The notes: generated by a model not told the origin, from the sequence alone. A stretch of DNA of 64,000 nt from Sarcophilus harrisii (GCA_048593225.1 CM109176.1:477371429-477435428), one strand, 5' to 3'. Shown: positions 1 to 64,000, counted from the first letter of the stretch. Numbers and translations are program-made.

Positions 1-177
1 TTCCCTAGGGGAACATCAGCTCCTTATGCCTCATGGTTCCTGGCATATAATAGGAGCTGAACAAATATCTATTGATTGGTTCACAATTCTGTCTTATTCT
101 ATACTGTTCTCCTTCATTAATTCCATTTTCAAAGGTAAGTTGGACTAACAATACTTTGCTGGGGATGTGCATTAATT

Positions 178-193
178 CCCCCCCCCCCCCCCC
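178..193. repeat. Poly(C) homopolymer of 16 C. On the opposite strand it reads as poly(G).
   Basis: ttaattcccccccccccccccccatctcccatccc. Confidence 0.9.
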
Positions 194-3100
194 ATCTCCC
201 ATCCCATGCCTTCCTTTCCCATCTCTACTACTTCTAGGATCCTAATTTTCCTTTAAAGCTCAGTTCAGGTGCAACTTTCTCTGCTGACTTTCTTCATCTC
301 TATTATTCCTTTTTGGGAGTACATGTTGCATCTTTCTGCCATTAAAATGTTTCTGAGAGCAATAAATGTTTCATTTTTGTCTTTCCTGCTCCAATATTTA
401 ACACTGTACTTTGTACAAAGTAAGCAATGATTGTTGAAGAAGCATCAATGAATCATTTTTTAAAAAAAAAGTTTGTTGAAAAACTGCATCCACATCATTT
501 TCAGTAACCACAGGTTATTTCTTAAGGCTCAGTCATGTGCTTTTTCTCTTCTTCTATACTGTCTCATCAATGATACCATTGAGTTCATTATCTCTATGCG
601 TAGGATTCCCAGATATTTCTCTCTAGTCTCTCTCCTAAGTTACAGTCCCTCATTAGCAGTTGCTAATAATAAGTTGCAGGCAAGTCAAATTAAACAGGTA
701 AAAAAACATAATTATCTCTTCCCTTCTCTCTACACAACGTCCCTGGCTCCTTCTTCCACTCACTGGGGCAGTATCATCCTTCGTTCCCCCACTCATTCCA
801 ACTTCACAGACCAATAGTGTTTCTACCTGCACAATCTCTCTCATACTTTTTTCTCTTCACTCTAGCACAGGCCCTAGTCACCTACATTATTCCAATACCT
901 TTCTAATTGTTCCCTTTGACCAAATCCTTGAAGCACTATCTTTTTGCTTTTCCTCATTTCCCGAGTATTTACCATCATGTGTGGCACTATACTACAGTAG
1001 TATATCCTCAATAAATGCTTGCTTATCAGACTCATTGCACAGGTCTATTTTGGGAGGGGCAGGAGCTGACTCTGATTCTCATTCTTAAGGAGCCAAAACT
1101 TCCAGTGGGTCACCTAGGCTAAGAGAAAGTGCCCCTTCCTTGCTGCGTATCTCATTTTTTGGATTTAAAAACATTATTCTGAGGTGGCCACAGTCTTTAT
1201 CAGACTATCAGAGGAGTCCACAATATTAAAATAAAAAATCCAACTTACTGAGATTAAGTGATTTACTCACTTAAAAAACAACTAATAAATACCAAAAGTA
1301 AGGGTTAAAGTCTAGCACTCTCTTGTAAGTTAAGAAATAATGGGGCAAAAGCAGCAAGGTTGGTAAGGAAGAATCGCTCAATTTTCTCAGTGTGGCCAAT
1401 TCATAGCTTTGTACTAATTTAAATAATTCCCTCCTCCCCAATTCACAGTGTATACTCCAATGTTCTCTGGACATTTGCATTTTAAAGTGGCATCCATTTA
1501 TGGACATTTTTATGAGTAAAACCTATACTGAACAAAATTACATACATTTCCAAAACTGAATGGAATCTGTTTTCCCTTGACATTTTATCAAAAAAATAGT
1601 CCAGAAATTTAGTACTATTCTTCTACCACTATAAAACAGTAGATTCCCAGCTCAAAGCCTCTGATCAGAGAAAATTCCTTCCTTAGTCTGGTTATCAACA
1701 ATCCTAATATAGCCTGACTAGTATCTCTCATTACTCTTCAACAGAATCTGTCTATTTAATTGTCTGGAGAATATGTGTGTCTTTGGTTCATACTATTCCT
1801 TCTACCTTAAAAAAGCCTCTTCCTCCTTTCCAATTACTGAAACCATACCAGTTCTTGAAGGACCAGCCTAAATTTGCTTTATCTGTGAGACCTTCTCTGA
1901 ACCCTTTGCCAGAAGAGATTTTTTTGTCATCCTTGTTCTCTTATGCCTTTTTTCTCAATATCAGTGATTCGGAGCTTTACTCGGCACACATGGCAATATT
2001 CATTTTTTTTTTAAACATCTCTTAAGTTTTCCATTCTAACATTCTAAACTGTAAATTCCTTGAGAGTGATGATTTAAGTAACTGATTTTATGAATTCCAA
2101 AATAAAAATGTATATACCCTATAATCAAATTTCAATCTTATTGTAAAAGCTGAGTTCTAACAACTATTTTGTATCCATAAGCATGGTGTTTTAAAAAAAA
2201 TATATATTTGTTGTTGTGCTAAGAATATTTAAGATACAGAAGTATACAAATAGTAACAAATGTTTTTGTTGAAAATGCAAAGAATTATCAGCACACATTG
2301 TATTAACAATAAAATATGGGATAGAAAGGCAATACTTGATGAAAAATAACAATGGATAAATGAAATCTAAAAGTTGAGTTGTTGTTCTTTTTATTTAGTG
2401 TAATGTGACATTCCAAAAAATTGAAATACATTTCATTAAAACTATAGTAGTTTGATATCGCAGAAACTAGTCTAGAGCTAAAAAATGAGGAAAAAAAAAA
2501 AAAGCCCAAATCTTTTCATCTGTTTTCCCACAACTTGAATGAAATAGATTCATTAGTGGTTGCAAAACATCAATTCATAAAAGGATATTTTATAATATAA
2601 TCACACCATTTTAACAGTGAGCATTAAGCAGTATTTGTTTACTATAGTTTTTGCTAAGCATAGAGGCACATTGTGGTATCTAAATTCCATGTAGCAACCA
2701 GAACAGCAAGGCACAGTTGGGATTTTAAAATGCTTCCAATTGAATTTAAAAAATTTTCTGATTAAAGTACTTGAACAAAGATAATCTCTCAAATAAAGGT
2801 AACAGCTTCTCACAGTTACCTAAGTACATTTGAAACACAGAACTAAATTATATCCCTTTAAAAGGTTCATAATACCCCAAATCTGGTCAATACTATTCTT
2901 GGTTTGTCTATAAGCATCCCAATTTATCATCTAAATATCTTTCGATACATTACTATGAATAAAGGATAACTTTAAATTTATGGAATTAATCTTCACTATA
3001 ACCTTTATGCTTGTGATCTGTCATACAGAGTAACCTGAATCAGCTAAGCCCAGTAATTTTTTCCATGCTTTCTAAATAAATTTAGAATATGACCTGTTTT

Positions 3101-3702
3101 TAAACATGCCTACCAGTCTGCCTAGAGAAACACCTAAGATAACAGATCCAATTTTAATTTAGATCTTCAGTGACTCAGAATCTACTCATCAAAAGTGAAG
3201 CAGCAACTTTCAAATATAACACACTTCCCTAGGTCTATGCATGTGACAGGTTTACACGTCATTCTTAAACATAGAAACATTAATTAAGACTAGTAGAAAA
3301 TTTCAGGATTAAAAAAAATCTTTCATCTAATTTTCTTAAATAATTCTATATGCACCACTCCACATTGTGGAAAAGCTAAAATATGCAGTCTGGATATAAC
3401 AAAGGAAATTGATATTTAAACTGTTGGCACAAATAATTACATCTATACTGTACAAAATATCAGGTAACCATGTGTCATTCCCCACCTCCCACCCCTACCC
3501 CAAGCAGTGAACATACCAGATGACAGGTAATAATCAGCAAGCTGTTGCAGATAAAATTTTTAAAAGAAAGACAGTAGAATAATATTTTGAAAGTGTTGAT
3601 GTGCCAGAAGTAAGTATTCCAAACTGCTTTATCAGACTGAAGTAACCAGTATCAGGGTCAAAAATAACTCCATCCTAATCCTTATTAACTGTCCTTTTTT
3701 GG

Positions 3703-3744
3703 TCACTGCAATTGTACTCTGTATGCACCTATAAGCAATTTTAC
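3703..3744 (-). CDS. MPHOSPH8: MPHOSPH8 terminal coding exon. Only the coding part, including the TGA stop, is given: VKLLIGAYRVQLQ*. The 3'UTR continues to lower coordinates.
   Basis: Acceptor ttgtctttcctttcatag|GTAAAATTGCTTATAGGTGCATACAGAGTACAATTGCAGTGA. This is identical to the human C-terminus. Candidate poly(A) signals on the minus strand are ATTAAA near 3158-3153 and AATAAA near 2395-2390; I could not decide between them. Confidence 0.88.
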   Translation of the reverse strand, partial: VKLLIGAYRVQLQ

Positions 3745-4198
3745 CTATGAAAGGAAAGACAAAATTGTGATTTTTTAAAAAAACATTTGCTTGCTCTCAA
3801 AGAGAAAAAGACATCAGGGAGAAAAATCAGCGGGCATACTACACATAGCTATAACATTGAATAGGTAAAATTGAACATTATCATGCTACAAAGTTCTGCT
3901 TGTAGTGTGATTCAATAATCACTTGAGCAAAAATCATCTATCCCAAATGAATGTTTCATTTAATGTTAATTTTCCATAAACTGATTATGACTATAAGCTT
4001 TTATAACTAAGTTTTTAATATCTCATAATGCAAACAAACAATTTTGCTAATTTTGCAAACTTTTTTTGTTAGCCCATTTGGTTAACAGGGATAGATATGG
4101 AAATGGAAAGTGAGGCTTATGGGATTTCAAAATAGGTTGGGAATCATGCTCAAACACTTAATATGAGATTCTGATTTGACCAGTAAAAATCTTTTTAC

Positions 4199-4282
4199 CT
4201 TGGCAGAGGGTGCTTCTGTCAGACGTATAAAAAGTTTATTGAGGCCTGCAACAGGGCTGAAGGAATAAACAAAATGGCTATC
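4199..4282 (-). CDS. MPHOSPH8: MPHOSPH8 exon 13, 84 nt: DSHFVYSFSPVAGLNKLFIRLTEAPSAK.
   Basis: Acceptor ttgttgccttttag|GATAGCCATTTTG and donor GCCAAG|gtaaaaag. Human MPP8 has DSHFVYSFSPVAGPNKLFIRLTEAPSAK. Confidence 0.88.
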
Positions 4283-5439
4283 CTAAAAGGCAACAAAAGA
4301 AAATTAATCAGAACATATATGAATATAACCTCATGTGTTCCAGGAATGTAAAGTAAATCATTAAAAATCTATTAAAGTAGCCTTAATAACAAAGTAACTC
4401 AAAAGAAAGCAAGATTGTGTTATGATTCAAACCCAAGAAGATCAAAGAGCAACATTCAAGTCTATCACAATGAAGATACTTTAGAAAAGGTATGAAGAAG
4501 AACTACCTTGGAGCTGTCTTTGAAAAGTTATAAGCAATGTACATATGTACTACATTTTCATGTTGACAGAAAGTTACAACTGAACTCTTAAAAAAATTTT
4601 GTTTATCTTTATTTAAATTTATTTTATTAAAAACAGAGTAAGAAAAAAGAAAAACAGAAAACAAATACAAAACAAAACAAAACAGAACATTGTCATGTAT
4701 CCAGCAGAACATCAAGGATTCAAAATATAGAACAGTAAATTTCCAGTTCAAAAAGGATATATAAGAAATTAATATTCATGAATGCTCATCTTTTCTTTAC
4801 TTCCTTGTAGTTTGTTCTTTTGTTCTCTGCTGCATACTTTTTTTTACTTTATTCTCCCCCTCCTTTCATCTCCACCACTTCCCCCAAGTAGGCTATAGCT
4901 AAGACCCCCACCTCCACATATCTTTGCTAATCCTGTTCTTTCTTTGTTTTAATTTTATTCCTTAATTTGCCTTGCTATTAGCCTCCTCCCATCCTTGGAT
5001 TCTTCCTTTGTCTTCTCCCACCCTTTGCTTCCTCCTCCATCCAGTCCTCTCCCCTCATTTCTTTATAATTTTGGAGGATGCTATACCGTTCATGCTATAC
5101 ATGTAGTATTGCCTATTTAACCCATTCCCAAAGTGAGCAGATTTTCAGAACTATGAGCCTTTCTCCCTTTTCTAATGCCTCTATCTCTATTCTTCTGTAT
5201 CTCATTTGTATAACATAATTATTTTAACTCTGCCTCAATCTTTCTTTTGAACTACTCTATTGCTGATGTCAGTCTTAAAACATATGATATCCAGTTCCAT
5301 ATAAAAAACAGAAAACAATTTGTCCATGTTTATACAATCCTTGATCTTGGATATTAGCTGTCATAAGTTAAACTTTTTACCAAGTTTGAGTTTGGTTGAT
5401 AGAAAGTCCTGAAAATCTGCAAGTTCACTGAATATCCAT

Positions 5440-6300
5440 TTTTCCTCATTCAATATTATGGATAATTTTACTGGATATATTTTTGGAATATCATATCATA
5501 TCGGCTTATGGCCAAGTTCTTTTGAATATTTGTATATATATAATTCCAGGGCCTGCAGTCTTTTATTGTGGTTGTTGCTAAGTCCTGTAAAATTCTAATT
5601 TTAGTTGCAGTGTATGTGAAATTTTTTTCTTGTTTCTTATAAAATTGTCTCTTTGATCTGGGGTTTGGAAATATGGCAATAATATTCCTGTGTTTTCTAC
5701 AAAGGATCTCTCTGAGTGATTGGTGAATTTTTTTCTATTTCTACTTTTCCCTCATGTTCTATCACTTCAGGACAATTTCCTTGGATTATTTCTTGTATTA
5801 CTGTGTCAAGGTTCTTTTTTTGATCACAGTTTTCAGGTAGATGAATTATTCTTATATTTTCTCTTCTTAAACTGTGCTCCAGATCTGTTGTTTTTCTTAT
5901 ATTTCACATTCTATTCTATTTTTTCATTCTTCATAATCTATTTTGTCATTTCTTGGTCTCTCAAATTATCACTGACTTCCCTTTGCCCAATTCTAATTTT
6001 CAAAGAGCTGATTTCATTTCTGAGTACTTCCTTTTCTAATTGGTTAACTTTTTCTTTTTCAGATTCTTGCTTTTCTTGGATGGTTTTTAATTTTTATTCT
6101 TTACTCAATCTCTCATTTGACTTTTAAATACTTTTTTGAATTCTTCTATAAATTCTTTTTGGGAAGGGAGCTATTTAATATTATTCTCAGGGGTAGAAGC
6201 AGCTTTTTTTACTTCAATGTCCTTCTCTGAAAATGAACCCTGATCTTCCCTATTCCCATACTAAGTTTCTATGATTGGGCTTCATTGTTCTTTGCTGGTT
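5440..6300 (-). mobile_element. LINE-1-like fragment in antisense orientation: a T-rich, serine-and-leucine-poor frame resembling the L1 ORF1/5' region read backwards.
   Basis: It shares ~50 nt motifs with 31300-32060 and 39890-40900, for example tggaaactccagattttgactacaatgttactgggaggtttcattttgg and tggagattctggattttgactatgttgttattgggagttttcatttt. The plus-strand ORF 5720..6127 is a low-complexity F/L/S translation. Confidence 0.45.
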
Positions 6301-7462
6301 CATTTTTTTTTTTTAATGAGAATATTAATGCAAAAAACTCTAATTATGAGGTGGGAGGACGGTGCCTCTAGCTTCACCTCAGCTCTCCCCTCTGACCTGG
6401 AACCCCAAACCAAAAGCTCCACCTTCCTGTAAGTGCCCATAGCCACCAGTACTCCTGTCCCACTGCTTCTGTAGTCACAGGTAGGTTGTGCACACAGCTG
6501 AGCCTGGCCTTCCGATTCAGTAGAGGTTCCCTCAGTCCTTCCAGACTCAAGACTCCTGACTCTGTAAACTGTCTGGGAAGTCCAAATTTCTGTGGTTCCT
6601 GCTAAGGCTCCAGTCAAACCCAGCTAAACTGAGGGGTCCCCACTTGGTAAATCTGCAGAGCTAGCCCAGATGTGTTTGCATTTCACATTGGTTAAACCTT
6701 AGCCCCAAGTCTTTCTTCTGAGCTTGGGTTGTATCAGGAAGACTCCAGTTCTGCTCCAAATCATCCTTATTTTTCACCAGTCTATGTTCACCACTAGGCA
6801 CAAATTTTTTCTGCTTATGAGGAAAATCTGGAGAGCTTGAAATTTATTGACCTATTCTTCTAGCTTCCCAGAATCTTCCCCTAAACCTGAACTCTTGCCA
6901 AAACATTTCAAGAACATTACTAGAACCATAAAGTGAAGTCATTTGGGGGTTTTATCTCCTAGGCAATTAAGAGAATAAAACAAATGATTAGAAAGCAACT
7001 TCTTAACAGAGGATTTACAGAGGAGAGGGGTGAAGAACAACAAATACTTTGGGTTAGCGTACATTTAGTTATTTTTCTAGGCCTTCTACATCTCTATATA
7101 ATATAAGAACTAATGTCTAGCATGATTACCCTGAAGTGATAAATGGTTATCAAAGAATTACCTAATTATTTTCATCAGATTATTTATTTGCTAAAGTAGA
7201 ATTCTGGACAAACATCAGGATATTGTATTTAATTCATTTTTTTCCCCTGATTAAGTGACAGCTACTCATTCCTTAAATACTGGTTAACCAAGGATTTACT
7301 AATCATACTTCTGTTAATTAAGAAATTTAAAAATGTAAAAAATAAAAAAAAAATGTGCCTTTCAGTATTAAACAGTATCACGAAACCTATTTAATTCTTA
7401 CAAATACTATTAGGAAGACTAAAAAATGTAATTTAACTCAATTACATATACACTAATCTTAC

Positions 7463-7590
7463 CAGAAATACAGGAAGTTGAAACTTGTCATTCAAAACTA
7501 CAGCTTGTACACTACATGGTCCACAAAGTCGAGCAATGACTTCCTTACCAAAAAAGTTTGCATGGAATATAAACAGAAGAATTCCAGAGC
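7463..7590 (-). CDS. MPHOSPH8: MPHOSPH8 exon 12, 128 nt: (G)SGILLFIFHANFFGKEVIARLCGPCSVQAVVLNDKFQLPVFL.
   Basis: Acceptor tgtttgtttttatttag|GCTCTGGAATT and donor TTTCTG|gtaagatt. It lies inside minus-strand ORF 7442..7630. Human MPP8 has GSGILLFIFHANFLGKEVIARLCGPCSVQAVVLNDKFQLPVFL. Confidence 0.9.
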
Positions 7591-8641
7591 CTAAATAAAA
7601 ACAAACAGACAATGAAATCTCTCTATACACAAACTAATAGAATGAAATAAGAAGCCAATTCTCATACCATAATTTTCTTAGAAATCAATTTAAATAAATT
7701 CATCAGGAATAACAATGATTGAAAATCTAAAGGAAAACAATAAAAAGGGAAAAGGAAGGGACTTTAACTGATACCTAATCCCAAACTAGACTGCAAAACA
7801 TAATCATCAAAATAATTTGGTATTAGTTTAAACTAGAGACATTAATCACTGAAACACATTAAACACACAATTTGCAGGGGAAAAAAAAAACTAGTAGTCG
7901 TGTTCAATAAATCAAACGAGATAAGATTTCACGATTTAACAAAAACTGCTGGGAAATAATTGGGGAAAAATAGAGTTTAGATGATGTCCTAGAGAGATGT
8001 GTAAAAAGAGGAAAAGGACACACACATGTACACACACAAACACACACACAGACACTGCTTATAGAAGTTCCTTTTATAGTGAACTGGAAAGGGGTGCCCA
8101 TTAATTGGAGAACAGATAAAGACAGTATCACAATGTCTTAAGTGACAATATTACTCAGCTACAACACGAGGAATGACAAAAAAGACAGTTTTAGAGAAAG
8201 CTGGGAAAATTTTTAAGGACTGAAGTAGAATAAAATAAGCAGAACCAGGAGATTAATTTATACAACTAACTGTAAAGACAAACTTCAGAAGAATTAAAAA
8301 CTCTAATCAATGCAATGATAAACCCAGATTTAGAGGCTCAGGGCAAACATAATTTGTTGATATGGCTAATGTGAGAATTTACTTTGCTGGACTATGAACT
8401 ATGTAACCACAGGTTAATAAGACCTATCTTTTTTTTTTTTCCCCCATGACCAGCAGGAAATGGAAAGAAAGAAATTAAATTGCATTAGTTCCAGAATATG
8501 GCAAGGAGGATTTGTTAAAGTGATGATAGTGGGAAAAGAAAGAAAGAAGTGGATGTTCAAGTACTATGAAAGCAGAATCCTCAGAACTTGGGAGCTGAAT
8601 GGCTAGAAATGATGAGAAAAGAGTCAAAAATAAAACAAGGA

Positions 8642-8826
8642 GAAAATATTTAAGAATGACCGTAGTGTTTACATGCCTAATTAGACACATCTCTTGCCCA
8701 TGCCTGTGCAGATTTTGGATATCAAAAAAAGCAGAAAATATTTAAGAATGACCGTAGTGTTTACATGCCTAATTAGACACATCTCTTGCCCATGCCTGTG
8801 CAGATTTTGGATATCAAAAAAAGCAG
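8642..8826. repeat. Tandem duplication, 2 x 92 bp, near-identical.
   Basis: gaaaatatttaagaatgaccgtagtgtttacatgcctaattagacacatctcttgcccatgcctgtgcagattttggatatcaaaaaaagca occurs twice back to back, with the second unit starting at 8734. It produces the twin ORFs 8475-8690 and 8681-8884. Confidence 0.85.
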
Positions 8827-11052
8827 AATAGAGAAAGACAGAAAAGCAGGTTATTGAAATCAAATTGTGTTTGTTCAAATTCAACAGTTCGCAGTGATAT
8901 GGACCTTGGGTAAGTTACTTACTTCTTTGAAGATGAACTTCTTTATTTATAAAATGGGAATAATATTTAAACAACTAATTTCACAGGACAATTTTTTGTA
9001 AACTCTAAATTGTTCAATAAAAGCTTTGAACAAAAAGGGGCACTTGAATTGATCCTTGAAGAATACTACAGATGATGTCAAAAGCTGGAAGATGAGGAAA
9101 GAGACAGAAAGGAAAGATGTAATATTGAGTGTTGTACAATAATTCATCTCAATGGAGAATATACAAAGGGAGGACATATTAAATTGGAATGAAGTTTTGA
9201 AACCTAAATGTCTCTCAGAAGACTACTTCACCTTCTACTATGCTGTGAAAATACGCTCATTCACTTCGAGTTCCCTCTTCACAGTTTTAAAAACCTCAAC
9301 ATCAAATCCACTTTTCTTCTTCATTCCAGTCTCTGAGCTGGCCCTTTTCTTTGTCAACACCAACTTCTCCACACCACCCCTTGCCATTCTCTCCGTGACC
9401 TTGCTCTGTCAAATCACCTATTCTCTTTCACCTTCAATCTCTTCTTATTCACTGGCTTCTTCCCTGTAACAAATAAATGCAGCTTTAAGAACCCTTTACT
9501 TTGAGCCTTAGCCCCCTGAAACTAATATACTATTCCCTTTTAATCTGTCACATTCATTGCCTTCACTTCTTTACCACCCACTCATTTTCCATTTTGTAAT
9601 TTGGCTTCCAATTCCATAAGACAGCTGCAACTGGTTTATTCTGAGATGATCAATGATATCTTAATGTCTACCACCAATAACCTTTTCTAATAAACAAAAG
9701 CCTTCGTCCTTCTTGACTTTTCTTCAGCTTTTGACACTACTGACCAGTTATCTTCTCTCTTCCTTATCTTACTGGTTCTTCTCATTTTCCTATATTCTAC
9801 CACCAAGTATAACTGTCTTTGGCTTCTATACAATCAGTAAACATAACCTAAAGCAAGACTGCCAAATCTACATATTTAGTCCTCATCTTTTTCTTGAATT
9901 CAAGCTCTGGAAAATGAAGGAACTGATATACTACTGGCCCAGAATTAGGAAGACATAAATTCAAATTCTGCCTCAGACATTCACTAACTGTGTGACTTTG
10001 ATCAGAATATTTACTGACTTTTTCAGTTTCCCCAACTGTAAAATGAGGATCATAACAGCATTTACCTACTAAGGTTGTGGTGAAGATCAAATATGATAAT
10101 ATTTGTAAAGTGATTAACATAGTGACTGGAATATAGTAGACAATCCCTTCCTCCTTCCTTCTCCACATCTATCATTTCTATCATCTTACAAGCATCTCAA
10201 TCTCAATACATTCAAAATAGATGATCTTTAACCCTAAATTTATCCCTCATTTTCCCTTGTTTTGTTGAGAGGACCAACGTCTTTCTAATCATCCAGATTT
10301 ACAAGTTAGCAGTTAAAATTTTAACTTCTGTATCTCCCTAGTCAAATACAACATCATCAATATTAAAGTCTTTTAATTCAACCTATAAATATGTTTCCTC
10401 ACTCCTCTCATAGAAAACTACTTCATTCATCTCATCTCACTAACTGTGGTGAGCCTTCTAACTGTGCTTTCTCCCATACATTCTTTACAATATCTTCTTT
10501 TACACAGTGGTTAAAACAATTCTTTGAAAGTAAAGTTCTAACTATATTATTCCACTGCTCAAGAAATTGCAATGGCTCTCTAGTGCTTTGAGAAGAAAAT
10601 AAAATCTATTTTGTTTTGATTGTTAAAGCCCTTCATAATCTAGATATAGCCTGCTTTTACTTCCCTCTTAGCATAGGAGAGTGAGGAGGGAGAAAGAAAA
10701 ATGAGGTCCTAGAATTAAAAGACCCAATTTCAATCCTACCTCTGATATTATCATGGTCACATAATTTTAAAGGCCCCTTCTAGCTTTACACTCTTAGTAA
10801 AGATTAATTGTATTCAAACTGTTACTTTCACCCAGTTTAATTCAACTGGAATTTCAATATTGTAAAATATAACAAAAGTAATTTCCAACCTACTAGAACA
10901 GGAAACAAAAAAATTCATCTCCCAAGAAACCTTCCACTTAATGTAAAGTAAATCTACTTTTATATTTGTATAAAACACTTCAAATGTCCATTGCTCTTCA
11001 ATATTTAGACTTGTATTGTCGAACCAGTTTAATAGTTTTACATACATATATA

Positions 11053-11253
11053 GGGAGCGGGGAAGAGAGGGGGTGAAGAGGGGGGGAGAGAAAAAGGGGG
11101 CAAAAGAAAGAGGGAAGGGAGAGAGAGAGAGGGGAGAAAAAGAGGGGAGGGAGAGAGAGACAGGGAGAGGGAAAGAGAGAGGGAGAAGGGGAGAGAGAGG
11201 AGAGGAGAAAGGAGAGAGGAGAGGGAAGGGAAGGAGAAGGGAGAGGGGAAGAG
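11053..11253. repeat. Polypurine (GA/GGA)n tract of about 200 bp. The plus strand is almost entirely purine.
   Basis: gggagcggggaagagagggggtgaagagggggggagagaaaaagggggcaaaagaaagagggaagggagagagagagagggg... The overlapping ORFs 10814-11305, 10998-11318 and 11016-11294 are translation artefacts of this repeat. Confidence 0.9.
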
Positions 11254-11261
11254 ATGGTGTA

Positions 11262-11365
11262 CAGAGCACTGACCCTGGAGTCAGGAGATCCTGAGTTAAA
11301 ATCAACCCGCAGACACAATACTTCTTAGCTGTGAGTCCCTGGCCAAGTCATTTAAACCCAGTTAT
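11262..11365 (+). mobile_element. tRNA-derived SINE of the marsupial type, plus orientation, lying directly 3' of the polypurine tract.
   Basis: cagagcactgaccctggagtcaggagatcctgagttaaaatcaacccgcagacacaatacttcttagctgtgagtccctggccaagtcatttaaaccc is the canonical SINE body. The same family occurs in reverse orientation at 16935-17100, 27312-27432, 27440-27612 and 37190-37335. Confidence 0.7.
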
Positions 11366-14300
11366 TTAAAAAACAAACAAAACAAAACAAAATAAAACAA
11401 AAAACCCAGAGATTCACAGATATATATATTGTAATTTGCATTTCTGATATTGAAATTTTATGTTGTTGCTATGTTGTAACAATGATTCACACAAACCCAA
11501 TGAATGTCAAACCTGGGGTTAGTCTAACCCTGTAATTACAGATAAAGAAACTGAACTCCAAAGAGATGAACAGATTTATACAATTACCTAAGGACAGAAC
11601 TAGAGCTATAAAACTAATTCCCAAGATTCTAGTTCTGTCCCTAATTGGCTCAGAGTGAATGTAAATAGCAGTTTTTTTCCTTCTGTTTTGATCAGAAACC
11701 CAGAGGGGGTCTATCCCTTTCAGATAGTTTTGTTTTATTTTGTTTTTTTTAGACTAGGTAAAAGGCCATTCTCTGCCTCATTTCTTACCTAGTCTTAATC
11801 ACTGATAAGGCATTGTCTCATTCCAACTGAGACCTATTAAAAATCTTAGCTTAAAAAGGCCAAGTTGATCTATTGCATCCAAGTTCATTTTGATCTATAC
11901 TTGGTCACTGGACCCAGATAGGAACAAAGGAATGAGTGAGGCTGATGATTTTGCACAATTCTCCCTTACTTCCATCTGATTCACTTACATGTCACATTAT
12001 CACCTCCCTGATGTTATGGTCCTTTTTTAAGAACAAAAGATAAATAATAATTTGCCTTTTGCTTGGTATGTGCCCTTACTTCTGTCCCTTAATAACTCTA
12101 GCCATCTTTTACCTCCAAAAGGAGGCTTTTCTTGTTCCTTTGTAATTATTAGTGGTTTCTTCTCCTGTCCCTTATCTCAATTATTTAGTATTAAATTATG
12201 TTCTCCTTTGTACCTCTAGTAGATTGGAAGTTCCAGAGCAGTGTACAATGTCTAGGACCATAATACATTTTTAGTGCAATAAATGCTCATTGACTTGCTG
12301 ACTTTGTATCTCTGGTGGCGTGGCTTATTAAATACTTCTTGAATTGAACAGATAAATGAAAGCCCTAAATTACAGGTGAAGAACATGAATTTTTGAAAAA
12401 TTTAAGTGAATGTGTCAAAAAATCACAATCACAAAGATGAGAGAGATGAAGGGAGAGTATAGAATGCAATATATATTTTTCTAGACATATTCAACATGGA
12501 AACTGAGTTGGACTGACTATACACATTGTAATGAGTTTTCTTTTTCTTGTATTCTTAACTGGGTGGGGACAAGTAGGCTGCTGTTGGGAGTAAGAATGAG
12601 AATGTGGATCTTGGCTGATTAAAACAAAATAATTTTTTTCAAAAGAAAAAAAAATTAAAATAAAATAAAACAAGATACATAGGAGGGGGAATGATGGCTG
12701 GAATAAGGTGCTAGAGAAGGTAAAAGAAGACAGAGCAATATCTTTTTCTGACAGGAGAAAAAAAATGATTAATAATGCTCACAAATTTTGAAGAATGGAA
12801 GAGGGTAACTGGGCAAATTGCCATTAGATAGTTTCAAACTCAGTGATGCTAGAGACTATTTTCTGTAAGGAAGGAGGCAGTTAGGGACTTAAAGAGAAAG
12901 TAAATGATTTTAAATACTTGCTATCTGGAATAAGAAAGGAAATCCTTAAGAATACAATAAAAAAGAATATATAAAATCATGGGCAAATAGTAGTGATATC
13001 AAAAGTTTTAATTAAGGTACCATAAATTGCCACAATAAACAATTCACTCTCTCTTTCTGACTCATAGTCTACTAAATACATTTTTTTTACATTGAAACTG
13101 ATAAAGAAAAGAACACAATTCTCACAAATCTAATCAAGTTTTCAACCAGTGATTTTTCTGCAATGAAATCAACAACCTAACTTCATTATTGGATTACTGT
13201 TAACACTTGAGAAAGACAAAAGAAATATGCCAGGTTTGTGTGCTACATCTCTATCCCTTTCACAGACCCAACAATATGTCCCACCTTCTTCCTTTGTGGA
13301 AACCAAAAAAAGTTGCTGCATTCTTGCAGTGTCTGTCTACCCAATGTGATGGCTAAAAAAGGCCTTTATTTTTCTGTCTGAGCAAAGGAAATTACAATAT
13401 TACACATGTGGTGCTAGAAGTGACCTCAGAGCACCAAATCCAAATCTTTATAGATGAGCCTGATACTGAGATGTCAAGTGACTAGCCCAGTCACAGTGCC
13501 ATTGTTGTTGTTTGTCCTTTGTTCTCTAAAAGGACCACAGTATCAGGGAGGTAATGCCATGACATGCAAGAGAGCTGAATTTAAGTGAGGAAGGTTGGGC
13601 AAGGTCACCTGCTTCACTTTCTCCTCCAGAACCATCTGGGTCCAGTGGCAAAATATAGATCAAGACAACTGGAGATGGTCCTGGATGCAATGGAAGATCC
13701 TGGTCTTTTTAAGCTAAGATTGCTATAGGAGCAATCTGCTAGTGACTGTTAGGGATCTAATTCTGACCAGCAGAACAGATCCCTTTATGTGAGAGAAAGA
13801 TAATGATACAAGGAAACCGAGAGGCAGTTGTATTCTCTGACCCCTCTTCTCCTCTTCCCTCTTGTCTCCAATTTATTCCATTCCCAATTAACAAGGAACA
13901 TCTGGGTCAGTAAAGACTGCTTTGCAATTCCTTCAAGTGTGTTATGATTCACAGCTGTGGGGGTTTTCTGCACTTAGGCATGGTCTTTAACATAAGATCT
14001 TCAATAGGTCTCAGTTTGACTGAGATGTCATAAGAACAAGTCAGGTCTGCCTGAGCCTAAGAGCAGCACTGCCTGGCTATCTTAATTAACTGATGCCAAG
14101 CTGTGTTTTGCCTAAAAATGACTTAAAGTAGATTGGGCCTTATCAAGTTTGGTAGATTCATTTCTTGGTACCAATTTTACCCTTTAAAAGAACTTTTTCT
14201 TTCAGCCTGTGTGTACAGCATCACTGTTCTCCCAATGAGATGTGCTTTTAATTTCAAAGCTATTTTGTCATATTGGGCATTAGTCAGCATTTTTGCACTA

Positions 14301-15159
14301 ATTATCCTGTATAACAAACTTGATACTATTTGAAGACTGCTATCATTGACATCAAACTTTACTCATTGGCAACCTAAACAATGTTTAAAGAATGCAAGTC
14401 AGATTGCATATGTTTGGAAAAATTAAAAATTAAAAAAAAAAAAAAAAAGGATCTAATAAAGAATCATAGTCCCAAGCATTGGAGGGGTCCCTCCAATCCC
14501 TTCTGCACCCCGTTAGGTTTCTGACTTCAGACAGGGAAGGTTTCAGATTCTGGTTTCAAATAATTAGTCACAAATCTACTAAATAGGAGAAACCTGAACT
14601 TCTCTTTCCTAATGACAAAGTTTTAAATAGAAAGTGTAAACTGGATAAATGTTTAAAAAAAAAAAAAAAGGTAATTTTTAAAGATAATAATGAACATAAT
14701 TTATTTTTTAAAAGGTGAAAATGCTGATTTAAGAATAAACAACAAAAAAGTAGGCAATTTAATTTCAAAAAACCTGTTAAATTAATCAATTCATTGAGTT
14801 AATGAAATGATTTTAAAATGCAACATCTATTCTGAAAATTAACTCAACATTTTACTGTTAGTTAATAAAAAGCTAAATCCACTATCTTGTTGTAATATGA
14901 AGACAATATTTTTTCCCCCTTTATTTTTCCTTGTTATTTAATTTCACTGGTATCTTTGGTCTATATATACCACCACCATTTCCAAAGTATCTTTTGGCCC
15001 TTTCTTCTCCATTTCAAGAAGTCCAACTTTTCCCATATAATAAATAAAATAAATTTTTGCTTTGCTGAAAATAAATAAAATAAATAAAAATAAATTTTTG
15101 CTTGTTGTTCAGCAAAAATAACCAACACTTCAACAAATTCCGACACTTTTTCTTTGTAT

Positions 15160-15182
15160 GTATGTTTATATCTATGTATATA

Positions 15183-15232
<50 letters not shown>

Positions 15233-15260
15233 TATAAAACACATACACTCATATACATAT
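15160..15260. repeat. Compound (TG)n(TA)n(CA)n microsatellite.
   Basis: tatgtgtgtgtatatatatatatatatatatatatatatatatacacacacatataaaacacatacac. ORFs 14961-15248, 15014-15244, 15102-15317 and 15158-15388 are artefacts of this tract. Confidence 0.9.
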
Positions 15261-16934
15261 CTATCTATATCAATCTTAACTATTTATATGCATGTATACA
15301 CATTCCCACATCTATAAAAAGGGGAAAAGGAACATTTTCTCATTTCTGCTTTAGGGATAATTTGGTCATTAAAATTATAAATGAATGAATTTATAGTATC
15401 TATTAAGTACTTTCTATGTGTAAAACATTATGCTAAAATATTGAGGATACCAATAATAAAGTTTGTTCTCTAAAAGCTCACAGCCTTATGGGGAAAACAA
15501 CACATACAGATGCATTATGAAGCATTCTGTTTCATTTTTTGATTCTTTCCATCTGTATTGTAGTTATCATACACGGGACATTCCAAAAATCTTAGTGTAA
15601 TTTTAAGCTTGAATAGCTTAAAATCATGAATATTATCTTCTGCTTACTTCATCGAGTCAGTTCATCTAAATCTTCCCATGCCTTTTTGAATTCTTCATAT
15701 TCATCATCTCTTACAGTTTATTAATATTCCACTATATTTATGTCCCACAATTTGTTTAGCCATTCTTAATCAATGAAAATCTACTTTGTTTCCAGTCCTT
15801 TTCAACAAGAAAAAAAAGCTGCTGTGAATATTCTGTCACATATGAAACCTTGTTTTTCTCTTTGGTGTCCTTGGGCTTTACTTCTAATAGTGGATCACTG
15901 AGACAAAGAGTATAGCTTTTTGACCTTGGGTTCTTAAAAGATAATACAATCACTAACAAGTTCTACAAAGCTGGAAATGGAGACCATAGGCTATCAGTTA
16001 TTTCTTGTTCTCCCTATAAACAGTCATCTTGTCTTTTTTTCATATATTTCTCTTATAATGTCTTTTATAAGCTTTATCTGTATAATTTCTTCTCATTTGC
16101 AACAGACTATAGCCTGCTCACACCTACCATGTCCCCTCTATTGATTATTGGGTAATACTTGACTTCATTTCTTTAAAAACCCTAGTGTATATGTAACAGT
16201 TATAAGCCATCATCAAAAAAAAAAAAAAAAAAAAATAGCAGTTAAAAATATAGGCCTTCCTTTCAGGGAAAAGTTTGGGGTTCTTAAAGAGAGCGTGTAA
16301 TTTTCTAAAGACAACCCAGTCTGCTATATGTTATTGATAGAAAACTATGTCTACTGCCTAAAAACAATATAGCTATCTGCTATTTGCCATAAGGCTATCT
16401 CCCAAGAGACAAATTTTGGGGTAGAGTGGGATGAGTTCATGACTACTCATAAAACAAGTAGGAGGCTGGAGTTTTCATCAAAGGTAAGTCAATTATTCGA
16501 CTCTGTTTTTTCCCTTTCCTCCTTATATTTCCCAGTGAGTTTTCAAGAAAATTCATCACCAGGCCTTTTTTATAGCAACTTGTCATTCATTTTTATTTTG
16601 TATTCTTCTTTAAACAAACACTTACTGGGCACTAACATGATGGCTGGCATTATTTTCATCATTCCTCCTTTATCTCAAGTGACATCTTCCATCTCCAAAA
16701 AGTCAAATAAACAAACTAAAGAAAAACTAACAATAATTAAATGTATAACCAAATATTGTGACTACTCAAATCCTGCATGTTTGTATCCTATTTATTTTTA
16801 TTCCTCTGAACTATATAATGAAAAATTTTAATTATTTCAAAGTCCAATTAAAAACAATACCTAGAATTTATATGCTGATTTGCAAAGTACTTTATAAATA
16901 TTATATCATTCGACTCTCTCAGCTATCTTTGAAG

Positions 16935-17100
16935 GTATTATTATTAGCATCCCCATTTTACAGATGACGTAACCAAAGCCAAAAAATATTAAGTGACTTG
17001 CTCATGGTCACATAGCTAGAAAATATCAGAAGATGGATTTGAATGCAGGTCTTCCTGACTCCAGGTCCTGTAATCTATCTACTGTACCATCACCTAGTTT
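16935..17100 (-). mobile_element. tRNA-derived SINE, reverse orientation.
   Basis: ttaagtgacttgctcatggtcacatagctagaaaatatcagaagatggatttgaatgcaggtcttcctgactccaggtcctgtaatctatctactgtaccatcacctag. Confidence 0.65.
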
Positions 17101-18612
17101 AAATTTCACATTAAACTCTAAAAGATTTAAAAGACATATAGGAAAAATTCTCAATATAAACTGTGTTATTATCATTGTTTTTACAATAAAGTAAATCTCA
17201 ACCCATCCATGCTCGATCTTATCTCTGCCTTCCCATAAAACTGCTAGTCTGTTTAATCAATGAGCTAGGGGCCTTCCTCACATTCTCTGGATTACAACGA
17301 AATCAAAAGCACGCACTAAGAGACAGTCATCAATTATCTCTCACTTTTACTGTAAATATGGCTTAACGTTCTTTTTTTTACATAATTTCTACTGCATAAT
17401 TCCTCATTTACAATGTGTTGCAGCATCCTTATACTCACTATGCTCTCCACTGCCCTTTGCATGATCCTCAACTTCAATTCTTCAGAAAATACAATGGTCC
17501 ACAACTCACAGATATGTAACACCACCAGAAGATAAACAATGTTTAAAATACAAAAGAGGGCCCTTCATTTCTAGTCAAAGAAATATGCAATGTCCCAGAG
17601 GCAATCCAACTTGCACTTTTTTTTTTCATCTCTAGACTGAGTCAAGTATCTATATTGTGTGTTCAAAAAGTATGTAACAATACACTAGGCTCCATGAATT
17701 TTTCATCTAACTGCAAATTATAGTCTGATGAAATATTCTTTAGCCTAAACTTCTTCCTAAATGAGAAAAATTTTTAAAAGTGATTATAGCTTTTATTTAG
17801 GAGGCTTTGAAATACTCTGAAGATTGAAGATATCAAAAATAATGCCATGTACAAAAAGAAATATCTAGAAGACTACATCATCTTTGTAGAATAGCTCTTT
17901 AATTTGGATTCCACAAGGGGTACTCTCCATTATGGTGGTACACATCTATAGCAAACCTATTCATTTTCAGCCTTAATAACCAGAAAAGTGTCAAACAGTA
18001 ATTTCTGTTCCTATTAGTATGATTACGACATCATATGGGATGCAACTGTTAGAACAGACTGGTACTTTGCCACACAAAATCAAATGCTTTCTATAGTCAA
18101 AAAACAAGTGTCTACTCTTTCCTTAGATCTTTCAGTCAATTGCATGATTGTAAAAACATAGTCCCTGTATCCTTTATAGAAGTTGTTTGGCTATTCCAAC
18201 ATCTTTTTCAAGAATGTCCTCAATGCATGTAATAATAATTTTATAGGGAATATTGAATATGGATTAATAATTATCAATGTCATCTCAGTTGCTTTTTTTT
18301 TTGGTCTCAGTAAGGTACCAAATTTTTTCCATGCCTTCTATTATTTTCCTTTCTTAGATAACTTCATAATAAACACTCAAAATTATTCTACCTCTAGAAT
18401 TGTGCTCTTTTGGTTATACCTAGTTTAGTCAACCGCCTTACTACTCTGTTTTATTTCATTTCTCATAAAGTATATACACCTAGAAATACCTTTGGGACTG
18501 AATTACAATATTAAATGACTGAGTCATTTAGGAAGATACTGTTCCTATAGGAAGATACCATGCATTTTTACTGCAATCTATAGTTTGTATAAAAGAAAAC
18601 CATGAAGGGCAC

Positions 18613-18767
18613 CTTCTGGTATATTCTGTGGTGGTTTGTAATTAAAATCAGTTGAAAAGTCTGGACCCTCACAAAGGCGGTGACATGCTATTGGAAACAC
18701 AGGCTCTAGGAGGGCGAGCCGGGCTTCAAAATAATCCCTTATGGTTTCTTCTGCCACTCTTGAAAGC
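18613..18767 (-). CDS. MPHOSPH8: MPHOSPH8 exon 11, 155 nt: (T)LSRVAEETIRDYFEARLALLEPVFPIACHRLCEGPDFSTDFNYKPPQNIPE(G).
   Basis: Acceptor tcttcttctttcag|GCTTTCAAGAGTG and donor CCAGAAG|gtgccc. It lies inside minus-strand ORF 18578..18820 and is near-identical to the human C-terminal region. Confidence 0.9.
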
Positions 18768-19639
18768 CTGAAAGAAGAAGACACAATCACCAATGTTAAT
18801 CTGGATAAGTTTTTCTGCATTAGAATCCATTAAAGTTAATATTTTTAAAAAGTGATTGATGATTAAAACATGTTATTTAAAATCAGATTAATTTTCCATA
18901 TTTCATATAGCATAGTTAAGTATTACTTAATAGTGAAACAATCTCTTAATAAAAAGATCTTCAAATTTTTATTATTTTTATCTCCTTAGTAAACTTTATC
19001 TGTTATTATTAGTAATAATACAGTAAAAACAGTGAAAAAAAAAAGTAATAATTCAGATTTTGAGAGGACTGAGGTGTTCTGAATGCTGAAGTATGAATAC
19101 TAAAAGCAATCCAAATCTGAACAAAGCTATTCAGAAATTTAATTTATATATATTTACAAAGGATTTACTAATAAATAGCCTCAACAAAAGGAACATTTAA
19201 AGTTTAAAGAAAAACTTTTTAAGGCTTTTTAACATTTTTAAGGACTTTAGCAAACAGCCAAGTATATACAAATGTTAACTCCTGACTTCTTTACAAAGAG
19301 TCACCAAATCTAATCACTATAGCAGACCTTTTCGAAATTCTTGTCAAAATGATTGTACATGGAAGTAATGAAATCTTGTCTCTTTTAAATTAATTTTTAT
19401 TTTATTTTTTTCTCAATTTGATATAAGCAAAAATAAACTTTAAAAAAATCTTTATGTCCATATTCTCTTCCTTTCTTCCTCCTCATCCCTATCCTTGAGA
19501 AGTTAAGCAATTTGACATAGATTATATATATACAATAATGCAAAACATTTCCAAAATAGCCATGTTACAAAAGAAATCAGATCCCTACCCCTGGAAAAAC
19601 CCCAGAATGGTAAAGTTTTTAAAAGTTCATTTTATGTAT

Positions 19640-19795
19640 TTTAACATATTTAACATGGATTGGATTACCTGCCACCTAGGTGAGGGGGTGGGGGGAAGGA
19701 GGGGAAAATTTGGAACATTAGGTTTTGCATGGGTCAAAGTTGAAAAATTATCTATGCATATGTTTACAAAATATTTACAAAATAAAAAGCTTTAA
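19640..19795 (+). repeat. LINE 3'-tail repeat family, copy 1: ...cctgccacctaggtgagggggtggggggaaggaggggaaaatttggaac...aataaaaagc.
   Basis: Near-identical ~160 bp elements occur at 26420-26580 and 47917-48067, with shorter pieces at 28860-28930. All are in plus orientation and all end in aataaaaag. Confidence 0.6.
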
Positions 19796-20163
19796 TATAG
19801 AAAAAAAGTTCATTTTAATTTGTCAGTTCTTTCTCTGAGGTAAACAGCATTTTTCATCATATGTATTTTGTAATTTTCTTGGATCACTGTATCGTTGAGA
19901 ATAGGTAAATCATTCATAGTTGATCCTGGTACAATGTTACTATTGTGTACAATAAACATTCTGCTGGTTTTTCTCACTTCACTTTGCATCATCAATTCCA
20001 GTAAATCTTAACTTTTCAAAAAGCATCCTGGTTCATCATTTCTTATAGAACAGTATTCCATCACAATTATATACCACAACTTGTTCTGTCATTTCCCAAT
20101 TGATGGCTTCCCCTCAATTTCCAATTTTTTTGCCACCACCAAAAAAGAGCTGCTATAAATATT

Positions 20164-20172
20164 TTTTTTTTT

Positions 20173-20203
<31 letters not shown>
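20164..20203. repeat. T12 plus (TA)14. This is the poly(A)-tail microsatellite of the minus-strand L1 fragment.
   Basis: attttttttttttgtatatatatatatatatatatatatatatttctg. Confidence 0.85.
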
Positions 20204-20205
<2 letters not shown>

Positions 20206-21780
20206 CTGTTTCTTTGATCTCTTTGAGATAAAGATCTATTAGTGGTATTGCAGAAAAGATTTTAATAGCCCTTTGAGAATAGATCCAGATTATTCTCCAG
20301 AATGGTTGGACCAGTTCAAAACTCACCAAGAGTGCATTGGTGTTCCAATTTTTCAAATCCCCTCATATAATCTGATAGGTTTGAAGAAGCACTTTAGGGG
20401 TGTTTTAATTTGCATTTCTCTAACCAATTGTACTTTAGAACACTTTTTTCATGACTATAACTAGATTTGATTTCCTTCTTCTATAATTGCCTGCTCATAG
20501 CCTTTGGTCAATCAATTGGAGAATGACATATTTTTAATAAATTTGACCTAGTTCTCTTTATATTTAGAAATGAGATTTACTTTCCTTCTAATCTTGGCTG
20601 CATTGGTTTTGTTTGTACAAAACCTTTGCAATCTGACGTAATCAAAATTATGCACTATACATCCCTTAATGCTCTCTACTTCCTGTTTAATCATAAATTC
20701 TTCCCTTGCCCATATATCTGAAAGGCAAAATATTCCATGTTTCTTTAGTTTGCTTATATCGCATCTCCCTTTATATCTAAATCACTTACCTACTTTTACC
20801 TTATGGTATATAAGGTGTGTGATTAGCCTATACTTAAATTTCTGCCAAACTGCTTTCCAATTTTCTCAGAAATTTTTGTCAAATAACGATTTCTTTCCCC
20901 AACATCTTGCATCTTTGAGTTTATCAAACACTAGATTATTAAGGTCATTTGTTACCATGTATTGTATACCTAATCTATACAACTGATTCACTACTCTATT
21001 TCTTAGCCAATACCAGATTGTTTTGATGATTACTACTGTAATCTAGTTTGAAATCTGGTACTGCTAAACCATGCTAAACTTGTCATTTTTTTTTCCCCAT
21101 TAATGTCCTTTGATATTGTTGATCATTTGTTCTTCCAGGTGAATTTTGTCACAGTTTTTTCTAGTTCTATAATTTAATTTTATGATTTTTGTTGTTTCTG
21201 CTATTGATATGGTCAATTATGCTGATAGTTTTTCTAACACTAAATCATCTCTGCATTCCTGGTATAAATCTCACCTGGTCATGGTGTATGAACTTTGTAA
21301 TAATCTTTGTCAACTTCTTGTTAAGTTTTTTATTTAAAAGTTTTGCATTTATATTCATTAGGAAAATTGTTCTATAGTTTTATTCTGTTTTGCTTTTCCT
21401 GGTTTGGGGATCGGCACCTTATTTGTGTCATAAAAGAAATTTGGTAAGACTGCTTATTTTTCCAAATATTTTATATAGTAGTGAAATTACTACACTAATT
21501 AGGTGTTATTTTCTTCAGTATTTTTTCCTGTTTCCTTTAATAAGCCGTTGACTCTTTTCATGATTTTCTTGCATCACTCTCATTCCAATTGTTCCTCTAA
21601 GTTATTTGATTCTTAAAATTCTTTTTTAAGTTTTTCTGGAAATTTTTTTTACCAATTCACTTTTTCTTTGATGTTTTGTTTGTAGCTGTTCTGAATCCAT
21701 TTTCTTTCTCACATTTTGTTCACATTCTGATCTTCCTTATCACCATGGTAATTTTCTATGGTTAGGTTCTTTTTTTGTTT
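20165..21780 (-). mobile_element. 5'-truncated LINE-1 fragment on the minus strand; the plus strand shows the L1 antisense sequence. It starts with T12 plus (TA)n, which is the poly(A) tail seen in reverse, and runs through the ORF2 3' region.
   Basis: The plus strand carries hallmark antisense-L1 segments in the right order: ccagaatggttggaccagttcaaaactcaccaagagtgcattggtgttcc, then gttttaatttgcatttctctaacc, then ccaataccagattgttttgatgattactactgtaatctagtttgaaatctgg. Each is collinear with the well-known human L1 antisense blocks. Confidence 0.65.
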
Positions 21781-23386
21781 GTTCATTTTTTCAGTCTATG
21801 TTTTGTCTTTTATTTTATTGTTAAAGTAGTATTCTGCTCCCCAGTTGGAGGAGGCACTATTCTAAGTTTCAGATTTATTTTGCTGCTATTTTCAGAGCTA
21901 GTTCCAGGAGCCTATAGGTTTTCCATGCTTCCATGCTTGTTGTATGATTTAAGGAGAGATGTGGTCAATGCTCTCTTGGCCTGTACTCTGGTCTTTATCC
22001 ATGAAGGGACCTTGTTCCACTGTAATCATTAGCTTTAGCACTCCTCCTAGACCTGGGACTGTGACTCCTATAGCCCCGCTTTCCTATAGCCACAATTGCT
22101 AGTGCTTCTCTCTGCCCTGGAATTGAGATCAGGGTCTTTATTCTCCCATAAGCAACCACAAGCAGTCCTCTCTCCACCATAGAACCATGACTAGGACCCA
22201 TGTTCCCCACAATTACTATAGCTCTTTTTGACTGTGGGACTATGATCCAGAACTATATATGGGCAATGCAACAGAGCCCTAACAGTAGCAGCATAATATC
22301 CTATGCAGTCTCCTTCTGACCAGTTGTACAGCCATCTCCTCCCCACTCCTTCCCCCCAGCCACCACTGTCTGTGGGCTGAGTTCCCAAAGCTGCTACTGC
22401 TGCCAATGAAGCTACCTCAATGCCTTCTGCTGGGCCTCTGTTCCACAATCTTCCCTGTGCTCCTGATAACCCCATCCCCACCAGGAACAGCCCTTTCCTT
22501 TCAACCTTTTCAGTTGTCTTGGACTGGAAAATTGTTTCAATCAACATTTTGTGGGTTTCACTGCACCAGAATTTAATTTGAGGTGTCATTTTAGAGTTTT
22601 TGGAGGGGAATTTGGGACAGCTTAGCTGAGTGTTTCTCTACTCTGCCACCTCGGCTCTGCCTCTGAAATTACCTTTCTTAAAAACATTTTGTTGCCAACA
22701 ATGCTCTGGGCCTTCTCAAGAGGTCATGGTGCAGATAAAAGAATAATGAAAAAGCAAGATTCATTAGTTTTCCATCCTGCCCAATTTCAGTATAGAAATT
22801 CCCAATCATACTGAAGAAGCTTCTCACCCCCAGGACTATAGGATGTATCCAATTTTTGCAAGTTCATATAATCAATGAAGGAGAGCTTTAAAAAGCGCTG
22901 TCTGATGCTCAAAGAGGCAACTATCCTCTCTTTTACTGACCTTTTATACATATATTTTATGGGTCTAATTCTGATGACTACTTAGAAGAATCAGACAGTG
23001 ACCTGTATACCTGACAGTACTGATAAATGACTGAATTCTGACTAACCTTGACCTACAAGCTACAGTTATAGAGTAGTCACATTTCAACGTGTAGATTAGG
23101 TCCTAAAATCAATGTGTAAGTCACAAAATGATTTAGTTAAAATTACCCTTGAAATGACTCACAACATACATTATACAGAATCTTTAAACAGCTGTAGCTG
23201 AAAAGTGGCTTGAAGCTCTTTGAAGGAAGGCATTCTGTATTAGAGAATGATGAAGCTGAAATTGTTACTATGAAATAATTGAAAATAAATTTTATTTTTC
23301 ATTAAAAATGTATATTTTGTAATTCAAATAAATGCCCCCAAGTCCCTAAATATGCATACGTTTAAGCATCTTTATTTGATACTTAC

Positions 23387-23541
23387 GTTTCTAAGTGACT
23401 TTTCAGCAGATCATACACCAATACATTATTACACTGCTTAGCAAAATGCAAAGCACTATTTTGATGTTTTGACAAAATATTACAATCTGCTCCACATTCA
23501 ATCACAAGTCTTACAATATCTGAGTTTCCTCTTTTACAGGC
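23387..23541 (-). CDS. MPHOSPH8: MPHOSPH8 exon 10, 155 nt, ending in phase 2, ankyrin repeats: ACKRGNSDIVRLVIECGADCNILSKHQNSALHFAKQCNNVLVYDLLKSHLE(T).
   Basis: Acceptor ttttcctgttacag|GCCTGTAAAAGAGG and donor GAAAC|gtaagtatc. Human MPP8 has ACKRGNSDIVRLVIECGADCNILSKHQNSALHFAKQSNNVLVYDLLKNHLET. Confidence 0.9.
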
Positions 23542-23743
23542 CTGTAACAGGAAAAAAAATTAAGACAAGTAATTATATAAAGTCTAAGGAGTCTGTGTGT
23601 ATGTGTGTAGGTGTGTGTATGAAGATATTGAAACTTAACAGAAATTTCTTCAAGGGAAGAACAGGGTCTACTTGACTCTTCAAAATAGGTGGCCTTCAAA
23701 AGATATTTTTGTGATTGACAATAATGATAAAAATAATAAAAGA

Positions 23744-24412
23744 TGTTATGCCCAGAAATTGAAACAGGGTGCTAGGTCACTGGAATTGATAGAAACAATG
23801 CTTATGTACTTGGTTCACACCTTTGGAGTTTACCCCTTTGGGAGAGTTCACACATTAGCTCACACTTTAGAGTTCACACCTTCAAGAAATTATATATTAG
23901 GAGCTCTCACAAGTCAACTAGAGACTTTTGGGAGATTCACAAGTCAGGATTCAGTAGAGGAGATTCACAAGTCACAGTTCCCACAAGCCACTCTCTTGGA
24001 GTAGTCAGATCCATTCGATATTCCACCACTGTGTTGGCTGGAGGCTTTGAATTCAGAGGGAGCTGGAGGCTGAAGCTGGCAGAGGCAAAGGACTATCAAC
24101 AAGAGCTCTCCGAACCAAGGAAAGCTAAGAGGGCTATTTTGGAAGAGACAATAAATGATTGGACTTTAACTCCTGGCTGCATTTAAGGTAATTATTACAC
24201 TGAACTGAAACTAAGGCTGCCTCTAGAAGCCCCCCAAGAAATCTGCTCCCAGAGAATATAATTTAGAGAACATTACATTTTGGCGCCCCATATTGGGATA
24301 ATCACCTCTCCCAAAGGTGTGAACTCCAAAGGTGTGAACCAAGTACATAAGCACTGTTTCTATCAATTCCAGTGACCTTAGCACCCTGTTTCAAGTTCTG
24401 GCCCATAACAAA
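23744..24412. mobile_element. Inverted-repeat structure. Two ~110 bp arms (about 23744-23855 and 24301-24412, roughly 95% identical in inverted orientation) flank a ~450 bp core of short direct repeats (ttcacac and gattcacaagtca units). It is a candidate MITE or non-autonomous DNA transposon, or a long hairpin, in intron 9.
   Basis: The reverse complement of 24311-24412 reads ctttttgttatgggccagaacttgaaacagggtgctaaggtcactggaattgatagaaacagtgcttatgtacttggttcacacctttggag. The plus strand at 23744 onward reads gatgttatgcccagaaattgaaacagggtgctaggtcactggaattgatagaaacaatgcttatgtacttggttcacacctttggag. Confidence 0.6.
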
Positions 24413-26419
24413 AAGCTAGCATTTATAGTACTTTAAGTTTTGTAATACTTTACAAATATCTCATTTTGTCCTTGCTAAATAATCTTTTAAGTAAGTGCTA
24501 TTATTATCTTCATTTTACAGATAAGGAAACTAAGGCAGACAGAAGTGATTTGGCCAGCATCACAAAACTTAAGTATCTCAAGGTAGATCAGAACTGACCC
24601 AAGATCCAGCATTCCATTATGCTAAAAAGCTACCAAATGCCAGGGCTTCTTGGGAAACACTCAAGAGATTTTCATTCTACTAGACTCTACTGTTTTTAAG
24701 ATCACCCACATGGTTGTTAAAAGAGCCAATCCTTGACAAAAGCATTCTTGTTAGACTAGTTGTCACACTTCTTTGACTATACTATGTGGAATCAAAAAAT
24801 AATTTCATATTTATTTCAGCAGTGATTTACTCTGCCATGTACCAACCTAAATATAGTAAATCTCAGGCAGCATTGTAAAAGATGGAAAAATTCGATCAAG
24901 ACAGTTTCATTGCATCTAGAACAGAACACAGATAACAAGGTAAATTTCTTTCTTGTAAAAGAATTTCAGGCTACAACTATCTGTGTCTTTATTCATGTTA
25001 TTTATCTTACTCATCCTTCTCCAGTATACTTTTAGAGGGGTAATTTTTTCCTATCAGATAGAATATTTGCACAGCTGAATAAAATATTTTACTTAGTGAG
25101 AAGACATGAGTCTAAACCTACCTTTGATCCTAAGAAGCCGTATATACTTAGTTAAATCTTCTGTGGTCCTTGGTTTCCTCATTTGAAAAATATAACAGTA
25201 GACTACTCATTATTTGCTTTCTAGTATATTTTGAGTTCAAAAATTATATGAACAACCTAACCAAACTTTGAAAGTAAATGAAATATTGATCTTTATTGAA
25301 CTAGGCACTTAATCAACAAAAACCAATTTGTTTCAAGTGAAAATAAGTTTTACTAATTTGGGGCACGTATAATTAAGACCCTTCCTGTATTTATGGTAAC
25401 CTATATTTATCTTCGTATAGCCTTCCTGTTTATAAAACATAAAAAAATAATTAATGGCAAAAAATGAGAACAAGAGGTAAGAGAATTGTTTGAAATTAAA
25501 AGCTGATAATAAAGCATCCTTGAAGATGACAATATAAAAGTCCAGCTACTTATTAAAAATACTGTTCCTAGGTTATCCTTTTCCTAAGTAGGCACATAAT
25601 CATGGCTTTTATGGTATCTATCCTCACAGCTAGTCTGTTGCTTTTCTCTTATATGGAAAACATTTTTGAAGTATCACAGAATAACATCAAAGAACGAACA
25701 AAGAGTATATCAAAGAGTATAAAAAAACATTTAAAAAGAAAATCCATCTGGATAAGATGCCCTGTAATGTATGTATATTAAATAAGGTTTGTATTTAGAT
25801 GATCTTCTCTACATTTGCCCACAGTAACATACATGTACTATCTAAATCTATATATATATATATATATATATATAGATAGATAGATAGATTCTACTTAATT
25901 TATAATAACTTAGTAACATCTGAAGAACTAGTATAATCAAAAGAACCCTGGGGGTTTGGAGTCAGAAGACCTCTTTAAAATCTCCTTTGGTGATTTTGGG
26001 CAAATCATAAGTAAAAGGGAATGGACTTTTGCAGGTCTGTTACACTGTTTCTAAAGCCTATGATCTTATAACGAAATAAATTAGTAAGAGATGAATCATA
26101 ATTGTCATGATTCACATGGAGTTGTTTTTAAAAAGCATTTAGTGATGGAAGTATTCATAGATTTTTCTCTTGCTGAGAGTTTATTATAATCTGCATGCTT
26201 ATAGATTCTTAATATTTATAAATGTCATCTACTTTAGAATATATTAATAGTCATCTGAAAAATACAAAGCTCAATACTGATTCACAGACCACTACATAGC
26301 ATTTCCAATCCCTCTGTTTTTGTCCGCTTGCATTTTTGACTTCCTTCACAGGTTAACTGTTATTATTTCAAAGTCCAATTCTTCTTGTGCAGCAAAATAA
26401 CTATGGCTATGTATACATG

Positions 26420-26580
26420 TATTGTATTTAACATATACTTTAACATATTTAACATTTATTGGTCTACCTGCCATCTGGGGGAGGTAGTGAGGGAAAAGAG
26501 GGGAAAAATTGGAACAAAAGCTTTGGCAATTGTCAATGCTGAAAAAAAATTACCCATGCATATATCTTGTAAATAAAAAG
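26420..26580 (+). repeat. LINE 3'-tail repeat family, copy 2.
   Basis: ggtctacctgccatctgggggaggtagtgagggaaaagaggggaaaaattggaacaaaagctttggcaattgtcaatgctgaaaaaaaattacccatgcatatatcttgtaaataaaaag. It aligns to 19640-19795 and 47917-48067. Confidence 0.6.
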
Positions 26581-27279
26581 GTATATATTAAAAAAAATAC
26601 TGATTCACAGAATCTCTTTGAAGAAATTTCCAAATCTGAGTCTAATCTGTACTTGAACAAGAATACATATTACAACATAACATGAGTGATGATTCTATAT
26701 ATGTGCTAGTTAGCATGGAGCTATCCAAGAAGGAGTAGCCCACTGCTCAAGGCAACCCATTCCACCTCTGAATCATTCTAATTGTTGGTAAGCTTTTCCT
26801 GACCTTAATCCTAAATTTGGCTCTTTGAAACTTCCATCCATTTGCTCTTATCAAGCAAAAAAAGGCTAATTTTTCTAAAACTAGTAAGGCTACTTTCTGT
26901 TTTCTCATCTAAGATACTGATACTAGAGACAAGAACTAGAAGCTAGGTCTTCTGGTCCAGTGCTTATTCCCACATCTCACAGCACATGATATCGAGATGA
27001 AATATATGAAGTCTTAACTTATTGTGCAGATGCTACTAACAAAGAAAAAATCCAGAGTCACAGACTTGGATCTTCAAGAGATTCTTTTCAAGTTTAGCCC
27101 TTTCAATCTTATATATCAATATTCTATAATATTTCCTTTCAGCTCCAGACACATAAGTCTTTTACCTCCCATGTACACTATGCTTATTTTTGTGACTAAA
27201 TCCTTATTAATAAGGACAAATTATTCTACTAATATTTATAGATATGCCTGGCATATATAGCTTCTAGTAATGATTTCTT

Positions 27280-27311
<32 letters not shown>

Positions 27312-27313
<2 letters not shown>

Positions 27314-27612
27314 AACCAGGGTTAAGTGCCCAGGATTACACAGCTTGCAAATGTCAACTATCTAAAGCAGAATTTGAACTCAGGTCTTCCTCCCAAAGCC
27401 AGTGCTCTATCCATTGCACTATCTAGCTGCCCCAGAACGTTTTGGGGGGTGGGGTGGGGAGGGAAAAGGGGTTGTGAAGGGTAAGGGAAGAGACAAGTAA
27501 GGTTAAGTGACCTAGGGTCACACAGCTAGTGTCTGAAATCATATTTGGATTCAGGTCCTCCTTATTCCAATGTTAGTATTTCTATCCACTGTACAACCTA
27601 GCTGCTCTTTAC
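27312..27612 (-). mobile_element. Two adjacent tRNA-derived SINE copies in reverse orientation (27312-27432 and 27440-27612), preceded by an A27 run at 27285-27311.
   Basis: The first copy ends gtgctctatccattgcactatctagctgcccc. The second ends gtatttctatccactgtacaacctagctgc. Confidence 0.7.
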
Positions 27613-28150
27613 AGCTTCTACTCAAACTCTACTCAGATATCAACAAACTCAGAACGTTGGTAATTTTGAGTTTACAAAAGCATTCTACCAGAACACATTC
27701 TCCAGGAGGTTCTACCAAGTTGGAAAAGTCCCAAGTAGGGAGTCTGGTGATGAACTATATATCTGTTGTCTAAAAACCAGGTTACTTAATTTTGGAGAAA
27801 TATTTAATACTATGTGCTGAGAACTTTGTTGTTCCCCAACCCAGAATCTACCTTTTCCTCAATTCTTCCTAAACTTTATGATTTATCTCAAGTCCCACCT
27901 ACTTTTTGAATCTTTAACTACACTTATTTTTCCCTTTGTTGACATCCCTTAGCATTTATCATGTAGATTAAAGGTTCTGGCCTAACATAATATATGTGGT
28001 CTTTCTCTCTAGGGAGTCTCAGATGTGAAAGCTTCATTTAGCCACACAAAAAATAAACTATAAACTAATGCATCATATTTTTTTTGTTTGTTTCTCTCAC
28101 ATAGCATTAGCACCATGCTGATATAAAAACAAAAAGACAAAAAATTTAAA

Positions 28151-28153
28151 GAG

Positions 28154-28188
<35 letters not shown>

Positions 28189-28205
28189 CGCGTGTGCGCG
28201 CACAT
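28151..28205. repeat. (GT)n microsatellite of about 28 bp running into an alternating CG/CA tract (acgcgcgtgtgcgcgcacatgc).
   Basis: gtgtgtgtgtgtgtgtgtgtgtgtgtgtacgcgcgtgtgcgcgcacatgc. About 55 bp of uninterrupted purine-pyrimidine alternation is the classic Z-DNA-forming composition. Confidence 0.85.
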
Positions 28206-30134
28206 GCAGTGTTCTAATGAAAACATATACTGAGATAGGAAGAGAAAATTAGAAAGAAAGCAACAACCTGACAGTACAAATAAGGAATATGAACCAAATC
28301 CAAAGTCAAAATATAGAAATAAAATTTTGGTTCTAAAAGTGAGGTTAAAGTAATCTACCAAAAGAAAAAAAAAAAGAAAACTCTTTCATGTTACAGATGA
28401 ATTAATAAGACTTAGCAATGTAAAGTGACTTATCCAAAGTTACAACGATAAGCTGCAGAGAGAGGATTTCAATCAATCAACCATCAAGGCTTTATCAAGC
28501 TCCTACTGTGTAACAAACACTTTGTTAAGCTCTGGGAATATAAAAACAAAACTTTAAAACACTCATTGCCCTCAAGGATTTAACAGTCTAATGGGAGAGA
28601 TCACATATGATATACAGTGTGTATACATATTATATATTTGCAGTTTGGAGAGAGTGTGTTGGCAATTCTGGGATCAGAAAACACCTTATGTAAAATGACT
28701 GACTCCAAATCAAAGACTACTTTTACTCTACCACACCACATCATACCAGCGCTTAAGATAGATGATTCTCAATGATAAATATAAGAACAGACTAAAAGAT
28801 ATTATGTGAATATGGAAACCTGTTTTGCATAATTTCACATGTACAATTAATAGCCCATGTCTTCCTTCTCAGTGGGAGGGAGAAGGAAGGGAAAGAAAAA
28901 ATTTGGAACTCAAAAAAATTTTTTTAAATGAAATGTAAAAACAAAGTTACTTTTAAAAATAAAAATAAAATGAATGTGACCATCAAAAAAGTTAAAAACT
29001 TAATAATCAACTCTATGAAATCCCACCACAATGCCTATATATTAAGAGTATGTGAAGACAAAAAGAAAACTTCTATATACACCAAAATTTTTGCGACTTC
29101 ATTTTTATTAAGTGTTTTTTCTCTCCCTTCCACCCCTTTCCCCCTCCCCCAATTAGGAGAAAGTGGGGGGAAGAGAGGATCATAGCAATATGATTGCCAA
29201 AAAGGAAAAGAGCATCACTGAAGCATTTTTTTCATGTGCAGAGAGGAAGAAACACAGGAAAGGAGGACAGCTCTAGAAGTATTCACATATTAGATTTGCC
29301 TGCTGCACAAGACAGAGGGAATCAGTTTCACATACAGTTCTTTCTTTCTGTTCTAATCTACATATGGAATTTCCTGTCTGAGCTGGTGTTTGTTAAGAAT
29401 AGGAAAAAAAAAGTCACAGCGGTCCTCCTGGTGATATAGAATTGAAATTAAAGAAGATGTCCAAAAACAGGGAATCTGCTAAGCAAACTGTGGTATACAC
29501 AATGGAATATTATTATAACAAACAATGAATATGCAGAATTCAGAGAAGCCTGGGAAAACATATAAATTGATGCAAAGCATAGCTAGGGAAATAATATACC
29601 AAAAAACTGCTAAATATAAAAGAAAAGGGAAAAAACTCTGAAAATGAGCACCATTTAAAATATAATGACCAAGTTTCACCTGGATGAAGAGTTAAGAAAA
29701 ATTAATCTTCCCTTTTTACCAGAGGTGAGGGACTATGGGAATGGAACACTGAATATATTTTCAAATCAGCTAGATGCAATGATATATTATTGAATTGCTT
29801 TTCTCTCATCCTGAATGTTTTATTCTTGGTTATAAAGGATGACTTGCTGCATAGGGAAGGGGGAAAGGATATGATACAAAAACCATTACTGATAAAATTT
29901 TCTCTATAACACCTCTCTAGATTAATCCTAGATTTACCTCCACAAATTCTAACTTTCATTTCATCAACTTCCTTATTGCTTGTATGTAAAATATTATTAT
30001 GGATGTTAATTTTTATTATACTTTTATTTCTGTTCTTTCTGTCTTAGAGATCTTTCTTGTCTTTTTGTTCTCTTTTTATTCTAATATCTAATTTCTATTA
30101 ATAAACATAATCTACTATGTGAAAAAAGTATTAC

Positions 30135-30221
30135 CTTCATTAATGCAGTTTCTCCATTACTCTGCTGAACATTCACAAAAGCTCCAGCTTCCAAAAGAAT
30201 AGCCACCGTAGTTAGAAAGTT
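30135..30221 (-). CDS. MPHOSPH8: MPHOSPH8 exon 9, 87 nt, ankyrin repeat: NFLTTVAILLEAGAFVNVQQSNGETALMK.
   Basis: Acceptor ttctcttttcaaag|AACTTTCTAAC and donor ATGAAG|gtaatac. It is identical to the human segment apart from possible conservative changes. Confidence 0.88.
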
Positions 30222-30692
30222 CTTTGAAAAGAGAAAGTCAAATCGAAATCCCAAAGCCATTATTTTTGTACTTAATAGTAAAAAAAAAAAATTATAATTT
30301 CATTATTTGGCAATAATATGAAATAAATCCCAAGCAATCATCTGTTATTCATAACAGCTTCATTTATGATTTTATTTTTATGTATAAAATATGCTAGTTT
30401 CTAATGGACAGATTTATCTTAAGTAATACCATGGCTTCTTTTGGGAGATATTCTGAGTATTTCATTAACTGCTCCACAAAAAGTCCTTAGTTTGTAAGAT
30501 GCATTACAAACAAATATGAACTAGATCATTATTAGGAGACTAAGTAGCTGTCATTTTAATACAGAGCAGAAAGATACATGTGACTGACATTTTGGGAATA
30601 CTCTTATAAAAGAAACTTCTTCCTGGATCCAATAGCAATCAATCTTTACAAAGATTACTAAATTTAATCCACTGCATTAAAAAGTAACTAAC

Positions 30693-30833
30693 CTTCTCAG
30701 CTGCGTGAATGAGAGCAGTGGTTCCATTTTTTTGTCTACCATTAACTTTAGCTCCTTTCTTGATAAGGAGCCTGAGTAGGTCATCTTGTCCTCCTGCTGC
30801 TGCAAGCATCACCAGTGTCATTCCACTAGAGTC
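30693..30833 (-). CDS. MPHOSPH8: MPHOSPH8 exon 8, 141 nt, the first ankyrin repeat: DSSGMTLVMLAAAGGQDDLLRLLIKKGAKVNGRQKNGTTALIHAAEK.
   Basis: Donor GCTGAGAAG|gttagt. The acceptor ...ttctcctttaaaaataaag|GACTCTAGTGGAATG is weak (A-rich, with the pyrimidine tract further upstream), but the frame and the human alignment (DSSGMTLVMLAAAGGQDDLLRLLITKGAKVNGRQKNGTTALIHAAEK) fit exactly. It contains minus-strand ORF 30639..30821. Confidence 0.82.
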
Positions 30834-31299
30834 CTTTATTTTTAAAGGAGAAGAAGTGTTAAACTTTAATAAGGAACTTTTTAAAAATAAAGGCTTTAGA
30901 GATGAGTTATAAATTCAATTTAAAACAAGAAACTTCAATGATTATTTATTAAGTCAAGTGAATGAGTCCTGGTTATTCTGTTGTGTCTAACTCTTCATAA
31001 CCCTATTTATCTCCTCATATTTGAATGTAAGCAGTTTATCAGCACTGTTCATTTATGTTTACTTTTTCACATTTCTCTTCAATCCTGTCTTTGAACTTCA
31101 AAGTTTCTCCATGACTCAGGAATGCGTGGAAATGCTCAATTTCATTAAAGTTCCATTTTCCCCCTTCCACTGCTTAATACCTCAGTTTTGTTAAGTAAGT
31201 TATTCTTGGCTGTAAACCTATATCTTTTGTTTTCTATTTTATTTCTGTTCTAAGTTCTTTGCTCCTTTACAGAGTGCCTGCTACCCTGTATGTGATTCT

Positions 31300-32560
31300 G
31301 TCTGTGTATGGTTTCTTGGTATTTTAAATAAATTCTTTCAGAATGCTACCTGCAGCATACTTTCCTTGGCCTGGAAACTCCAGATTTTGACTACAATGTT
31401 ACTGGGAGGTTTCATTTTGGAGTTGCTTTTTAGGAAGTACTAGTAGAGTCTTTCTTCTACTTTATCATCTCTTAAGTTTTCTTGAAATAGGATGTCTAGG
31501 TTCTCTTTTGAGTAATGATGTTCAGGGAGTTTACTGACTCTTAATTTTTTCCTCCTCTGATCTGATTTTCAGATCACTTTTTTTTTTTTTTGTGCTTGCT
31601 ATGAGATACCTTATTTATTTATTTATTTATTAATGATTTCAAGCTTTTGACTTTATTTCTTATTGCCTTAACATTGGTTTCTTTTTGGTCTACTCCACTC
31701 TTCAGAGAGTTTGTTGCTAGAGCCAAGTTTTCTACCTCCACCAGGTTGTTAATTCCAATTTCAATCCTTTCTTCCAAAGTTCTTTTTCTCCCCTTTTTTC
31801 CCCCTTAGAACTCTCATGACACTTATAAAAATATTTTAAATTCCTGCTTTACTTCTTTGAGAAATTTCTGAATTTGTGTCCAAGCTTTGTTTTTCTTTGG
31901 GACTTTGTCTGCAGATGTTTTGGAGTCATTCTTTTCTTCTGTATTTGTTTCTTGAACATCCCTACTACTATAAGTGAATAGCTCACTACAGTAGTGAAGT
32001 TCTTTTTTTTGTTTGCCTACTCTTCCAGCCTATTCCTTGACTTTGGGATATAATATTAGAGCTGGGCCCTCTGGCACTTTTAGAGGATGTTTCTGGGCTG
32101 ATCCTGCTGTTGAATTCTTGAGATACTGGATAGTGTGTCAATTCAGGGACAAGCTAGAGACATGCAAGCTTTCAGTATTCGCAGAATGATCTAATCCAAG
32201 ACAGACTGATTGCTGCTTCCCTGGTCTGAATTCTGCAAATTTCTGACTTGAGTTTCAGTCTGGGCAAAAGTAGACTGCTACTGGATCTGCCCCTATCAGC
32301 CACCTGAGGAGGTTTACTGGTTCAGAGTGACAGAACTGTGGGTTCCCTGCCCTAGTTGTTCTTCTGCAGGCTTCATACTACTCCAGAAACTGAAAATGAC
32401 ACCCTGGTTCTGCAAGTTCTAAAATCTGAGTCACATAATTACTGCTTACTCTTTTTCAAGTAAACTGCTTAGGGTAGGCAACTGCTCCTTACCCCCAAAT
32501 ATCACTCATACACAGGTTTGCAATCCAGGACCTGTAAATGGATATTTGGCAACAAAATCT
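31300..32560 (-). mobile_element. LINE-1-like antisense fragment (31300-32060), followed by a further interspersed repeat that has homology to 21800-22600 and 39100-39480.
   Basis: The agttgctttttaggaagtactagtagagtctttcttctactttatcatctc block matches the 39890-40900 copy. The downstream part, ctgggccctctggcac...ctgattgctgcttccctggtctgaattctgcaaatttctgacttgagtttcagtctgggcaa, recurs at 39170-39330. Confidence 0.45.
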
Positions 32561-33419
32561 TCCAGTTGGCCAACCTGTTCTTACCATTGGGCCCCACTAT
32601 GGCTTTGGTACTTCTTATCCTGTTGCACAGCTTCTCCTTTCCAGTGAAATTTTCCTTTCTCCAGTGCGCTGCCATAGACTAGAAAAATGCCTCACTGTGA
32701 CTTTTTATTTTCTTTTCCCATGAGGATTTGGCCCAGGATTTCCCATCAGGAGCAGATCCCATCAGAATCTAAAAACTGCGTTTTTACATATTTTTAGAGA
32801 AATCTGGTAAAAGTCTGCATTACTTCTTTCCTACTACTCTCTGCCATTCTGGATCCATCTTTGACTAAGGAGTTTAGATTAAAAAGAATTCTTTTGAAAA
32901 TGTCGATAGCTAACTGCTAAATGGGTGAGCTTTTCTTCTGAGTGGCTAGTGTAAGTTTTTATGTTCTAGCAAATTTTACTTTGTGAATTGTTTGTCATAT
33001 ATGTAACTGCTGCATTTTAGATATACCTAATTTCTTAATTTTTGGGAAAAACATTTTTGCTTGAGGTATTCTAAATGAGGTAATCTAAATAAAAATGAGA
33101 AAGTGTAAGTGCATAATGTTCTGATAGGTACCAAAAAAAAAAAAAAGAGGAAACAAAATTAACTAAATCTGAAACGGAAAAAAAAAATCAAAGTTCTGAC
33201 AAAAAGGAGAAAGTTTAGTTGAAAAGGTTGCTTTAGGTAGAAATAATGTAGCCCAAATACTGAGATTTATTGTAATAAGGAAGAAAGAAAAACTGTTAGA
33301 AAGGCCATGAGACAAACATCATTTTAAAGAATACTGGTAACTGTCTCTGATGTCACACATTAACTAGTTTATAGAAGATACATTTCAATAAAATTTTCAT
33401 AAGAATACCATATTCTAAC

Positions 33420-33508
33420 CTCTTGATCCAAATTGTAGTCCTCATTTGAATTAAGTGCAATTTTCACTGTCACGTAGTCTCCATTTTTCACTGCATCTCT
33501 CAGTAAGT
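33420..33508 (-). CDS. MPHOSPH8: MPHOSPH8 exon 7, 89 nt: (N)LLRDAVKNGDYVTVKIALNSNEDYNLDQE.
   Basis: Acceptor ttccttctttag|ACTTACTGAGAGATGCAGTG and donor CAAGAG|gttagaata. Human MPP8 has VLRDAVKNGDYITVKVALNSNEEYNLDQE. Confidence 0.8.
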
Positions 33509-33616
33509 CTAAAGAAGGAAAAAAAAGTCAATTTTACCAATTCTAATATCTGGATTTTTTATATTACCAAATGGATTTCTTGAATGATATGTAACAATTT
33601 CAAAAGTACTTACTAC

Positions 33617-33736
33617 TTGGTATAGCATCCGCTGTTGTAAAAGTCTCATCTTCCCCATTAAGATGCTTTTGAAAATCTTCTAATTTCATCCATTCCAGCT
33701 GCAAATCCATTCCCAAACTCAAAACTTGCTGCCTGT
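33617..33736 (-). CDS. MPHOSPH8: MPHOSPH8 exon 6, 120 nt: (D)RQQVLSLGMDLQLEWMKLEDFQKHLNGEDETFTTADAIP(N).
   Basis: Acceptor atatataacag|ACAGGCAGCAAG. The best available donor is CCAA|gtagtaagtac, which has the GT but only a weak consensus, so the 3' end could be a few nt off. Human MPP8 has DGRQQILSLGMDLQLEWMKLEDFQKHLDGKDENFAATDAIPSN. Confidence 0.75.
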
Positions 33737-35224
33737 CTGTTATATATGCAGATGACTTATTATCTTTTTAAAGATGATCATAATATCACAGATATTCCTA
33801 TTTTTCCATCTTTCTCCATCTTATGTAGAAACTAAGAACTAAGTCACAAAGTAAAATATCTATATCTATACAGATCTATCACATACTAAAAAATTCTGTT
33901 TTACTTACTTTTACTGACTTACTTTAAAATAAAAACTTACTTTTATTGGTTCCTTTACTTAAAATAAAAATCAAAAAAGTAAGTTTTCCTTTGAACACAG
34001 AATTATCTGAATCTCAACTTTGCCATTTAGCACTTGGGTGACACCTTGGGCAAATGACTAAAATTTGTGGACCTCAATTTTCTCATCTGAAAAAGAAAGG
34101 ACTGAACTAGATGGCTAAATTTCCTTTCTAGCTTTAAATCTACAACCCTATAATATTGTAATATTTAAATGTAACAGTTTCAGCAAATTGTTAGCAGCAT
34201 TGATACTTGATTAGGTTGGGAAAAGGAATAAACTATAGGATAGCCTCAAATAATTCGGTTAATAATAATAGTGCTTTTTGAAATTATTTTACCTAGTTAT
34301 TAAAATATGAAAATGGCAATTCTTGAAACTATGAGATTTAATAAGTTGACTTTTCCTCCCAATTAACAACAATGCAACATAACCAGTAGTTTTTGGCCAC
34401 AAAAAATTTGAGATTTGTAGAAATTTGTACTTAAGATAATAAAGGAACTTTTCCTAATGAATTTTCTAATAAACAAAAACTCATAACTGTTAACCATTAA
34501 GATTTTCTAATGAGAAGTCCTTTATTAGTCATCCTTATCTTTTACTATACAAGAGCTCAGATTTTTTTTTTTCTGAATAGCTAGATAACTTGGCTCCCCA
34601 ATCTTTGCATGTGGCTCATGTACCTGCCTAAGTCTTCTCTGCTGCTGCTTTTCTTACCATTTCGAATGTCTTTACATCAACTGCATACCAAGTCTCTCTC
34701 CTTCTTACTTTAAAATATAGAATTTCTTATCTTCCATAAACTTTTCCTTGATTAACCCTACTAGTAGTTTTAATGCATTCTGGCAATATTACAGCTTTTA
34801 TAACTGTGACGAGTTATGAATGTATTTGTTTGTAATAGTATTGTATAGTCAAACTTTTATTTCTGCCTTCAGCCTCCCAAATTTGTTTCTTTTGTTAGTT
34901 TCTAAATTTAATGAACATGTGCTTATTTAATTCTTGTCCATTAGCTGAGTCAGAGAGTTTAGGATGTTTTCCTTCTTCAACTTAAATTATTGGTTTATAT
35001 TTTAAGATAGGTCTTAGTCTATCCTACCTTCTAGACTTTAGATAGAAATTAAAATGAAAGAGAAAACTAGAAAATGTAGGGTGGGGGGGGGGACTCCAAA
35101 AACTTTTATCTTCTTTTTTCTAAGTACCCTACACAAATGATAAGATTTATAAAATAATAACAATATTAACTTGGTTGGCTTTTGATAGACTTGTAATTTA
35201 TGACTCATTTTTCATCATACTTAC

Positions 35225-35464
35225 CAGAATTTTCATCCATTTGACACACATTGTCTAATACTTCTTGATCACCTTCTGCAGCTATATAAGCCCATGTATC
35301 AGTTTCATCCCTTGTACTTCTTCTCTCTTTGTATAACTGTTTATTTTCCTTAGTTCTATAGTCTTCAGTAAATGTTTCTTCTCTTTTCCGATTATTCTCT
35401 GAATAGTCTTTTTCTTCTGGTGTTAATGTAAATAAATCAAATGCATTCCTCATTTCTTTATATG
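35225..35464 (-). CDS. MPHOSPH8: MPHOSPH8 exon 5, 240 nt, phase 1 in and phase 1 out: (T)YKEMRNAFDLFTLTPEEKDYSENNRKREETFTEDYRTKENKQLYKERRSTRDETDTWAYIAAEGDQEVLDNVCQMDENS(D).
   Basis: Acceptor ttattattaccag|CATATAAAGAAATG and donor AATTCTG|gtaagtat. It lies inside minus-strand ORF 35205..35453 and matches human EIRNAFDLFKLTPEEK...DETDTWAYIAAEGDQEVLDSVCQADENSD. Confidence 0.88.
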
Positions 35465-36184
35465 CTGGTAATAATAAAGAGTTTTATAACATTAAATTAC
35501 AAATGCTTGTTGCAAACAAATAATAAAATCCTGTCTTATGGATGCATTAAGAAAAACTGCTGTTTCTACTTGCTAATACAAATGACTGTGATAAAGAAGT
35601 ACCCAAATTCATTACCATAATCGCCAAACAATTTCAGTGTATCATTTTTATTGGTTATCCAATATCCAATAAAGTTCATGATGGTAATTGGCTCTGCTCC
35701 TCTACCTTCCGTGACCACCTCCTCCTGCCACCAAAGGACTCTGGACTCATATGGACTAAGTTTCATCATAGAACTTGACCTTAAATGCAAAATCTCTCTT
35801 TTTTTAGTTTACTGCCCCAACTTGGATTAATTCTGACTTCTAAAATAAAACTTTCTCATAACTCATGTCTAGGATGTCCCCAGAAACCACAAAGGCATTT
35901 ATTTTATAAATAATATGATTAATGAGTACAGAATAGTCTTTATTTTACCCTATAGAAAATGTAAAGGATGCTAACCAAAGCCTCAAAGGAACCCATGAAT
36001 AAACACTGAAGCAAAAAAGAAAATGTAATCCACCATAATTTCTTAGAAAGTACAGATACCTAGCTCTATTTTTTAGCACTATGAAGAATAGGAGTCAATT
36101 TGTCTTAAAAAGGATAATTTATAGTAAACATTCAAAAAATAATATATGTTAATAATCACATAAAATTCAATTATTTATACTCAC

Positions 36185-36284
36185 TCTTTATTCCCTTTTG
36201 CTCTTTTTTCCCTTTTTCTTCCTTGTCAGAATCATACCTTTTCTGATATTTTTCTTTTACTTCATTTTTCCTTGTTTCTTTCTC
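36185..36284 (-). CDS. MPHOSPH8: MPHOSPH8 exon 4, 100 nt, ending in phase 1: EKETRKNEVKEKYQKRYDSDKEEKGKKEQKGIK plus the first base of a Thr codon.
   Basis: Acceptor tttcattgttag|GAGAAAGAA and donor AAAGA|gtgagtat. It is continuous with exon 3 (STDSIGE|EKETRKNE against human STDSAEEDKETKRNE) and with exon 5 (GIK|TYKEMRNAFD against human GLKTLKEIRNAFD). Confidence 0.85.
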
Positions 36285-37189
36285 CTAACAATGAAAGCAT
36301 GATACAAATGAATTAGAAACTGACAATATTTATTAAACAAGGTCCTTTAAACAGTGTAAAACATGGCTCCAAGGCCAAGGAGTCTATTTTCCTATGATAA
36401 AATTACAAAATCTTATAATTTTTTTCCTTATATCCCTACAACTCTGGACTATCCTAACATTGTTTATAGGTAAAAAAGACATACTCATAACATTAAATAA
36501 CAATGTTTAATCACATATCCCATCAGATTACAAAGATGGGAAAACAATGTAGGGATTCCAGCAAAACAGGAATGCACTAAAAGCAGTTGGTTTTCATAAT
36601 CAATACTTTTTCTGCTTTTTTTCTGTATGAAAAAATGTTTATCAGTGTTTATTGACAATAAGAAAAGTGAAATATTTTCAAAAATACAACCATGCTAATT
36701 TCCTGCTATTAGAGTGAGAAATTATTCAGAACTGCTGAAGAAAAGTTAGAATTTAATTTATATGCTGACCTAGACATTTCACTATTACTGCTCTACACCT
36801 AAAGATAGTTATAGACAGTAGGAAAAAATCCATATGTAAAAAACTATTCATAGCAGAGTTACTTGTGATAAGAAAAAATTTGGAAAGAAATAATGTGCCC
36901 AACAACTGAAGAATTGGATAAGTCAAATCATGATATATATAAATGTACAAGAATATTATCACATCCTAATTTACAAGCATGAAGAATTCAGAAAACATGT
37001 GAATGCTATTACATCAAAGTTGAAGGACATATCCCTTTCTGTTAATAAAGGAACTGGTTTTCAGTAAATGAACTTTGCAGGTGTGTGTTTGGATGTTTAT
37101 TAATAATAGCATTTATATATCCCTTAAAAGCTTGCCAAATGCTTTACAACTATTTCTTCATTTTATCTTCTTCATAATTCTGGGAAGTA

Positions 37190-37335
37190 AGTACTATTAT
37201 TATCCCCATTTTACAGGAAACTGAGGCAAATAGAGATTCAGTGACTTGCTCAGTCATATAGTTAGTAATTGTCGGAGGCCAGATATGAACTAAGTACTTC
37301 TGATTGGAGAGCCAGCGCTTTATTCACTACACCAT
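37190..37335 (-). mobile_element. tRNA-derived SINE, reverse orientation.
   Basis: ccccattttacaggaaactgaggcaaatagagattcagtgacttgctcagtcatatagttagtaattgtcggaggccagatatgaactaagtacttctgattggagagccagcgctttattcactacaccatctcac. Confidence 0.6.
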
Positions 37336-39099
37336 CTCACTCTGTAAAAAAGCATTTGAGAAGTATCTAATTTATTAAAACAAAATTTATTAAGTAAATT
37401 TTTAAAAGCTCTATGAAAATCAATGAAGCTAGAATAAAAAACCACTAATGATTAAGAAAAAATTATTTGCATCAAATATCTCTGATAAAACTTTGATATC
37501 AAATATAAAAAGAGATTTAATACAACTATTTAAGGCTATCAATCATTCTTCAATGGATAAATAAACATTTTTGGTAAGAGTATGAACAAATAGTTCTAAA
37601 TAAAAGAACTATGAACTATATGAAAGATCAGCCCAAATAACCACTAAAAAGAAAAAATATATATTCCAATCATTCTGAGATTTAACCTCACCACCAGTAT
37701 TATAGGAAAGATGACAAAAAATAGAAACTGTTAATGGAGGGGAGTGCCTATGGGAAGACAAGATAGGTAAAGCTCATCTACTGCAGAAAGGGCTGGCAAC
37801 TGATTCAATGGTTCTGGAAAACAATTTGAAATTATGCTAAAAAAGTAAATAAATATCTGTAGCCTTTGACCCCAAAATCACACTTCTAGATATGTATTCT
37901 CCCATGAAAGACAGAAAGAATCCATATGCATTCAAATATACATATATAAGTATTTGGGGGAGGTTAAGGGTGGCAAAAAATTGGAAATAAAATAGTTGCT
38001 GACAAACTGGATAATGGCTAAATAAATCACACTATAGCAGTGTAATGGCATATTAATCACTGTTCTATAAGAAATGAAAATATGAAGAATTTACTTAAGT
38101 GTGGAATTATATGCACTGATGTAGAGTTAAGTAAGCAGAACTAGGAAAATGATATATAAAATGTTTAATAATATAGATATAAAAGAAAACAAAAAGAACT
38201 CCTGAAAAGAAAAGCTAAATAAATATTGACTTGTTTCTTACATTTTAAAAAGAAAGCTTTAGACACTTCAATGACTGATTCAAAAAGGTTGAAAGTTCTA
38301 TAAACAAATTCATGTCACAAACTATGGCACTTTTGCCCTTTGCTTTTCTTCTATTATTGTAAGATAATGGCCAATGTCAAAGGATAATTCTTGCTATCTT
38401 GAAAGGTTTGTCAGATCCCAAAAAAGTCTGAGCCCCTAAGATGATTAGAACATGCCCAAAGTAGTCATGGAATTTTAATCAGTCTTTTGTTCATCATCTT
38501 AAAGTATAGATTTGAGAGCGTAGATAACACTCTATATCTTGCTTCCCCATCAGTTGTGACCCTAGAACCCTTAGGATACAAAGAAAATACACATAAAATT
38601 AGGGGATATACTTTCTGCACAAAAAGGAAAAACAAGGAAACCATCTTTGGAGCTATGGATTTCCTGAGACTACCTATCTCTCCCCACCCCTGCCCTCAAC
38701 TTCTTCCATGCACACATCTTCCTACCCCTTTACCCTCATCTTATATTTATTTCATATACTTGCAGCATCTCCTATACAGCTCATCTGAAGTTTCAGTTGT
38801 AGATAACAGTCTAACTTTTACTTATGAGCTCTTTCCCTTAATAAAATGGATTATTTACCGAAGGGGGAAAATCACTCATTTGGAGCTCCAAAATACAGAA
38901 ATTAAGATGGGCAAAAAAAATTTGATAAATCTGTTTTTTCATTCAAAGGGAAAAATCCTATAAACTCAGAGAAAAAACAATAATTCAGTCTCTAGTTAAT
39001 AGTCCAGGAAAATATACTTGGGGGGAAAAAAAAAAGAGTACTGTGCTATTTTAGGTATAAGCAAAAAACCCAGGCTGAATAACTACAAACATTCAATGC

Positions 39100-40900
39100 T
39101 CTCAAAGTAATGTGAGATACAGGATGAAGTCTGAGCACTTCTTTACTAACCTAAACTCTGCAAGTTCCTGACCTGCAATTCGGTCTGTCTCTGATTGGAG
39201 TTCCAGTAGATTGCTGCTGGACCCAGTCATTTCAATTAGATGAAAAGCTCTATAGCTTCAAGCTTCAGGATGACAGAATTGAAGGCTTCCCTGTGGTCTT
39301 GTATTCTTGTCTTGGTTTTTCAGATGCAAGTTTTAGACTGGGCAAGTGGCTGAAACCCAAAACCTGCTCTGCTTCACTGGATCAGAGCCATACAAAACTC
39401 TTACTTGCTTCTGCGCTTGCTCCTTGATCAGTACACAGCTGAGGGCCCATGACTGCGCTCCTTATCTGAAACCAAACTTCTTAGAAGATTCAAAGCAGTT
39501 GTAAATGGTTCAAAGTAAATATGGCAGAATGACTCCAGTGGAGCCACCAAGGGATATGTGTTTGACTTTGTTCTGTTTAACATTTTTACCAACAAATCAG
39601 ATAAAGACAAAGATAGTGTAAGCATTAACTTTGCATGTAATACAAAGCTAGCTATCAGAGTGGATGAGGACATCAGGATCCAAAAAATCTTGACAGGCTA
39701 GAGCATTGGGCTGGATTTAATAAGAAATTCAAATGCAATAAATATAAAGCCTTTAAAATTTACTTCATAAGTTTAAGATAAATGGGAAAAAATTTAGTAA
39801 GCATTTACTATATAGCAGGAACTGTGTCAAGCATTAGGAATAAATATACAAACAAGACAGTTCCTGTCTTCCAAATAATTATATTATGGAAGCTTTTATT
39901 TTTTTCTCTGAATTGGAGATTCTGGATTTTGACTATGTTGTTATTGGGAGTTTTCATTTTAGGGTTTCATTGAGGAGATGACCAGAAGAGGCTTTCTATT
40001 CTTTGCCCTCTGGTTCTATGAAACCTGAGCAATGTTCTTTTACAATTTCTTAAAACATGTTTAACCTCTTTTTTGGTTATGGCTTTCAGGTAGTCCAAGG
40101 ATTCTTAAAAGATATCTCCTCAATTTGTTTTGCAGATCAGTTGTCTTTGCTATGAAACAGATGCCTCACATTTCTTTTTTATTTTTGCAGCCTTTTTTTT
40201 GGTTGTTGTTTGTTTGTTTTATTACTTCTTTTTGCTTCATCAAGTGATTAACTTTTTGGAGGAGCCATTCTAATTTTCAATGAATCCGTTGCTTGGGTAA
40301 GGTTTCGTACCTCCTGTGCCAAGCTACTAATTACCTTTCCAATTCTTTCTTTTATAGACCATGATCATGTCTTTCCTTATTATATCCGCTAGTACTGACA
40401 TCTATAAAATAATTTTAAAGTTTTTAAAGGCTCTAGTTTCATTTCTTCCAAGAATTCTAGGTGAATTTGTGCTCAAACTGTTTTTTTTTTTTCTTTAAGG
40501 TTTGCTTGTAGATATTTTGGAGTCATTCTCTTCTTTTAGATTGGTGTACTGAGTATTCCTGTCACCATAACAGATTTTTATGATAGGATTTTTCATTTGT
40601 TTGCTCAGTCTTCCTGCCTACTTTATGATTTCTGGTCAGAATCATTGTACTTCTTGAGGGAATATCTAAGCTGTGCTTGTGTCCTCTTGAGACCTGTTGT
40701 TGCTTTCTCAGGATATTGGGTACTATGTTATTTCAAGTATCAGCAAAAGCCCAGTCCTCAGTCCCTCAGTGGATTTGTAACACAGCACTGGGTAGTGAGT
40801 GATAGAGCTAAAACACTTATTTCCGTTCCCTGCCCAAGGTCAAGCTCTTTTAAGGGTCTGAGATCTAACCCTTCTTGACTTTCTTGACCTCTTCTTGAAA
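39100..40900 (-). mobile_element. Composite repeat. It has the same two families as 31300-32560, in the same relative order but a different arrangement, so it is probably another L1-derived insertion.
   Basis: Motif sharing with 31300-32560 and 5440-6300. ORFs in this region (39428-39673, 40597-40878) have no recognisable protein features. Confidence 0.4.
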
Positions 40901-43643
40901 AATACCATGCTTCTAGGTCAACCCCTATTCTCAGTGTCTATAAACTTACCTATCTCCCTTTGCTGATCTGTAGCAGAAAAAATGACTCACTGTAATTTTT
41001 TTCCCCTTGGATTGCCCCATCAGGACTCAAGTCTAGTGCATGTTTCAGATCTTTGTGGAATAATAACAGGGGAGGGTTGAGCTGTACTTCTCGTGCTATT
41101 CTGCTGTCTTGGAGGTCTTCTAATATTACATTCTTATAGAAGAAGACAATACATATAGGGGACTAGCAACCAAGGAGGAATGTTTTAGATAGTCAGAGGG
41201 AATGTTAAATGGAATCACAGGGCAAAAGACTGACAGATCTGTTTCAGGAATAGTACTATTGATTTGGTTTCACTTCTAGAGCTAGAATTAGAAAAAGTGG
41301 CAGGAGAATAGCGATATCTTGAAAGTGGGCTGAGACCAGCCAAGATAAGATGAATAAATGTTCAACAACCAAAGCCCCAAGATTATAGAAATGTTAGCAA
41401 TTACTAAGAAGTAATATGCCAAAATATATAATATGAAGACTTAACAGGATTTTCAAACTCATTTTGAGTCAGCAGTATAGTATAATAAAACAGCTAAAAA
41501 GGCTAGAGTGATGCTGAACTTCCTCATTAAATTGTAAATCCCCTTAGAGTAGGGATTGTCATCCCCTCTTTTTGTATCTCTAGCACTTACCAAGTGCCTG
41601 ATACAAGCATATAGAAGAGGACAACCTCTTCTGTATGACAACCAGATGGGGAAGGTTGTCAAGATTATGCTAAATGAAGATCAATTAAAGAATTGGAGAT
41701 GCTGAGTTTACATAAGAAAAGACTCCATAAGAGAAGACTTATAAGAATAAGTCAAGACATATTACTCATCTCCAAATATCTGGGAGGCGTCAAAGGGGAA
41801 GAGTAAAAAAAATAATATTCTGTTTGCCATTAGAAGGTAGAACCAGGAGCAACACGTTTAAGTGGCAGAGAAAAGTATTTTATGGTTGCCACAGAAAAGC
41901 AGGGGAAACTTATGCATCTTTCTGACAGCTGTCTGAAGTTACTGGGACCCAACCTCACATCTAGAAGGACACAACATGCCCCTATATTTTTATCACAGAT
42001 GCACACACAATGCCCACTTTAAACTAACTGCTGGATGGATTTTAACTTGAACAGAAAAGCATGGAGGCAAATAATTAACACATTATCTAATGGCAACACC
42101 ACACAGCTCACAAAATTTTCTAGAATTTCTGCAGAGAGGCACAGGAAAGAAATAAAAAGCAAAAGAGAAAGAAATACAAGAGTAGAATTTCAGAAGACAA
42201 ACATTTTCCCAGGTATTATCATTACCATCATCTTCATAATAACTCACATTTATAGTGCTTTAAAATGTACAAGTACTTTCCTTATGACATTCTTGTGAAA
42301 CATATGTGTATCTGTATTTTATAAGTACATAAAAACAGGTATTATTATCTCCATTTTATAAATGAAGAAACTGAAACTCTTGACATTTAAGCCCAAGGTT
42401 ATATAGCTTGACAGGATTTGAAGTCAGGTCCTCTGAGTTCAAGTCCAACAAGTTGTACTGTACTCTACTACCATTCTGCAAATCATCTCAAAGGAACATA
42501 TGAATGAAATCCAATCTGACACAGCAGGGGTGGGGAAGTTTCTTTACATTATATGCAGATTCATATCTCTCTCCTTTAAAAGGTTAAGAGAGTGAATCAT
42601 CGTGCTGGAGGCACATGGTCTTGTTAGAGACGTTGGATGCCATTTTCTTTCATTGAGCTTATGGGAAAACTTAATAAGGGAATAATGATCAAAACATATA
42701 GTTGTGTTTACTTCCTGTCTTTGTCATTTCTGGAAAATTTATAAGAAGATTTATATAAATTAGAAGACCTAGACTTCTAGGTCTTCTTGGGTAGAATAGA
42801 CTTTTCTCTTCAGAAACTGATAACATTTACATAGTGCTTTACAATTTGCAAAGCATTTTACATATATTATCTCAATACCTGGATTATTCACTGAGATAAA
42901 ATAAAAATAATTCTGCTTCAAGTCCCTTTCCTTATGTGATTATAAATGTACAGATGTAATAGATGTTACGTATTACTTGGCTGAATACACATATTACTAT
43001 CTTAATGTGTTTTATCTAAGAAATGCCAAAGGTACGATTTTAAGATGAACAAAAACAACAAACTAAACCAAACATATAATTACATTAACTCTTAGCTTTA
43101 AAATAATCTAACAGAAATGTCATGCTGAAAGACCAAAAATAGAAGGCAGGAAAAAGTAAATACTAATATTTATAAAAATAAGATAGTCAATAGCTATTCA
43201 ATCAAAAACTAAAAGAATACCTATGTGATAGCTCTTTGGAGCCAGGCAATAATTACAAATATTATTTTGTTCAAATGTTTTTTCTAAGCAAATTCCTCTA
43301 ACAAAATTTGAAACCAAGCAAACAAGTTTCTTTCTACTTGTGATGGAAATGGATTTAATAAGATTAAGAACAGGAAGTAGCTGAGGAAAAGCAGGAGCCA
43401 GCCATCTCCTAAGTGTCTTTCTGTCAGCAGTAATTTAGAAACGAGGCTCAATGATACCCCCTTAAAATCCTTTGATAACCCCATGCAAGAAATGCTGCTT
43501 TTATCTGGTCTTATTCTTCTATTTCACTGTTTTCTCTATTGCATACACAAAAAAATTTTTCCTAAATTATGTTCCCCATATAGTTGATTCAAGCAACATC
43601 CTTTTATTCTTTAATTTTCCTCTTCTAGCATTGAATGACTTAC

Positions 43644-44492
43644 CTCCCCAATTGAATCAGTAGACCTTCGACCTCGTTCTTCACTACCCAGTTTTGTGCT
43701 CTTCTGAATTTGAGCAGGTGTAGGTGCTAATTTATCTATTTCTATGGAACTTTTGACTTTTTCTTGATTCTTTTGCTTTTTGTATAAATTTTTCTTCTCT
43801 GAGTATGGGTCCTTATTTTCAGCTTTTTTAATCTCTTCTTTATATTCTTCCACTTTTTTAAATTTCTTTTTTTTCCTTTTAGTTTTGCTATCAGCATCTT
43901 CTTCAGCACTTGCTGTATCATCTGGTTGTTTATCAGAAATCACATCTTGAATTATATCAAGTTCTAACTTATCCTTTCCACTTTTAAATTTTTGTTTGTC
44001 TCCTTTATTATCAAAAGGCAAATCTTCACTGTCATCATCAGCCAACTGAGAAAGTGAATCATCAAATGTACTTGATTCAGATTCTAACAGAGAATCACTA
44101 AGTCTCTCTCTCTTCTTTTTGCTTTCTTTAAAATCATCTCTTACTTTTCCCTTTGAGTCTCTAATTTCACCTTTTTTTACTTTCTTTGCTTCTTTTAAAT
44201 CATCTTTTTTGGTCTTTTTATACTCTTTTGAATCTTCTTTGGATTCTAAAATTCTTTTTTTAGATTTTGAATCAAAGACCAAATTTTCTGAGGAAGTTTC
44301 CAGTTGTGCTTTATTCTTATCTTTTACTTTACCAGATTTCCATTTTCTTTTTTTCAAATCATCAGGGCTTTTGTCTTCTCTGTGCCGTGACTTTTTCTTT
44401 TTTTTCTTGGGGGAAATGTCCTCTTTTGTTTCACTTTGCCAATCGCTGTCAGATTCTGCCTCAAATATGTCATCATCATTCAAAACTAGTCT
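43644..44492 (-). CDS. MPHOSPH8: MPHOSPH8 exon 3, 849 nt. It is a lysine/glutamate/aspartate/serine-rich low-complexity linker: RLVLNDDDIFEAESDSDWQSETKEDISPKKKKKKSRHRE...GSEERGRRSTDSIGE.
   Basis: Acceptor ttattttatag|AGACTAGTTTTG and donor GGGGAG|gtaagtcat. It covers most of minus-strand ORF 43611..44483. It is the counterpart of the human segment RLSLNNDIFEANSDSDQQSETKEDTSPKKKKKK...GEERGLWSTDSAEE. Confidence 0.9.
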
Positions 44493-47400
44493 CTATAAAA
44501 TAAAGATATAAAAGGTTAAAATACTTAAATCCTATTTTGCTTTTTATATTTCTTCTACCTAACTTCCTGCCTAAAAAATTTCCAAAAGAATCAGAATAAA
44601 AAAAAAAAGTTTACAAGAACAAAAGAGAAAAAATATCTTTTTTTTTTTTCATTTTAAGGCATAAATTTTTAATACTAGTCAAACAAAAGGGAAAAAGTCA
44701 GTCAACTAAGGATAAACATTGATAAGGATTAAAAAAAAGATGTCTGGTTGAATTGGGTAGCAAAAACTAAAAAAAAAACACACACAGAAAGTCATTATTA
44801 TAATCAATAGGTAACAGAAACTTAATATCAGTTTATCACTTATATTCTATTAACTATTCTATCATCAATTTTAAAAAGAAACTTTACAAAGTGACATACC
44901 ATTTAAATTAAGTTGGTGTCCATTCTTCTTGGTTACTAATATCTGGATACTAGCCTTTAGGAATAATATTCTATCTAAATCATACCAAAAAAGTAGAGAA
45001 TTTTGATTCCCAGAAAAACCTCTGAAATTTGTTGCCATAGTACAGAATTTTTAAAATTTAGCTTTCAAGAAAAAACATAGCAATAACATTTGGCAGTGAA
45101 ATATAATTTAAATTTTGTTAAATATTCTAAAGTATTGCCATTTTAATGTGGAGAACAGCCTCTCACATAAAAATCTACAAAATCTGCAAATTGTGGATAA
45201 GTAAAACATGAAACAACTTCTACTAATATGTTTCTGAAAAATGAAGAGCAAGAACAAATCTTATTTATCTTTTAACTTTTATTATATAATCAGAAATATG
45301 TTCTCATGCAAAAAAATAAGCTAAGAGATAATAAAATCACACTTGACAGCACAGGACAAAAATAAAAATTACAAAAAAGATCTTCATACCCTTTGAATAA
45401 TTCTACTGTTGAGAATGTGCTCTAAAGTGTTCTCATAAACAAAAAAATCTGTTATTTATTCAAAGTTTTCATAGAATGGCTTGGTGTATAATTTGTCAAA
45501 ACCTAAATAACCAACAAGGAAATGTGTAAAAAATATATAGTAAATCAATGTAATAGAACACGTACAATTAAGACTGAAAATTAATGACACAAAGAAGTTA
45601 ATAATACAAAATAAAGAAGGTTGAATGATAAAGTATATATTTATACCTATGTAACAGACTATATGAATGTAAGTGGACAAGAAATACTAACAAGCATCTC
45701 AGAGGAAGTGACTAAAAAAATTAACTTTATGTTAATTAGTTACATTTTATACAATGAAATTAATTTAAATATAAATAACTTATAAAAAGTTGCTAGTTAT
45801 ATTAATGTTCATATTAAGCTTTTAATAAAAACAATTAAAAGAGAAAAAACGGTAAGTAAGAAAAAAATTTTAAAAGCAGGCTTAAAAACACTTTTATTAA
45901 CTTTCAGTCTACGTTTTAGGTCTACATAGAAGAAAGAGCAAATGAGAATTAAAAAACAGTAGTAGCTAGAAGATAGGATGTATTTAATTTAAATCTATTA
46001 AAATGACATCTCTAATCATGATTTTGAGATAATAATTTTCACAACTTACCAATAAACATAAATTTTTAAAGTATATGCCATAAAAAGTTGACATTCTCTG
46101 AAGATCAGTCACCTTCTTTGCCCACTAAAACCAGTACAGAATGATTTGGAAATGCTATAAGCAGGACATAAAGGATTACTCTGATGATTGGCAGTCTCAG
46201 GAAGGCAGTTATCAAAGATCAGACCCACTTAAACTGTTTATATCAAGGGTGCCTACTGAAATAAGGAAAAGAAGGGATAACAAGGGAGAATGGGTCTCTA
46301 CTGGGAACTAGCCTACACCTTAAACACCCATGATACACATTCTGGATGATACATAAATAGAAAACAAAAACAAAAACAAATCACTAGAAGCAGCTACCAA
46401 AGTAACTAAGCTTTGCAAAGGCTCAAAATGTGGGAAACTTCTCGTAGGAATAAATAACCAACTTTTTACTAAAGATATGAATGAATGCATTAACAAGTAG
46501 AAGAAAAATGGCTGGAAAACAAATCATACTAAGGACCTTCTTTAGAGAGACCCAATTCCCTAAGCTGGATAATATGACTTAAGACAAGAATACTGAGTGG
46601 AGGTATGAGCCTTGCTCATTCAAAAGTTGAAGGTAATGTGTAAAGTACAAGTACAGAAATTAGAAAGTTAAAAGACTTAATCAATACTCTTAGAAGAAGT
46701 TAAATTTTGCTTAAGGTATTCTGTTTAACCCTTCAATATTCTCTTTAAACATTTTCTCATATTCTATATATTTTTTTGTCTTAAGAGTCATATTCCATTT
46801 TCTTTAGGTTTTTCCATTTGCTCATGTTTTAAATTTCTTATAAAATAAAATACAGTCAACAACTGTGGGAAAGGTTCACATTCACTAATAATAGGAGGCA
46901 GACTCTCAACTCCAGAAGGTCCAACTAAACTCTAATTTGCCTAATTATTGCCTCAGGACACCTAAAATCCATTCAGATTGTTTGACTTGTTCAAGTGACT
47001 TGACCTAATGGTAGACACATCAACATCAGGTAAGATGGAAGGCTAAATAAATAAACTACTATTTCCCTGCCACTGTCTTCTAAGAACTTCCTACCCTTAC
47101 CACCTGGCTATATAGCCTGAAGTTCTTAACACTGTCATTTGACCTACTTACAACTTGAGGTTGCCTGCCTGGGCATTGCCATATGCCTTTCTGGTGTCTT
47201 TTGCTTTCTGGTATCTGGAAGCTGAAATTCCTTGTGTTATCTTCTCCCAATTAGAGTTGGTAAACGTGACCAACCTTTCTCTTGACTTTCAGTCCCTCAT
47301 CACCAGTAACCTATTGAACATTTCAAGCTCAGCATGGCCAAATGTAGAATTCATTATCATCTTTCCCTTAAAGCTCTCCTTTAAACTTCTCTATTTCTAT

Positions 47401-47916
47401 GATCAATCTTACAGGGGATATAGTAAAATTGGAATACTAATACACTACTGGTGAAATTATGAACTGATCCAATCATTCTGAGGCCAATGGAACTATAAGA
47501 GCTATAAAAACGTTTATACTGTTTGATCCAACAATACAATTACTAAAAAGAGATCAAAGAGACCAAAAAAGGGGGAAAAGACCTAGTTGTACAAAAATAT
47601 TTATAGCAGTTCTTCTTGTGGTGGCAAAGAACGGGAAATTGAGGGAATGCCCATCAACTGGAGAATGACTGAATAAGTTGTAATATATGATGGTAATGGA
47701 ATGATACTGTGCTGTAAGAAATGACAAAAATAAAAGATTATTTCAAAAAAGCCTGGAAAGAACTGATGAAAAAATGGAGTGAATAGAATCAGAATGTTTG
47801 TACATAGTAAAAGCAATACTGTATCACACTTAACTGTGAATTACTTAGCTATTCTCAGCAATACAATGATCCAAGACAAATTCAAAAGACTCATGATGAA
47901 AAATGCTATCCACTAT

Positions 47917-48067
47917 ACTTAACATGTATAAGACTGCCTGCCATATAGGGGAGGGGGTGGAGAAAGGGAGGGAAGGGAAAAGTTGGAACAGAAGTGAATG
48001 CAGGGGATAATGCTGTAAAAAATTACCCATGTGTATGTACTGTCAATAAAAAGTTATTAAAAAAATA
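47917..48067 (+). repeat. LINE 3'-tail repeat family, copy 3.
   Basis: gcctgccatataggggagggggtggagaaagggagggaagggaaaagttggaacagaagtgaatgcaggggataatgctgtaaaaaattacccatgtgtatgtactgtcaataaaaag. Confidence 0.6.
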
Positions 48068-48496
48068 AAAAAGAAAAATGCTATCCACATCCAGAGAAAG
48101 AACTGATGGAGTCTGAATGCAGACTGAAGTATACTATTTTTTACTTTATTTAGGGGGAGAGGGCTTTTTTTTTTTTTGAGGGGGTTGTTTCTTCTTTCAA
48201 CAACACAACTAATATGGAAATAAATTGTTTGCCATCAGGGAAGGAAGAAGGAATATGGGATTCAAAATTTTCAAAAATTAATGTTAAAAATTACCTTAAC
48301 ATATAACTGAGAATAAAAATAAACAAATTTCTCTGTTTCTGTATAATCTCCCAGGTTTATAATCATTCTGAACTTATCCTCAATCCATATAACCAATTGG
48401 CAACCAATTTTTATCTCTAACACATTTCTCTTTCATCTCCTCTCTTTTCTCTACTTATACTATATATACACACTAATACCACCTTCTGAGTATGTG

Positions 48497-48538
48497 TTAT
48501 ATACACACACACAACCACACACACATATATATAAAAAG

Positions 48539-48583
<45 letters not shown>
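48497..48583. repeat. (CA)n-like tract followed by a (TG)21 microsatellite.
   Basis: atacacacacacaaccacacacacatatatataaaaagctgtgtgtgtgtgtgtgtgtgtgtgtgtgtgtgtgtgtgtgtgtgtgtg. Confidence 0.9.
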
Positions 48584-48584
<1 letters not shown>

Positions 48585-51500
48585 CTAGAAAGCCTGTCCA
48601 AATAACAGGATTAGTCAACTTCTAATCAAATATCCTGAGTATGTCCCTTTATTTACAACTTCAAAAGTAAAATTTCACATACTGACTTTCCATATAAAGA
48701 GAAACACAGATCTATATATAAACAATGTTTATCCAGACCTTGTAGACATCTTTAATTAACCACATAAAATCATAGAAGGTGTACACTCACACTATAGGCT
48801 AGACCAAACTTTTTTTCACTCACAACACTTTTCCTCAAGAAATTTTTGTGTGACTCTGGGTATGTAGATTTATAAAATAGGTATACAATTCAAACACAAT
48901 GATAATAAATCAATTTCACAAATTCCACATTCCGTTATGAAGGTGGAGTGAACTACAGTTTAAGAAGCTGAGGGCAAAAAGATAGATGCCTATTGCAACT
49001 GCAGAGAGAAGAACTTGGTAAATGAAATTGTCAAGTGGTTATTTTGGTCACAAACACTTAGCTGTTTAAGTGATCAACTTGTCAAATGTTCATTATTTTT
49101 CCTACAATGTAAGATTCTAGCAAGTCATTATATCAAACGGATAGTGTAAAAAGCAATCTTTAGGAAGCATGCACTATACAATTATGAGGCATTCAACCTG
49201 AAAAGCATGCTATGCTAAATTTCTCATTTAAAAAATGTTTAAAGTGCCAAATTCATGTTTAAAATTATGTATCATGCATCATTGTTCACTTTCCCAAATC
49301 AAAGCTAATAAGCAAAATGAACTAGAGATACTAATATATAAAAACAAAAATTTGACATTATAATAAGTAACCTGAGAATTGGTAGGATAGGATTCATGAC
49401 TACAATATGGCTCTGTAACTACACAACTTATTCAAAAAGGAAAAGGATAGGTAAAAGGAAAAGTAGGGAAGCTGGTCAAAGAATAGCACTGAAACCTGGA
49501 AACCATAATGATAAGCAACAGTGAAGAATACTGGGGTGAAGATCAAGAGGCAGAAACAGATGTGATACTGTCACATGAATGTAATACAGATCCCTTGTAC
49601 AGAGCAGAAAAATAAATGAGTTACAGAAAAAGATTACAATCCTGGCATAGGGTATGATTATCATAGTGATAGGGGGGGAAAAGGCACACTAATTACTAAT
49701 GATGTTGGTGGAACTATAAATTAGTAGTCATGCTAGAAAATAATTTTGAATTATACAAATTAAATAGCTAAAATGTTCATATATTTTGATCTAGAGATTC
49801 CACTTCTAGGCATATATTCCAAAATGATCGTTGACAAAAAGGCTTCAATAGCCACTAAATTGTTTACAATAGCATTTTTGTGGTAGCAAAGAATCATTAA
49901 AAAATGAAATACTCAGAGGTCAAGAACTGGCCAAAGGAAATGTGAAACTATGAGTATAATAGAATATAATTGTGCTATAAGGAATGAAAATATGTAGAGA
50001 AGCACGAGAAGACTTACAAGATTATACAAAATGAAGTAGGCAGAGCCAAGGAAAAATATGCAGAATAATTACAAAAACATAAGTGTAAAGAACACAAAAT
50101 AACAAAAAAAATGAATGTTGCAAAATTTTGAATTAATAAACTTGACCCTGACAAAAAAAAAAAAGCAATACAAAAAGACAATTCCCTTCACTTCTCTAAT
50201 GTGTCTTTGGAGGAGAGAAAGGATATAGATGTGGACTGTTATACATTATATATTTTTTTCAATCTACTGATTGGCTTTGATAAGTTTTTGTTTTCTTTTT
50301 TAAAAAATTTCTCTGTTATAAGGGATGGCTCTGAGGGGAAGAAGAGGAATAACAGAATAGTTAGGTGATATAAAAATAAAAGACAGCAATAAAAATCTAT
50401 TTAAAAAGTAGAGCAGCTAACAATTTATTATCTTGCCCTAATTCAAGAATCAATAAAGAGAACTGTCATTCTAGATCTGATTGTCACCAACAAAGTTATT
50501 CTTTGCAGGAGTGGTAATGATACAACCTTAAGGAGAAGGTATTTCTCCATTTTAGAATGCGTGAAAGAAAACAGGAAAGTAATATACCCTAGATTTTAAC
50601 AGAGAAAAATTCAAAGGGTATAGGAAAGAATAGATAGGATTCAAATTGCGTAAAATCAGTCCAAAAGAAATAAGAAGTTCTAAAGAATGGACAGCTGAAG
50701 TCAATAGAACAAGTATTTTTAAAGCACCTATTATATAACAGCACTGCTTGGAATTGAGGGTAAAAAGATAAAAATGAAATACTTCTTGCCCTTAAGAGGT
50801 TTATATTTGGCAGAGACCAAATGTACATCTAAGTAAAAATAAAATTTCAAATAATATGGGGTGGGGGACAAGCAGGTAGGAATAGGAGATAGCTGGGTTT
50901 TGACAGAAACAAGGCATTCAAGGGGACAGATCTGAAGAGGAAGTGTGTTTCAGGAATGAAAGTAGGAAAATACAGAAAAAGGAGGACCTGTCCTAAATAA
51001 ACAATGCCAATGCACAGAGAAGCCACCAATTAACTTGGATTTAATTTTAAAAGCACATGGCACAGTCTGGTAAGTGTAGTGCTATTATTAATTTAGGAAA
51101 TACCTAAACAAATTGTGATCCATGAATGTATTGGAATATTACTGTGTTATAAAAAAGAATGAGTATGTTGAACATAAGAATCATGGAAAAATTTTCATGA
51201 TCTTACACAGTGAAACAAGCAGATCCAAGAAATGGCATAAACAACAACAATGAAAATGAAAGCAACAACCACAAGGAAAATAAATATGAATATTACAAAA
51301 TGACAAAAAACAACCATAGCTCCAAGGAAAAAAATAAAAGGAAACTTCCTCCCTCTTTCTCTCTCTGTCTCAGAGAGGGAAGAAGAATGAGAAAAATTTT
51401 ATTTTTGTTGAAGTTAAAAAAAAAAAAAATGTATTATTAAACGTGTATTTTAAAAGAGAATAATGTAATCTGTACTTAAGTAAAAGAAATAAATGGAGAT

Positions 51501-53289
51501 TAATAAGGAATAAACAAAAAAAGGTTGAATGTGGGATTGAGGTTTGATTTTGTTTTGTTTTTGTTATATTAGTATAAAGAGAAAGGCTAAAAGGTATCAA
51601 GACCTCTGCTTGGGAAGAACAGGTGGATGATTCAGGAAACAGAAAAAAAGCAAAACCATATTCTTGTTCTCTGCCAAGGGGAATTTTATCTTTTGCAATG
51701 CAAAGGGTAGTACAAATATGGTTTAAAAAAAATTATGTTACTTAATTATCAAAAATGAATACTCAAAATCAAAATCCTCATTAATGATGTGTAATTTTCA
51801 GAATTTTAGTGTCTAGATTACAGTAGTCCCTAGTTAATCTTCTGATCAAATTCTCAGTTATTCCAACTGGTCTTGTTAAGTCAAGTATAAATTCAATAGG
51901 CATATTCTGTAACATCACCTCATTGTTGCCATAACATACTTTCCTTTATATGCAATGATGATACTGACTCAGTATAAGCAGAATATGAACTCAAAATTGT
52001 CTTTCAAATAATGGTAATGGGAGATATCCTGAGGTATCCATGTTCTTTTAACCTGTATTTTCCAATGATCAAGGCTTATTTTGTGACATGACTAAGCAAG
52101 TGATTAGGCATGCAATTTACAGCCTTGGAAGAGAATCTTTTATTTTTTGTGTGTTGTTAATACTTATTTCCATAGGGCTATATTTGATGGGACAAGATAA
52201 TATATGAGATTATATACTATAATATACTCTTTTTGGGACTTCTAATTGTTCAATCCAAACAATATCATAAAATAAAACTGATTATATTTTAATAGAAAGG
52301 AAATTAATAGTTAGTGATGTGGGAGCATTTCCAAATAAGCTATCTCTATCGAGACTAATTACTTACTAAAACAAAGATCAAAATCAGTACCAAAAAAGAA
52401 CATAAAAATGAGAAGATAAAGCTAGAAAAATAAAGAGGCAATTCTGATTTGAGTTGGAAAAAAATAGAAATATAAAAGAACATATACTGAAAAAGAGTAT
52501 TAATATTTTCTTAAGAAGTTTAACTGCTAACCCAATTATTTTAATGAGATCAAAAGATTCTGTAAAGTACCTCAGCTAGCAAACACTTGATCTCTTTGCT
52601 GCCAAGTAGACATATTAGAGTAATTTTAAGAATGGTTCAGTGCATAAATAATTTTATGATCTTTAAAAAAATGAGAATAGAAGAGAATGACTAGTATAAC
52701 CTCAATTTATGAAGTTCAATCCAAATAACATCATAAATAAAACTGATTATACTTTAATAGACAGGAAATTAATATCAACAATAGGTACTAACTGGCACAG
52801 AGCAATGACCATGAAACATTAATGTTTATGAATTTTTTTTTTAACAAAAAGTTATGTTTAAACAAAAGCTAAAATAATCACATTGAACAATAATTATGCA
52901 GAGGTACTTTCTCACATGAATCACATAGACAACTTGATTTCATAGCAATAAGGATTACAAGAATAATAAATTCAAAGGAGTGAACAATGGACATCAGTTT
53001 CAACACTACTCTCTTCCTAAATTTGCTAACAGTGAAGAAATTAATTCATTTAAATTTCCTCTTCATTTCGTGATACTGAAAAGCAATGAAATGGCCAAAG
53101 GTTAAGGAGGAATTATAAAAAACATTTAAGACAAATCATTCTTTGGATAATTTAAAAACAGCTATATAATATATATTTATAATTCTGACAAAAGACTTTT
53201 CTGGTAAGCAGCTGTTACTTAGAAATAATAGACAGCTATAAAGAAAAGCACAGAAAACATAGACAAGCATAACATAGAAAATATAATAC

Positions 53290-53445
53290 CTGTAAATCCT
53301 TCTTAATCGGTTTATTTTTGCCATCAAAAATTTTTTTCCTAAATTCAAGAAGAACTTCTTTGCAGTCCTCAAGATGAACTTCTGGCTCCCACGTATCATC
53401 ATCGGAAGTGTACCCTTTCCACCGAACTTTATAAAGAATTTTACC
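53290..53445 (-). CDS. MPHOSPH8: MPHOSPH8 exon 2, the chromodomain core: GKILYKVRWKGYTSDDDTWEPEVHLEDCKEVLLEFRKKIFDGKNKPIKKDLQ.
   Basis: Acceptor tttcattgcag|GGTAAAATT and donor TTACAG|gtattatat. It lies inside minus-strand ORF 53236..53451 and is near-identical to the human MPP8 chromodomain, with the aromatic-cage F, W and Y present. Confidence 0.93.
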
Positions 53446-54944
53446 CTGCAATGAAAAATTAAAAAAACAAAAAACACTTGTGTAAAAAACATGCCAAACT
53501 AAGATTATCTACTTATTCCTTAATAAAATCACCTACCAAATTATAATTACTTAGTATATGACAAAAGCTGAACTAGAGTTCTATTTCTAAATGGATGTTT
53601 TTAATTCTACACACTATCTTAAACAATATATTCCTTGCTATATTCTGAATAGTGTAATTCCACAGTAATGTTCAAAAAGAAAATTGTTTACTAATTTTGA
53701 TGACCTTTGAGAGGGGGTCAGGAAACCTGATGAGGAAGAAATTGGGAGGGGGAAGCCTTGGGCACCCTAAATTCTTATCACAATTTTAGCTAAGTAAGTT
53801 TCGTTTTTCTCAAGAGAGAATAGAGTAGAATGTGAACCAAACTAGGGATCACACCCTACTATGGCACCATGGCAAAAATATCTATTCAATCATGCCATGT
53901 CCCCCTCCTATAACAACCTCATTTTACTATCCAGGCTTCAACTGGTTAATAATTCCCCCGGGGAAGACTATCTCCCACTTTTCTTTCTCCCTACTAAAAG
54001 ACTTCCTATTATTAGTCTCCTATTTTTTTCTATGTCTACTCATTTTGTGTGGTCCCTTTTTCACTGTCTGTCTTCTCTTGAATTTATAATTTTGATACTA
54101 ATGACACTAATTAACATCAATATATTCATTATTTCTAACCAACAAACATCTGTCAAGCACCCACAGTGTGTAAATTAACATGTAGGCCATGAGGGACAGA
54201 TACAAAATTTAGGAAAAGTCATAGTAATTGGCATCACGGAGGCTAATATAATTTAAGCTCCAAAATATTCCTGGCCCAAATTAACTTGTGAAACAAAGGT
54301 ACAGAGTTTGTTCATATCTTGAAAACCAGAAGTATAAATACAAAAAGTGTAACAGAGCTTTTTCTTGAATTGTATATTCTTAACTTCTATGAAATTCTTT
54401 CCTTAAAACAACAACAACTTTGCTTCTTCAAATTAGCAAAATAAAAAAAAAAGAAAAAGAAAAAAAGAGACAAATTAGCAAAATAAAGTTAATATTTTAG
54501 AGGCATAAACAATCCAATTACTTGATGAAGTAATAGAGAGATACTGACTTGGAATCAAAGAACCTAGATTCAAGGACTGATTCTACCATTTAATCATGTT
54601 AACATGATTAAGTTACTAAACTTCTTAGAATTATACATATATAAACACTTGAATAGATTTTAAAGCTAACTAAGATAAATTAGATAACTAGGCTGACTGA
54701 GATATTGTTTAACTTGAGGTTTATAATCTAATTGTCAACATAAGACCTGCTTACATCCCCTTCACTACTGTTTTCTTTTTTCCTTCCTTCTTCTTACCTC
54801 ATGTTTCCCTTCTTCTACTTTCTTCCCTTTTTCCTAAAATATTCTGTACTTGGCTTTTTGGCTGAGTTTTTGAGTATCATTTCAATGAACTCTCCTTCCC
54901 TCCTGTCCCTTCAAAAATCTGCTGAGCATTCAATCCAAACAGCT

Positions 54945-55090
54945 GAGGATCCATGAACAAGTCCTTAACCTATCTGAGTCTCAGTTTCCTCATTTGTAAA
55001 ACGGGGATACTATCATCATCACAGGATTGTTGAGTCTTTAATGAAATAACACACATAAAATGCTGAGTAAACTTTAAAGTGACATTAAAC
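54945..55090 (+). mobile_element. MIR (mammalian-wide interspersed repeat) core.
   Basis: ctgagtctcagtttcctcatttgtaaaacggggatactatcatcatcacaggattgttgag matches the MIR consensus ctcagtttcctcatctgtaaaatggggataataatagcacctacctcacagggttgttgtgag. Other MIR-like copies lie near 10010-10140, 34040-34120 and 58685-58885. Confidence 0.65.
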
Positions 55091-58000
55091 CTCAATGATC
55101 ATTTTTATTATAATGATTCTTTAAAGGAATACTCCAAGAAGCATCTGAGAAAGATCCCAATATTCCTTCTACTAGAAGCAGAAAATAGAAAGAGAAATAA
55201 TAACTAAATGATAAATAAATAAATTATTTGAGGAACACACATGGTTAGTGACTTGACTGGAGTTATAAAGCTATTAAATATATCAGAGGCAGAATCTGAA
55301 CCTAGGTCTCCCTGAGTTCAAGCTCAATATTCTATTCATCATACCACACTGTATATAGTGCTTTACTGATATTAAAATGTTGTAATATTGTATTGTATTA
55401 TGATGAATTTTGTGATTCTACAGATTTGGAATTTTCTAAAACATGTGATCACTAAGAGTTTCATAGGAACTCAAAGCTAAACAAACCAAGCACAAAATGA
55501 TAAATACATTTAACTAATCAATATAAAAATACATATGTCTATTAACTTGGGTTTTGCTAATACTGAATAGATATGCTAATAATTTTTGTGTTTTTATGTC
55601 TTGTAATTCTACTGTAGCTCCTCTCAATTAGTTTTGTTAATGGATTCTCAGGGGTTTCTAAGTAGACCGCACCACTTGTAGAAAAAGGATAATTTTATTT
55701 CCTCTTTGCCAGTATTTCTATTTTTTACTTAATTTTCTTGTCTTATTTAGAACTCCAACAAATGATAGCAGGGAGGGAGAAGCAATTTATTTGGACACTA
55801 TTGAGTTTATCGACAAAGGGATAACTAACAAAATACATGACAGACACATTAGGAATACTAAACAGCTAGCAACTCAACTCCCACATAGAAATTGTACTCA
55901 AGTTACTTTTTCATGTCTATGTTTGATGTTACTAAAACTAAGGCTGATTCTGTGTTGGCAGATGCTTTATACATTTAAAATAAGTTAAGTGGAGCAATGT
56001 TCAATAGCACAAGGAAACAAGTTAACAGTTACTGTCACAGATCTTCAAAAATTTTATCTTATACTTACTAATCAGGTAAATTAAAAACAATTCTTACATC
56101 CAGAATTGCATATATTCCCTAATGCATCAAAACACTTCAAACCAAGATCAATTTATATTTTATGCTATCTTTCTTAGATTTATTACATGCAACTTACAAT
56201 TTGCTTTTAAACCAAATTCCAAAAATCAAATAAGAAAAATTACACTGTCTTATAAAGCAAACATACCTACTTTAAATTCAGTACTATAATAAAGTGACAT
56301 ATACATAGCACTTTACAGAGTATCACACATATATTGATTCTAGTAACATTGTTCCTAATTTAAAGATGCATATTGCATCTTTAAAGATAAGACAAAGATG
56401 GCAAAGATAGAATTTAAACGGTCCTCCATCTCCAAATCCAAGTAATAAATATTCTTTTCATTATCCTATAACTTCATCAAAAATAATTTGATAAAGTCCA
56501 TTAAAACTTCAGATTCCAATATGCTGTGGTTTAAATCATGTACCTCCAAAATATTAAAACAAATTCTATAGTGAGTATGAGAAAGTATAATTAGTCCATA
56601 AACTTGTGGACCAGAGTTTACTTATTCAAGAATGAAATGTGAAGTGCAGTCAAATATGTATGAAGTTACTATAAAAAAGCCTAAGAACTCAGTGCAGTGG
56701 ATATTTTGTTGGTAAAATTTGTTATGTGTATGATACTTCAGATCCACATAGCTTTTTGAACGAAAGGTTTGGATACGTAGCCTTTAATACCTTTTTTGCA
56801 AATTCAACTTTTGTTGAAGAGATGAACCCTCTCTTGATCCCTAGCTCCTCAGACTGACATCGCCATTTCCCCCCCTCTCTTCCTAGGCAATGAAAACTTC
56901 TGTCGATTATCTCTCCAATCTATCTAGCATCTGCCTTTCCTTTCTATCCTCCTGTCCTTACTTCATCCAGGTTCCTATCTCTTCTTCCCTGAATTCCTTC
57001 CTAGCCTCTTAGTAAAATCTCCCCTTTTCAACTTATCTTGCTGAAAGGTTCCTGTGTAACAGTCATTTAACACATGGATCTCACCAAGGCATTCCCTTGT
57101 TCAAAAGCCTTTTGTGGCAAGGACTCCTTGCTTACCAAAAACCTAACAAATTCCTTTGTGTGGCATTTAAGGGCCTCCACAATCTCATTCCCAAACTTTC
57201 TTGCCAGCCTTTCAGTCAAATCAGACTACTTCAGTTAGTCAATTAGCATTTATTAAATATCTATCTGTGCAATCACTGCTAAGATTATAGATACAAAAAG
57301 GACAAATGGCAACCTCTGTCCTCAAGGAATTCACAATCTAATGGAAGAAACAACACATCAATTTTTTTTAAAAGCTATATATAGGATATATAGGATAAAT
57401 GGACACTAAAATTAAGAAGGATTGGAGAATGTTTCTTATAGAAGATGAGATTTTGGTTAGGACTTAAAAGAAGCCAGGAAAAAGAGATAAGGAGGGAAAG
57501 TGTTCCAGATGTAGGGGACAAGCAGAAAAAAATACCAAGAGATCACAGATGGAATATCTTTTTCATGAAGCAACCAGGAGGCCAATGTCCATGGATCAAA
57601 GAATAAGTGGCAGAGAATATGGTATAACTGAAAAAATAGGAAAGGTTAGGTTATGAAAGGCTTGAATGACAAACACAGCAATCACTTTATTGGCTGAATA
57701 GAAGATGGACAGGAGAGAGATTGAGGATGGCAATCCCATCAATAGGTTACTACAATACTGAAGTGATGAAGGCCTGTGCCACTGTAATGGCAGTAGCAGA
57801 GGGGAGAACGTGAGAGGGTACAAAAAGTGAAATCAACAGGCCTTACCAACAGATTGGATATGGGAAATAAAAGGAGTCAAAAATGAAAACTAGGTTGAGG
57901 GCCTGGAAGATTTGAAAGATGGTTATATCCTCTATAGTAAGAGGAAAATTTAGAAGGAGGGACGGTTTAGTGGTAAAGACAATGATTTTTGTTTTGGAGA

Positions 58001-58684
58001 TGTTGAGTTTAAAAAGTCTACTGAACACCCAGCTCTAGTGTCTAAAAAGCAGCTGACATTTTAGTTCAGCAGACACTGGGACAGGGCTCCATTTCCTGAT
58101 CTTTTCCTATTTCTTTTGCTCATACTATCCTTTGAAACTGGAATGTTTTCTCACATCTGCCTATTGAAATATTTGCCTTGCTTCAAGAGTTAACTCAGAT
58201 GACACTTCTTTCAAGAATCCTTCCTAGATCCTCAACTTACAACAAACATTTATTAAGTACCTGTTTTGTCTTGCCTCTGACTCTTTGCTCACTCTAATTC
58301 CTCCTTTTACCTGGTTGTGTTTTTTCTAGTCACTTATATTTCTACAAGGATCTTTCCCTAAATTCATTGTAGTTACTTTTTATACGATTTTGACAACTCA
58401 TTATTGCCTTGTAAAAATCAGCAGTACCAACTCTTTTGAAGCATGCACCTTTTGTACCATATATCTCAGTTTCCCCAAAAGGCATATCTTTTGTTGAACA
58501 TGATAAGATGTTCAACATATGCTTGAGTGTTAAAAGAAAAATAAGAAGAAATTATATTAAATATTAAAATGGAAACCATGAATTTATTTTGTATTCTTAA
58601 AGAGGGCTTAATTTACTTCTTTAAACTTTTTAGAGCAGTACATATATGTGGCCTACCATTATTATCCAATAAATAGAGGACTGA

Positions 58685-58885
58685 CTGTTCAGTCAATGGG
58701 GCTGTGATGATGTGGTTGAGAATGAAAAAGACCTAAGTTCAAATCTTCCCTCTGATGTGTATTGGCTGTGTTACAACAGGCATGTTTTATGAGCCTGTTT
58801 TCACATCTATAAAATGAGTATGATAACAATAACCTATCTCACTGGGTTGTAGTGAGACAGATCAAGTCAAAATTAGGATTTTCAA
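58685..58885 (+). mobile_element. MIR-like SINE.
   Basis: gacctaagttcaaatcttccctctgatgtgtattggctgtgttacaacaggcatgttttatgagcctgttttcacatctataaaatgagtatgataacaataacctatctcactgggttgtagtgagacagatcaag. Confidence 0.6.
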
Positions 58886-60351
58886 CATACTCTACTTTGT
58901 TAATTTTCTTAAGACTTTAGGCATTCATGTATATAAGTAGCAACAGAAATAAATTTATAAATATTGAGTGAATTCCCTATATTTTCTGTGATACAGATCA
59001 ATATTATCAACAAACACATTGTATATCCCCTATATTTAAGGTATTACATACATATATGCACAGATAATATAAAGAATTTTAAAACACTTTACTGGAGCCA
59101 ACACAATCAAGGAAGGCAGCATTTAATAGAATTAAATGCCTGTTTAGAAAAATCCTCTAAGAATTGGAAGGAGGGGAAGGGGAGAGACGATCATGATCGG
59201 CTGGGGCTATTCTATCATTTCAAACTAAAGATTAAGAGTCTATTCTTACCTTTTAATAATAATTTACTTATACAGCCTTTTGATTTATACCCTTAATGCT
59301 CTGTGATTTCCTCAAAATGTTTAGACGGTCCCAATCCATGCCATACTTTCTAGACAAGTACTACTGTCATCTTCTTCCACTCCTCATCATATACTATTTT
59401 AAAAATAAAAACATCTTCTTATCCTCAAGAGTCATTCTTAACATTCAAAGTCCTCATCCAGAAATGACTTTACAAGTTAACTTATACTAACCCCACCATC
59501 ATCACCACAGACTCCTCCTTTGCCTTCCTATTTCCAATTCATTCCATCGTTAAGTGAAAAGATCTTCAAACTTTAGTAAAATATCACCTCTCCCACTCCA
59601 CCTGCCAAAGGCTCCAGAGGCTTCTCCCTGGCGCTTTATATATTTCTGACTGCCTACACCTGTCCCAACCATGCACCAATGCACCTTTACAATGATGTCT
59701 TCACTACAAACTCCATTCCCACTTCAGTGACTCATGTGAACTCTCGACAATCTTTTATGAAGCACTTACTATGAGCCGAGCACTGGGTCTACATATCTCC
59801 TTTCCTCCCCCCCCCCCAAAAAAAAAAAAAAGGAAATAGTTCCAGCTCTCACAGTCGAATGTCCCATGCCAGAAATTACCTCAGCCCTCTGCTGGACAAT
59901 CGGCTCTGGCCAGAGACTAAGTCCACATAGAAAAAGCGCATCAGTGCTATCCCAGATCCGGCCACTCCAGTAATTTCCCACTTCCACGCCCCCAATACTT
60001 TGACAGGGTCGTGCCAACGTCAGCCCCTGCAAGGTGGGTTAAGAGGGTGGACGGAGATGGGCGTCGCCAGGACCGAGGTAGGGGGTGAAAGGAGGCCGGG
60101 CTGGCCGGACCCTCTAGGCCTGAGCCCGAGGAGCGCCGCCCCCATCCCGGGGAGGCTGGGCCCTAGCGGGGGGTCGAGGCCCAGCGGCTGCCGTGGCCGC
60201 CCCGGGGGAGCCCGAGAGGTTAGAAAACAAGAGCCAGCTCTTTTCTCAAGTCCACAAAAGGGAAGGAGCTTGGCTCGCCTGGCCTACCGCCGTTACAAAG
60301 GTCCCGCAGGCTCCAGGGTCCCTCTCCGCCCCACGCCCCTCACTCACTCAC

Positions 60352-60576
60352 CGCTTCGGTCTTCACGTCCAGGATCTTCTCCACCTCGAACACATCTTCT
60401 TCGTCTTCCTCGCTCTCCCCCACAGTCTCGCCCGCCCGCCCGCCGTCGTCCTTCTCCAGGCCTCCCGCTTCTTCTCCTACTCCTCCTGACGCATCCTCGC
60501 TACAGCTATCCGAACCTGAAGCGGCGGCGGCAGCTACACTGACAGCGCCCCCGCCCGCACTAGCCAGAGCCGCCAT
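60352..60576 (-). CDS. MPHOSPH8: MPHOSPH8 coding exon 1. It starts with ATG and ends in phase 0. It encodes MAALASAGGG...ESEEDEEDVFEVEKILDVKTEA, the acidic N-terminus and the first chromodomain strand.
   Basis: Matches the ATG of the minus-strand ORF 60340..60576, in a catcATGG Kozak context. The donor is GAAGCG|gtgagtgagtg at 60351-60350. Eutherian MPP8 has EDVFEVEKILDMKTEG here. Confidence 0.9.
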
Positions 60577-60658
60577 GATGTAGGAATTTCAAACCGACTG
60601 AGGAAAAGTGGCTGCGACACACGCCTCTCCGGGGTGTCTCGCGGGGCAGGGGCCGTCA

Positions 60659-60755
60659 CCAATTGGCTTTGACGGCCGAGCCACGCCATAGAGACAGAGC
60701 ACCAATGGGAGCGACTCTAACGCCCCGGAGGAGGTAATTCTCCAGAGCCAATCAG
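60659..60755. promoter_or_regulatory. Cluster of three CCAAT motifs, putative NF-Y sites, 85-180 bp upstream of the MPHOSPH8 ATG. The first is the palindrome ccaattgg.
   Basis: ccaattgg at 60659-60666, ccaatggg at 60702-60709 and ccaatcag at 60748-60755. NF-Y sites are typical of housekeeping CpG-island promoters. The spacing is about 43-46 bp. Confidence 0.55.
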
Positions 60756-63700
60756 CGTGCACGCTGATGGAATGGGGGCGGGCCCGGCCGCGAAACTCGG
60801 GAGGGGAAGGCGGAGTCATAAGGACCACATGGGGAAAGCGGGAGGGGTTGATGACCAACTGGGCGGAGGAGAAAGAGAAGAAGTTGGGGCTCATCAGTTG
60901 TGGGAAGAAAAAGCCAGCCCTGAAGCTCTTTTAAGGGAAGGCTGAGGGGAAAGAAAGAAGACGGACTTTTTCTACGGGGGTCCCCAGCTGAGAGGGGCTG
61001 GGTTGAAGATGGGTCGCTTTGGGGAGAAAGAGGCCGAACTGAGCGGGCGCCCAAGCGTGTAGCCAAGTTTGAAGTAGCTCTGCTTGGGACCCGCGGGACA
61101 AGAGGAAGCGCTGCTAACTAAGGGGCGGAGCTGGGGCGCTGTCGTCACAGCTAGGCGGGGCTGGAAGGGGCTTCTCCAGGGCCGTGGGGCGGGGCTAGCC
61201 TCGCCGCGAAGGTCCTTAGGTTTTAGGGATGTGGTAGACAGTTTAGGGGTGTGGTCTCCCTAGCTAGAGTTACTGGGCTCGCGTCCCTCCTTCCTGGCCT
61301 GCCTGTTGTGCGGACAGTTCTTGCCCACTCCCCCCGGGAGCGGCAGTCCTCTACCTATATCAGCCCTTCTCTGTGGGTCATAGCAGGAAACTTAGAATGT
61401 TTCCTCCTCCTTTCTAAGTTCGAGCTCGTCCTTCTCAGGCACGAGAACGTCTGGCCCACTTGGGACTCTCTCAGTCCTCTGGTCCCACACTTTACCCTAA
61501 ATTCTTGAAGCAGCAAGATGACCCGGGAAGCACGCCCTTTGCCTATTTCAGAGAGCATAGCCAGGGCCAAACGTAGAATCTGGGAACGAGATCAGAAATA
61601 GCTTTGGCTGAATCACTGCAGTTTATATTCATTTCTCACAAGTGTAAAAAGAAAGTCATTAAGATAAATCGGTTAAAATGGTGATATTGTCCAGCGGTAG
61701 TCAATGGTGGGAGAAAGGTGGTTGGGAAGAGGTGTTTTCGTTGTTGTTGATGACCTTCACTTGACTAGACCTTTTAGGAAAAATGGTAGCAATTAATTGA
61801 GAATGGGCAGTGATAAAGGCAGAGATTAGATACCACAAAGATGTGTTTATTTATTGCTCACTTAGGAAGAAGAGATAGTGTGACTTGCCCTCAGTGGACC
61901 AGTTCATATAACTAAATGCAGTCAATCAATAAGCTTTAAGTGCCCTTCTATGTGCCTGTCATGAAGGGTTAAACTCTGGGAATACAAAGTAAGCAAAAGT
62001 CCTTGCTCTCCAGGAGCTCATAGTCTATAATGGGGAGATAACATGAAAACAACTTACATACAAACAAGATACAGAATAATAGAGGGAAACATTATTATTA
62101 AGAGTGTTTTATTTCCTTCCTACCCAGGATGAATATATATATATCACATAGCAAGGAAAATCATTTATCCAAGTCAATAATAAAACAGAATTCAGAGAAA
62201 ATAGACATAGAAGAATAGATATACCATACAATACAGAAAATGAATGAGATCTCCCTTTGGGATTGAGATATGAATCTCAACAAAAGAAGTTCTAGATTGC
62301 ACTGAAGAGAAAATTCCTTGAAGCCTCTAGTTCTACATGTCAGTGTTTTTCCAGAGTCTTTCCCTTTATGGATTGGAGAGAGATCAGAATGGCATTTCTA
62401 CTCTGTTGTAGATAGAAGCTGAAAGAGCCCAAATCTCTCTTTCTCTAGTTCTAACCATAACTCTGACACAGATACACAGCATTAAATTATCAAACTCTTC
62501 AAATTAGCAAGTCCTATACATGGTCATTTGAACCAAGTGGTTAGACAAGAAAGATAGGGATCACTTACCCTCTGACTCCTGAACCACTCTCCTTTCTACT
62601 ACAAATTGCAATCTAGGGGGTAAGATCAAATGTATATAATCCACAGGTCAAAAACTATTTGCAGAAGTTGCTCCTTATTGGTATAATTTGATTTCTTGAT
62701 GCTCCAGGCCTGAAGAAGATAGAGCTTTTGACAAGAGCTTGCGAGGAAAAACATAGTTTGATCTTGTGGATTCTAGCTTGCAGAAAGAAGACAACGGGTT
62801 TCAGAATCTCTTTAAGTCTCTGAAAAAACAATGTCTTGGGGAAGAAGCTGACATCTTAAGAAACAAACTCTTCAATCATGTCCCTATCCCCTTGCTACTG
62901 TAGAGACTTAGGGGAATTTCCTTTGGATAAGATCAGAGACTCTCTTGATTGAGCCAAAATGTCTTGCTCCCAATAAAAGAACTGTACTCCGTGTGTTTTC
63001 AGCTGTATCACTTCTTTGGTTTCAATTTGCTATTGGTTTGGATAAATAGGTTGATTTGTCATTGACTCCATATATTTTTTGTAAAACTGGCATTTGGTGG
63101 GAAGGGTGCCAAGCTTTGGCAATGTGGCCTGGAGCACTCCTTCCCCAGTGGGATTAGGAGCTAAAGCAGAACATAAAAATTATTACCTCTATTCTTATAT
63201 AACAGGGCAGATAAAATTCCAACCTGGAATCCTTTCTCTGAGGAAAGCAGAGGGAGTAACCCCTGCTTCTAGTCCTAGCAAGAATCTCAAAATATCTTTC
63301 TGAGAAGGGTGGGTAGAAGAGATTTTAGGGATAATTTGTTCATGCCTCCCTGTGAATTACATCTAGACAGTTCCAGATGGATACACAAAACCTACATGGG
63401 GAACACATGCCACCTCTTTACAAAACAGAACAAATGCACGAGGCACAGAGAGTCCTAGGACAGAGTCATTCCAACTTGTTAGGACCTGCCAGATCTAGGT
63501 ACTGCTACCATAACCTCTGAGAACTCCATGTCCTCTGAGACCCTAGAGTAATATTTTAATAGAAGCAGTACAGAATAAATGCTTGAAAACCATCCTTAAT
63601 TATATGAAAAGAACTGCCAGGAAGGTAATAGCAAAAGTGCACAGCAGAGAACAAAAGAAAATCTACAAGGAAGCAAAGAAAAGATGGATAGTTCCGAATA

Positions 63701-64000
63701 CAATGTTTTCTATTACCATATATGCTTTTGTAAAATGTAAATTTATTGTTACATATTTTGAATCTTTATATTCTGCTGTGCACATGACAATGTTTTTTCT
63801 CTTTTTTGCTTTTCTATTTTCTATTTGTTTTTAAAGATTAAAAAATTAAAATTAAAAATATTTAAAAGAATAATAATATGTATAAAATACTTTAAGGTTT
63901 CCAAAGCATTTTGTAAGTTATCTCATTTAAGATACTGGTTTCTTGATGCCCTTAAAGACATCAACAAATTCTAAAAAGTAATGAATAGCAGCAACTCTTT

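Follow-up and report, generated by a model that had tools for sequence, protein, structure and literature searches.

The integrase-site consensus of LTRs is TGTTRNR ... [quoted passage not shown] In HIV-1, defective proviruses with inversions are documented (PMC9278108). Ginger transposons also possess TGTNR termini, together with TIRs of 40-270 bp and a 4-bp duplication that is CCGG/CCGT in Ginger1 and lies within RTATAY in Ginger2. They are reported from invertebrates and protists, and for vertebrates including mammals only domesticated Gin genes are described (PMC2836005). The element described here occupies positions 23744-24410 of a stretch of DNA from Sarcophilus harrisii. It is probably a single dead retroviral LTR with a tRNA primer site, the right end of which is formed by its own first 103 bases in inverted orientation.

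The window, i.e. the whole stretch of 64,000 nucleotides that was analyzed, contains the MPHOSPH8 gene on the minus strand. MPHOSPH8 is a subunit of the HUSH retroelement-silencing complex. The exons were located as follows (exons 1-9 from the exon map; exon 10 from its splice sites and translation).

About 60.6-60.36 kb, minus strand: MPHOSPH8 exon 1
53454-53278, minus strand: MPHOSPH8 exon 2
44492-43626, minus strand: MPHOSPH8 exon 3
About 36.28 kb, minus strand: MPHOSPH8 exon 4
About 35.46 kb, minus strand: MPHOSPH8 exon 5
About 33.73 kb, minus strand: MPHOSPH8 exon 6
About 33.51 kb, minus strand: MPHOSPH8 exon 7
About 30.83 kb, minus strand: MPHOSPH8 exon 8
About 30.22-30.135 kb, minus strand: MPHOSPH8 exon 9
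23387-23541, minus strand: MPHOSPH8 coding exon 10 (ankyrin repeat), with a polypyrimidine-AG acceptor and a GTAAGT donor

The peptide encoded by exon 10 coincides with human MPHOSPH8 (PDB 8qfb_B) in 49/51 residues. The element lies in intron 9, 203 nt upstream (in the direction of the transcript) of the exon 10 acceptor at 23541. The earlier note, made from the sequence of the window, had placed it in intron 9 about 200 nt upstream of exon 10, and the independent exon map, where this exon is the tenth coding one, is in full agreement with that position. The interval between exon and element harbors an imperfect (GT)n at 23590-23625, which reads (AC)n in the transcript and is situated 50-85 nt ahead of the acceptor. 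Compared with MPHOSPH8 of placentals and of the platypus, the exon 3 peptide shows 57-60% identity (placentals share 72-76% among themselves); with the Logan-derived P0003, P0004 and P0007, taken as sauropsid, it shows 51-53%, and the protein search with this exon gave nothing closer than 60% identity. Such distances would place the host outside placentals and monotremes alike, which fits a marsupial best. The exon 1 peptide, running from MAALASAGGG... to ...EDVFEVEKILDVKTE, is found within the GC-rich region 60000-60650, presumed to be the CpG-island promoter of MPHOSPH8.

Repeat matches inside the window are few, only 8 pairs being found by self-BLAST of the 64 kb. One of them is a second inverted pair, 11816-12050/13505-14025, with arms of ~220 bp that are 70-85% identical, 1.5-2 kb apart and older; these look like two opposite copies of an old interspersed repeat, which would pair in the pre-mRNA too. 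A direct repeat of a 105-bp segment with 98% identity and a 92-bp offset (8632-8828) looks like a young tandem duplication. The inverted match of 19846-20363 to 47413-47907 (531 bp, 69% identity) probably represents fragments of one old LINE-like repeat. BLASTN with the Alu consensus gave 0 matches in the 64-kb window, as expected of a host that is not a primate.

The features of the element and of its immediate flanks are given below in the order of their left ends.

23738-23743, no strand assigned: AAAAGA, left-flank hexamer, candidate 6-bp target-site duplication, 5/6 to AAAAGC
23744-23846, plus strand: left arm, putative U3 5' end with the integrase-recognition end TGTTATG (23744-23750); pairs with the reverse complement of 24306-24410
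23744-24277, plus strand (antisense to MPHOSPH8): putative LTR of 534 bp with a U3-R-U5 layout, TGTTATG start, CATTACA end, TATATA and AATAAA
23811-23885, plus strand: about five tandem units of 12-15 nt, GTTCACAC(C)TTTGG-like (repeat families D2 and D4, inverted pairs I4 and I5)
23891-23896, plus strand: TATATA, candidate TATA box, the sole TATA[AT]A in the element by regex scan
23931-23974, plus strand: GGAGATTCACAAGTCA, two exact copies 28 nt apart (repeat family D1)
24150-24155, plus strand: AATAAA, candidate LTR polyadenylation signal, the only one in a regex scan of both strands
24271-24277, plus strand: CATTACA, putative internal LTR 3' end, 6/7 to YNYAACA and 6/7 to the reverse complement of the 5' end
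24281-24298, plus strand: TGGCGCCCCATATTGGGA, primer-binding-site-like 18-mer, preceded by TTT (24278-24280) and 3 nt past CATTACA
24299-24305, plus strand: TAATCAC, 7-nt junction between TGGCGCCCCATATTGGGA and the arm homology, filler or first leader bases
24306-24410, minus strand: right arm, putative LTR bases 1-103 inverted, with CATAACA (7/7 to YNYAACA) at the host junction
24411-24416, no strand assigned: AAAAGC, right-flank hexamer, candidate target-site duplication, 5/6 to AAAAGA
24414-24640, minus strand: MIR-like SINE adjoining the right end of the insertion, 74% similar to another MIR-like fragment at 37138-37234

The borders of the element (667 bp) were defined by repeat search and pairwise alignment. 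Its left arm of 103 bp (23744-23846) and right arm of 105 bp (24306-24410) are separated by a loop of 459 nt and agree in 98/105 aligned columns (93%, or 95% when the two 1-nt indels are ignored), the differences being 5 substitutions and these two indels. TGTTATG starts each arm, and GGTCACTGGAATTGATAGAAACA is common to both. Among inverted pairs spaced within 3 kb, none in the 64-kb window is longer or better. Neither the arms nor the core recur elsewhere in the 64 kb by BLASTN at word size 9, self-BLAST or nhmmer, the two arms being the only matches. An assembly artefact originating from a palindromic read is ruled out by the 7/105 columns at which the arms differ.

Most of what the earlier note had said about this structure is reproduced by the alignment and the repeat searches: the common TGTTATG start, the internal sequence shared by the arms and the absence of a similar arrangement elsewhere in the window. 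The arms that it had given as roughly 95% identical at 23744-23855 and 24301-24412 were also recovered, but the true right end is 24410 and not 24412. Its description of the core as built from direct repeats holds only in part: the repeats are real but cover only ~130 bp (23811-23974), and the other ~330 bp are unique sequence. Tandem repeats were reported by TRF at 23843-23879 and 24311-24339. The inner edge of the left arm falls within the array of 12-15-nt units (23811-23885), and these GTTCACAC-type units resemble enhancer-like U3 repeats. A stop-free frame of 136 codons on the plus strand begins within the left arm and spans most of the putative LTR (23788-24186); it is without homologues in a set of 5.8 billion proteins and is probably due to chance.

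The part of the element from 23744 to 24277 has the landmarks of an LTR. Its GC content is 43% versus 35% in the flanks. The TGTTATG at 23744-23750 fits TGTTRNR exactly (7/7). The candidate TATA box precedes AATAAA on the same strand, as the order of an LTR requires, and no A[AT]TAAA was found by regex scan on the minus (gene-sense) strand of the element. Judged by the positions of TATA and AATAAA, R would be long (~255 nt), which counts against the LTR reading. A PBS should be complementary to the 3' 18 nt of a host tRNA and lie 1-4 nt past the LTR. The 8-mer TGGCGCCC that opens TGGCGCCCCATATTGGGA has a single occurrence on the two strands of the window (128 kb), with 0.06 expected, and the published PBS of tRNA-Lys1,2 and tRNA-Lys3 open with the same 8 nt (PMC1084362). 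Over the full 18-mer the match to known tRNA 3' ends is partial: 13/18 to the tRNA-Lys1,2 PBS and 12/18 to that of Met. No tRNA gene, sought in order to identify the primer, was found in the 64-kb window. The joint signature of LTR end and PBS 8-mer was defined as a CA-ending 7-mer that is complementary to the start at >=6/7 positions and is followed within 1-4 nt by a tRNA-type 8-mer; with a list of tRNA 3' ends, it appeared in 129 of 200,000 shuffles of the element interior (6.5e-4). The origin of TAATCAC in read-through into the tRNA T-loop was considered by reasoning on the sequence, which does not fit, and was rejected. Microhomology at the fold-back junction is at most 1 nt and is uninformative.

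The assignment to an LTR is the best reading of these landmarks; it rests on them and on their statistics, and not on homology. Exact 18-23-mers from the arms, the R region and the U5-PBS junction gave 0 matches in metagenome, prokaryotic genome and viral contig collections. A pseudo-protein of 684 aa, assembled from all stop-free six-frame pieces of the element, gave nothing at E <= 1e-3 in the 5.8-billion-protein set. The literature search by the sequence string of the element returned 0 papers.

The hexamers AAAAGA and AAAAGC flanking the element match at 5/6 positions. By chance, >=5/6 positions agree in 0.8% of placements drawn at random in the window, and in 2% given AAAAGA, so the flanks lend modest support to a 6-bp target duplication that encloses all 667 bp; LTR elements leave duplications of 4-6 bp. 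The candidate duplication has one mismatch and lies inside an A-rich tract, which counts against the LTR reading. The AAAAG-like duplication suspected in the earlier note reads more accurately as the pair AAAAGA/AAAAGC, with one mismatch and at a chance level of ~0.8-2%. A single insertion with a 6-bp duplication would imply the original site ...AATAATAAAAG(A/C)TAGCATTT... or ...AATAATAAAAG(A/C)TAGCATTTATAG.... The insertion site is the edge of a MIR-like SINE, only a few bases separating its start from the element's right border. The segment 24414-24640 contains ACAGATAAGGAAACTAAGGC, which we take to be the MIR core motif.

From the anatomy and the statistics observed we infer, with a confidence only somewhat above even, that the element is an aberrant product of reverse transcription, namely an LTR with its primer site to which another U3 end was added and which integrated once, and that it is not a DNA transposon. 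On the plus strand such a unit would consist of the 534-bp LTR, a 3-nt spacer, the 18-nt PBS, 7 junction bases and the inverted LTR bases 1-103. The LTR as read would comprise a U3 that bears the TATA box and the enhancer-like repeats, then a long R in which AATAAA lies, then U5. A reverse transcript that was still incomplete may have changed strand or folded back on its U3, copying this U3 through to its 5' end. Alternatively, two incomplete molecules may have been joined tail to tail, with integration by the U3 ends and joining of the inner ones. By either route the DNA would carry U3 integrase sites at its two ends, and integrase could insert it once with a 6-bp target duplication. The product would have no 3' R, PPT or coding sequence and could not replicate, i.e. 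it would be dead on arrival. Since the 3' R, the PPT and the genes needed for replication are missing, it should be single-copy in this form.

Several details point to an origin before integration. The unique part of the element stops 7 nt past the 18-nt PBS, where plus-strand strong-stop DNA ends. The right arm halts exactly at U3 base 1, and no copied left flank follows it; the template of the arm would therefore have ended at U3 base 1, as in unintegrated linear viral DNA. Together with the two intact integrase ends and the candidate flanking duplication, the strong-stop-like end and the halt of the arm suggest that the inverted U3 end was acquired by the DNA prior to its insertion. Two observations stand against the fold-back. 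A simple fold-back gives no specific reason to expect the 7 junction bases or the absence of clear microhomology. In addition, a hairpin product has one duplex end, and an extra step has to be assumed, either second-strand synthesis or a two-molecule event.

Two opposite, nearby insertions of one LTR family, followed by a deletion from just past the left PBS to about U3 base 104 of the inverted LTR, are an unlikely source of the same arrangement. LTR families are abundant in marsupial genomes, a 7% difference between the arms is also typical of two family members, and both arms end in natural LTR termini. This scenario requires two nearby events plus a deletion, and for a provirus of several kb we estimate that chance would put the left breakpoint no more than 7 nt from where the PBS ends in about 1 case in 1000. 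It also predicts no match between the outer flanks, whereas 5/6 is observed (p ~0.01-0.02).

The earlier note had interpreted the element as a MITE or non-autonomous DNA transposon, and this interpretation is not supported by the flanks, by the interior or by the copies found in the collections searched. A MITE-like cut-and-paste element with TIRs of ~105 bp would explain the long inverted ends, the small size (667 bp) and the absence of coding capacity, the open frames having no homologues. Its TGTNR ends would need an integrase-like (Ginger-type) transposase; the TGTTA ends do fit TGTNR, and ~105 bp is inside the 40-270-bp range of Ginger TIRs (PMC2836005). The flanks AAAAGA/AAAAGC show neither CCGG/CCGT nor the 4 bp duplicated within RTATAY that Ginger would leave. 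Ginger is the sole type of transposase that fits TGTNR ends, and no active Ginger transposon is described for mammals (PMC2836005). At the junctions ...AATAATAAAAGA / element / AAAAGCTAGC... there is neither TA nor TTAA, and the flanking 8-mers ATAAAAGA and AAAAGCTA do not match, i.e. there is no 8-bp duplication of the hAT type. None of the target duplications typical of TIR superfamilies (TA, TTAA, 3 bp TWA, 8 bp hAT, 9 bp Mutator) is thus seen. The landmarks lying on one strand, i.e. the TGTTRNR start, TATA, AATAAA, the ...ACA end and the PBS-like site 3 nt further on, with the signature of internal LTR end and PBS at 6.5e-4, are left unexplained by such a transposon. The element is single-copy in the 64 kb, and no second copy was found in any of the collections searched. 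Taken together, these observations make the cut-and-paste reading quite unlikely.

We consider it very doubtful that all 667 bp form an ordinary solo LTR of a family with natural inverted termini of ~100 bp and that CATTACA-TTT-TGGCGCCCC is a coincidence. The 7/7 consensus ends TGTTATG...CATAACA and the candidate flanking duplication (5/6) speak for such a solo LTR. The terminal inverted repeats of LTRs are normally conserved over only ~7 bp (PMC3601003), the coincidence of an internal end with a PBS has a frequency of ~6.5e-4, and U5 would have to span ~260 bp.

More speculatively, a lineage-specific family of hairpins with TGTTR ends may have been mobile as DNA in a marsupial within ~25 Myr (Ginger-like or mobilized by integrase), or the dsRNA may have been retained via MPHOSPH8 feedback. 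Such a history is highly improbable.

Whatever the origin of the element, its arms would pair in the MPHOSPH8 pre-mRNA and form an intronic dsRNA stem of ~105 bp that is removed together with the intron. The pre-mRNA strand of 23700-24450, the fold of which the earlier note had proposed as a check, is far more stable than its shuffles (-283 kcal/mol versus -195 +/- 8.6; z = -10.3). With nothing but a GAAA loop between them, the two arms reach -174 kcal/mol (z = -29), and folding as single-stranded DNA gives z = -13. The stem of about 100 bp that had been anticipated in the pre-mRNA near the exon 10 acceptor is accordingly seen in the predicted fold as a near-perfect one of ~105 bp at a distance of ~200 nt. 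By analogy with inverted Alu pairs, the predicted stem is a plausible ADAR substrate. Such a dsRNA site in the MPHOSPH8 intron could appear as a cluster of A-to-I editing in RNA-seq.

Nothing suggests selection on the hairpin: all seven differences between the arms disrupt pairing without a compensatory pattern, and Rfam gives no match to it. The search of the whole window against Rfam, miRNA precursors included, gave no match at the gathering score, and at E <= 1 only chance-level matches (E 0.2-1) appeared in 23550-24650. The least probable of the readings considered is that the hairpin, however it arose, is now functional as a source of small RNA or as a regulator of exon 10 splicing or MPHOSPH8 expression; the very stable predicted stem, its distance of 203 nt from the 3' splice site and the arms that are still 93% matched speak for it, and the lack of an Rfam family, including miRNA precursors, and the 5 substitutions and 2 indels, none of them compensatory, speak against it. 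That the arms are two insertions of a SINE or LINE, which the earlier note had named as the scenario refuting its own reading, was rejected.

If the element is an aberrant product of reverse transcription as proposed, the divergence of its arms can serve as a clock. It amounts to 5/103 (Jukes-Cantor distance ~0.05), which suggests an age of roughly 10-25 Myr at assumed rates of 1-2.2e-9 per site per year. The element is most likely neutral today. A probable reason why the insertion was tolerated is that the LTR is antisense to MPHOSPH8 and that the gene-sense strand carries no polyadenylation signal. If this reading is right, the locus preserves as a fossil in the germ line a rare case in which retroviral replication failed, a strong-stop-sized LTR with its PBS having acquired a second U3 end and still integrated, and integrase would have accepted a U3/U3 substrate in vivo. 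It would also caution against taking every long inverted repeat with TG...CA ends in a mammalian intron for a MITE. An LTR and PBS with an inverted U3 end is an unusual form of a very common element, which otherwise is an ordinary dead retroelement and probably neutral.

The element resembles solo LTRs and 5'-LTR remnants of endogenous retroviruses in its TGTTRNR/YNYAACA ends, in TATA and AATAAA on one strand and in the tandem repeats of U3. The tRNA-type PBS-like site 3 nt past the LTR, the candidate short flanking duplication and the antisense position in an intron are also in keeping with LTR remnants of this kind. Unlike a solo LTR, which has no PBS, and unlike a provirus, where the second LTR is direct, the element has the inverted 103-bp start of U3 as its right end, so that both outer ends are U3. 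With MITEs it shares the small size, the lack of coding sequence, the long terminal inverted repeats and the fold into a long hairpin; it differs from them by the absence of a target duplication of a superfamily type, by the absence of evidence for multiple copies and by its LTR-like interior. At the RNA level it is comparable to the inverted Alu pairs of primate introns, where inverted copies within ~0.5 kb form long dsRNA. Inverted Alu pairs are the classic substrate of A-to-I editing. They are extremely common and arise from two independent SINE insertions, whereas the present element is a single LTR-derived unit in a genome without Alu. With DIRS-like retrotransposons it has in common that a retroelement bears inverted and not direct terminal repeats. 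DIRS elements extend over several kb, code for a tyrosine recombinase and possess an internal complementary region, whereas a target duplication and a tRNA PBS are absent from them; neither the size nor the recombinase nor the internal complementary region is found in the element. In mechanism it may resemble the defective proviruses of HIV-1 with inversions or asymmetric LTRs, where products of template-switch errors in reverse transcription still integrated and for which the strong-stop DNA is the relevant intermediate (PMC9278108). These proviruses are somatic, several kb long and have U3 and U5 as outer ends, whereas the element described here appears to be a germ-line fossil of strong-stop size with an inverted piece of U3.
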